This document shows, one piece after another, positions 1 to 64,000 of a DNA stretch of 64,000 nucleotides. The stretch is from Trichoplax adhaerens. Its lineage: Eukaryota; Animalia; Placozoa. Within the stretch, counting starts at the first letter, position 1. Every line of letters begins with the position of its first letter. The notes beneath the pieces were generated by a model. That model was not told where the DNA came from and made no database searches. It saw only the letters and a program-made list of their open reading frames with translations. A program made the position numbers and the translations under genes. The DNA lies in the NCBI RefSeq assembly GCF_000150275.1, contig NW_002060954.1, forward strand, positions 1,550,001 to 1,614,000, written 5' to 3'.

Positions 1-309
1 TACGGTAATTAAAGACAGTAAAACATGGCACTTCTCGCTGATCTTTACTAAAAACTCAGCTAGTGTTTATCCTATTGAAAAATATACGATATACGAAAGC
101 ATATCTATATTCTATGCTGTGCTTTTTTACCATCATTGTTAAATAGTTTGCTATTACTTCAGAGAATTTAGAAACTTAGCTTTAAAAATTTTACAGCAAA
201 GATCAACTTCAAAAGTAACTCATAACATTGACAATTCAGCGACTTAAGTTTAATCTTAAAATAAAATGATATTTTAAGCTAACAATTACAATATACGAAA
301 AAAACTGAC

Positions 310-384
310 CAATTCGTTCGATAGTGTACCAATAGCGGCATGAATGATGACAGAAAGCAAAGCTAGTGTTAACAGATTCTTCAT
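310..384 (-). CDS. Probable first coding exon of a secreted/membrane protein; gene runs off the left edge
   Basis: ATG at 384-382 reads MKNLLTLALLSVIIHAAIGTLSNEL (basic N-region, hydrophobic core, AxG cleavage-like site) and ends at a GTCAG donor in phase 0. The downstream exon was not resolved. Confidence 0.55.
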
Positions 385-2504
385 TTTCTTAATTATTTTT
401 TGCAAAAATATCGGCACGTAAATGGGAACGATCGGACGTTGGCACTATTTAGACCAGGACTACCAATTAAGAAGACTATCCAAAAACGATGTTATCGGAA
501 ACTGTCTACTGTAAGTACTTTTGTACTGAGCTGAGCTTTGCTAGTTTTCATAAAATAGAGAATTAGACCGTAGGCTAATGCAATATAATGCGACAATGTC
601 TGCTGTTTTTACGCAATGCGTAAACTCGCCATGATGCATATTAAAATAAATAAATGTTATTCTATACTATACATGCGAAAATAGCCATTATAACTATAAT
701 CCTTTTTGATGTAATGTAGGTCAACGGGTGTCTATTCCCTTAGCGTCGCCTTCACCGCTGGTAGAATTAGTCAATTATCCCTATTTTAATCTTCATTATT
801 ATAGCATCTACAGTAGGGACTTGTTTGTTAAACTGACTCATGCCGATTATTATCTTAAAAAGGAAGGGCCGTACATTAAGGCTGTACTTACCAAAATGTA
901 TATTTTATTCTAATGAATGCAATGACACTATATTAAAATTTCTAACGGGGCATTTTGATTAATAATAATTCTAAACAGCTAAGTATCAACCCAGCAACAG
1001 CTATGGTAATGTACTGTAATTTACTTTACTTCTCTAGCTTTCTTATTGATGCATCTAAACTCTATAGCATTTTACTACTATACCAGTACCGTACGTGTAA
1101 TTTCGTTAAATGAATACGGGCTTACTTTTTATAGTGTTATGCAGAACGAAAGGCTTTTGGCGTACAATTATTTTTTGCCTTACATTATATAGATTGTAAT
1201 ACTCTTAACTTGTGTACGAATAATACTAATATTAAAAGTAGCTTCTTATTGTATTTCGTGATGGTTTAATAAAAAATTGCAAAAAATAAGGATTTTAACA
1301 AACTATTACTGAATTTAAGCTTAAGGATACATATGTATTTAGTATTTACATTGATACTCGCATATATATGTACTGAAAAGTACATATACACACACGCAAG
1401 AAAAAATTATTTTAATATATATAGATTAATAACTTCATCTATTAAAGATCCATAATTGATCGGCACAAGTATTTTAATCTATTTTCACTTATGAATTACT
1501 ATCGTAGTCATTTTATATTTCCTGAACTATAATTTTAAATACTAACATTTTAAATATGATACTATACTTGCATTGTAGAAATTCTAGTACCGGACGCTAT
1601 ATAACAGACACGCACAATGTCTTTTATACACGTATTACCGTAGTATACGTCAGAAGATAGATGATATAGAAAATTTAAATAAACTTATTATCGAATATGT
1701 ACGTTTTAATGCAAAAAACTTTTTTAAGCGATAAAATATGGATATAGATAATTTGATAAAAATATAAGTTGATTTCTGGCTGCGATATACTATTTGTTAT
1801 TGTAACGTGCAGTACACAACACAGTAAAGTTAAAACTGCATTTACTATAGATATTTTATTTATGATTGCAGTATCAATAAAAACTATATGTTTTGAAGCA
1901 TTCTTATTACTTTGTTTAAATTTAACTCAAAAATCATGTATGAAGAATAAGCAATTGCAGTGTTCATCTTAGGTAATGCTCGCAGTAACTAAAATTAAAA
2001 CGTTACTACGGCTTGGTAAAGGTGCTACCATTGTACGCTAATTTTTTCTGCATTTATTATAAGTATACATGTAAACAAACGCAATTTCAGGGTTCTAATA
2101 CCGATATATAACATACGGATGGTCGATCACTGTTATGTACACCTTGATGTTTACTAGCAGCACGTATTTGATTTGATATCAATACGAGACTTTGTGATTG
2201 AGCAAACATAAATAAAGGGTAGCATGAAATTTCGACTGTTAATGTATTACTGGAGAGTGTAGACTCTTGTTAGGTACCGGTACTATTATTGTAACTGCTG
2301 TTATGTAACATTAAGATTTGCGAGTGCTAGACAGGAGTAAATTTACAATAGTGAGGTTAATTTCTGTTTAAGAAGCTTCGTAGTTAATCGTGGTTTGGTG
2401 CAATGAAGAACAAAAATTTCTTCATAGCTCTTAGCGGAGATATGAGTAGTTTACTCCTAATACATTTTATTAGATACACCCATGGTTCTAGATAGTTAGC
2501 TAGT

Positions 2505-2810
2505 AATCACCTATTTGCTGAGATAAGGCGATTAGTAGATGTATACAGTATACTGTAAGTAAGTTTATTTATTAACAGCCTAACCACCGAGGTAAGGGGT
2601 TTGATAAGTTAAGATTTGAAAAATTTATTCTGTAACGTTAGCAAACGTCCTATCCTCTGAGATAGGACGATTAATAGCGTTATGTATTTTAATTTACAAT
2701 AATCATAGCAATACCCTATCACTGAGATAAGGGGTTTGGTAGATTAAGACACGGAAAAATTTACACTGTAACACTAGTAAACGCCTATACTTTAAGATAG
2801 GGTGTTGATA
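2505..2810. repeat. Degenerate ~68-bp minisatellite with a palindromic core (CCCTATC-N5/6-GATAAGGG-like), 5 copies
   Basis: Core GAGATA-like hexamers at 2520, 2589, 2659, 2724 and 2794 (spacing 69/70/65/70). Copy 3 is a perfect 9-bp stem, CGTCCTATC..GATAGGACG (2646-2669). Spacers 2 and 4 are clearly homologous. Confidence 0.75.
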
Positions 2811-2872
2811 GCTTTTATCGATGAAGACACTTTTCCCACGTAACTATAAGTACAGTAAATCATAGTAGTTAT

Positions 2873-3033
2873 GTATAGTTTGCCTTAATCCTAACCGTAA
2901 TCTTAACCCATAATATAGTTGGCCTTAACTCTAACCGTAATTTTAACCTATAGTATAGTTAGTCTTAACTCTAACGTACTCTTAACCTATAGTATAGTTG
3001 GCATTATCTCTAGCCGTAATCGTAACCTTAATC
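2873..3033. repeat. ~40-bp tandem repeat (4 copies) built from degenerate CCCTAA-like hexamers
   Basis: Unit ~TATAGTTGGCCTTAACTCTAACCGTAATCTTAACCTATAG, with internal NNNTAA 6-bp periodicity. Confidence 0.8.
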
Positions 3034-3269
3034 GCTGAAATTATTATTTTAATGCTGTAGTGCAATATTATTGGTATACGAGGGCCGATGATTCTCTATA
3101 CTGTAGTTTAACGCATTAGTTATTAATGAATTGTGCTGCTAATTAAGGGTCGCTGCACAGACAGCGCTATGTCAACACTACAGTACACTGACGAATGGTT
3201 CTGTACTTCTGCACTCGACGATAATCATAATCCGTTACCTGTATAAATAAAATATACGCATGCTCCTGC

Positions 3270-3283
3270 GTAACCAAGGTAAC
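3270..3283. promoter_or_regulatory. RFX X-box upstream of HYDIN
   Basis: GTAACC-AA-GGTAAC matches GTNRCC(N0-3)RGYAAC exactly, ~330 bp 5' of the ATG of a motile-cilia gene. Confidence 0.65.
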
Positions 3284-3615
3284 CTGGTTAAACTTGATTA
3301 CAAAATGATACATATTACGATTTTATATTAGGACAGTCAAACTTTAGCTTTACCGATGGTATTACTAATCTATTTGTAATGTATAAGCTATGGTATAGTA
3401 GCAAATGATAGACAATCAACATATCAGTATACATAGACCATTACAGCAAGTAGCCGTTAGGATATAGCTGAAGACATTAAAATTTTCGTTAACAAGTTTA
3501 TGGCAAAATTTCTTATTATTTCCTTACGTAATCAGTAATCTTCGCAAAATAATTAATTGCTGAAGATTTAGTGTCGTTCTGTGATAGATAAAACACGCCG
3601 TTAGTTTTATAACGT

Positions 3616-6600
3616 ATGATGAACGGAATAGAAGATCACAGTTCTAATGGTATCAACCATGATACAGTTAGGCGACGCAACCACAAGCCTAAAAATCCTA
3701 AAGTCGTACGAACACGACGAGCCGAAAGGGTAAATATAAATTTTATTCAAGTATAGTATACATTTTCATTATAAAGATTTATTTCATTTACCTAGATATC
3801 ATAGCTTTCATTGCAATTGGTGCCAATTTTAAATGTATTGATGATCAGCTTGCAATCTAGCTTTAACGCAGTATCATGTATTCGTGCATAATTTTCGATT
3901 CTATAGTAATTATTAATAATAATATTATTCTTGGATCTACATTACTGTTGTAAGTCAATCGTGCATTAAGAAATGATATCCTATGATTGAGCAGACAGTA
4001 GTGTAATATTAATACAGAATCTTACGATTCTATTTATGATTTGCTTGAAAACGTAGTGTTAATGGACATTGCTTTATATCCTACAATATTTGTTAGTATA
4101 CCCCATCTTCCTTTATGGCAGCGATGGAAATGACAACTGCTGAACGCCTAGAAAAAACAGATGAAGTTCATATACCTCCAGTTATAGAGTTGCTTGATAT
4201 GAGCGAGAATACTTACCAAAAGGTTTTTGATCAATATTATTGCTATACTATAAATCGACTAGTGAGCACCTTTTAATATTAAACATATTTATATTTATGC
4301 TATAGGTAACTAATGTGGATATCGACGAACCATTATTTCAACCATTTCCATCGGAGGTCTACTTCCAAAAGTATCAAGCCTTTGAAACTTATCGTGTTCC
4401 ATTTATATTACGCAACAGAGATAAAGTAATATAAGCCAATGAAAATAATCTTAGTAAGAATAACACCAAGCAGCTAAGCTGTATGTTCCATTTTTAGGTT
4501 GCACGATTGGTAAAAGTTCTTCCAATTGATTCACCATACTTTAAAATAATAAGTCCCAAAAACGTCGGTCATAAGACTGCTCCTGGGATGGAAGCAAAAT
4601 TTGTGGTAGAATTTACGCCGCATGAAGCTAAGGTTAGATAGTTGATTATATATTCTTAGATGTTGAATACGTATTTTTCTAGGTACTCTTTATTTTATTG
4701 GGAAATTAATATTTTTCCATTGCCTGAAAAATTATTATTGTAGGATTATGCTTATGATATTATTTGCGTCACGGAAAGAGAACGTTTTATTGTACCAATT
4801 GTGTGCATTGGTGATCGAGCAATCTTCGACTTTCCAGATGAAGTAAACTTATCGTGCTGCCCAGTAAAGGTGATTCTTCGTTGAAAAACTTCCATTTCTA
4901 TTTGCTATATATCAATTTATGAAACGTGATTGACTTATTTTTATGAAATAAATAATATGCATGTGTTTTTTTTATCTTTTTATAGCATAACCTTACGAAA
5001 ACATTACTTGTAAGAAATGTAGGAAACTGTACTGGAAAATATACGACAAATTGCAATAAGTACGCATATTAGATGATCTCGATTACAATTAAAGAGATTT
5101 CCAGCTAATTTCTGCTTGTTATAAAATAATTTAAATTAGGCCCTTTTCGGTTACTCCTGATCATGGTGAAATTGGTGTTAATGGAAGTCTACAAATTCAT
5201 ATCAACTTTGAACCCCTAAGAGTTGGAGATTATTCTGATGATATCATATTGCATTATGATTCCGGTAATAGTTCATAATTATTGTTAATTGTTGAACATT
5301 TTATAACACCTGGTGTAGTGATAGTGTTTAACGAGGTATCTTTTATATCTAACATGTACGAGTATCTTATTCTTAATAGGTGAAGACATCTACATTCATG
5401 TCTACGGTGCTGCGACTGATGCAAATGTTCGCTTAGAAAAGTCGTCACTAAAGATGGAAACTACATACATCTCTATGTCATCACAGAGGTCCATTTCTAT
5501 CGTTAATAGAAGTGATGTTGTTGTCCATTATCAATGGAAGGCATTTGCAACTACTGAAGAGGAAGAAAGTCAAAAATTGCGATTTTTAACTGATTTATCT
5601 GTCGATGAAGAAAAACAACAAAATGATTTCTTGGAAGAATGCATCAGTGATCCGATTCTGAAAGACAGTATGTCCATTCTGACCAGAACATTCAAAAATA
5701 AACGCACGGTAGGCTCGAATTTTATGGCCTCATAATATTTTAATACCTAAGTAGTTTTAGTAGCGATGTCACTGAAATTGTAATTAAAAATTTCAAATTA
5801 CCAATATAGGCTATAGAATCGAATAAATTTCTATATTCCGGTGAGCAATTTTCTATCGATCCGGTAGAGGGAGATATTTGGCCTAATTCAACAGCTGAAA
5901 TGATGGTACACTTTAAACCAGTTGAAGCCAAACCTTATACAGAAACAATTTTTTGCGATGTTGTTGGTCGAGAAAGTAGATTGCCATTGAAAATATCCGG
6001 ACTTGGAATGGGGCCGAATTTACAATTTTCTTACCAATCTTTAGATATTGGCGATGTATTTGTTAAATCTAAACACAGCTATGAAGTTATATTACAAAAT
6101 AAGGGTTATATTGATGCTAACTTTTCTATTGTACCAGCAACGACAGAGTTTGGTAAAATGTTCAGTTTCATGCCATCACGTGGTATTGTAAGAGAAGCAG
6201 GATTTCAAGCAGTTCAAATTAAATTTTCGTCCAATGTTATTGGAACATTTGATGAAACATTCATGTGGAATATAGAGGGCTCGCAAGATCCATTGCCATT
6301 AAATTTCAAGTGCCATGTTGTTGGACCAACATTTACATTTAAACCTAATCGTTTACAATATAGCGATGTTTCATATGGATTTACTTACACGAGGCAAACA
6401 GTACTAGAAAATACTTCAGAAATTCCAATGACATTTCGTTTACGCGTCGATAGTGATGAGGATGATTTCGTTATTACTCCAAGTGAATACGTGTTGCAAC
6501 CTATGGAGCAGGTTAATATCCAAATTGACTTAACACCAACTAGTATTAAAAATTACGATATCAAGCTATGCATTGATGTTAATGATGTTGGCCTAAATGT

Positions 6601-9600
6601 ATTTAATATACCCATTACTGCTGAATGTATTGTACCAAATATAATGGTAGTATCACCAGTAATCGATTTTGGTCGATGCTTCCTCAATCACACATATCAG
6701 CAGTCGGTGCAGTTATATAATAGCTCCGATTTACCTGCAACTTATCAGTTAGTTGATCAAGATGTAGATCAGTCAAGTGCTTGCCAGTATGGTAGTCCAA
6801 ATCCGAAAGGAATTATTGAGGCACAATCAACTCTTGAGATGCCGTTGCAATTGAGTGTGTCAGAACTAGATGAAATCCGAGTTACTGTAACGATTCTTAT
6901 TAAAGGAGCTGAAAGCCATCCGTTAACAGTTCAGATCCTCTCACTTGGTGAAGGTCCAGTACTACATGTGACACCGAAGGAATTGGATTATGGCGAAACA
7001 AGAGTATTATCGAATGCTAATAGAAAGATTAAAGTAACTAATGAATCGCTTATACCAGCTCAATTTAAGGCTACTATGTTACGACCACATTCAGTATTCT
7101 CAATTCAACCGACAACAGGATTGATACAACCGGAAGAGACTCTGTATCTCGATTTATTTGCTAATTTAAATGACTCCATACGATTTGCCGACAAGTTAGC
7201 CTTTGAGATTGAAAATAGCCAAACTCAAACTGTTGAAATTAAAGCTCGTGGTTTCGGTACGACAGTACAATGTCAGCCTTCTATGGTGCCTTCTGTCAAT
7301 CTTGGTCCACATTTTAGCCGTTCACCCGTTAGCAAAACGTTCAAAATTTGTAATCGTGGTCGTCGTTTACAACAAATATTTTGGACTACTGAAGGTTTTC
7401 AGCCGATACGCACTAGGAAACCTCCTAAATATAACACAGAAGATATGAAGTTTAAATTGATGCCACCACCTAAAGAGCCACCGCGACCAATATTCAATAT
7501 TAAACCAGATAAATTAGTGCTGCATCCTGGACAATCGACTGAAATTATACTTTCCGGTTACTCAGATAACCCACAGCCAGTGAAGGAAACACTAATATGC
7601 CACGCTATTATTGGTCAAACAACCGGAAAAGAGAAAATTATGCAGGTTGATGTTATTGCTGATTTTATTGCTCCTGTATTGGAGTTTTCACAGCGCACAA
7701 TATCGTTTTCATTAATTAAGACACCTAGTACGATATTAAAACCCATGTATGAGCAAATATCTATGAAAAATATATCATCTTTGCCTGTGACTGCTCAGTT
7801 ATCAGTGGATTATCCTTTCCATATGCTATTGGACAGCAAAAAAGAAGTATCTATAGTTACTGTTGTTCTTGAACCTAATGAAGAGAAAGATTTAACCATT
7901 AAATTCGATCCAGCTTATAGGCAAGATTCATTTACACGTCGACTTGATAGTCGTATTGAAATATCGTATCAGGAGCATCCACAGCAAGATTATGTTAACT
8001 TGAAATCTCAAGTTTATTTCCCCAATTTAGAATTTGAATCGACAAATATCGATTTTGGATGCATCTTGAATGATACAGAAGTGGTGCGTTATATTACAAT
8101 CACCAATGATAGCCCAACACAGGTGAAATATCGTTGGTCATTTATACAACATTCTACCGATGAAATGAATGGTAAAATATCGACCAATATGCTGGAAAAT
8201 GAGCATTTAGATATTATGGATGAGGATAAAGATATCGATGATAGTGAAATTGAATTAGATAAAATGAATAAGATCAAATTGAAATACGATAGTATCGATG
8301 ATAGTCAAATGAGGATACAAGAAGTATTTGATATACTTCCACTTTACAGTGTCTTGCAACCAGGTGAAAGCCAACGTATCCAATTAACTTTTTACGGTCA
8401 TACCTACGTGAATAGTAAAGCAATTGCCGTCTGCCATGTTGAAGGTGGTCCTGACTATCATATTACATTAACTGGCAGTGCATCCATAGTATCGTATCAA
8501 TTTGATAAAAAGATTGTAGATTATGGTAAACAACTGTATGATCAAATCGCTGTCGGTACAATCTCACTACGAAATACTGGCGATGTAGCTTTTGATTTTA
8601 ATACATCGAATGGCAGTGATCAAAGTCGTCCATTGCCAGGCATACCAATTGTTATGCCATCGGTAGGTAGAATTGAAGCAAAAGAAGAACAAGTATTAAC
8701 CGTTCGCTTTATACCGGGTATACCAGACGAGTTTGAGAAACATTTTGAAATTCGTATTGCCTATTTTGAACCTGAAATTATTACAATACGCGGTGAAGGT
8801 ATATTTCCAAGGATGGCTTTTGATTTGCCACGTTCAAGTGACGATAGTTTTGATGCACTTCTAAAAAGAGCACGAGAGAAACTCTCCAATGAAAAGAAAA
8901 TTCTTCAAGATGTATCTCTCAATGGTGCAGTTACTGCTAAAACAAATCATGATCCGGAGTTTTCAACGAATGCTAAAGGAGTCGATAAAGTTGATCGGTC
9001 ATTGTCTGTTGCCACCCACGTTGGTTCAGAATTATCTAATCCTGAACAGTTATCGGAATTTGAAATCCAACGAGAAGCTGAACGTTTATTAGTCACCGAA
9101 TATGCTGAAGCCAACAATATGAAACGATTCGATGCAAGCTATGAGCAACAATCACAACAGTTACAACCACAGACACAACTAACTCAATGCCAGTTACCAA
9201 ATTATGTCCTTGATTTTGGTTATGTTGTTTATGGTGCCGTCAAAACTCATATCGTTCGAATTGCCAACGTTGGCCACAGTCCAGTATCTTTCAGTATTAA
9301 TAAAGATCATTTACCAAGTACTGGCTTTAAAGTTGAACTTGATCGAGTTAAATCGTTACCTGGTGCACCAGCGTATGAACCTTTGGATTTTGCTGTTTCA
9401 TTCAAGCCACAAAGCGCTGAATTACCTGAAGGTGAAATAAATGTTTTCGTTCCATTTCAAGTTGCCCATGGCCCAATGACTGGATTACAATTAAAGGCAT
9501 TTGTCACAATACCTAATATTGCTATTTCAACCGAGACATTAGATTTTGGTACTGTCCAATGCGGTGAATGTCGTATAATTACCATTCAGTTATATAATCC

Positions 9601-12600
9601 AAAGCAAGTACGCTGTGAATGGAATTCAATGATACCTGAAAAGAAGAAAAAGAAAAACATCGATAAATTTAAACCATCCTATCTACGCCATAAGGTGAAA
9701 GTGGACAAACCTAAAGCACCCTATTTCGAGTTGATGCCAAGTAAAGGCAATCTATCACCAGGGCAAAGGTTTAATGTTCAAGTTAAATTTCTACCCACTG
9801 AAGAAGCACCCTATATGCAACGTATACCAATTTATGTCCAACAATGTCATTCGAAGCATGAAATCACTTGTTATGGCCAAGGTATTGAACCAACTATTCA
9901 ATTTAATCCAACCATGTTGGAATTTGGTCCAGTATTACCCCATTCTCTTGGTGCTGAACTGGAAGTGAAAGTTAGTAATTTAGGCCATTTCCCTGTTGAA
10001 ATGTATTCACTTGAATTTGATCCGCATTATTTACAAGATGAGAAAATGTTACGTTCTATGAAAGGTTATGATGAGTATAACACATTATTATTGCCACCAC
10101 GACAACCTGGTGATAAATTACCAGATGAATTAATTGATGCCTATCATGATGCTCAAAAGAAGAAAGAGGAAGAAAAAGCTCGTCAATCAAGTAAATTAGG
10201 TTCAGCGTCACACTTAATGAAAGAACATGATGATGATGGTAGTGGTGTTCTCGATGGTCTAGGGCCTGCTGAATCATCAGAACAGCTCAATACTTCATCG
10301 ATCATTTCAAATCTTGATGAACGCAGTGAACATGGCGAGAAGCCATATTTTGTAAGTGTACCTGGGGTTGAGTCGGCTTTAGGTGGATCAGAAAGTGCAA
10401 TGTCGGAAGGTGTTGCTACTGGCATAGATGAGAAGCATAATCATCCCTCCAATGGCCATAATCCAGCTAATGGTATTATTGCTGGCGATGGTGGAGTCGG
10501 TGAACTTGAAGTAACACCTGTTTATGCAGCTATTGCAAGACATTTAGGTATTGATTTATCGCCTGAAGGAACAGCAGCTCGTAATCGTCGTGGAATTGCT
10601 CTTATCGTTAATGGTGCTCCTAATTCGGGTAAAACACAAACTGCTATTACTATTGCCAAAGCTTATGGTGCTGCACTCTTAACCATTGATAGTATCATCA
10701 TTGAGGCAATTAGCAGTGGTGGTTCGCAAGCTGGCCTACAAGCACGACAATTATGCGCTCAAGCAGCTAAAAATGCTGGTGATGATGTTGCCAATGCTAA
10801 TACCAATGCTGCTAATACTGGCGGTTTAAGTATTGAAAATGTCACTGCATTAGGTTCCAACACGCAATCTGCAGCACCAACATTAATTGCATCGAGTGCA
10901 ATTGGTGGCGGTGGCACTGGTGGTGTATCGAAATTATCCGATCGTAAGCATTCAGTTATTATATCTCAGAAGGGCTATCATGGCCATAGTACAATGAGTC
11001 AAGCTGGACAAACAACAACGATGACAACGACTGTTTCCAATTCTCCACCACCACTCTTTATTGGTCGTAAATTAAGTGTTAGTGCTAGTGTCGCCGGTGA
11101 AGATGGGCTTATGACATGCTTATTACCTGAAGAATTAATTATTGAAATTATTGCCGAACGATTCCAGCTAAATGATTGCCATCGTGGTCTTATCATCGAT
11201 GGTCTTGAATCGATGTTTATGAATAATATGAATACTGCAGCTAAATGTCTCTTGAAAGCAATCAATAATCGTAAATATATCTATTTTATAACATTAACCG
11301 TTGATCCAGTTAAAAAGTTACAATCATTTGAAGAACGCCAAAAACAAGATTTTGATAATAAAAATAGTAGAAATGGTCAAGCAATTCAGGACGATCAATT
11401 CGATATTGAGAATATATCAGAAAGTGAATATGATGCTATGACAAGTGAGCAAAAAGCAGAGATTGATAAGAAACATTTAATAGCCAAAAAGATACGATTA
11501 CAGCGGCAAAAAGAAGAACGATTAGAGCGTGAACGTCGTGAAAGGGAGCAACAAGCTCAATTAGAAGAGAAACGTCTAGAAGAAGATCGCCCTGGTAGAA
11601 AACGTAAACAGACACAAGGAAGTAAAATGACCACCAAAGCACCAGCTGGTGCAGGTAGTAAAAATCAACCCAGTGTTGATAATAAATCGACTGCTAAGCA
11701 AGATAAACATACACCTGGTATGACAAATGCTCGACCAGCATCAGGTTTTCAAGGTTCATCAAGGCCTGATTCAAGTGGTACATTAGGCAGTGAATTAGCA
11801 CAACAACAACAAGGACAACAACAACAGCCTCAAGGTGGGCAACAAGGTCAACAAGGACAAATGCAACAAGGAATGCAACAACAACAGCAAGGAACGCAAC
11901 AATCGGGCTCACAACCGGGACAAGGCCAACAACAAGGACAAATGGAAGGTGATAAATCGGGCGATGGCCGTAAACGTCGTAAAGATGAGAAAGGTAGTAA
12001 GCAGAAAGGTAATGCCATGGGAGCTGGAACTCATTCACCACAAGAGGCATTACATGCCAATATCCAACCTATGAGTGAAGCTGAAAGAAAGAGAAAATTA
12101 GAAGAGCATAAATTATCACAACGATTTACTATGTTTGAGCAGTCATTAAGTGAGATTAATACATTATTAGATTTTTGGGATCGTAGTAGTGGTACCAGTT
12201 TAAAACCGCCATCTCCAGAAGAACGTGAAACAGTTTTATTGCCACCACCAACTGCAGGCACAACGCGTAAACGGCGTGAGACCCATGCTCACGTTAATCG
12301 AGAGCGTGAAAAAGAGAAAGAACGCGAAAAAGAGCGAGAACGTGAACGTGAAATTTTAAAAGAAAAAGAAGCTAAAATTCAAATGGAAAGTTCAATGGGA
12401 GCTTCGACAATGAATACATTGAACATAAATCAAGCTGCAATGTCGGGTGGTAATACTGGAACTATAAGTAAAGATAATACTACAACCATAACTGTCGGTA
12501 ATAACCAAGTAACAGGAGGATCATCGAATCAACAAGGTGGCGATAATGATACAAATGATGGTAAAATGGCTATTGGTGTACCACATATTTTGTTTGAAGT

Positions 12601-15600
12601 ATCAACACAAAATAATCATGAAATCATGACTTATGTGACAAATCGTTTACCAGGTGCTGATGAAGTCCTCGATGGTTTAGGTTTAGGCCCTAATGGACCA
12701 CCAATACCCCCACCAGCATCATTTTCGGTTATACCTTATCCGGTTAAACGTAAAGCATTAGAACCACCAGTTCATTATAGCTTTGTTAATTTAGTCGATC
12801 AAGATACAGCAACAGGTGCAGTGAATAATAATCAAGATGAGAAAATATCTGAAGCTGAAATTGACTCTGGTTCTGAATTGCAAGCGAGTGGTACAGCTGC
12901 AACACTATCCTTCAATAATCGCACAATCGCTACCGATAATAACAATAAAACTGAAAAAGGTACACCAACAACAAGTCGCGCCCAGCTAAGATCAGATAAA
13001 GACAAGCAATCACGACGTACTGGTAATAAATCACGAATACGTGGATCAGCGCCATCACCACCATTAGCTAAAACTGATGATGATGAACAAGTAGTGACAG
13101 CACCATCGTTATTACCACCCAAAACACCTAATCAATATCGTTGGGTGATTCCAGCATCATCAACTATTACCATTCGTATAAGGTTTGTATCCACGGAATT
13201 AGGACAATTTGATGAAACATTAAATTTTGAAATTGTTGGTACACGTCGACGCTATCAATTATTTTGTCGTGGGATATGTGCATTCCCATCGATTGCACAA
13301 GAACCACGCGTTGTATTTCATCATCGTAAGAAAGTAATAGACCTTGGTGAAATTATTCATAAAAAATATATCTTAAGTCGTGATTGTTATGAATTTGGAC
13401 CGTTACTATGTAGTAAAAGTCGTGAACGTTACAAAGAAGCTAAATATCCTGAAAATATGGAACGTTTAACAATACAAAATACATCACCACTTGATGTCGA
13501 TGTTCAATTTTGTTTTCAGCATGATAATCAAGCTGTTACCTTTTTAATTGATCCATCACGATTATATTTGAAACCATATGAGAGTAAAGAATTAACTATT
13601 TGGGCTTATCCAAAGTCGCCAGGACGTTTTGAAGACACATTAGTGTGTTGTATACGAGAAAATCCTGAACCTGTTATGTTTCGTATTTCCTGTACTGGTG
13701 TTAAGCCAATGATTGAAATTGACAAGAAAAATTTACACTTTGAACGTGTCTTATTGCATCGTAAAATCACTAAAACGTTATACTTACGTAATCCGACATT
13801 ATTACCGGTAGCTTGGAAAGTCAGTGGTATGGAAAATTTAGGCGAAGATTTTAGTTTAACCACAGAACAAGGTGTTATTGAGCCTCATACTGAATTTGCG
13901 TTAAATGCTCATTTTAAAGCCGTTAAAGCAACCAATTTGAAGAAAACTATTCGAATTGAAGTCTATGATGCGGAAGGTGTTATGGGACTTATCCATGTAG
14001 AAAATATCTTGATACAAGCTGAAGCGTATGATGTTGCGTTAGATATGAGCTTTCCCAAAGGTGCTGATGGTGGCTTAGATTTTGGTGTTGTGCGTGTCTT
14101 TGAAGAGACAAGATTAACATGCACCTTAAAAAATAAAGGCAAATATGAAATTGGTTACCATTTAATGCTTGAAGATAAACTGCAACAACATCATGATCAA
14201 GCAATTTACGATTACATCTCTATATTACCTAACAAAGGATCATTGCAATCTGGTGATCGTCCACAGCAAGTACAAATTGTATTCAAATCGCAAAAAGAGA
14301 TTGAAATTAAAGATTTACCACTTTTAAAATGTCAAGTTATTGAGCCAACATTAAATGAAGGTGGTGAAATTATTGCCAATATACCCATTAAAGTGAGTGT
14401 TAAATCTGTTTTTAGTCGCTATCAAATATATCCAGTTAGTGACGTTAATTTTGGCTCTTTGTTGGTCAATACACGTAAACAGTTAACCTTTCGAATAGAA
14501 AATTGCGGCGATTTTGAATTTCGATATAGTATTAATAAATTGATTCAAGATATCGTCATTAAACAAACGCAACCGACTAAAAATCACGGCGTAACAACAA
14601 AACGTAGTCGTTCACGAGATGGTTCTGGCTCAGCTAAAGTGACTAACCTTAAGCAAAAACGACATGAATTAACTCGTCCTGAAGGTGGCCTTAGTCAACG
14701 GTTAATATTAGGCACTTATATTTTATATCCAGCATATGGATTAATTCAGCCTGGGGTAGCTGCGACTATTACCGTTGAATTTTTTAGTGAGATACCTGGT
14801 CGTTTTGAAGAAGCAATATGTATCGATATTACTGATCGCAATCCAAAAGACCGACCAAGTGGTATTAATTATCGTTTAGTTGGTGAAGCAAGCGTGCCAA
14901 GTATCAATGTTAACGATACTAATTTAATCTTTGAAGAACATCGTCTCGTTAAAACAATGAGTGCACTTATGATGGAACAATTAGATCAGAGTACAAATTC
15001 TGGCGTATACTGCACCGAAGAGAACAAGTTCTATTTTTATCATGTTCAAGTGGGTCAAAAAGCCAAAGTTCGTTTTAAAATCGCTAATTTTAATAAGGTA
15101 AAGTACCCAGTCGTAATGATAATTTGCTCTCAATTGTCTTTTGCTAACTGTTATATTAAACGGTAGTATTTAAGTTAAAAGTAGTTGAATGTTTACTAAT
15201 TCTAATTCTGTTTGTTTTTCATTGAACTAGATTCCTTGTGATGTTGCCTTTTCGGTCAAGCCTCTATCAAGCCGAGCCTCAGCAAAATGGCACGATGTGT
15301 TCGATGTTGAACCGAGTAAAGTTTCTATCATTAGTCATAGCCATATTTATGTAACTGTTACATTTTGTCCAGCTACCATGCAGGTTAGGAGAATGTTAAG
15401 TTCTACAAGATAGTCATCATAATTCGCATTAATAGAAAGTTTTTAATTAATTAATGATATTATCGTTTCCTGGAAAATAAATGTTATTTACCACTTCTGT
15501 TTTAATTAATTATGTAGTCTTATACTGCGCAATTTGAAGCTGCGATTGAAGGTGCTCAAGGATTAATAACTAAAGCTAAAAATTTAACTTTCGACATGTA

Positions 15601-18600
15601 TGGTGAAGGTAATTTACCTCGTGTATCCATCATTCGACCCAATGTCAGAAATAAAGTTGGCCATTTATTGCTGCTATTCAAGCGTTTACTGATTGGTCGT
15701 AATCAAACTCACCAATTAATCTTAAAAAATGATTGTCTACTACCAGCTAAAATTAACCTAGAATTAACATCACTGGATGAGGTAAAGAATGAGCATTAAA
15801 ATAATCTGTACAATTTGTCATAGTGACCAATAACTTATATAGATACCAAATCGGATTTAAAAAAATTAGCATGTTGATATTATTTCTGTCTTGATCCATG
15901 GCTTTTACACGTTTCCTATATACTGTATTATTTAATTGATGAATCTAGATAAATGTAATTTCTTTATTTTACTGCTATACAGATTTTTGAATTGGCTTAT
16001 GATGATGAAAGTAAGAATTCATTAACACCAAATATCAAAGCTGTTGAAGAAGAAATTTCAAATAAGGCGGTTATTGATGGTATCAAGATGACCTCTATCT
16101 TAATGCCGGTTGGGTCAGAAGCTCGATTTCATGTATCATTTAGTCCAAAATTATGTCAGAAGTATGAAGGAAGAATTAAGTTATCAGTCGATAGTAATGA
16201 ATTTGAAGATGAAGTTATTGAACTAATTGGTGAAGGCTATGAAGATGTACTGACAATTGATGAAATTCATGGTCAAGTTAATGATATTCCTGAGCCCACT
16301 GATGAATTAAGTGAAGGAGATATTGGTATGTTATCCTATATAGTTTAGAATTGATTATCCAGTTTTACTTTGGTGTAAATTCTATTTATAGTACATAATC
16401 TTCATATAGGTTTAGAGTATCTATGATATTTTATTAATAGTTAAAGAATGTATGAGTACATTGATTCAGAATATTTTCAACGCAAATTTTAGCAAGCACT
16501 GCAAATTTTATTGATTTTGGTGATTGCCCGGTGGCTGAAGCAAGACAGTTATCTTTTACCATGTCAAATCATTCTGATCAAGTAGTTCGCTATCAATGGC
16601 CAATTAATCAAGAATTGTATTTTTCACCAACGATTGGTCATCTACATCCTCATAGCACAAAAGATATGACATTAACTTTCTTAAGTCATGAACCTAAACG
16701 CCTTCAATTTAGTGATATTGTCTGCCAATTTTATACTATCGCTTACACAGATAGTTCAACACCGGTAAACAATATACGTAGATAGACTGCATTTGCTTTA
16801 TTTATAGGAATTGTTTGTTGTTTAGTAGATGTTTTCTATTTCGAATTTTCGATGAGTTTAATTAATTAATTCTTATTCTATACCTTAAATAATTTAGCTA
16901 CCAGAATGGGATGATCGTATGCGAATTGTGAAATGGGTTGATGCTGCCTCAGCTTCGACCGCTGCTGGCGGAGATGATGAATCAGCTACGAAGCAATCTA
17001 ATCAATCTGCAGTTGGGCAAAGGCGATCAGCATCACAAACCACTCGCCCGTTAAAGAGGAAAGTTATCGAAACAGAACCTGAGCCATTACACACCGTTAT
17101 CGATGATACCTCTTCCGAATTACACATTCGCGTTAGCGCTACCGCTGATTATGCAACTTGCAAGTGTAAAATTGATGATATTAAATTTCGTGATACTTTC
17201 GTATTACAAAGTCGAATCTTCAAGTTTTTTATCTATAATAAGGGATCAGTTCAACTTGATTACGACTGGTCGATGATTACTAACGATAATCAATTATCCG
17301 CTCTTTCTAATGACTACGATCATCAATATCATTATCATGGGGATAATGCACTATTTCGCTTATTGCCTGGTCAATATCGAGGACCATTTATTATTGAACC
17401 TAATAGCGGGTGTATTGAAGTTGGTTCAAAACAACAATTTTCAGTACGATTTACTCCAATGGCAGTGTATGAATATCAGGCAAAATTAATATGTAAAATA
17501 CCTAATTTACTACCTGATTTGCAACCACCTGTACTTACTGCTAGTGGACATGGTATTATGCCTTATTGTCATTTTGAATTAGATGATTCTGATTACTTAA
17601 CAGCCAATCGGCGTAACCCAGAATTGAAAGGACCTGGAGATAGCCCACCTGGTACAACGCTTGATGTTAATACTAAAGTGGTAGAATTTCAATCATGTGG
17701 CATCAATACAGTTATTACAAAACGATTTTATATCATCAATCCAACTGATAATGGCTACCACTTCGAATGGACTAACGATGATGGCAGTAGTGAATTTAGT
17801 AAGCGTGCTACTTTCTCATGCTTAACACCAGATGGTTATTTAGCAAGTGGCAAACGTATTGAAATAGTATTTGAATATTTGGCTGAATCGATCGATATGG
17901 TTGAGTCATTTTGGAATTTCACAATTGTAGAGCATAAAATTATGATCCCATTTGTATTAGTTGGTCGTGCATATGAACCTGATATCTTACTGGATAAATC
18001 ATTTATTAACCTCAATTCATTATTATTAGGTTATACTGGCCAAGAATTTGTCAATCTTGTCAATAATGAAAGTCAACCATTAGATTTTGTCTTTGATGAT
18101 TCATCATGTCATACGGAAGGTTATGCTGCAATGTTGACAATTTCACCAACATCAGGTCGAATTGATGGTAAATCACGCTTACCTATTACAATCTCTTATA
18201 CACCTAAAATGGAAAAAGAAGTCAATTTCAACGTCATATGTCGTATTAAAAAGAAATTAGCACCATTAACCATTAACATTAAGGCTGAAGGCTTTACAAT
18301 GCAAGCTCAATTACTATGTGAAAATGCTGATGGTGACAGTATAGAATTTTTACCGCAAAAATTAAATCAAATTAATTTTGATGAGGTTGATGTCAACGAG
18401 AAAACTATGAGACAATTAAATGTTGTTAATAATGGCAAATTTAACTTCAATTTTAATTGGGAGTTTATAATCAATAGAAATCGTCTACAACAACATAATG
18501 CAGCATTAGAAGCCCTGACAATTAATCCCGATGCTGGCCAATTACAACATAACCAACGTAAAAAATGTGTATTAACATTTTGCCCCCGAAATAAAATTAT

Positions 18601-21573
18601 TTTAAATGATATCATGCTACAACTAGCGATATCTAATGGACCTACATTTAATATACAAGTTAGCGGTCAAGGTAATCAACCATCACTACATTTTTCATTC
18701 ACGAAACATAATTTTGGCCCGCAATTTGTATTTAAAAATGTAGCCAACATGGTTAAGAAAGTGTTAACTATCACTAATCATGGCCAAAAAGATATTAGCC
18801 TGGAATGTCTGTTTGAGTCGACGTCCTATTTAGAAGTACGATGCCCTTCCACTGTGCTTGCTTATGGACAGACATGTGAGGCTGAAATTACATTTTGCCC
18901 TCGTGAAATTACCCAGTATAATCAATTAGTAATATTTGAAATGAACGGATTATCCAAGATACCGATTGAAATTATGGGTGAAGGTATAGAGTTGAAAGTC
19001 GATGTTGTCAATTCATTCCATAAACTAATTAATTTTGGTGCCTTACGTGTCAATCAAGAAATGATTAAAAAAGTCAAATTAATTAACAAAAGTAAAGCCA
19101 ATGTTTCATTTAATTTATCATTATCCACACAGTCATTGGCGTTACAAAATACCAATATTTTTAATATCCAACCAGCTAATAACATCACATTAAAACAAAA
19201 AGGTGGTATTGGTGAAATTGAATTGTTATTTCACCCAATAGCACGTATAACACGCTTTACGGAACAAATTATGTTGGATTGCCAAGGAATTAGTCAGCCA
19301 TTATTTGCAATAACAGGTTGTTGTCAAGGTATTGAAGTCGGCTTAGATTGCGACACAATATCGTTTGGTGCCGTATCACAAAATAGTTTTAGTATCCGAC
19401 GTATGACATTATATAATACAGGTGATATTGGTGCTGGTTTCTGTTGGAATAGTCAACAATTTCAACCTGATTTCTCCATAACACCAGTAGAAGGTTATGT
19501 CTCACCTGGTATGGAAGTTGTTTTTGAAGTAACATTTCATCCAAAAGAATTAAATCGTGATATTCGTTATGAGAAGTTAATGTGTTCGATTGAAGGTGGT
19601 GAACCATTACAATTGTCATTAACTGGTATGTGTGTCCATCAAACACCCCATAAAGAAGTTGTCCAATTTAGTACACATGTTCGATCGAAAGAAGTTAAAT
19701 CATTAATGATTACCAATAAAACTAGTCAATCATGGTATTTACGACCAGCGATTGACGGCGAATATTTTAATGGTCCTGATCGTATTGTTGTTGAGCCAGG
19801 TCAAACTAAAGCATATGAATTAACCTATCGTCCTTTAACTATGACACTTGAAGGCCGTAAACATGTTGGCTCAGTATTTTTTCCATTACCTGATGGATCT
19901 GGTTTAGTTTTTAATGTTACCGGCACTGCTGAAGCACCACGACCAATCGGTAATATTGGACATGAAATGCCATGTAAAACTCATTATACACAATTATTAA
20001 GTGTATCCAATTGGCTGAATAAACCACAACGTTTTAAAGTTATTATTGAAATGCTTAAACCAGAAAAATCCGATTTATCAACAACAATGAAAGGTCTAGA
20101 TTATATTGATGTTCCAAGTTTAAGTAAACGAGATTATAAGCTGAATTTTTATGCTCATAAAGAAGGAACATTTACGGCTAAAGTTGTCTTTAAAAACGAG
20201 CAAACACTAGAATATCAATTCTATTTTGTATCCTTTAAAGCAACACCACCAGCTCTTATTTCAACATTAAAATTAACAACACCGGTTCGTCGAAGTGTAT
20301 CACAGTCAATTACATTAAAAAATCCATTAGCCATACCGGTGACATTTCAAACGGCAGCTACTGTCAACGATATTAGTTTACCACCACAATTTACGGTTCC
20401 TGCTCATTCTGATGTAAGTCTGATTTTGTTGAATATCCATTACATATTATAAATTTCATGGTAGTTCTGATTTCAATTATTATGTAGTTATTATTTATTT
20501 TTGACTATTATACACGTATACCGATATTAAGGCTACCTACAGCTATTGTATAATTCTGTAGAGCGGTAGCTGCGATATGTTGATTTGGGTATTACAGTAC
20601 TTAGCATGCAGCTTTTTTATCTATTAACAATCGGTGATCAGCAATTTGATAACTAAATATTGATTTAATGATTGTAGGGATCGTGTACTTTTGAGTTCCT
20701 ACCTCTAAAGGCTGGTGACAGCACTGGGCGTTTAACATTTAATAGCTCCGAATTAGGTATTTATCAATATGATTTATATCTAACCGCTACACCTGCCGGC
20801 CTAGAGAAACCCGTCTATTTCAAGACTTGGTTGGGTAGTAATCAAATTCAAATTTGTCGACTCATTAACTTTACAAGGTCTAAAGCAGAATATATATGCA
20901 AGGTAATTTCCTGATTTTGTTTGATTCATTATAACGACATCGGACGTTTTGTAGGCATGGACTGTTAAAGTCTATTCCTTGCGGTCTAGACACAATTTTG
21001 TTACCTTATATGGAATAATATCTGTATCGCATGCTAGGCTACTTCGGATTAATCCAATGCTTAATTGCAACTAATGTTTTCCTACTCATGTTACAGGTTG
21101 ATAACTCTGACTTTCATGTTGAAAGAACAGTTACAGCAGCATCAGCATCCAATGCCGGAACTGAAGTTTCAATCGAAGTAACATATGAACCAACGAAAGT
21201 AGGCGAAGTTAAAGCTATGTTAAACGTTTCTTCAGCCCAAGGAGGCGAATATGCTTTTCCACTGCATGGACAATGTTTACCATCGAAACCCCTTGGACCC
21301 TTTAATGTTAAAGCTGGTACAACAACTAATATACCGTTTAAAAATATCTTTGGCCATACAACATATTCTATGTCAATTGATAATCCTGCATTCACTGTTA
21401 AATCTTCTGAGAATATTAGAAGTAAAAAAACGCACAACATAATCGTTGGCTTTGATTCTGCTAATATTGGGTCATCAAAAACTCAAGTAGGAAAATTAAT
21501 TATATGTTGTCCTCATCCTAGCGGTAGTGGGACTGTGTCATGGACATTTTACCTTAAAGGCATTGTGCCATAG
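3616..21573 (+). CDS. HYDIN: Hydrocephalus-inducing protein homolog (axonemal central-pair protein), ~5228 aa, 16 exons
   Basis: Exons 3616-3729, 4097-4222, 4306-4425, 4498-4632, 4744-4869, 4986-5059, 5140-5264, 5380-5708, 5810-15097, 15231-15383, 15518-15781, 15983-16325, 16493-16764, 16898-20413, 20678-20902 and 21097-21573 splice in frame at GT-AG sites (15687 nt). Recognisable HYDIN motifs: IELLDMSE, LFQPFPSE, repeated ASH/PapD-like units, P-loop GAPNSGKT, WDDRMRIVKWV, C-terminal WTFYLKG. Confidence 0.97.
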
Positions 21574-21611
21574 CAATTTTAACTTTAACGGTGCATTTCT
21601 TACATCATATT

Positions 21612-21646
21612 TTTATTGATTCTAATTAATAAGTGATATAAATAAA
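21612..21646. terminator. Opposed AATAAA poly(A) signals for CPSF1 (-, 21617-21612) and HYDIN (+, 21641-21646)
   Basis: Both hexamers lie in the 119-bp gap between the two stop codons. Confidence 0.6.
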
Positions 21647-21692
21647 TTTTAAACACCAACAATATAAAATAACTGTAAAGACACTATTTTAA

Positions 21693-24600
21693 TTAAATCG
21701 TCGACAATTCCAACTTCGTTAGATCATTGATGATCTACAAAAGGAAAAATAAAAAAATTAGTCATTAAAATTTTTAATGTTGCTTTTGAAATCCCATATC
21801 GCTCATGAGATATTCATACTGTATAACCTGCTCAGGCGTAGACATTATTTGTTTAGCTAAATCCCTCCTTTCAACGAAGCCAAGATGGAAGTAACGTTTT
21901 AAGAGATCACCATCTAATATATTTCTCATCGAATTTTGTAACTTTTTTTGATGAGATCGAAAAGTTCTAAAAAATAATATGTATGATAATAGATCACTTC
22001 ATAATAATTTGTTTATTATGTTAGCATCTATATTTTTTATTAAAGATACCTAAAAGCTTTTTGGTTTAATCCAGCATTTTGCTCAAGATATATAGATAAT
22101 TTCGCCTGTAAACTAAACAAACGTCGATATTCTTTTTCATCTACCGGTAAAAGTAATCCAATACTACCATCAAGTGTACCTTGAATGAGAAATAGCATTT
22201 TATTAGGATTCAATTTTACACAACTAGCTTACGTATGTAAATAAAAAGTAATATGCATACCAAACCAAGTTATGTGCTTATTCTCGTTCTGTCTTTGATT
22301 TAATGCCCGTACTTTGGTCCTGAAAAATGCATGTGCGTTACTTCCTGTTTGAATTTCAGCACGTCTAACTAAAAATTGACCGCCATGACTTTCAGGAGCT
22401 AAATCAATGAGAAAAACCCAATATAAAAGTTGAAATAGTATACATCATAGCAATAACTTTTACAAGCTGAATGTAAAGAACATGTTTTTTACCTAAAGCT
22501 GAATGATGGAATAAAGATATATTTTGTTCTGTATCGGATACTGTTACACGAGTTTATTACAACGTTAGATAAGAAACGTCACGATGATAACAAATTTTTT
22601 GGAAAATTCAAATGAATTACCTACAAATCCTAACTGATTTTTATTTACATAAAAATTGGTATTAAATATTTCTAATTGATGGCGATCCTAGAATGAAATA
22701 TAAGAAAAATTTGTAAAAACTACCAATGTGTTTGCTGCAATACATATAAAATTGATAAATATAATTGTCACTTACACGGCTTACTAGCGATAGCGTCCTA
22801 TATTTAACCTTGCATCGAGTTGTGATAGCACAATGAATATTTTACGTAATGGTTATAATTAGCACAATTAAACATTGCATAATAATAAACGAACGAAATA
22901 TGAAAGCAATAAAACTTACTTGAAATCGAAATAAAGAAATACTCTTTTGAATATCGGCCGCCAAAATAAAATTTCTAATGCTTACCAAGGAGTGTATATA
23001 AATTAGAGTATCGATAAACGCCATACCGATAAGATCTTTATTATCCCGAAACTCCCATATATAAATCTTATGGGTTAAGAAAGATGAGATTCAATCGCTA
23101 AAATCATTAGACATTAATTTCGAATACTGTAGCTGTGTTACCTTCTGACCAATACTCGTCACTAAGAAGCCCTCAACACATGTAATAGCGGTAACAGGAC
23201 CTTTCTGTTCTTTGTCGTAATAGGTCTACAGTTTCGATAAATTTTGACAAGAACATTACCAAAGTAGATTTCAAACACTTGAAAAATTACTTGATAGCAC
23301 CTTGATTTTGTTCTTTGTTAACGGTTTTCCAGGTTCAGGAACAACTTCAATAACGTCAAAAATTACAATCTATGATAGAATTGAATAAATAACTAAGTTG
23401 ACAAACTGCAACTTCCATCGCATTTATATATCAAAAGCTCTATTACCCGGCCACGGCAGGCAACCTCTTCGCCACAAACATTTGTTGTTCCAACAGCAAT
23501 AAACTCTTTCAAACCGCTGACTGTTTCTTCACTCTTTAGTTTAACACTTTTAAGGCAAGTTACGTGTTCCCATTCTGCCATCTGAATTCTAATGCAATTT
23601 ATGTGTATATTGCAGTATTAATTGATCTGGAAATTTTTCAAAGTATTACTGTATTACTATTAACTAACTCTGCATCTGGAATAATCTCCCATGTTTCTGA
23701 GGTTATTAACTGTAAGCAAAATTTTTCGACTGGAGCGTGAATAAATCTGTCGCCTAAGGAAAACTGAACATTAGACTTTTATAGATGATATTGCAACTAA
23801 ATTAGAAATTATAACAGTGCTAAGTATAAAAAATGGTGTTGAACATAGTAACTGTAAGACTTGCGATACCTTTTTCTACTGGAATAAACTCCTTATCTTC
23901 AGTTGTGATATGAGGCATTTTCTCGCATACAGTCATCGTACTTGAAATAATCACGTAAGTTTTAGTGACAAAATGATGTGTAATAAAATGTAGGGTATTT
24001 CTTAATGGAACTTTATGAACCGGCCATGGACAATCATATGTAAAGCGTTGGTCTAACACACAGATTCTAAGATCTTCCTAAGTACGGTATAGTAATAGAT
24101 TATTAGGATAATGTGAAGTCGAATTATATATTATAGGAAATCACGTACCTCACTGTTGAAATATAGAAAGCCGTTAGGGCAGTTTGCAATGTTAAATGGT
24201 GCAAAGCACTTAACATATCCATCAACTACCATAGAGTGGATACAAAGTTCTCCACGCGATGTCATTAAAAGCCAATGCGGAAAATTTCCACAAATAAATA
24301 CCTACATATTGACATTCTTTTAGTTTCATAACAACCATTTCTCTTCGCTAATCTATAACATTAATGAAACTATATTTCCTAAAATATACTCCATAAGTTA
24401 ATCCATACCCCAGAATAGTTAGCAATATTTTCAAAGTATCTCAGTAAGGATCCAGTTCCTGGAAAGTTACAATCTCCATTACACAGGTACTCATATTTTA
24501 TATTATTGCATAAGCTTCGTACGAACATAGCCGAATGAAATGTTTAAGCCTTATATAAGAGTATGAACCTAAAGTTGACAGTCCCATGCTGCCTCCAGCT

Positions 24601-27600
24601 GGAGCTCTAGTTTCTGTTAGCTGAATTTCATGAGGTACCTAATATCACGTAGATAAATTATTTATAGTTTATTATATGACACTTGTACTGATAGCTTAAT
24701 TAGCAACATTATAGGTTAACCTTTCTAAATTTTAATCGCAACGTATTATTTATTTCTGTTGTTGACGGAAATGCTTCATAAATTATGATGTCTTGATCGA
24801 TATGTGTCTATTGATAATACGTGGTGGAGTCCAAAGTATTAATTGATTTTTAACAATTTAAAAATATTTTCAAAAAGTCACATAAAATACTTACTACAAT
24901 CAAGATCTTTCTCTGTTCGTAGCCCATCCCAACCACCAAAATCTCATTAACGTGAGGCATATTACCAGTAGATCGAACGCCATCAGTATTACTAGTTGAT
25001 TACAAGTAGAGAAGTTAATAGCTTCTAGAATGCATACTGATCTAGCCTTTCTATACAGCTATTATTTTTATTTTTACCTGTAGCTATCTTCATCATCACT
25101 AGTAGCAGCTAATATCAAAGGAGCAAGAGCAAAGCCATTTACAGTATAAACTTTATCATAAGATGGAATTGAGTAGACCTAAATGTTATTATTAGAGAAG
25201 GCCGTATTATAATTTTTCTATGTTTCAAATATGAAGTAATACTAATCCACGAGTAGGTTCAATACCTCTAGTTTTCCATTATCTAAACATAAGAATAACC
25301 AGTAGCTAACTTTTCGCTCCAAATTATCTGTGTAAGATCTGTAGAAAGTAGGTAAAAAATGTCAAGAGCCGGAAAGAATTATTATCGTTGAATAAATAGG
25401 CTCACGTCGATGCGACTGGTACATCATTTGTTTGAAGGTTAGTATCATTGACATCAAGATACAATAATTCATCATCGTCAATGGTAAATTTTCTAATTTG
25501 CATCAAATAAATGAGGAGGGAGATTTAGTTAGATTTAAGATGACGATAAAACTGTAAGGGTATTTACTATATAGCTACTAACTCATCTTCCATCAATTCT
25601 GCAGGTTCATTCGTTGGGCTTGGAGTACGTATTGATATACCATCAGAAACTGACATCCTACCATTGTTGTCTTGAAATAGGCAGCAAGCCGCTATTCTAG
25701 AATGCTGCAGAAATAGACACACCAAGCAGTTCCTTTTAAAATAATTAAATAATGGAAGATGCAAAAATTTACACGGAACTTACATTTAGCGGAGTCGTGT
25801 TGACCAACTTTACTTGTTTTTCTCCGTTATCGCTTAATTCAAAAGCTAACATCATGATACTACCACCCTCTAACAACAGAGAAATGTAAGGATCTTGCAA
25901 GGAACAAAATACTATCGGGCTCTCATTTTCTAATTCTAATTGTTGTATCTTTTCTCCTACATTGTAATAATAGAATACGTAAGACCGCTAACAATGCACT
26001 TCAAAACGAAAATATTTTTAAGCCCTAACCTTTAGAGACGAGAATCACTTCGTAGGGTGTTACCTAATTCGTGCAAAACACATATTAAGTATCGTTATGA
26101 CTTAGCGAATAACTTAATAGTAATCTAGTATAGTTATTTGTATCATTTGTTGTACTTGAATAATGCAGTTGCCGTTGTCTAAATTGCCAGCAAATACAGT
26201 TTTCGTCTGAGTCAAAAATCCAAGCTGTTCTACTTCGGTTATTTCTTTGCCCGTACGTAAAATCTATATACATATAATGTGAAAATTACAAAAGTGCCAA
26301 TTATAATAAGAGTGATTATTAAATTTTTTACCATGGTCAAATTGTCCCGGCTAATAATCAAAAATTTGTGAGTATTTTCAGTTTCAAAATCACCATCATT
26401 TTCATCGTTTAACTGGTAATGTAAAAATAGACAAAATATTGCAAATAAAAGAAATGATAAATGAATGTTGCATGCACCTGTAAACTGATACCTTAGTGTA
26501 TATATTCGTTCTACTTACTCGAATATCTTTTACAGTCCACATATCAACACATCCTGGTAAGTCGTAAGACGCAACAACTTGCGGCTTAATGCCTTTATTC
26601 AGTACCGACAAAGCACCATTCTTATCATGACCAGAGCATATTACAACTTCTACATCGGACTCTTCTTGTACAAACTACATAAATAGTTGATTTCACATTT
26701 TTCAATCAAAATTCAATAAAGGCTTTATCTTCATAATTAGTGTTTAAATCTTTCTTACTTCATCCTGTTGATACGATTTTCGAAGAATTGCATCCATTGA
26801 TAATGATAATACGTCGGAATGGGAAGCAAAAGTACATTTCAAATGAGCAGTTACATACGTAAAAATATATCGTTTAAGTTACAGTAAAGGTATTTTATGC
26901 TTACAGTTGATATTTGACCAATTGCTATACTTGCACACGGACCAACGTGGAGAATTCTGTCGCAAACCTGGAAATAATATGCTTAAGAAATGATTATCCC
27001 AGTACATTACAACGTTACTGAACACTTTACAGATCATTAAATAACCTCAAAAGTATATGACCGCAAATAGGATTCTTTAGCAGTGCAACTGGTATGAGCA
27101 CTATACAATTTCTCCAATTCTTCATCTTCCTTTTCGTCGTCTACATATTACCAACAGAATATAATCAGTTCACCAAAAAAAATATTTTATAAATGCAAAT
27201 TAAAGTTTCATTACCCGTTCGTAATTTCTTCGATGTTGGTTCATCAGTATCTTGCGTCTATCCAGTAGCATCGTGTAAAATGTGTAAAATGTTATGAAAT
27301 GTTTGTATTTGAAGATCTAAAAATACTAGCAATTTCTAAGAAAAATAATTTTGTTCCTACTTCTGGAGTATTTGGCGCTAGATCAGCATCATCTATGAGA
27401 TAAAATAATAAAAGCAGTTGTCATTATCCCAATAACAAGATTATAATGTAATTGTAAATTGCATATGTTACATCTTTCGACTAATTCCTCCGATGTTTTT
27501 TCGTGTTTTAATAATAGCGAATTAGCAAGCCGGGATCCTAGAAAAATAAATTTGGGACCAATACTACAAATCTACAAAATTGAATTAAGACATTGAATAG

Positions 27601-30084
27601 TTTAACATTTCTTTGGTCAAGTAAACCGTAGTATATTAATTCATGAATTAATTAATTATTACGTACACAAGATGTGATTACACAGTTCACCGCCTTGCGA
27701 AAGTTGAATGATTTTACATTATACATAGCATCAGTGATTAAACTCAGGACAACTCTAAAAGTGGTTAAGAAATCAAGTAAATTGGTGATAAGAAAGAGTA
27801 ATATTTTCGTTACGAGTCAATATTTGGAAATAAGCGTTACGCACAAATCACCATTCTTTAGACCGACAACGAGTTGATTATTATTTATGAAGGTAGCATG
27901 AGAACAGTCTAATGATAAAGTCATATCTTGGATACCTAGTTAGAATATATGTAATGGCATAGCATGAGTGTCATTCTATTTTGATTACTAACATCTTAAG
28001 TTGTAAAGCATTAGATACATCAGAATTTTCAATTAATGATGCATACGCATAGGAAAGGTGGTCGATTCATCGGTGATGCTATTAAGAGATTCTGCATATG
28101 GAGGTTTGCTTTGATTTAAGTGCAGCAAGCAATTAGCAGCAAATATCAGTACACCACCTGAAAAAATTTTTAGAATTTACCATTTTTCAAAAAGAAATTT
28201 TTAAACATACTCTATATAGATATTACCTATAGGTCTTGGAACAGTAATTGCACCCAAACAGTCAAAGGGTAAGTTATTCAATGACCAAATAACAGGATGG
28301 ACTTTATCAATAGTATTTAGTGATACAGCCAATATTGAACATGTATCTTGTCTAACGGCAACACGTCTGCAAGATAGTAAAGAAAATTTGCTATAATATG
28401 ACCAATACATTAGGTTATTAACTATTTGTTGCTTATAATACAAACTAGTAGTATATATTTTTACTTCACTATGTAATAATCATACTCTAAAAAAATTGAG
28501 CTTACCCAGACCATGTACGAAGTATTTCACACAAGATTAATATTGTAGGTTCGTAATAACCTTCGAGAAAGCGAATATCGATAAGCCGACTAACTTTTTC
28601 GTTACCCAAATCGCGTACATCAACAACATACGACGGCATCAAAGGATACTTGCCACTATATTTTCAAATCAATCCATTATATTAGAGTAAATTGAAAGGT
28701 ACGACAAAACAGCTGATGTTGTGTGTTGAATTCATGCTCAAGACAAAAGTAGTACGCATACCTTGTATTTTTAGGATCAATTTGTACTTGCTGTTCTGCT
28801 GGTCCTCGATGTCGAAAAGGTAATATTGCAAGATGTACGTTACTGACAACCATGGCAGCACATCGATTATCAGGATCAACTCGAATGATAGGTATAGAAA
28901 GATTGCGAGAAAATCCGTTCTGAAATAGAGATAAGATTTTTAGAGTATATACTGTTGTCCATTAAATCATCCTTGAATAGTCCAATAGGAACTATACAAT
29001 TGGACGTACCTTTAATTCGTCATCTTCGAATGTATGCAGTGATAACGTTGTTAAATTGCTATTATCAGCGTCATATTCTACAAGTGATAGCTATATGTGA
29101 TAAAGTTGAGAAGATGTTTAGGATTTGTCATGGAATACTGTGTATGACAGTATCTTGTTACTGTACGAGCAACGAAGTAATCAAGTCATGACGATCATTG
29201 TCGTGGTATAAAAACGTTCATTAATAATTACCTTAGCATCGGCAAAACAAATAAATAGCGAATCACGATGATGATGTCGAAATCGTACAGATTCTATGCC
29301 ATAAATTTTGCCATAAAAGGAATAGCTGGCTAGGAATTCTAATTCAGGATGGAGTTTATTGTCTGTGGAGTGAAAATACGGCATTACATTTTATGCTGTA
29401 GATCTCTTTTTAGCATATACCGCCGTGGCAATGCTTTCAGTTAAATTACTTAGCAGCAGCACCTTTGTTAAGGTGATTGTCAGCATTATCACTTCTATTA
29501 TCTAAATCGATGTCTTCTTGGTCCTAGAATAGGATAGAAACAAATATACTGTCTGTATCAGATTGATGTTACCAGGATAATATCATTAGTAGTACAATCT
29601 TGCAAGAGGTTATAGATCGTAAACATGTTGATAGAGTTGATTTGAGCAAATTAGAAGAGTTGTGGCCTAAATTGACTAGACAATCGACATTGGCTATCTC
29701 TCAAGCTGATGTTGCGATACAGTATAATGATCGTAAATAGTGTTTAATGAGAATAAAAATAGAAACTAATTTATTTATTGCCCTGAAATAGACCAGCATG
29801 CAATTACTACCTTAGTACAACTAGATTAGTCAACATGCTAGTAGAATCGATCGAGCATCATCCACCGTGCAATCTAGTCATCTAGCTCTTGTCATTGTTG
29901 AAGCCTTGACAAGTCGAGTTGTAGGATTGTATTTATTCTATCGTCATACCTTAATGATATCATATACACGGATGCATGTTGGACCTGCTGTTAAAAGATT
30001 TAATCGATCCGAGGAATAAAAATGGCAAGCTAAGCAATGATTAACAGCAGTTGGAGGATAACTTTCTTTATAGCAAGCGTACAT
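21693..30084 (-). CDS. CPSF1: Cleavage and polyadenylation specificity factor subunit 1 (CPSF160), ~43 exons
   Basis: Starts [14 protein letters not shown]. Motifs: [88 protein letters not shown]. Ends [13 protein letters not shown] (TAA 21695-21693). Exons traced have GT-AG boundaries; the exon-2 donor is weak. Confidence 0.96.
26759..26764 (-). other. CPSF1: Candidate 6-nt microexon (GATGAA = DE) in CPSF1
   Basis: caacag|GATGAA|gtaaga, phase 0-0. Splits a 230-nt gap into 140- and 84-nt introns and gives GQISTDEFVQ, matching the SEEF motif recalled for human CPSF1. Confidence 0.7.
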
Positions 30085-30194
30085 GATGATGCCGACATTA
30101 AAACGCTTCAAGACGGAGACTCTCGATTGCGCAGGAATGAGCTATCGAGTTACCATGCACCGAGGATGCAGTCGGATAGCAGGTCTGGTGACGA

Positions 30195-31065
30195 TTGTAC
30201 TGTACACTGTAGGGTATGTACTGTACTGTACAGTACTGTACAGTACAGTAGAGTACTGTATCTTGACTATCGTGAACTACACGTACAGTACACTGTACAG
30301 TACTTCTACTGTACAGTAGTCATCTTTTGTTAGTTTCTACGGTAGTTTTCCAATACAGAGCCAAAAGCGCTGTCTCCTTCGATACTGTACTAGTTGTACA
30401 GTACAGTACAGCACAGCATAGTACACTGTACTGTAGTCTACGATACTTAGCATTATAACCAGGACTGTACACTGTAACAACCGTGTCGCAGGTTCGTACA
30501 ACTCAGCTAGCATGTTACCAGTAGAGGTGTCGCCAGCATACAGTAGTCCAGGTACAGTACAGTACTGTACTGTATACTGTACACAGTAATACAGAGCCAA
30601 AAGCGTTGTCTCTACTTCGATACTGTACCAGTTGTACAATGTACAGTACAGTACAGTACAGTACAGTAGGCCACAATACTTAACACTGTGAAACATGACT
30701 GTACTGTACTGTACACTGTACAATCGTGTTACCGGTTCGTACTGTGCTGTACAGTACAACTCAGCTCTCCTTCGATACAGTACTGTACTGTACAGTACTG
30801 TACTATAGACCACAATACTTAACACTGTAAACAGGACTGTACACTGTAACAACCGTGTTGCAGGTTCGTTACCGTTCGTACAACTCAGCTAGCATACTGT
30901 ACAGTAGTACCGGTAGAGGTGTCGCCAGCATAGTCCAGGTACAGTACAGTACTGTACACTGTACTGTACTCTGGCCAAATTCCCAACAGCATCTCCCTGA
31001 CTGTCACCAATATCGCGCAAGCGTACGGTTGATCTGGCATAACTGTAGAGGTATAGTATAGTACA
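30195..31065. repeat. Complex CAGTA/TACTG pentanucleotide satellite with higher-order repeats
   Basis: Dense ACAGT/ACTGT runs in both orientations. Duplicated unique blocks include ATACAGAGCCAAAAGCG (~30353, ~30590), CAGGACTGTACACTGTAACAACCGTG (~30460, ~30832) and GTAGAGGTGTCGCCAGCATA (~30521, ~30913). Confidence 0.9.
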
Positions 31066-31409
31066 GGAAAATGCCTCCAATGGGGCCCTACATTTAGTTT
31101 TTCTCTTCGCTCTATTAGATCAAAATATGAAAAAGTAAAATACAAATGCTTCTCAGCTACAGGGCTCCAGTTACCGGCTACAAACCCTCCCAATAGCATT
31201 GTCTTGTCACCTACCAAGTTATAGTTTGAACCTCCTCGCAATTTTAGCTAGCTTGCTTCTAACTTTTTTTCCACTTATGAATGAAATTGATCGCTAGTAC
31301 GTACTGTAAAGGTAAAGACAGGGACAGGGGCAAACGCTGAAATTCTGCTGTTATGCAGTAGATTATACAGTCGAGGGATCCAGATTATAAGAAATGTATC
31401 ATAATGTTA

Positions 31410-31460
31410 GCTAGACACTCCGCATAGACACTTCCATAGGAGTGTCTAGCAAGTGTCTAG
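31410..31460. repeat. Interleaved double inverted repeat of TAGACAC/GTGTCTA
   Basis: GCTAGACACTCC (31410-31421) pairs perfectly with GGAGTGTCTAGC (31439-31450). TAGACACTT (31425-31433) pairs with AAGTGTCTA (31451-31459). Confidence 0.8.
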
Positions 31461-32007
31461 CTTAGGAAAACATTTTTATATTCTGAATCCCTCCACTCTA
31501 CAGTATACTGTATATATAGATATAGATGTACTCGTACATACTGCTAAAATGAGTCAGTGATGAATGAGCAAAAATCAAAATGAATGCTAGGAGAAATCTT
31601 CATACAGTATCGCCAGATGCAATTACTGTATAGTACAGTAGCGTATAGTTGTTCGTATACTATACTATATCCTAAGTAGGTGATGCTGTCCTGGTACAGT
31701 ATGCTGTACAATGATTCCCGTATCGTAATCATCCTTATACTTACTGTATATTATCATCAACTAAACGTAAAATCAATTTTTGGGGGATAGAGTTGAGAAA
31801 AAGTGGAAAAAAAACATTTCTTGACACTTTTATAGTATTGCAGTGGATCGATCCAGATCATTCAGTATCAGTACTGTACTCTAATCTTATTCATTGGCTC
31901 AAAATTGATCATCTTGCTTGGCCTATCCAGCGTAAATTAATTTATTCATTGTGATTGGATTTTATTTTCATTGATTGTAAAGGGACAGCAACACTTATAT
32001 TGCAATC

Positions 32008-35000
32008 ATGACAACGGGAAAATATCGATTTGCAATTGATCGAGGCGGAACGTTTACTGATATCTATGCCGAATGCCCCGCAGGTAAAATTACTACTATG
32101 AAATTACTCTCAGTTGATTCTGCATACAAAGATGCTCCTACCGAAGGTATCAGGAGAATATTGCAACAGGTGCATAGAAAGTAAAGGATGAAATATTGAT
32201 CACATTTATTTTGATGCCATGTAGCCTAGCATTCATGATACCAATGGACTTTTGTGATACTGTATCTATATTATTTGTATATAGCATGAAGGCTATGATA
32301 TCGATCCAGGTCAACCAATCAATACACAGAAGATTGAGTGGATTCGAATGGGAACAACGGTGGCTACCAATGCCTTGTTGGAAAGGAAGGGCAAAAGAAT
32401 GGCTTTAGTTATTAATCGTGGATTTCGTCATCTGTTACACATTGGTAGTCAAGCTAGACCTCAAATTTTTGACTTGGTAATAGACTTAGGCGGATAATGT
32501 GCAATCAATTTTTATTTCATTGTAGCCCTATTAGCCACTGTATCAATTTCTGTCATAAATAGATTACACTGCAAGTAGACAAATAAAAAGGATTAGATGT
32601 CATTGGAACGCCATAACATTTATAGATTGTATCATTGATTACTACGTTCATAACATATTAGATGGGTAAAAAAAAATAATGGTTGCTATTAGTCCTACTA
32701 CTATCATATTGCCAATCCAATGAGGTCGTAGCATTCCTTAAACTTCAGAGTTGTACTAGTCTCGACTCTATAATTAAGTTACTTCTTAATGAACGAGCAC
32801 AGTCTTGTAGGTAGTTTGAAGCCCAATTATCTTACTTCACAGAAAGCAATTTTCAGGCGTTTTCTCGTTTAGTAAATTGACTGTTTTCTAACATTCTTTT
32901 ACTTTGACAATATCAGAAAATTGAATGCCCTACTAACCTTTATGAAGATATCGTTGAAGTGGATGAAAGAGTTGTACTAGATAGGCAGGATTGCTGTCTG
33001 GAGTGGTTGAAAAATAAACCTACTGTTGTAGGTAAAACCAATGAAAAGGTTCGTTATACAGGCAGTCTATTCATGTACAATTGAATTGTAAAACTAGATA
33101 CTTGTTACCATCATAGTATCACAGTTGATATCGAAATCTGTAGGATTTTTATCGCTAGCCTTTACTGTATTTTCCTTTTTAGTAGTGCTCAATGCTAGGG
33201 TATTATTTGGTAGCTTCATATTTCGCCTAAAGTACAGTAGTACACACCTTCTTTTTATAATAATATGTATATCCTTGGCAAGAGAATGAATGCTGGATAC
33301 ACTAAATTAATCACCTATTCCTCTTTGATATCTATAGCTTAAAATAGTCAAAGCCATTAATGAAGAAGAGCTTAAAAGTGATTTACAGGTATAACCATGT
33401 AACTTAACTTTACCGGATGGATTCTTCATATCTCATATCTATAAAGATTTCAGTTATATGGTATCCTAACATTAACAATGCCATTCTATAGGTGTTTAAC
33501 AGATATTTACAGTCAGACTGAATATTTTGCTTTATGCATATTCCTTTATAGAAAGTACTAGATAAAGGAATTTCTAGCCTAGCTGTTGTCCTCTTACATT
33601 CTTACACGTAATGAGCATCTTATCTGTGACTTATAAATCAACTTGCAGGTAGTGCAGACTGATTATATGTTGTTTACAAATTTAGCTTCGATGAACATGA
33701 GCGAAGAATTGGTAAAATTGCTCAACAAATGGGATTTGAACATGTTTCGCTTTCGTCTGAAGTTATGCCAATGTTACGAGCTGTACCAAGAGGATACACT
33801 GGTACGTACTATATTGGTTTTTATTGTCTACATTGTAGTTAATCTTAAAGCTGATTTGTATTATTAATTCTTACCATAAATTTAAAAACACGATTATTTC
33901 TATATTGAATTTAGCTTGTGTGGATGCTTATTTGACACCCTGCATCGACGAATATATTCGAAATTTCACTTCTGGATTTGATGAAGGGTTAAAAGTAAAA
34001 TGCGATATTACATGTGTATTTGTTAGATTTTTGTAGGACAGAATAACTGTACAAACGTGTAGTGCACTTATTCTATAATTTAACTATTACTCTTATGTTA
34101 CTTAATAGAACGTAAGAGTACTCTTTATGCAATCTGATGGTGGTCTAACACCGGTCGACAAGTAAGTTTGCAACTATTTCTTTAATTATCGTAGTAGTAA
34201 TTGTTATATGTATCCAACAAAAACAAAAGTCTACTTATGGATTTAATACATTTACTTTTATTATGGTAAAATGTTGTCGAATTTAATAGTGATGATACTA
34301 TATTTAGGTTTATTGGCTCGAGAGCTATTGTATCTGGACCTGCTGGAGGAGTGGTAGGTGGCTAGGTGTTGATAGAGAAAATTATTTATGCAAATTTAAT
34401 ATGCCGTAAGGATGTATGAGCACAGTATAAGATGTAAGTTGGGATATTAAATTTCTGCTAAGGTTGGGTATGCGGTGACATCATATGATAGTGAAACAGA
34501 AGTACCAGTAATTGGCTTCGATATGGGAGGTTAGTTGTCATTCTACTTTTGCGTCGCGAAGTGCGTGTGTTATCAAGAAGGCCTATACGCTTGTGATTTA
34601 AAATGCAGGTACATCCACTGACGTATCAAGATATGCTGGAATAACTGAGCATGTTTTTGAAACGACCATTGCAGGAGTTACTATACAAGCACCGCAAGTA
34701 TTTTTTATTTTTATTATCGAATTCAATAAATTATGGCGTAAAAAGCATCTCTTCGGAATTATAGCTAGATATAAACACTGTTGCTGCTGGAGGAGGATCG
34801 AAACTATTTCTGATTTCTGGGGTTCTTACTGTTGGTCCAGAATCTGCCGGAGCTAATCCTGGTCCGGCTTGTTACGGTAGAGGTAAGAATATATTATTTT
34901 TGATCCGATAACTTTCTAGCATATTTTTCGCAATAAATTTACCAAGTTTACTATATTACTTTTATAGAGCTAAAGCTCTGTTTTGGAATTTGTATGTTTC

Positions 35001-38000
35001 TTTGTAGGTGGACCAGCAGCTATTACAGACGCTAATTTATGCTTAGGAAGACTATTGCCAGAGTGAGTGGTTATAGCTAAAATATAAACATGTTTATCTA
35101 GCATTTCACCCTAACTGGAGATTGTATTGTAACTTTTCTTCTCATACGCACATTTAAATGCGAAGATATTTTCCTAAAATTTTTGGTAAAAATAATGATG
35201 CCCCATTAGATAAAGGCGCCGCCAGACAGGCATTACAATTACTTACCGATAGTGTAAGTTACTTTACTCTAATTAATGTTGTGGCCTTTCGGGTCATATT
35301 TTTAAATTTAATTTTTATTTTTGTAGGTAAACGAATTCCTTGCTGGAGAAGGTGATCGTGTGAATAAAAGTAACCTATCTTTGGAAGAAGTTGCAATGGG
35401 ATTTATACGAGTCGCAAATGAAACAATGTGCAGACCTATTCGATCAATAACACAGGTAGGAATAACGAATTCATTATAATAAATCAATGTGTATCAACAT
35501 ATTGCTATAACAATTATTCGAAAACTAACCTAATAACGCACTATTATTACATTATCGTACAAGGGAAAGGGTTATGATACATCTCAACATATATTAGCAT
35601 GTTTTGGAGGAGCAGGGGGCCAACACGCATGTGCTATTGCTCGTTCATTGGGAATGTCCAAAGTTGTTATACATAGGTTAGCTTATAGATAAATCTCCCA
35701 TTAACATTAGGCATAATGCTTATGTATCATTTATACCGTTACAGACTTACTTTTAATTAAAAATTAAACAAAGTGTTTATTTATTTTAATTATCAGCAAT
35801 TATATTAATTTCCTTTATTTTGAAGTTGAACTTTTTAATGGGCGATCCCTCTATTTTCGATATAGATATTCTGGAATACTTTCGGCGTATGGCATGGCTC
35901 TTGCCGATGTTGTGCACGAACAACAAGAACCATGTGCCGCTACATATAAGCAAAGTACGATTCAGACTCAATTCTGAATTCTGATTGCGGTTTTAATAAA
36001 TCATTTATTTAATCTCAACTAGTCCACATTATAATAAATAACAGCGGATTAAATTCTCATAACTTTAGGTGACTTTCAACAATTAGATGAACGAATCGAT
36101 TATTTACGTGGTAAATGTATTAAAGAGTTAATGGTGCAGGGATTTCATAAGTACGAAGATTTACTGATTATACGTGTATATTCACTGAAAAGATTAATTT
36201 CATCACTTAACCTTTCCTAACACTCTTCTTAAGATCTCAGATTAAGACCGAGGCATTTCTTAATATGCTTTATGAGGGTACTGATTGCGCCCTTATGTGT
36301 CAGTCCTCACCTGATGATACGGTAATTTATCAAGTTTTGATGTTATATTTCCCTATTCTTTTCGTTAGTTACTGATAATTAGTACTTTGATTAGAAAATA
36401 GCCACGGATGAATGTTGCAGGAATGGAGATTTTCGTAAAATTTTTACTACTAGGTATGGGTAATTGACTGCATCTTTAGCTTATACAGTACCACGCATAG
36501 ATTTTTTAAAGCATGTTTTGTATCGTGTAAAAATATATACGCGTATGTACTGCATATATAGGTATAAAAGAGAGTTTGGTTTTATGATACCCGATCGTAC
36601 TATCCAAGTGTGTGATATTAGAGTTCGAGGAGTTGGGATGTCCGGTATTACTCAATCGTATGATTTACCGATGGCTCATGGAGCCCCACCGCTTGAACGG
36701 GTAAGGGTACACGTAATAATGATAAGTACCGGTTGATATACGAGTATACGTAATATGATAACAGTTTTACAATAATAAGAACACCATTTTCTGCTGTTGT
36801 CACACAGACTACGAAATGCTATTTTGAAGACGGTTATCATGAGACGAAAGTCTACCTACTAGAATCTTTAAAAATTAACGATACAGTTGTTGGTCCAGCA
36901 ATCATAATTGATAAAAACAGGTATTTCCATAAGTATTTCATTTCTTACTAAAATCTATTTGCAATAGCAATCAAATTTATATTTATTATAATGCTTTTCG
37001 ATAGTACGATCCTTGTAGAGCCTGCATGCAAAGCTGTAATAAATAAACTTGGAGATATCATTATTCATGTAAGATTTGTTCTCGATAAGAATTGAAATAA
37101 ATATATCTGGTAAAATTCGTAAATATTTATAATTGTACATGCACAGATTGCAAAGCGTTCAATAGCAACTATCGGAAATAATCTTGATGTCGTTCAGGTA
37201 TATTTGCATTTGGAGTGTTAGTATAAAACTAAAGATGTGATCTAAAACGGATCATTGAAGTCGACTTTTATTTCTACGACAGCTTTCTATTTTCTCTCAT
37301 CGATTTATGAGTATCGCAGAGCAGATGGGAAGGTAACGTAAACTGTTATTTCAATTTAGCTACTAGCTATTCACACTATACGTGCTTAGCATTGCTATTA
37401 TTTATACTTCGGATCTTTCAGAATTTTACAAAGAACTTCTATTTCAACTAACATAAAGGTATTTTTTAAAAATCGCTGACTTGATATAAATATTGAGTTT
37501 TCCGATAATATATAATCAATCACTGATGTGCACTTATGTATTTTGTTCTGTCTTAATAATTGCTAAGGAACGTTTGGATTTCTCATGTGCTCTTTTTGGA
37601 CCAGATGGTGGTCTTGTTGCTAACGCTCCCCATATTCCTGTGCATTTGGGGGCAATGCAAGAGGCAGTCAAGTGTCAGGTGCAGTATGGATTTTAAAATC
37701 AAATGAGCTTATGTTAGTTGAAATAAGACATCTACGTGAGATTGGTTAACTCCTTCTTGTGTTTGCTGGCATTCATAGATTGAAAAATTAAATATAGAAT
37801 TAAATGATGGAGACGTAATTCTTGCTAATCATCCCCAGGCTGGTGGCAGCCATTTGCCAGATCTAACAGTTATAACACCTGTAAGTATACTATTATACAG
37901 CATTTTGTTACGTGGTATTTTAATGAAAAAGTAAAAATTTTTTCATTGCGGGCACATATTGTGATTATCATAAAGGTATTTTATACTGGTAATTCTAAGC

Positions 38001-40493
38001 CAGTATTTTTCGTGGCCAATCGTGGCCACCATTCAGACATCGGGGGCATCACTCCAGGTACCATGGAAAACATTCGAAATTTTTCCTTGTTCTACTTGGT
38101 TTAAATTGCTAATATGGAAATTGTTACTAAAATTCCAATACAGGATCGATGCCGGCAAGGTCTACGACTTTAGAACAGGAGGGTGCAATCTTTAAGTCTT
38201 TTAAGCTTGTAAAGAATGGAATATTTCAAGAAAAAGGTAACTATTGAAATCCATGAAGTAGTTGTTGTGTTGTTAAATTTAATACCAATGTTTCGAATAT
38301 CTTATTGTAGAAGTTACAGAGATGCTTATGCGCCCTGGACAAATTCCTGGAAACAGCGGAACTCGTAATCTTCACGATAATTTGGCTGATTTACGTGCAC
38401 AGGTCGCTGCAAATCAAAAGGTAAAGATATCTAAGTTGTTCATTAGCGACGATTTTGCTTCTTTACATTTGGCAGATAACAAAGTTTATTGCATATTGAT
38501 AGGGCATTACGCTTGTAACAGGCTTGATTAAAGAATATAGTCTGGAGGTTGTTCAAGCCTATATGACTCATATTCAGGTTAGTACTAGCAGATTATTTGT
38601 CAGTTTAGAAATCAAAGCTAATCAATTTGCAAAATATAAGCTCTGTCCTATTAATGTTTCTTATGGAATAGGAAAATGCAGAAGTTGCTGTGCGAGATAT
38701 GTTACGAGAAGTTGCGAAACGTAATAAGGTAAATTCTATAGCAATATAAGTAGAAAATTTTGTAATAAGTTAATTTGACTTCTCTTCTTGCTTCATCAGA
38801 CAAAAGAAGGAATAGCAACGCTATCTGCGGTAGACTATATGGATGACGGTACACAGATTCAGTTAGAAGTCACAATAAACGAGGAAGAGGTTCATATAGT
38901 TTCTGTCTAATTTTCAAATTTATAAATTTTATTTTTAGACGGCTAAGTCTATGCTATCATCCTTGTAGGCTAGTGCTGTTTTTGATTTTACTGGTACGGG
39001 GCTTGAAGTTGCAGGAAATTGTAACACTCCACCAGCAGTAACGTTGTCAGCTCTCATTTATTGTTTACGATGCATGATAAATCACGATATACCCCTTAAT
39101 CAGGTTTGTTTAATTTCTAATTTAAATCTTGTACTAACTACTTTCAATTGGTATAGCGAAGTCTAAGGCATTGTTTCGTAATTTGATTATATTTACAATT
39201 CCAAATTATGGTCATTAGGGCTGTCTAAATCCCATCAAGACGATTATTCCCAAAGGCACAATACTATATCCAACTGAAAATGCTGCTGTAGTTGGCGGCA
39301 ACGTCCTTACCTCACAACGTATTGTTGACGTTGTATTCAAAGCATTTTCTGCGTGCGCTGCTTCACAGGTACCTTATAATTAATACTTTATTATACGCAG
39401 TGCCTCTCCATCTGTGTAATTTTGTTAATTCCTAGGGATGTATGAATAATATCACTTTCGGCGACAGAAGTATTGCTTACTATGAAACTGTTGCTGGAGG
39501 AGCTGGAGCGGTAAGACTTGTAATTGTAAATATTTCCAACGAATTATTGTATGCAGACTGTAAATTTTACTTTTGAAAAATTCTATATCTACACTTGTAT
39601 TACCTCTATTTCAAACTTATATATCAGGGGCCAACTTGGAATGGGCGCAGCGGTATTCATACACATATGACGAATACTAGGATCACCGATGCAGAAATCT
39701 TAGAAAAAAGGTACAAGTGCTACCGTCTTGAATTTGAAGTTAACGAGTTTATACCGCTTTAATAATATCAGAATAAGCCTTCTGATGTCTTAGTAACACA
39801 GTTATCCGGTATTTTGATAAGGGATTCTTCAAAATTTGTATTACTTTTCATTAGATATCCTATCATTTTAAAAAGTTTTACAATTATGCCTAATACTGGT
39901 GGAAGAGGACAATGGTGTGGTGGTGACGGAGTGATAAGAGAATTGATGTTTAGAAAGTCATTAACACTTTCTGTTTTAACTGAGCGCCGGGTCTTTGAGC
40001 CGTATGGATTGTTGGGTAGGCAATAAAGAGAATAATGTTATAGTTGGCTTTGATTATTTAAATTCATTTTCTAATATTTATACAAACATAACATAGGAGG
40101 AGAACCTGGCAAAAAGGGACAGAATATTTTAATATATAAAAACGGACGACAAGCCAATTTAGGTTCCAAAATTTCAATCGATGTTGAGGATGGTGTAAGT
40201 ATGAAAGACAATTAGATATTGCATTTACTTTTGACCTGAGATGATTACTTTAAGGCTTGACGGATTTTAAAATTTAAGATATAACAGAAGCTTTATAATA
40301 CGATTAAATGAATTTTGGTTAACGTTATAACTTTTAGCTATTTTAGATAGTAATATAAAAGCCCTGATTTTCAGAAGTGATAATGTTAACGTATATATAT
40401 GTATTTATTAATTCACGCGATACATAGGATATTTTTCGACTAATATCGCCTGGTGGCGGTGGCTATGGGGCATATAATCCGGTATCAGATTAA
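32008..40493 (+). CDS. OPLAH: 5-oxoprolinase (ATP-hydrolysing), multi-exon
   Basis: [18 protein letters not shown] start. Motifs: [105 protein letters not shown]. Ends [15 protein letters not shown]. Confidence 0.97.
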
Positions 40494-41073
40494 TATATTT
40501 ATTAATGCAATGGCTACAATTGCGTTAAAGTGGGCAAACAAAAATTAACCTAGCTGCATCATCGGAATTATTGATTTTATTTCTCGTCACTTTTGTAAAA
40601 TTTAATTACACTAAAGCGTACTTTAGCGTGTAAGAGTAGAGTACAAAGAAATCATAAAGACGTCTATATTACATTGAAATGATAATTCCTTTATTATGCT
40701 ATAATTAATATACACTCATACATAGAAATGATTAAGAAAATGTATTTGAATAATTTGGGAATAAAACTACAAATGAAATCATATTTGTAATAACACATAA
40801 TGAATTTTTGAGCTACAGCAGTATGCCGATAATATACGCTTAGCGAGAGACTTAAATGCAACATGCTTAGAGAAGATTCAGTAAGATAGAATATCTGCGA
40901 AAGAATATTAAATTATTAAACGGGCTGCAGTTGACCGATATATGCATTGCCTACCAAAGACAGTTGTTTAGGTATGACATGCATGCCACTGTACAATATC
41001 GTGCGATGTAGAAGTGCATCAATACCTACATCATATAAGTAAGTACCTTTTACTGCTGCTATGTCCTACTAAC

Positions 41074-43512
41074 TTACTGATTAGCATACCCTTTCAATTT
41101 TATAAATTTTGTTAAAGCTAAGTATGCAACATTTTGACGTGCTAGTTTTTTGTTTTTATACGAATTTAGACCCTTAATTGTAATCGTTTTCGAATCGTCC
41201 GATTCTAAATAAACTACACCAAAAAATGAGAGAGTTCCGTCATCCTGTCGCTGCTCTTCGTAACTGTATTTAGCCAATGGTATCCGTAATTTCTGACATA
41301 TCATCATTAGCTGGCTAACATAATTAGTTGCAATGGTTTTACCCACTGAAGATTCTGCCAAATAAACATTAGTGATAACATCACAAGATAAGACACGCAA
41401 AGATATTCCATTGATAAATGTAGCGTAGGAAAGGAGTTAATACATTCATATACAGTATGTATGTACTGTATACTATAAATAGCAAAAGTTGTAATTATTT
41501 GCCTCTTAATTTAAAAATCGTTATACCTTCAAATTCTGATAGATTTAACAGCATTTCCTTAACGTCTTCTTCAAATTTTTTATTTTTTGTTGGTTTCACA
41601 TCTTTTGCATAACTAACCAATATAGAATCATCTAGTATTGCGGGATTTACGCGATTACAGTGAAAATAAAAAGTGTAAATTAGTTATATAGTAATATCTA
41701 TGAGGATAATCATCGCGAAGGTAAAGAAGTTAAGGGATTTTAAATTACCTCGGGGTAAAGGCTTCCGTAGAAATTCCGGTGATGATGCCATAACAACTCG
41801 ATTAACACCTTTATTCTAATTTATATGATAGGAGGTATTTAACAATGTACATGTAGCAGTTATTATAACGTTCTTTATAATAGAATCTTGGATACATAGC
41901 TATTACTACAAAGTCGAAATAGCAAGAACGCAAAATTCTCCAATAAAGTCCTAAACAGAGAGAAGACTCTACTCTGAACACAGCAATGTTCATGTGCAAT
42001 AATAAGGTATCATTTCTAAATTAAGTCTTGCCTTAGTGAAATTCATAATCACTGATGATAATTTCTTGGCATCTTTATTACTAGCAGGAGTCGGTAATAT
42101 TTTATTAGTCTTTCTTCCTTTCGAAGAATATAACTTGTGTTCATACACTACTTTAGGATCATAAATATGTAACGACTCTTGCTTTGGCATTCGCTTTGAT
42201 GATTTCTATTTGAAAAATTACATCATAACAAGCTTAGTAATGTATATATATACAGTGGATTAGAATAGAGTTATTATTCCCTAAGCTGTAATTTCTCTAC
42301 AATATACTCTACTACAGCATACCTACTAGATGGGATAATATTTAATAGGGTACTCTTAGTAAGTTTATATGCATATACCTCTTTATATCTGTTCGGTAAT
42401 TTTATAGTTGCAGTAGAAGTAGGTATGATTTGATCCGAGTCTTGCTCTAATGGCTTGTTGTCATCTTGTGATGGCTGATTATCAGTTACCGATTGGCTAG
42501 TCCTTAATATTTTAGCCCTAGTTTTATATTCCTATTTGTAATGATGATGAGCATTTTTCAAAAATAACATACGAGGACATAATTTCTTGTAAGACTAATA
42601 AATAACTATTCGAACTACCATTAAATAAAATGTTACCATCATCTGTAAGTGCTGATTATTACTATCTATCACGGTAAAAGGAATAATTTAACGGTCTGTA
42701 TTTTTCTTATACTATTCTTGCCACTTCAACGTTTATTCTGGTCTATTACCTCTTTTTCTCCATTTGGTAGTTGTGCCCAAGCGATTCTGACTGAAGATTT
42801 CACTTTAGTAAATTATAGTGGAATAATATCAATTCATTTTACTATTAAGTTCATTGTATCCGTTAAAGTTTAACGTAAATTTTCTATTCTATATATAGTT
42901 CATTGACATTGAAAAACTTGTAATTTCAAGTATTAAAGTGTATTACCAGAAAACAGTCATGTTTCAACAATATTACTAGCATCAAAACATGATCTTATTA
43001 TATGACCTAACATAGTAAAGGTTGATGGTGCCAGACTTACAAAACTACAAAATTTGTATAATATATTATACCTGCATTTTGTTGGTCTCCACTCGCTTTA
43101 AGCTTTGAAAATTTCTCGTTATATTCTTTGATAAAGAGTGTATATGAAGTTCTAATAACAGTAAATACATTTACCTAAATTAAACAGATATGTTTTTGCT
43201 ATTGACCTTCGCGGTAGAGCATTGGTGCACTTCTAATAGCTATTCCGTTTAGGCAAAATACATAGTATATAATTTCATAATGACTTACACTCTCTTCTGT
43301 CGCATGAATTGCTTCGTTAAAATGATTAACGCAGAGCTTATAGAGGAGCCGCTAGGTGAGAATAGACACAATCTAAAGAAAGAAAAATTAGAAATGTTGA
43401 TCAGCTACATGAATCACGCCATTTATATACGTATTACGCCAAATATCAAGCTAGATAGCTATGATATACTACTTGCATACCCTGTTCCTCCAAGTTTTAA
43501 TCTAAATTTCAT
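41074..43512 (-). CDS. Uncharacterised protein with an N-terminal HMG box and a C-terminal double-stranded RNA-binding domain
   Basis: Preferred model: exons 43512-43481, 43372-43289, 43151-43072 and following give MKFRLKLGGTGLCLFSPSGSSISSALIILTKQFMRQKRVTSYTLFIKEY...RIAWAQLPNGEKEEYKTRAK (HMG SYxLF and WxxLxxxEKxxY). The last exon reads NYVSQLMMICQKLRIPLAKYSYE...FFGVV...KKLARQNVAYLAL (dsRBM pattern). The 5' end and middle exons are uncertain. Confidence 0.7.
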
Positions 43513-44089
43513 GTTTAATTTAAATGCAGCTATATACTTGATAGTCTATGCCATTAACAAGGTGCTCGATGCTGGACGCGTCGTTGAAATCAGTTTTACC
43601 TTCTTTGCGTAACTACAGCAGCATTTCATATATCATCAGCAATCTTAGCCTTACTACTGTTACTATCAATATTGCTTATGTTTCTACAAAAAACAAAGAA
43701 TATCGAGGAATAAGTCCTCCTCACTAGTTAGAAATCGACGATTAAGCGTAGAATTATTTGGAATTAAGCTTCACGATGGGAAGATTTCAGTAAGATTTGA
43801 TTAACTTGCAGCTGCTCTTCTCCTAAGCTAAAGCGTGCAGCACTTAATAAGGCACACCGTATAACGTCCGTCAGTACCATCTGGCCTGTTGCAATTGACA
43901 GTATTGACTATGCGCAATGGTGTTAATGGTAAGTGCTAATCTTCATTACGAGCTGTTAGTATGAACTCTAGTTAATAGCATGCACGTACTGTTCACTAAC
44001 CGAAGCAATAGTAGATAGTAGCCAGGTCTCCACAGCATTCATTAATGGAAGGTAGAAAGTTACCAAGCGTCTTTTTAATGAATGCTATC

Positions 44090-44740
44090 TCTATCTACAG
44101 TATATTAGGACCATAGAGATGGAAGAAATTCTTTTCTTAGATATCTCTGATCAGAATATACTACAGAACGGACGGCAAAAACTGTCTTATGTTTACGAAT
44201 ACTTTCTGTAGCTGCGGTGCAGTATATGTTTATGATCATAATACGGCAAAAACTGTCTTATGTTCACGAAATGCTTTCCGTAGCTACGGTACAGTATATG
44301 TTTATGATCATAATACGAGTATACTGTACTACGAAACAGACGGCAGAAACTTATCTTCTTTTGTGAATGGTGCCTGTCTACAGTTTATCGGAACTATAAA
44401 GATAGAAGAAATCCTTATCTTATATCTCTGAACATAATATACTACAAAAGTTGATAGAAACTGTTTTCTTCTTATGGAGTATCTGTCTATAGTTTATCAG
44501 AAGCGTAGAGGTAGAAGAAAACCTTTACTTATATATCTGATCAGAATATGCTACAGAACGGATGCTGTCTATCTACGGTTCCGATATACGAGATTGTTAG
44601 AAGATCTTTTGTTGTGTCCCCATGATCAGGCATACTGCAGAACGCATGGCAGATGGTTGCTGCAAATTGTCTTCTTTTTAAGAATGTTTATCTACAGTAT
44701 ATCAGAACTATAAAGATATAATAAATCCTTTTCCTATGAC
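44090..44740. repeat. Degenerate ~110-bp repeat array with an embedded 71-bp tandem duplication
   Basis: A TCTACAGTWTATC..AGAAGAAAYCCTT..ATATCTSTGATCAGAATATRCTACAGAACGGA-like unit recurs at ~44090, ~44375, ~44485 and partly ~44690. ACGGCAAAAACTGTCTTATGTT..GATCATAAT is duplicated at 44172 and 44243. Confidence 0.75.
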
Positions 44741-45314
44741 CATTATTAGATTTATAGCCATTAATTCGTTCCAGACATATCTATTCTCGTTTTTATTATA
44801 ATCAATTTCGGCCCCACTTTTACAGTCTTCAGTATAAAGCGTACTCTAATACTGTATAACGTTCAATAACTACTTTATTTTTACCGTGAATATAGGTAAT
44901 AAATAGGGCAGTTATTGATTAAGAGCGTATAAGTATCCAAATACTCTAGTACTTACTTGACATAATGCCATAGTCTGAGTTAAATTAAAATTTACTAATT
45001 GATGATTCTTCAGCCAGTAAATACTAATATCATTAACGCCTTAATAGATGATCAGAGAAATTTTATCGTTGTTCATTTAACTTACATATTAATAAATAGC
45101 ATAAGTATTATGAATAAAATAAACAACAAAAAAATGGTAACACATCTCCAATTCAAATATGAGCAAAGAAATATACTGTAAGCGACATGCATAAGCGATT
45201 AAAATATAGACCATGGCTGTACCGTAGCATGGTTTAGCACTAAGGATTGTTAAATTACTCGACAAGAACAGTATGTAAAAATAGAATAGGTGCTGAATTA
45301 AGGGGACGATGGAC

Positions 45315-48175
45315 TTATTTCGAGTTCGGGCTTTTTGTTGGAGAGAATAAAACTTTACCAACATTCTTTCGCTCGTGTATACGACGGAAGGCATCGGTAA
45401 ACTACAGTTTTATGAAATGAAAGAAAATATTATTTGCAGCGGTGTGATTTAACCAGCCTTATAGTACAACTTGATTATAAATACTTCACTACTATAGATT
45501 GTAAAGTACATTTAGTTATCACTTACATCTTCGAAAGCATGAACAGAATCAATTTTCGGTTTAACAATTCCGTCATTATACCATCGAACAATATCAGAAA
45601 AAGCTGGAGGTAAAATTTTTTTGTAGTAGCCAGTAAACAAATGGCCAAGGTGAACTCCACCAACCATCTTGTTATCAGCCATCAGGTCTAATGGACTCCT
45701 TCCGCTCGTGTTCCACCACTAAGGAAATAGTAGAAGAAAAAATTTTAACAATGTAAATGTTACAATTACATTTTTGTGTTAGTTGCTTGCTGCTACGGTT
45801 CAATTTCTATCACTTGAACACAAAATAGTACACGTGATAATTTGATAAAAGTTGAGGCTATAAATTAAAACGTATGCGTAACTTAAAACTAACTTACTAA
45901 CATACCGTTTTGGCTATACTCATCAAACTACGACTCCCACCAGTTACTATATTAGCACTCCCTGCAAATGGGAACACATGTCCGTATGTTATTGTAGTAT
46001 CGCTTTACAACAAAAAAATACTGCCAAGAAAATATTAAAGATTGTGCCGCGGTAAACCAATAATCAGATATATTTACTATTTAGTATAGCCTTACCATAG
46101 ACGATTTGTCTGCCAAAGGTTTTTGTTAAGTCATAATTTCTTTTATTCTCCGTGCCACCTAATGGGTCTAAAACCAGATCAATTCCCTCTGGTTCTAATC
46201 TAAAAATGATAGAGTCATTTTAAGACTGTATTAGTCTACTAGTAAATTGTATATTTAGAATGAGATATTACTAATATCTTTAACTAAAGGAATATACGAA
46301 ATATATTGATTCATTATGTCAATTAAAATTAAGAAATATAAAAGCGTAATACTTTCTTATCTCATTGACATAGTCTTGGGTTCTGTAATCGATTAAATGG
46401 GTATATCCATTTTCTTTTGCGCCTTCATGCTAGTAATAAAAAGTTATTGCATATTACAAATTAATTTTCATAGATAGGCAATTTACATTTTATCATTTAT
46501 TTTATCCATGGGAAAGACTGCGTATTTGTCTGATTTAACAGTAAACTAGCAATACCTTTCCTGCGGAACATGTACCATAAAGCGTAACCTTAGGGACAGT
46601 CCTGCAGAGCTGACCAACAGCATAGCCCTGCATAAGATAATTTTTTATATTAAAGACAATATAATGGTAACTTCAATTTCAAGTAATCTAAGCTAGCAAA
46701 TTATATATTGGTAAAATTGGGTGATATAAAATTTTTGACTTACGACACCGCCTGCAGCCATATGGCATAGAACGCTTTGGCCTTCTTGTAAATTACCAAA
46801 ATTAAAGAGCATGACGTAGGTCGTTAGGTAGTTTACAGGGATAGCAGCCCCTTCTTCGAATGACATACTATCAGGCATTACCACCACTAGATCGGCAGCA
46901 GTAATGGCATATTCACTCCATCCGCCGGATCGACATACACCTATTACTCGAGTTCCAACCTGACAAGTAAAGGCAAGAGATTTCTCCAAATAAATACACT
47001 TTCTAGCCTAATAGAAATTTATCTGCTACTTCATATCAAGAAAATAAAATTTTAAGTATTCTACTACAGATGTAATATCAAGATATCATGATGAATTTAA
47101 GTAACTGTAAATAAATAATGTTTTTCATTTAGTGCATTAAAGTATTCATAAAAGCATATATGACATTACTCTTGATAGATGTCCTACCATTCGCGTAACG
47201 CTCTAATATCAAATTTGTGATACTTACAGCAGGTTCAGTCACGCCTTCACCTAATTTATCAACCACACCAGCAACTTCATACCCTAATACACAAGGCGGC
47301 GTAGGATTAACATCATAAACCCCTTGACATGCCATCAAGTCAGCAAAGTTAATTCCGCTACAATAAAGCGATAATTATATGATAATATAATGAGTTCAGA
47401 GGATATCCGCATGATAACATATCATATAATTATTACAAGGTAATCTAGGCAAGATCTCAAAAGAATTCTGTTAATTAAATAGCAATGTACCAGCACTATT
47501 AGAATGCAAAGCAGGAATTTTTAGCTATCTGAGGGCTTCATCATATTTAGGCATCCACTAAATCTGATAATGGAATGACAGTAGCTCGGTTGCACTATAA
47601 AATTTTAGTATCATGCTAAAAAATGGAGCCTATCCACCTGGTGAACTTATGTTTTTAGTGTACAAGATTCAATAGTATAAAATGCAGTAAATCAATTTAT
47701 GTTATCAATAGGCTAACTAATTAAAATAAATACGCGTATATGCACGCGCTTATAATATAATTAATTATATATTATTAATGGCATTTGAACAAGATAAATT
47801 TTGAATAGAGTGCAGAATTAAACAAAGACCAAACTTTCCAAATACTACCAATTTATAAGTTATTTGCAGGTTATCATTTAATATTAATGATAGTGGATCG
47901 TGTACGCCATCGCTGATTCTAATTATGTACGTGATGATAATGTTGTAAAATGCTCTAATTAGCCAAGATATAGAATTACATATCGTGTACATTACGAAAA
48001 ATGCTGGTAAAATCAAGTCCATTTTTACAGTTTAAGTGTCCACCTACCATGCTTCAACTTTAATTCGAATTTCGTCTTTGGCCGGTGCAGCAAGGGATTT
48101 CTTTTGTACCTGGAGTTTGTTAACACTGCCATAGCCACGTAGCACTAACTGCTTATTTGTTTTCTCTTCAGCCAT
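45315..48175 (-). CDS. VAT1: Synaptic vesicle membrane protein VAT-1 homolog (MDR/quinone-oxidoreductase-like), copy A
   Basis: MAEEKTNKQLVLRGYGSVNKLQV start. Motifs: ACGINFADLM, LGYEVAGVV, EEGAAIPVNYLTTY, HMAAGGVG, IDYRTQDYV, GIDLVLDPLGG. Ends HERKNVGKVLFSPTKSPNSK*. Confidence 0.92.
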
Positions 48176-49283
48176 GATTGAATACGTATAGATTTCACGT
48201 TAACAGTACGCTATAACGTGCTGTAATATAGAGTTGTATGCAATGAGATTAATAGCAATATTTTACTCCCTCATAGCGTAGCTGGTAAGTACAGTTAGTA
48301 GGGTTACAAGTAGGCTTTAAGTAATGGCTAATGTAACAATTTCGAAAAGTTTAATTACATTAAACGTATCAATATTAATTATCGATGAAGAATCAAATGT
48401 ATTATCCAGATTCTACCTATGCAGATAAACAGTTTAGTGCATGTAAATGTGAATGTTTCTTTTCAGGAGTTACTCCATACATGACTATAGTTGTACGTAC
48501 TGTAACTCACCTACAGGATACTACAGTATTGCTATACTGTACGAGTACAGCGCACACACTGGCTACATAGTTAAAAGCTAAAACTATGTTACTGTACCTG
48601 TAACTCATAATGCGAAAAGTTAATTGTAAATGCGTATACAAATGCTGGACCAAACTTCATTTTATTGTTAACGCGAGCAACTAGCTGAACTATTGAAACT
48701 TGCAGCTTAAATATCATTGAAATGTTAAGTACAAAGATGATTTGCTCCAGTACCAACTTCTAAGAGGGTGATATCTGATTTCCTAACTACTGTACTGTAT
48801 ATCCGTCGAGCGGTTTTCATAAACATTGGAATCAGCTGAGTCATAGCCAGGGAGGGCGTATGTCCTTTAGCAAATCGATGACATGTCTAATGATTGCAAA
48901 TGTACTCACTTGCACGCATCTTGTACTTCATACTATGTTACTCCTAATGTAGCTAATATCTATCTATTGACATCAAAATTTCAGATTCAATTTGAATTGA
49001 CACTGTTATTTTACGTCTGTGGCGACGAAATCAACTCCATCTTTAGACAGTCAAACGATTATCAAGAACAGCTTATGCACATTGGCATTTGACATTTATC
49101 CTCATTTTTGCCTAGAATCAATGGTTGCTAGCTTACCTAGGGAAATTTAAAATGGCAACGTTAAGTCCAAGATCGGCAAAAAGGAGAAAATGGAAGACTT
49201 CCACCAGCAAACTTCGCTTTTAAACGCTGCACGATACTTGAGATATTGTACTGTACTGAGTACAGTGTGCAGCTTCAAAAATC

Positions 49284-49337
49284 ACAGTACTGTACAGTAC
49301 AGTACCTACTTTTTTATACTGTACTGTACAGTACTGT
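49284..49337. repeat. Perfect 21-bp inverted repeat of CAGTA units with a 12-nt loop
   Basis: ACAGTACTGTACAGTACAGTA (49284-49304) and TACTGTACTGTACAGTACTGT (49317-49337). Same motif family as the 30.2-31.1 kb satellite. Confidence 0.85.
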
Positions 49338-49846
49338 ACTGTACTGTACTCTCCGAACTCATTTCCGCTCCCGCCCAGATCAGCTGATGAACGGCATGAC
49401 GTTATTCAGAGACGGGAAATCACAGTAGTTTGTTCAGATTTATGGACATTAGAAGAGGAATTTGCATAATTGTAGAGAAAAAAATGGACTCCCAAAAGTC
49501 AAAGTTTATCGGGCAAATAGTCGCCGAGTTGAAGAATTAGTCCTTGCTATGCCTTCAAACAGCGAGAAATGTTGAACTTTTGTACTCGGTTCGATCCAAG
49601 TAAAGATACCGTAGTACACTAATTCATAGTAGATTGTTTATATCCGACCCATGATCATTTCAGTGACTAGAACTGCAATTATGAATGTGCGACCTACTCC
49701 AAACTACAGTAGCGACTGTAAATCAACTTGAATTTGGGTAAAATTGACGTTGATAGGTCCCTGAGTCTTTTGACTATAGACTATATAGAATTTATCCAGA
49801 CGCAAAAGCGCCAATGCCGTACACCACTACAAAAAAGATTGATAAG

Positions 49847-50097
49847 GCTATAATCCTAGCTGGCCAACAATTTTATGGACATTCATTTGAATGGGTAGTT
49901 TACCAGTAGTAATTGATTGTTAAGATGAATTAATATTGTATATTCAATACTCGTATACTTGTACAATAAGCTATAATCCTAGCTGACCAACAGTTTTATG
50001 GACATTCATTTAAGTGGGTAGTTTACTAGTAGTAATTAATTGTGAAGATGCATTAATACAGTATTGCATGATAAATACTCATATACTTGTTCAATAA
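49847..50097. repeat. 123-bp tandem duplication
   Basis: GCTATAATCCTAGCTGRCCAACA.TTTTATGGACATTCATTT... starts at 49847 and at 49970. Both copies end ATACTTGT.CAATAA. Confidence 0.85.
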
Positions 50098-50880
50098 TAC
50101 AGTGTATATTCTTTAGCGAAGTACGATAAACTTTACCATTTGAACACCGTATTACTAACACATTTATTGAATATTTTAAACGTAGTCATTCAAATACACA
50201 AAAGAAATGGAAGATATTGTCAAGACGCCAGCACAGCCACTGTGATATAGTCATCATATATACCCGTATAATATACCAAAGTTTTTATTATTAGCCCACG
50301 CAATAGTTATTAGTTAATTATATTAGACTCAACAAAATAAATGTAATAAACAACACTTTTATGGAATTTATGTCACTAGTGTAAATCCGTACACTCTTAA
50401 ATTAATTTTGCCATATTTTTAGCTCATTAGGCTATGCTAAAGCTCTAATTGAGTACCGAGATTCTCATACGTAATTATTCTTGCTATACGTGTACGGCAA
50501 AATAGTCTGACAAATTGTATAAAGATGATTAACAAAGACAAAATAGTAATTAGTCTATAACAATATTATTTAGTTCCGTGGTGAGATATTTATGTACTAT
50601 TTTTATTATTGTAATAATTGATTTTTTAATCCTACTTCGCTGATGGAGATTACTGCCAAACGCATCATCAGGAATAACTTCGTTTTAGGATTCAGATTTC
50701 ACGGAGATGACTATATCAGAATATATATATACATGCGAATAATACCAGGTTAACATTAAAATGGAAGTTATTACGTAAAAAAATCACAATTTTTAACGAC
50801 ATTATACATAATTATACTACTATATACTGTACAATGTTAGGTCTATCAATCTAACCGATGCAGTCACGGACAGACAATCA

Positions 50881-53800
50881 TCACTGATTCTCATCATTCT
50901 CAGTTTCCTTTGGTGTCTGTATGTTCGCATTTTCATCTTTTTTATCTGAGTCCTCTTCTAATATCTCCTCTGGTTCATCGATTACTGATGCAGCTGCAGA
51001 TGAAATGTTAACGGCGGGTGCTTTACTAGGTGACAATAAAACTTTGCCAATATTTTTACGCTGCATTAGTTGCTGGAAAGCATCTGCATACTAATTTAAT
51101 GATTGAATGAATATGTCAATATTCTAGCGATATAATAGTTCCTCCACTTTGACAGTGATAGATATAATTACACTTTTATTTACTGAATTATGTTAAATGA
51201 TATAAAATAAGTACGGTTAGAAGCTAGAAGCCAAAATTGAATGCTCTTTACACTATTTAACTTACGTCTTCTAAAGCATAGACGGAATCAATATTGGGCT
51301 TAACAACGCCCTCATCGTACCACAGCAAAATATCTTGCATTGCTTTAGTTAGAAATTTTCCATGGTACTTTTGCATGACAGTACTAAAATTAATTCCGCC
51401 AATCGATTTATTTTCCGTTGCTAATTGTATTGGGATTTTATTAGAATTATTCCACCACTAAATAAAACAGGATAAAAGCAATATAAATATTTCGTTGAAA
51501 AATTAAGTACAGTATATTTTATGAGATTGAAGCGAAATTGAAATATAGTAATAAGCTGTAGAGGTATACTTAAGCTTAGAAAAAGCGAGATACAGTACAA
51601 TATTTTTAAGATATTCTTGAGATTTCGAGTGTTCTTATCATTATTTGTATTGACGCAAATATACAGTACTTAACAAGTATTACCATTTTGGCCATTTTCA
51701 TAATACTACGATTTTCACCCGAGATAGATGTTGAAGCACCTAAAAATAAAGAAAGATCTTACAGATTTAGTCTTACTGGTCATTATGTATCGATAGGTGC
51801 ACTATGATCTACGTATTTCTCAACAGCGGTTATTTTTTGCTGATATAAGCTACCACAACTATCTACTCTTTTTTAGATTTCTAGAAGCCCAACCCAATGG
51901 ACATCCCAAGAATCGTACGGTGTTTGCTTATTTTGATTCATTATATGACTAATTCTATTACTGTACTGTAAATTCACTGTATCATAGAAATTCAAATGAG
52001 GAAAGAAAAAGCTATTATACTATTTCCACATGTACACTGGTATTGAAAATTATCAAGGTAAAAATTGTCAAGTAATACTGCCTACAGATAGAATAGAGTT
52101 ATTGTAAAAATTTACTTAGTTCGCTCATCTAAGTATACAATCTTTCATTTCAACAGTTATAAAGTAAACGGTTCTTCTTACCAAATATGATATGTCTACC
52201 AAGAACTGCTGTGAGATCATAATTTCGTTTACTTTCGATGCCACCCAGTGAATCTAAAACCAAATCGATACCATCTGGAGCTAACCTAAAAGATTGCATA
52301 GCATTTTACTACCGTACCAATGTAATAATGATAGTACAGTGTGATACTAATCAATTATCAGTTACAACTTACAATCGAAAACAGTGGGTAATATATGATG
52401 AGAGTATCAGATAATTATCATAATATGGATATAACTGCAATAGGAAATGATGTAACATACTTGCGAATCTCCTGTACGTAATCTTGTGTTCTGTAATCGA
52501 TAACATGAGAATACCCGTTCGCTTTAACTGCTTCATGCTATAGAATCATAGAATTATAACGTTATGTGTTACCAATCCTGATATTTTGTACTTGTTCGTA
52601 TACGAATAATGTTCACATAGAGGCTACTAAAAGATAAGTTTTCAGGTACTGTACCTTAGATGCAGAACTAGTCCCAAAAAGTGTGATATTTGGTATTTTT
52701 TGGCATAATTGTCCAACAGCAAAGCCCTATTTATATATAAGAACAATATCAACGATATAAATTTTGCATCTTTTATCCGAAGTCTAAGGTAAGTGACATA
52801 TTAAAAATGTTTTATGATACCAGTTATAGTACGGATAACCAAATTTTTACTTCGACTAGTTTCTGGTATAAGGTTAATAAGTTATATTTTATGAACTAGA
52901 CTAATTTAATTAAAAATCACATTTTTAAAATTCTATAAAGAATTATATAATAAGAACTGGACAAGTTCAAAACAAGCAATTTTAACACTACTTTTATTGA
53001 TACATACCACACCACCGCCTGCAGAATGGCATAAAACGGTTTGCCCTTCTTGTATTCCGCCAAGTCTAAATAGCAATAAATAAGCGATAACGTAATTCAT
53101 TGGTATCGCAGCTCCTTCTTCAAATGTCATCTGTTCAGGCATGGCAAAAGCTAGATCCGCATCCAAATTAACCCAAGAACTCCAACCTTGATGGTTTATA
53201 CAAATGCCAATGACCCGCATTCCGACCTAACAGAATTATACAATAGATTTACTATTGCAAGTATCGACCGTAATACGTCCTAAATTATGTATTTAGGAAT
53301 ACAAAATATTGATCTGCTGTACAGTAGTTCTTTCACAAAATGAGTTTATGCAATTATTAATACAAACGTTTTCATTATTAGCCAAAAAGAATTGAAATAC
53401 CGTTACATATCTATATCTACCGTAAAATTATTAACTTCTTCGCCGACTGCATCAATAATACCAGCTACTTCACAGCCAAGTACGCAAGGTAACTTTGGAT
53501 GGATGTTACAATAGCCTTGTCGAATCATGATGTCGGAAAAATTAAGACCACTAAAAGACCGTAACATTAGAAAATGGATGTTAACTCATGAATAACAAGG
53601 AATTATCGCTTTTGCTGATTAATTTCTTGTATAGTATAGCAACATTGCTAAATCAAAGTCCACATGCCAAGTATTTACAATATTGGTATTATAACTCTAA
53701 CGAGCTATGGAAGTATGAGAAAGGTTTAATTGAATAATTTCATGTCACTAGTTTCTAATTAAGTATTACCTATAACGGTAGATTATTACCATAATATATC

Positions 53801-56800
53801 GCATTTACTCGCATGGGTGCGTAGTTATTGACAATTAGCTTCGTAGTACCCGTTGGAATAAGGAAGGATACAGTCAAATTACAGTCATTCCGATAACTTA
53901 CGAAAGGATACTATTTCCTTCTACTATATATGCGTGGTAATTTTGCATAAAATACTGTAATCTCATCTAAGAATCTTCATTATCACCGATTTTTAGAGTG
54001 CTTCAGTGATGTCACTTATGATAGTTTTTTTATTATTGCACGGTACAGTAAATTTTTTACATTTTGCTCACCAGATTATATCATATTTTGATAAGTAATA
54101 CCGAGTAGAATATGTGGGACTTATTTTAAAATGGCTGTATTAGTTATACGGACGAAATAATATCTACGTATAATATTGTAACATTCGATAAAGATTATAT
54201 AATAGAAATATGAAGACTACAGTGTATATATATATTTATGTGGTAAGTTCCAGGTATGTCACCATGTGATATGGTACGTCGGATTAAATTAAAAGAATTA
54301 CTATGTACCAGCTGTAATGATATTTATGTTATATTACTATTGCTACATATAGACAAAGGGGTTATAGGATCAAAGCAGTATTTTGAAAGGTACACAATTC
54401 GTGGTAAATAATTAATATCTGTGTCAATAGTAATGGTAGAATACGCCGCAAATACAAGTATAGGTACAATATACTGCAGACCACTATTTAAAAATGCGGT
54501 AAATTTTTTTGATTTATTTTCATAATTAATGTATTAATGATATATATAAATATAAGTGCATTGTATGTGTTAGAATGATGATTATCATTGAAAATCAGCA
54601 TTGAGGTGCTACATTAGCAATGAATAATCACAGGAGGTTTTGTAACAAAGTGCCGTTGTTATCAAAAATAAAAGAGTTGTAGTACTTGTATCGGGTTTTC
54701 ACCAGTAGCATGCAAATTTTCATGAAAATGCAAAGCACCAGTAATGCAATAGTTTTCGTTAAGTTACCTGTGCTCTGCATTTAATTTTTTCATGATAAGA
54801 AAAATTCAAATTCAAGTTGTTACAATTTAAAGATAAAATGTGAATAAATAACTTTAAGGAAGTAAAGTCAATACTTTCGTACAGATCTCGATTTCTCTTT
54901 TCTTAATGACTTACTGGATTACTTATTTCACACAGTTAAGCAAAATAAGTCAGATGTTAAATATCCAAGATGTAGTACAACAGCTGTGCGTAATTTTCCA
55001 TTTATCATATAATGACATCAAAAGCTATTTTGATGTTGTAGTGCAGAGGAAAATTTAACAAGAATGATTTAAATTTCTTTAATGATATGATATTACAATG
55101 GGCAGTTCAATGTATGATATCCAAATATCAAAAATTAGTAAGAATGTCCAAGAGCTATTAGGCTACCCGATTTATAATGGCTTATCTAAATATTATGTCC
55201 TACTATAAAATTACAATTTGAAATAATAATACCGGTAATAGTATAATATGATGATAATAACGCAGTCGGTCATAATTTTGTGCTTATCATTTTCAACTGT
55301 AGACGGTAATAGGCATGTTTATTACCATTGAAATGATCACACATTTTAGAATCTGGTTTACATACGTACTGATTATAGCAGCACTTCAACCTTTAAGAAT
55401 TAATTACAAGAGCATCTTAAATTTTACCCAAGTGGACCACTAAGGAAGTAGTCTATAAATTATAGAAACTACTATAGTAGTCGGATCAATGGTCTAATCT
55501 TCTTGATTGATCAGAATGGATTACTCATGTTTTTGCATCATATTTTCATACAGTATAGCGGATTAAAAGGGGTGTGCGATGAAATTTATGATGAGGAGTA
55601 ACAGAACTTGCAGAGTAATTAGAAAAAATAACGACGCATCTCACATCTAATTTTACCCCCTCTGTTTCATTTATAATTGCTTAGCTATAGGAGCAGCCTA
55701 ATCTAGTAAAAGCTTATAAAAAATTAAATTCATAGTGCGATGTTTATCGTCAGGTAAAGACTATATTATACAGTACATACATGTACAGTATACACCTTTA
55801 GTTACACGCGTATAATCATCTGATGGATAAGAGTGATATCATACGAATTAGATTCCAAGGAAGCACAGAAGAGCAAATCTTGGATTTTGATAATCATAAA
55901 TGATTGTACGTACAAATAATACATGTGAAATAGCAAATTAAGTAGCACGGCAAATCGGATGTTAGTAAACCGACTTCATGTCGGTAGCTTTCAAAAAGTG
56001 AAGAAGAAGGTAGTAATAAAATACTGTAGTAAAGGCTAATTATTAATATACAATTTCTGATAATTGCTTTAAAGTACAGTTATTTTATTCGCCCAAAAAT
56101 AATATTATGGAAGGTTTTGATTAATGACGCAAGGGTAACTTTACATAACAATTTCAGTCCACTTCATTAGTGTTTTGTCAATTTTAAGTCAACATATTTA
56201 ATATTATTCGTAAAGCTATACTTCACGAATTGAAAAGTTATATGACCAGGAATACTTAATACAATATGGATCAATTATACACTGATCGCTATTTTTCACC
56301 GGGTGTTTAATTTTATCTTTAAATGACATTATAGTATGATACGAGCGAGCATATGGAGAAAATAACCAAAACGATAAAAGTCTATCTCAATAAAGTGAAA
56401 CTGTTACAGTGGGTCCACTAAGTAATTTTTCAACATCATTCTATGATCGATCTATGTAAAATAATGAGCAGAACAAAGGTCGCGAACTACGAAAAATAAG
56501 CTAGTCGATCACAAAAACTACCGTATTATGTCAACGGAATAGTTGCAGTGTCCTAAATATTTTAAAATATAGCTAAATCAGCGATCGTCGTATTATTATC
56601 AGGCCTAAAAAATGCTTTAATAAATTCTATGACCTCTTTGTTTCCTATCATTAATCCAAAGACTATTGCACTACTTGAAAATTATAGTTTACAAACAAGC
56701 AGCATGAAATTACTTAGTATTTTACTCCAGTTAGTACATATGCGTATTTACCATGTTTCGACTTTAATCCTAATTTGACCTTTCCCAGGATTTTCAATAG

Positions 56801-56897
56801 GCCTATTGAGTATCTGTAATTTATCTAAGCTACCATAACCGGTTAAAACTAAGCACTTATTCATTTCTTTGGATACACTCTCCTCTTCAGTAGCCAT
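50881..56897 (-). CDS. VAT1: VAT-1 homolog, copy B (VAT1L-like acidic tail), with a ~3.2-kb first intron
   Basis: MATEEESVSKEMNKCLVLTGYGSLDKLQI start. Motifs: TCGLNFSDIMIRQG, EEGAAIPMNY, HSAGGGVG, GIDLVLDSLGG, MQRKNIGKVLLSP, then an acidic extension. Intron positions match copy A. Confidence 0.92.
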
Positions 56898-59699
56898 TCT
56901 AAGTACAAATAAATTCGAAAAGTGGCTTTTTGTTTATCGTTCAATTCAATCTAAGGAGAAAAAGTAGAGTGTTGATATTTTCTTACCGTTCTATCGATGG
57001 GAAGTAATTCACTCAAAGGAGAAAAAATGAAATAATAGATTTATCAGCGATAGTTGCAGAGAAAGGAAAAAAAAATATCCGGTGGTACAATGGGAGTTTG
57101 TCCGACGTTAGAGACTTTTAGAGTTGGTATCGACACATTTATACCGTGCGAGTATTGCTCTTTTAGCAGTAGCTTAGTGAAAATACTTTGGATAGTGAGC
57201 TATAGTCTATACTCTACCATCAACGGTATATTATCCTTAATATTAGAAACAAAGTTTTGCACAGGACTGTAGATGTTTACTGATCAATTTACTTTCCAGT
57301 ACAATATACTCAAGACTTATTAGTGTTTGTCTTGAAAGCCTTGCCACGTGTCTTCACAATTTGAATCATGAATCACAAGTATGCCGATAACTTCACGGGT
57401 TTTCACCAAAAGCATGGAGTTAACTGGCTAGTCCATACATTTTGTGCTATGTCCACGTGATTTTGCCAATAATAAATTAATTTCATGTGGTTGATAATAA
57501 TGTGATTCTTAACCATAAATCTTCTGCTAGTGTCAATTTGCCGATAATTAAAACGATTTTGTATTCACTGGATTTGAAATTCATATTTCATGTATCAAGT
57601 TGGCATAAAGAAAGCTACAGTTTATCTTAATTAACATGCAGTACAGTTCATTAAAATTTTATTGATGCTAGACAATGTAGATTTAGAAATTCGCTAGCAA
57701 TAGCTCGCGTGACCTTTCTACACCATACATTACGAAATTAGAGTCGCTCTCACTTGTACTTAAGCACTTTTGTAAAACTACGATTTATAATTTTCACAAT
57801 ATTCAGTCTCGATATAGTGTGCTTCACATGGTGGTACAGCCAGCCATACAACTGCTTACCCTGGTGATTGTTATTAAGAGCTATGTTTAAATTCCGCTAT
57901 GCTACTTTAAAATTAATATTCTATATAGATCACAGCATAACTGTTACTATCAATTCAAAGATGAGCGCGACAAAACCATATCGAAATTTGGTACCTTAAT
58001 TTCTTGGTTCTGTTGTACTCTGTCGAACACGAGGACTGTATTTGAACTAGTTAGTTATTTTTCCTTACGCTAATATTTATATTTTAGATTTAATGGTATA
58101 ATCAAATCGAAATTTCATCAGTAAGCGTCCCTAAAGAATATTTTATTCCATTTACCTTCTATTTCGTAAAAAAACTGTTCTATAGTCTATCCGACTTCAT
58201 TTAAAACTACGTGCGAGTAATTTGGTTTTATATTTCATTTAATACTTCACTGCAGATGTGATTTGAAAATTTTATTGATTATTGGCTACCATTAGCTTGC
58301 CAATGAAAAGTTGTTTTTGATTTTACTCTCTATGAGATTCTTACGGACACATTTAATTTTTTATTGGTAACGCTATCGTATCATCTAAAATCGTACGAGT
58401 GCCTCTATTCGTCGTTAAATTGTATATCTTTTGATTCCAGTAGTATTTTATTATTCTTCTCATTATTTTAAAGAATCCTCATATAATAATACTGTATACT
58501 CGTATATGGACACCTAAAGCTAACTTTTTTCGAGTTATAAAACGATACCGTTTTGAGCATCTATTGTCTTTAATTGTACATTTGTAAATGTCTATTTACC
58601 GGTAAATTGAAATTCATTAATCCTCTCATTCTGCCGAACAAATTAAAACATACTTATTCTTAGAAATCTAAGAATATTAATTATCGACAACAATGAAACT
58701 ATGTAGGAATTGGGCTTTCAGTTACTTATATGAAGGCGTATATATTACTAGCCACACTTTATCTCTACAGTGTTGTAGCAAGGTGATTTCAGTATTACTG
58801 AATAATGTATCCTCACTCTATGTAAAGCAAAGAGAAACATTACAGCACAACATCTCTGCGGGAAAAATCCACTTCCCTTTTAATATAATGATAGACATTG
58901 TACGTCAATTTGCACCGAATTGACAATGTTAAACAGTTATACCATATACCAATCGTGGCGTAAACATCGGCGGTGTTCAAGTAGTGTAATGCCTCGACTT
59001 TTATTAATATCGATCATTTATTATAAATTGCTTCTTAATTAGTAAATTTTTGCAGCACATTATGCATTTGAAATAAAATAAAAGTATTTCATAATAAATA
59101 TGTGAGCAAATTAAACGTACAGTACATGTTGGGATATATGGGTGAAATTATGTAGTATCTTGGTTGTAATTGATTGCTTGCATATTACATCAAAATGAAG
59201 AAATTTTGCTAAAAAGGACGCTAAAATTATTAAATATTGAAATTTTGTATTATGACCGCTAAGTAGTTTTGAAAAGATAGTGTCCACAATATTGTACAGT
59301 ACAGTATGTTATTTAAAATTTTACCATACAGGAGTTAATCCAAGCTGCTGTGGCGTTCCGCTTTCTACTATCTACCGACTTTACCCTCAAGTAGTGGCAT
59401 GAAAGCAGCGAATGGCGATGCAGATAGTTAACTGCCGATGCAAATGTCCCATTTAGTAACTGAAAATTATATTGGTCAGAAGACCTTGAATTTTAGGGGC
59501 TAGTTGATAATTTGCGAAGTCATTAGAGTAAAAGAATGTAAAATCCTTTTAAATTAAAGAACTTTCATGGATGTAAGCTGATGACTGATAGGAATCATGT
59601 AGTGTGTATTAGTTCTAAAACGAGCAAATAGCTAAGTTAGGTAAGCTTAATTAATTAACATTTCGGTATCTGAAAATGGATAATAATTTCTTGTTTTGT

Positions 59700-62238
59700 T
59701 TAATCCTCATCATCCTCATCGTCGTCATCCTCAATTCGACCTTGAGTCTCTGTTGCATTTAACGACGTAGTGGAGTGTGCCTTCGTGATATCCAGTCTTG
59801 GACTGAGACTGTTGGCCTGTATCATATTTCGGAATTCCTATCGAGCGACATAGCAAAGGATTAGATATATATAAACAAGGCCGGTACGGTAATTCATTTC
59901 GTAAACAGGGCTTCAATGATAGAATCGCTTAGAAAACGGGTTTTATATTTATACCTCCAAATCTTCTTCCTCATTAATATTGGCAATGTATTGATCTGCT
60001 AACGTAAGAACTTCGAGCGCTTTCGCATGATAATGCATAGCACCGTGTATATAGTTGCCAAAGACAATCTTTAAAAACGTATGAGAAATGAAGTCATCAT
60101 AGATAAATAGGCATTAATTGTCATTTTAAATGGATAGTTTCTAACCTTAATATCCCGAATCTTCTCCTTCTCAAAATTATCCATTTCTTCTTCGAGAGAT
60201 TTAGTCTGCTTTTCAGCATCGTCTCTAATTTTGCTAGTATCACTTTCCAGCTATGATGTAAAGATAAAAATGAATTATGTACTTCTATTTCTCTAGCTTA
60301 CTACGACGTATGATTAGGGATGAGGTAGATAAAATTTCTGTTATTATCGATTTTTATTTTTAATTACCTGCATCTGATTTTATGTTATAATAAATTAAAG
60401 CAATGAGTTAAGGATAAAGCTTTTAGCCTATTGCATTATGAAATTTTATGTCATCGAGCCCTCGTGCCATTGTTTCCATACTAAATATATGCTAAATCAG
60501 ACAGCTATGTCTCATATACGTATTAGCAATAATTCTGTACTCGTATTACATAGTTATCAAGATACGAACACAGAGTTAATTAGCTCTCTATGCGTGCATA
60601 GTTTGATTATGCAAGTATCAATAAATAACAAAGTTGTAAAAAATTAATCTCTTATTGGAACACAGATATACTAATTATGAAAGATACAATTTTGCTTTTA
60701 TTAGCTGGCTCTTTTCCTTTAATTCTTTCCAATTGTTTTTCTTTAGCAAGGAGTTTATCGCGAGCTGTGAAACCATTTTTCAAATCCTCCTATTTTTATC
60801 AAAGTTCAATTAAGCAAAATGGCTTTTTATCTGGTATGTTAGAATATAAATAAATAACTTTATTATGAAACACTGTATCGTCGTTGCGTGATGCCAATGT
60901 TTCGCAACAAAAACCTATTTATTACAGCGATCATTCCAGCAGCTGTCGTACCTTCATATGTCTGCATGTGTGACTATATCGAGAAAATGGCTCTATAACT
61001 TTATTTTCAATGTGATCAGCCTAAGAAATAATTGTTAACACCGAGTTAATAGCACAAATAACTTTAAATTCTTAAGTAGTTACTATTTACTAATGTATAG
61101 CAATAGATAAAAGGGAGGTAATTTTGCAAGGTGTAGATATATGTTGGATTTCGTCGCTTGATACTAAGATTCAGGATCTTACATGAGCTTGCATATGGCT
61201 TTGCAAGGCAAGAAAGCAATCTACAAATCCTCGTAAGCCGTTCTTAATAGAAATGGATTCTTCATCAGCATAGTCATTAACAGCTTTTGCAACAAGTTCT
61301 GATCGCAATTTCAGTCTGCCCGTCTTGGTGGCTAACACTTGGAATCTCTGGTTAATTATGGCCAGATGTTTTTCCACTCTGGTAATTCGTTGGCTCAAAA
61401 ATTTAAATTGGGCATCTCTATTTGCTCTAAAAAACGATATCCCATTTAATGAAGATTCCTTGCATATGCTACAGACCTCGACAGTTGGCCTTTAAAATGC
61501 TATCTCAAATTTATAGCTGAATGAGAATTTGAAACGGTTTAATATTACTATAAAGCAAATCATCCGTAATGGAAATGATACGATAAAAATATTTGAATTT
61601 CTAATACCGCACAGAATTTATGCTATTTAGTAATAAAGAAACTACAAATCGCTCACTTGTAGGCGAGCATCAACGATTCCACACTTTTTCACTGGAATGT
61701 AACGCCTACAATAAAATGCTGTGCACCTATACTGTATTTTATCTACCAATCTCTGCTAGACAACGATATTTTAATAGAGCGTAAGGATTAAATACACATT
61801 GTTATCTATGGGAAAATGTTCATTTCTTGTCAATTTTAAATAATATGAGAGTGATGGTGAGTGGGATTTATTAATCGACCGTAAGGCACAGCAGTATGTT
61901 TACTGTGCATACTGTGTTCGTACAGTACATGTATATCTAAAGTGGCGTTTAATCGTGCAATATGAAATGTTTATACATGCATTTAAATTTTATTTTGACT
62001 TTTTAGTACCTATCCAGGGTAAATTAACAAATTTAGCCGCAGAAATAATAATTGCTTCTCAGTACATTATCGCTTCGATTACATTTTTAACAATATTAGC
62101 CTAGCATAAAAATATATGTATAGTATATGGCCTATCTCCACTTATGACATGATTATCATTACTAGAGTTATGCTGCAATATTACTTACCTTTCCCTCTTG
62201 TTAGTAGGGCTACCAGGCGTATCCAAAAAAGAGCTCAT
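59700..62238 (-). CDS. CIBAR1: FAM92/CIBAR (CBY1-interacting BAR domain protein, ciliary transition zone)
   Basis: MSSFLDTPGSPTNKRE|RDAQFKFLSQRITRVEKH..KTGRLKLRSE.., LEEEMDNFEKEKIRDIK, YHAKALEVLT..INEEEDLE|EFRNMI..PRLDIT.., acidic tail ending TAA 59702-59700. Likely co-orthologue of CIBAR1/CIBAR2. Confidence 0.9.
60368..60373 (-). other. CIBAR1: 6-nt microexon (ATGCAG = MQ) in FAM92/CIBAR
   Basis: aaaatcag|ATGCAG|gtaatt, phase 0-0. Needed for a gap-free match of PANKSKI-MQ-LESD to human PSDRHVI-SQ-AETE (recalled sequence). Confidence 0.8.
60374..60687 (-). other. Probable U12-type (minor spliceosome) GT-AG intron
   Basis: 5' site ATT|GTATCTTTC (consensus RTATCCTTT, one mismatch in the core), branch-point TCCTTAAC at 60414-60407, no polypyrimidine tract, and no AG between the branch point and the 3' site. 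Confidence 0.65.
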
Positions 62239-62621
62239 TATATAGGCTATTTATTTATCCAAATTTAATAGCAGGTCCACAAAAATTGAGCTATCTTTAT
62301 TAACGTAATATATTTATATTTGCAGACGGGCTAGTTGGTTTGCTAGTTACCGGCTTATCATGGACTGCGTATATACAGTATGATTTACCTTCTGTCTATA
62401 TTGTAGTATTTTCCTCAGTGAAAGTCCACTAACAATCTTTTTAGGAATACAGTAAGCTAAATCTTTCGTTTATTCAGTTATACTATTATTTAGAATACAT
62501 GCTATTTGTTAATTAATTAAATGATGATCGATCGCCAATAATTTCACTTACTAAAGTCTAAATTAATATTAACATACATTCGAAATATCGTTGCCTAGTT
62601 TTGAAAGTGTTTATCGCAAGA

Positions 62622-62632
62622 TGCGCATGCGT
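62622..62632. promoter_or_regulatory. NRF1-like element in the divergent intergenic region upstream of FAM92
   Basis: TGCGCATGCGT versus consensus TGCGCATGCGCA. A GTTGCCTAG RFX half-site lies at ~62590. Confidence 0.45.
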
Positions 62633-63095
62633 CAAGCTTTACTTTGGCCAAGGTAGTTTCTAAGATAATGGAGGTTATCCTGGTTGGAATTATTGTCAGG
62701 GACTTTTAAGACATAAGCATTTATCTTAATAGTCCCTGAATTTATACTATCCTGTACGTTATACTGTAGTCTATGATAGTTGCTAGCCGTCAATTTACTG
62801 TACAGCAGAGGTCTGCATTCAGTAGTTCAAAAGTTATCCATCCAATGACAGAAGAAACTACACATGGACAAAACTAATGTCACTCGCTTCCTAGTGTAGG
62901 AACTACTCTAGGCACGTAATATAGTGACATATTTTGGCTTACCACTTTACACCCAAATTCAATATCACCAGGACATCCATGCTGACCCTATACTGTACAA
63001 TTTGTATATAGCGGGCAGACGGTGATACGCTGTATCTGTACAGTCTGTTCTGCGCACAACCCTTAGTAGTGCAGTCACTTCATCCAAGACTTTTT

Positions 63096-63123
63096 CCCTA
63101 ACCCTAACCCGAGCCCTAACCCG
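63096..63123. repeat. Short interstitial telomere-type repeat (CCCTAA)n
   Basis: CCCTAACCCTAACCCGAGCCCTAACCCG. Confidence 0.7.
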
Positions 63124-63277
63124 TACAGCATGGTACTACGGCACTACTGCAAGTATCGGTCACGGTCAGCACTAGTAGTCCATACGTACTCCAGTACTAC
63201 AAACAAATTTAGTGGAGTGTGGAATCCCTCGACACAACAGGTGTAGTGCTACTGCTAAGGAAGATCTCGACGTTCGC

Positions 63278-64000
63278 ATGGGTAAATCAAATCTCGGTCA
63301 AAAGCGTGGAAAAAAATCGAAGAAAAGCAACGCAGCGCCTGCTGTTGGGACCACATTTAATAGTGTGGATATTCCTATCCTGGGAAAGGTAATGAAAGAA
63401 TAAGAGATTGTAAAGTTGGAATACTAGATATTTCGTTGTATACGATTCATTCTGCCTTGAGCTCAATGCTAGCATCAGTAATTTCTGTCATAATATTCCA
63501 CAATAGACCTGTATGATGGAGTATACGGCACCAGTAGACAACCTGCTGTATAATGTATATGGGCACAATAAATTCATTTTACTACGGATGAAATAAATGA
63601 TTATTCTTCATAATGGCATGCAACCACATGCCTTGTGTACTGTACTTGTAAAGGAAAGATAGATGTTGGCTGATTGCAAGGCATGGACTACTAAATTTAC
63701 GAGCGAATGTAGTAGCCCATGACTTCGGTATAGACTGTAGCTGTAGACGTACAATTACCTTTTAGATCAGGAATGGGCAATACACCGACCATCCAAGCAG
63801 ACAGTGTCAATAAGCATAACTCAAGGTATACCTTACAATTTTCAATCTACCGCAGTATTGCCCATCCTTGCTTTAGAGATCAGCCTTGCCTGCTTGGTAA
63901 AGCTGAAAGATGAACTACATAAATGCTGTACGTGTATAGCTCGCCATTTTGCTTGCAAGATGAGGAGACTACGAATGATATCTTAATAACAATTCATATT
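63278..64000 (+). CDS. Possible 5' exons of an unidentified gene running off the right edge
   Basis: ATG 63278 MGKSNLGQKRGKKSKKSNAAPAVGTTFNSVDIPILGK ends at AAG|GTAAT. Further AG..GT-bounded open segments at ~63770-63825 and ~63876-63930. No recognisable homology. Confidence 0.35.

Follow-up and report, generated by a model that had tools for sequence, protein, structure and literature searches.

Does the minus-strand exon chain at positions 41074 to 43512 of this Trichoplax adhaerens DNA encode one protein with both an HMG box and a double-stranded RNA-binding domain (dsRBD), and what would such a protein do? The window, by which we mean the whole stretch of 64,000 nucleotides analysed, had previously been read from its letters alone, and the preliminary description proposed such a fusion protein with a mitochondrial-presequence-like N-terminus. 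From our analyses, we conclude with a probability of roughly 0.6 that the locus is a single-copy, nine-exon, apparently placozoan-restricted coding gene whose product is most likely a two-headed nucleic-acid tether. Whole-protein tests were run on the protein of Trichoplax sp. H2 (P0001) as a stand-in, and the exons of the window were searched individually.

Gene structure

The gene model was read directly from the sequence and checked against the H2 protein and two other lineages. It consists of nine exons on the minus strand, from 43512 to 41074 (Table 1), with a summed length of 1029 nt, equal to 342 codons plus the stop. The coding sequence runs from the start ATG at 43512-43510 to the stop at 41076-41074, and its ends are exactly the limits given in the preliminary description. 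The peptides quoted there were also found: those of the HMG box run across exon junctions (slash), QKRV/TSYTLFIKE across exons 2 and 3 and WAQLPNGEKE/EYKTRA across exons 4 and 5, and those of the dsRBD, NYVSQLMMICQK...KKLARQNVAYLAL, are in exon 9. The 342-aa product has an acid-free leader of ~36 residues, one HMG-like box, a linker of ~150 residues in which two motifs are strongly conserved, and a dsRBD at the C-terminus. It is basic overall (59 K+R against 35 D+E), and the linker is predicted to be largely disordered. The upstream neighbour, on the same strand and ending near 45316, is a zinc-type alcohol dehydrogenase/quinone oxidoreductase, and the downstream neighbour is a convergent 5-oxoprolinase (hydantoinase A/B). 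The region is AT-rich DNA with short exons.

Table 1. Exons of the gene in window coordinates (slash, exon boundary)
Exon	Position	Strand	Content
1	43481..43512	-	ATG plus 10 codons (MKFRLKLGGT) plus GG; donor GG/GTATGC
2	43289..43372	-	Acid-free leader, remaining part (LCLFSPSGSSISSALIILTKQFMRQKR), then the basic residues that open the HMG box
3	43072..43151	-	HMG helix 1 (TSYTLFIKEYNEKFSKLKASGDQQNA); 72% identical in L001
4	42750..42802	-	HMG helix 2 with conserved Trp (KSSVRIAWAQLPNGEKE)
5	42379..42531	-	HMG helix 3 (EYKTRAKILRT), then polar acidic low-complexity linker
6	42032..42205	-	Conserved motif KRMPKQxSLxIYDPxVVYxHxLYS and Lys-rich stretch; likely GC-AG donor at 42031
7	41749..41815	-	Short linker exon (NKGVNRVVMASSPEFLRKPLPR), ending in phase 1; phases alike in L001 and L027
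8	41527..41631	-	Conserved pre-dsRBD segment (DDSILVSYAKDVKP...MLLNLSEFE), predicted helix
9	41074..41354	-	dsRBD and stop codon; orthologues P0001, P0002, P0004

The terminal coding exon at the 5' end is short, and an exon of 11 codons with its donor at the same position is also present in contigs L001 (538-569) and L027, which represent the two other lineages. A longer exon 1 in L001 was considered and dropped, as the short exon is in frame, in L001 and L027 alike, once the alternative acceptor ..aag/GTTGCAG is used. Exon 2 has an open and conserved frame in L001 (48% identical; pN 0.31 against pS 0.85), and exon 8 is 62% identical there with a dN/dS of 0.16; a helix was modelled with low confidence by AF2 in this last segment, at P0001 residues 225-239. 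The introns are GT-AG throughout, probably with the exception of intron 6 (donor AAG/GCAAGA). In the H2 annotation, exon 6 stops at ...KKLSS and a GT donor follows 42053. L001 has no GT at that site; seven codons further it has a canonical AAG/GTAATG where Trichoplax has AAG/GCAAGA, and the last seven codons of exon 6 differ between Trichoplax and L001 by conservative changes only (VIMNFTK vs IILNYSK). We therefore prefer a GC-AG intron 6 and the product of 342 aa; either donor, GC or GT, keeps the frame.

The C-terminal dsRBD

The terminal dsRBD of the preliminary description is confirmed. Exon 9 scored 26.0 bits against Pfam dsrm (PF00035; cut-off 23, E 1.4e-5), and its orthologues scored 21-22.3 bits, just under the cut-off. 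An AF2 model from a four-sequence alignment (pLDDT 76.9) has the alpha-beta-beta-beta-alpha topology (H11-21, E26-35, E41-50, E56-65, H68-90). When this model was compared with the PDB using Foldseek, the top ~45 matches were nearly all dsRBDs, with a probability of 1.00 for most and TM up to 0.81, including DCL4 dsRBD2, DRB7.2, Loqs dsRBD3, MLE, TRBP, DHX9, Staufen dsRBD5, HYL1 and Xlrbpa. The fold assignment is solid. At the sequence level, exon 9 matched no dsRBD in the PDB by phmmer, and the best PDB match of the four-sequence profile, HYL1, was non-significant (E 0.37). The domain is a very divergent, non-canonical dsRBD.

A canonical type A dsRBD has a Glu in helix 1, a GPxH loop and a KKxAK motif at the start of helix 2. 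In all four sequences compared here, Met or Val stands in place of the helix-1 Glu (in the register of the HYL1 alignment) and an invariant acidic DDGT in place of the GPxH loop between beta1 and beta2, while N-K-K/R-x-A-R-Q at the start of helix 2 is invariant (NKKLARQ in the window). Of the canonical RNA-contact regions, only region 3 (KKxAR) is thus kept and two of three are missing; by the classical definition, this is a 'type B' dsRBD. RNA binding is not assured in a domain without two of its three canonical contact regions; it is possible, judged from the residues, through the lysine motif. A firm role in dsRNA handling is not borne out by these replacements, nor by its structural neighbours, several of the best of which bind protein.

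A serious alternative, although one to which we assign a limited probability, is therefore that the C-terminal domain is a type B dsRBD for protein contact or dimerisation, e.g. docking to Dicer or to another dsRBP, and not for RNA; the role of the protein would then be to bring a partner to DNA. This would agree with the loss of the helix-1 Glu and the GPxH loop, and with the presence among the top structural matches of DCL4 dsRBD2 with DRB4, Loqs dsRBD3, TRBP dsRBD3 with Dicer, Staufen dsRBD5 with Miranda and PACT D3. However, the invariant N-K-K/R-x-A-R-Q is region 3, the main phosphate-contacting element, and RNA-bound canonical dsRBDs (HYL1, Xlrbpa, MLE and DHX9) score about equally well as structural matches.

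The N-terminal leader and the relation to TFAM

The first Asp or Glu of the protein is at residue 48, inside HMG helix 1, and the acid-free stretch is also found in L001 and L027. With D+E at the frequency of 0.119 seen in this protein, a first acidic residue as late as this has a probability of about 0.003. The first ~45 residues had been described as free of acidic residues and rich in Ser, Leu, Lys and Arg; this is correct for the acidic residues and for Ser and Leu, but the segment is poor in arginine. Its composition is Ser/Thr/Leu-rich, and the first 50 residues include five Lys and three Arg. At the position of the internal Met34 of Trichoplax, L001 and L027 have Val, so the translation start must lie in exon 1. 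The Trichoplax leader has two Arg in 36 residues, a 24-residue uncharged run and a 19-residue hydropathy maximum, KD(19), of 1.51; its sequence is ambiguous and would fit a signal peptide equally well as a mitochondrial presequence. The leaders of L001 and L027 are more presequence-like than that of Trichoplax, with charges spaced more evenly.

These properties bear on the proposal of a mitochondrial, TFAM-like nucleoid protein, with a cleavable presequence, an HMG box that would package or bend mtDNA and a dsRBD that would capture mitochondrial dsRNA or RNA-DNA hybrids. In TFAM, the presequence directly abuts the HMG box. The placozoan leader likewise abuts its box directly, and it is without D/E to ~48 in three lineages, though poorly conserved in sequence. 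Against this, two tandem HMG boxes are the hallmark of TFAM and Abf2, and one box is found here: exons 6-8 gave no HMG signal in profile scans and were mostly modelled as coil by AF2. When P0001 was compared by phmmer with all PDB chains at E <= 10, the only matches were AvrPib, which is spurious, and the HMG box of HBP1; no TFAM or Abf2 chain was matched. The leader of Trichoplax itself, with its few Arg and its long uncharged run, is as much signal-peptide-like as presequence-like.

We also scanned the T. adhaerens assembly (105.6 Mb, 1414 contigs), in which the window occupies C1403:1550001-1614000, in six frames with PF00505. Among the 25 matches were five Sox genes, HMGB, UBF, TCF, HBP1, SSRP1, two HMG20, BAF57, WDHD1, a GCNA-like SprT+HMG gene and CCDC124, and no obvious two-box mitochondrial TFAM-type gene (L020, L023, L026 and C1384:208249 being without assignment). 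This could be taken to favour the mitochondrial proposal; however, the scan also misses the HMG-dsRBD gene itself, whose box is split over short exons, and the absence of TFAM from so insensitive a scan therefore means little. One locus, L022, was considered as a TFAM/Abf2-type gene on account of its best PDB match, Abf2, and was rejected as its Pfam match is a WDHD1-type box. With one HMG box and no TFAM or Abf2 similarity in the PDB, the TFAM-like assignment is not supported, and we regard the mitochondrial reading as a doubtful, minority possibility. Its more specific form, that of a placozoan mitochondrial nucleoid factor which stands beside or replaces a two-box TFAM and couples mtDNA to double-stranded or hybrid RNA from large, intron-rich, trans-splicing mitochondrial genomes, appears improbable; if true, mtDNA packaging and RNA surveillance would be solved here in a way not known before.

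A probable, divergent HMG box

The candidate HMG box is spread over four exons (2-5), its three helices lying on exons 3-5, so that single exons are too short for Pfam. In P0001, the Pfam HMG profiles match residues 39-97 and cover nearly the whole domain, with scores under both cut-offs: HMG_box_2 (PF09011) gave 19.8 bits (cut-off 22.4, E 1.3e-3, profile positions 9-65 of 72) and HMG_box (PF00505) 15.7 bits (cut-off 25.4, E 0.021, positions 5-58 of 69). Scored exon by exon, exon 3 falls on profile positions ~10-25 and exon 4 on ~38-50 in both T. adhaerens (H1) and L001, with a few bits each. The best PDB sequence alignment of P0001, to the HMG box of HBP1, is full-length and in register (E 0.83), and hhalign against eight bona fide Trichoplax HMG boxes aligned residues 39-95 in the correct register, with P 0.02.

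Structure comparison points in the same direction. For the ESM Atlas structure of residues 25-105, eight of the 10 nearest sets listed consist mostly of HMG-box families, and HMG-box members form a minority of a ninth, with TM 0.59-0.69 over ~70 residues (~30-104); among the feature matches, two of the top three are HMG-box clusters. A single-sequence AF2 model of P0001 (pLDDT 34.6 overall and 50-57 in the HMG region; helices 42-56, 60-75 and 79-96) was too poor for fold claims on this part. The fold-defining residues, TSYxLF and W..L...EK..Y...A, are the best conserved in all lineages. The strand KRxxSY has Ser and not Asn, which we take to indicate a box of the non-sequence-specific type, of the HMGB/UBF class. 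The HMG-box signature first noticed thus stands in its motif residues and structural matches, but not in its Pfam scores, which are below the cut-offs. We consider an HMG box highly probable here, a divergent one that is not proven to curated standards.

It is correspondingly improbable that the segment is a chance basic stretch of three helices in what would otherwise be an orphan dsRBD protein. The scores under the Pfam gathering cut-offs, the E of 0.83 for the best PDB sequence match, the low hhalign probability and the few bits per exon would all agree with such a segment, but several weak tests agree on the same family and register, no residues are better conserved between lineages than the diagnostic ones, and most of the nearest structure sets listed are of HMG-box families. 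A second, degenerate HMG box in exon 6 was also considered and was rejected, having no profile support.

One gene in three placozoan lineages

The single exon chain with both domains, as proposed from the window, holds and has been conserved across three deep lineages of placozoans. In P0001, the public H2 model, the exon chain and the N-terminus are the same. In the 8.2-kb contig L001, all nine exons are present in the same order, on the same strand and with the same intron phases, followed by the convergent 5-oxoprolinase, a flanking exon of which is 80% identical to the window. In the third lineage, exons 1-7 are on L027 and exon 9 is beside the 5-oxoprolinase on L014, both contigs coming from one sample; its dsRBD and the one in L001 are 71% identical. 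The collinear chain, the identical phases and the same neighbours (zinc-type alcohol dehydrogenase and 5-oxoprolinase) thus recur in L016 (H2), in L001 and in L027 with L014. Exons 5, 6, 7 and 8 end at splice donors without a stop and in compatible phases in all lineages. Between H1 and L001, overall pN is 0.28 and pS 0.59 (dN/dS ~0.30), and dN/dS is below 0.4 in every exon but the short exon 7; by this exon-wise measure, the linker exons that join the two domains are coding and constrained.

The H2 gene models were made by evidence-based annotation in MAKER, with Trinity transcripts as input (PMC6057997). The MAKER origin of the H2 model is suggestive and favours a single mRNA, short of proof; taken together with the conservation, it leads us to infer strongly that one mRNA carries both domains. 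That an HMG gene and an adjacent dsRBD gene were wrongly fused by gene prediction is very unlikely, since the dsRBD-only database entries that would speak for it (P0002 and P0004) are prokaryote-style ORF calls on genomic contigs that still contain introns, the conserved phases of exons 5-8 run on through donors in three lineages, and exon 8 is conserved upstream of every possible internal start.

Distribution and relatives

When exon 9 (92 aa) was compared by phmmer with 1.84 billion representatives (E <= 0.001), three proteins were returned. P0001 is RDD37570.1, 'hypothetical protein TrispH2_009317' of Trichoplax sp. H2, with 335 aa and 95% identity, and P0002 is an 85-aa sequence from Logan assemblies, 60% identical to the exon 9 query. 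The third match, a protein of 2806 aa, was judged spurious. Word searches with P0001, a dsRBD profile and an exon-6 profile added only P0004, P0005 and P0006, which are ORF fragments from further placozoan-like contigs. No relative outside placozoans was found among the 1.84 billion representatives with the exon 9 query, and no paralogue was found in the T. adhaerens genome, in which the gene is single copy. As far as can be seen from these sequences, the gene appears restricted to Placozoa.

A T. adhaerens protein for the locus was absent from every protein search, and the gene therefore seems unannotated in H1 in the collections searched. It is not mentioned in the supplements of the H2 paper (PMC6057997). 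Nothing useful came from literature searches on the HMG-dsRBD architecture, on the H2 locus tag or on a TFAM of Trichoplax. In agreement with the preliminary description, no named family with an HMG box plus dsRBD architecture was found in protein, Pfam, PDB or literature searches. The gene represents a new combination of known modules, and its architecture appears undescribed.

Comparison with known proteins

Several known proteins resemble the placozoan protein in part. It shares with TFAM and Abf2 an acid-free N-terminal leader placed directly before an HMG box of the non-sequence-specific type, and an overall basic character, but it has one box instead of two, a dsRBD at the C-terminus and no detectable sequence similarity to them. 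Maelstrom is likewise an animal protein in which an N-terminal HMG box is joined to an RNA-directed domain (the RNase-H-like MAEL domain), and a Maelstrom cluster is among the structural neighbours of the placozoan HMG region. In contrast to the placozoan protein, which ends in a dsRBD, Maelstrom has no such leader, and no Pfam match to the MAEL domain was obtained in P0001 or in the exons of the window.

The Dicer-partner proteins TRBP, PACT and Loquacious and the plant proteins DRB4, HYL1 and DRB7.2 share the dsRBD fold and are among the top structural matches (TM 0.6-0.8); they differ in carrying two to three dsRBDs and no HMG box. No orthology to them was seen at the sequence level, the phmmer search of the 1.84e9 representatives having returned only placozoan sequences. 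Proteins of the HMGB1 type have a box of the same HMGB/UBF class, which makes promiscuous nucleic-acid recognition plausible for the placozoan protein, but the latter combines one box with a dsRBD. The true HMGB of Trichoplax, with two boxes and an acidic tail, is encoded at a separate locus (L004).

Proposed function and significance

On the biochemistry of its two domains, the protein is most likely a bivalent tether between a DNA template and either an RNA duplex or a dsRBD-binding partner. The HMG box would bind and bend DNA, or bind distorted or otherwise structured nucleic acid, and the dsRBD would hold either a partner protein or duplex RNA of A-form. In this way, a DNA template would be supplied with RNA duplexes or with a partner that processes RNA; the compartment may be the nucleus, at chromatin, or the mitochondrial nucleoid.

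HMG boxes and dsRBDs are both ancient and well-understood modules, and no protein described so far was found to combine these two alone. A lineage-restricted and conserved fusion of them in one of the earliest-branching animal phyla would be a compact natural 'DNA to dsRNA' adaptor, and could reveal the way in which placozoans connect templates with RNA duplexes, be it in chromatin silencing, in antiviral sensing or in their unusual mitochondria. The nine-exon model with its probable GC-AG intron is also a gain in annotation, as the gene is apparently missing from the T. adhaerens sets searched and is a 'hypothetical protein' in H2.

Rate of evolution

Seven of 1011 exonic sites and seven of 1426 aligned intronic sites distinguish H1 from H2. 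The pattern of the exonic differences could reflect relaxed constraint or be the signature of an arms race, the counts being too small to decide. All seven are nonsynonymous, a lack of synonymous changes that does not reach significance (P about 0.19). Five of the seven are in the dsRBD, a clustering that is nominally significant (binomial P about 0.02).

Annotation and gene structure

The nine-exon gene encoding a probable, divergent HMG box and a C-terminal dsRBD (window 41074-43512) matched no T. adhaerens protein in collections of 5.8 billion and 1.84 billion proteins, and the only Trichoplax protein found there for this locus was the model from Trichoplax sp. H2. The gene thus seems to be absent from the H1 annotation as represented in both collections. 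Intron 6 is probably of the GC-AG type. The H2 annotation (RDD37570.1) chose a GT donor upstream of this site, through which seven conserved codons (VIMNFTK) were lost from the protein model.

Features of the gene, its surroundings and other HMG-box loci of T. adhaerens
Feature	Location	Strand
Intron 6 donor AAG|GCAAGA, likely GC-AG	window 42030-42053	minus
Downstream neighbour, 5-oxoprolinase, convergent	window 39814-40100	plus
Upstream neighbour, zinc-ADH/quinone-oxidoreductase-like, same strand as the gene	window 45316-46400	minus
72-bp unit, two tandem copies (92% match)	window 44172-44317	
L020, single HMG-box gene	G000:C1414:2090900-2094000	plus
L022, HMG box	G000:C1393:961800-964900	minus
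L023, single HMG-box gene	G000:C1413:7234700-7237900	minus
L024, SprT-like protease domain and weak HMG box	G000:C1410:102700-105900	minus

Sequence divergence from Trichoplax sp. H2

All seven exonic differences between T. adhaerens and H2 across the gene are nonsynonymous, and exon divergence is at least as high as intron divergence. Five of the seven fall within the dsRBD (window 41077-41352, compared with 8159-8434 of the H2 locus L016): its beta-sheet region carries V>A, Y>N, S>L and K>N, and Y>F lies close to the C-terminus.

Genomic surroundings

The 5-oxoprolinase neighbour is retained in H2 and both other placozoan lineages; outside T. adhaerens, the zinc-ADH neighbour was observed in H2 only. 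The tandem repeat sits within the 1.8 kb of intergenic DNA that precedes the gene on its upstream side, where further dispersed copies resembling its unit seem to be present at 44100-44700.

Other HMG-box loci

Although yeast mitochondrial Abf2 was the top PDB match for the L022 HMG box (E 4.8e-6), an Abf2-like identity was overruled by Pfam, which places it in the WDHD1/AND-1 HMG box (E 5e-10); a top PDB match may therefore mislead on family identity. L024 looks like a GCNA/ACRC-type gene. After its protease domain, with an exon bearing a HELCHA motif, come a Zn-finger-like exon and then the HMG box, which contains no Trp. L020 and L023 were placed in no named family; a Lys/Arg-rich exon precedes the HMG box in L020, and L023 has a long acidic tail.
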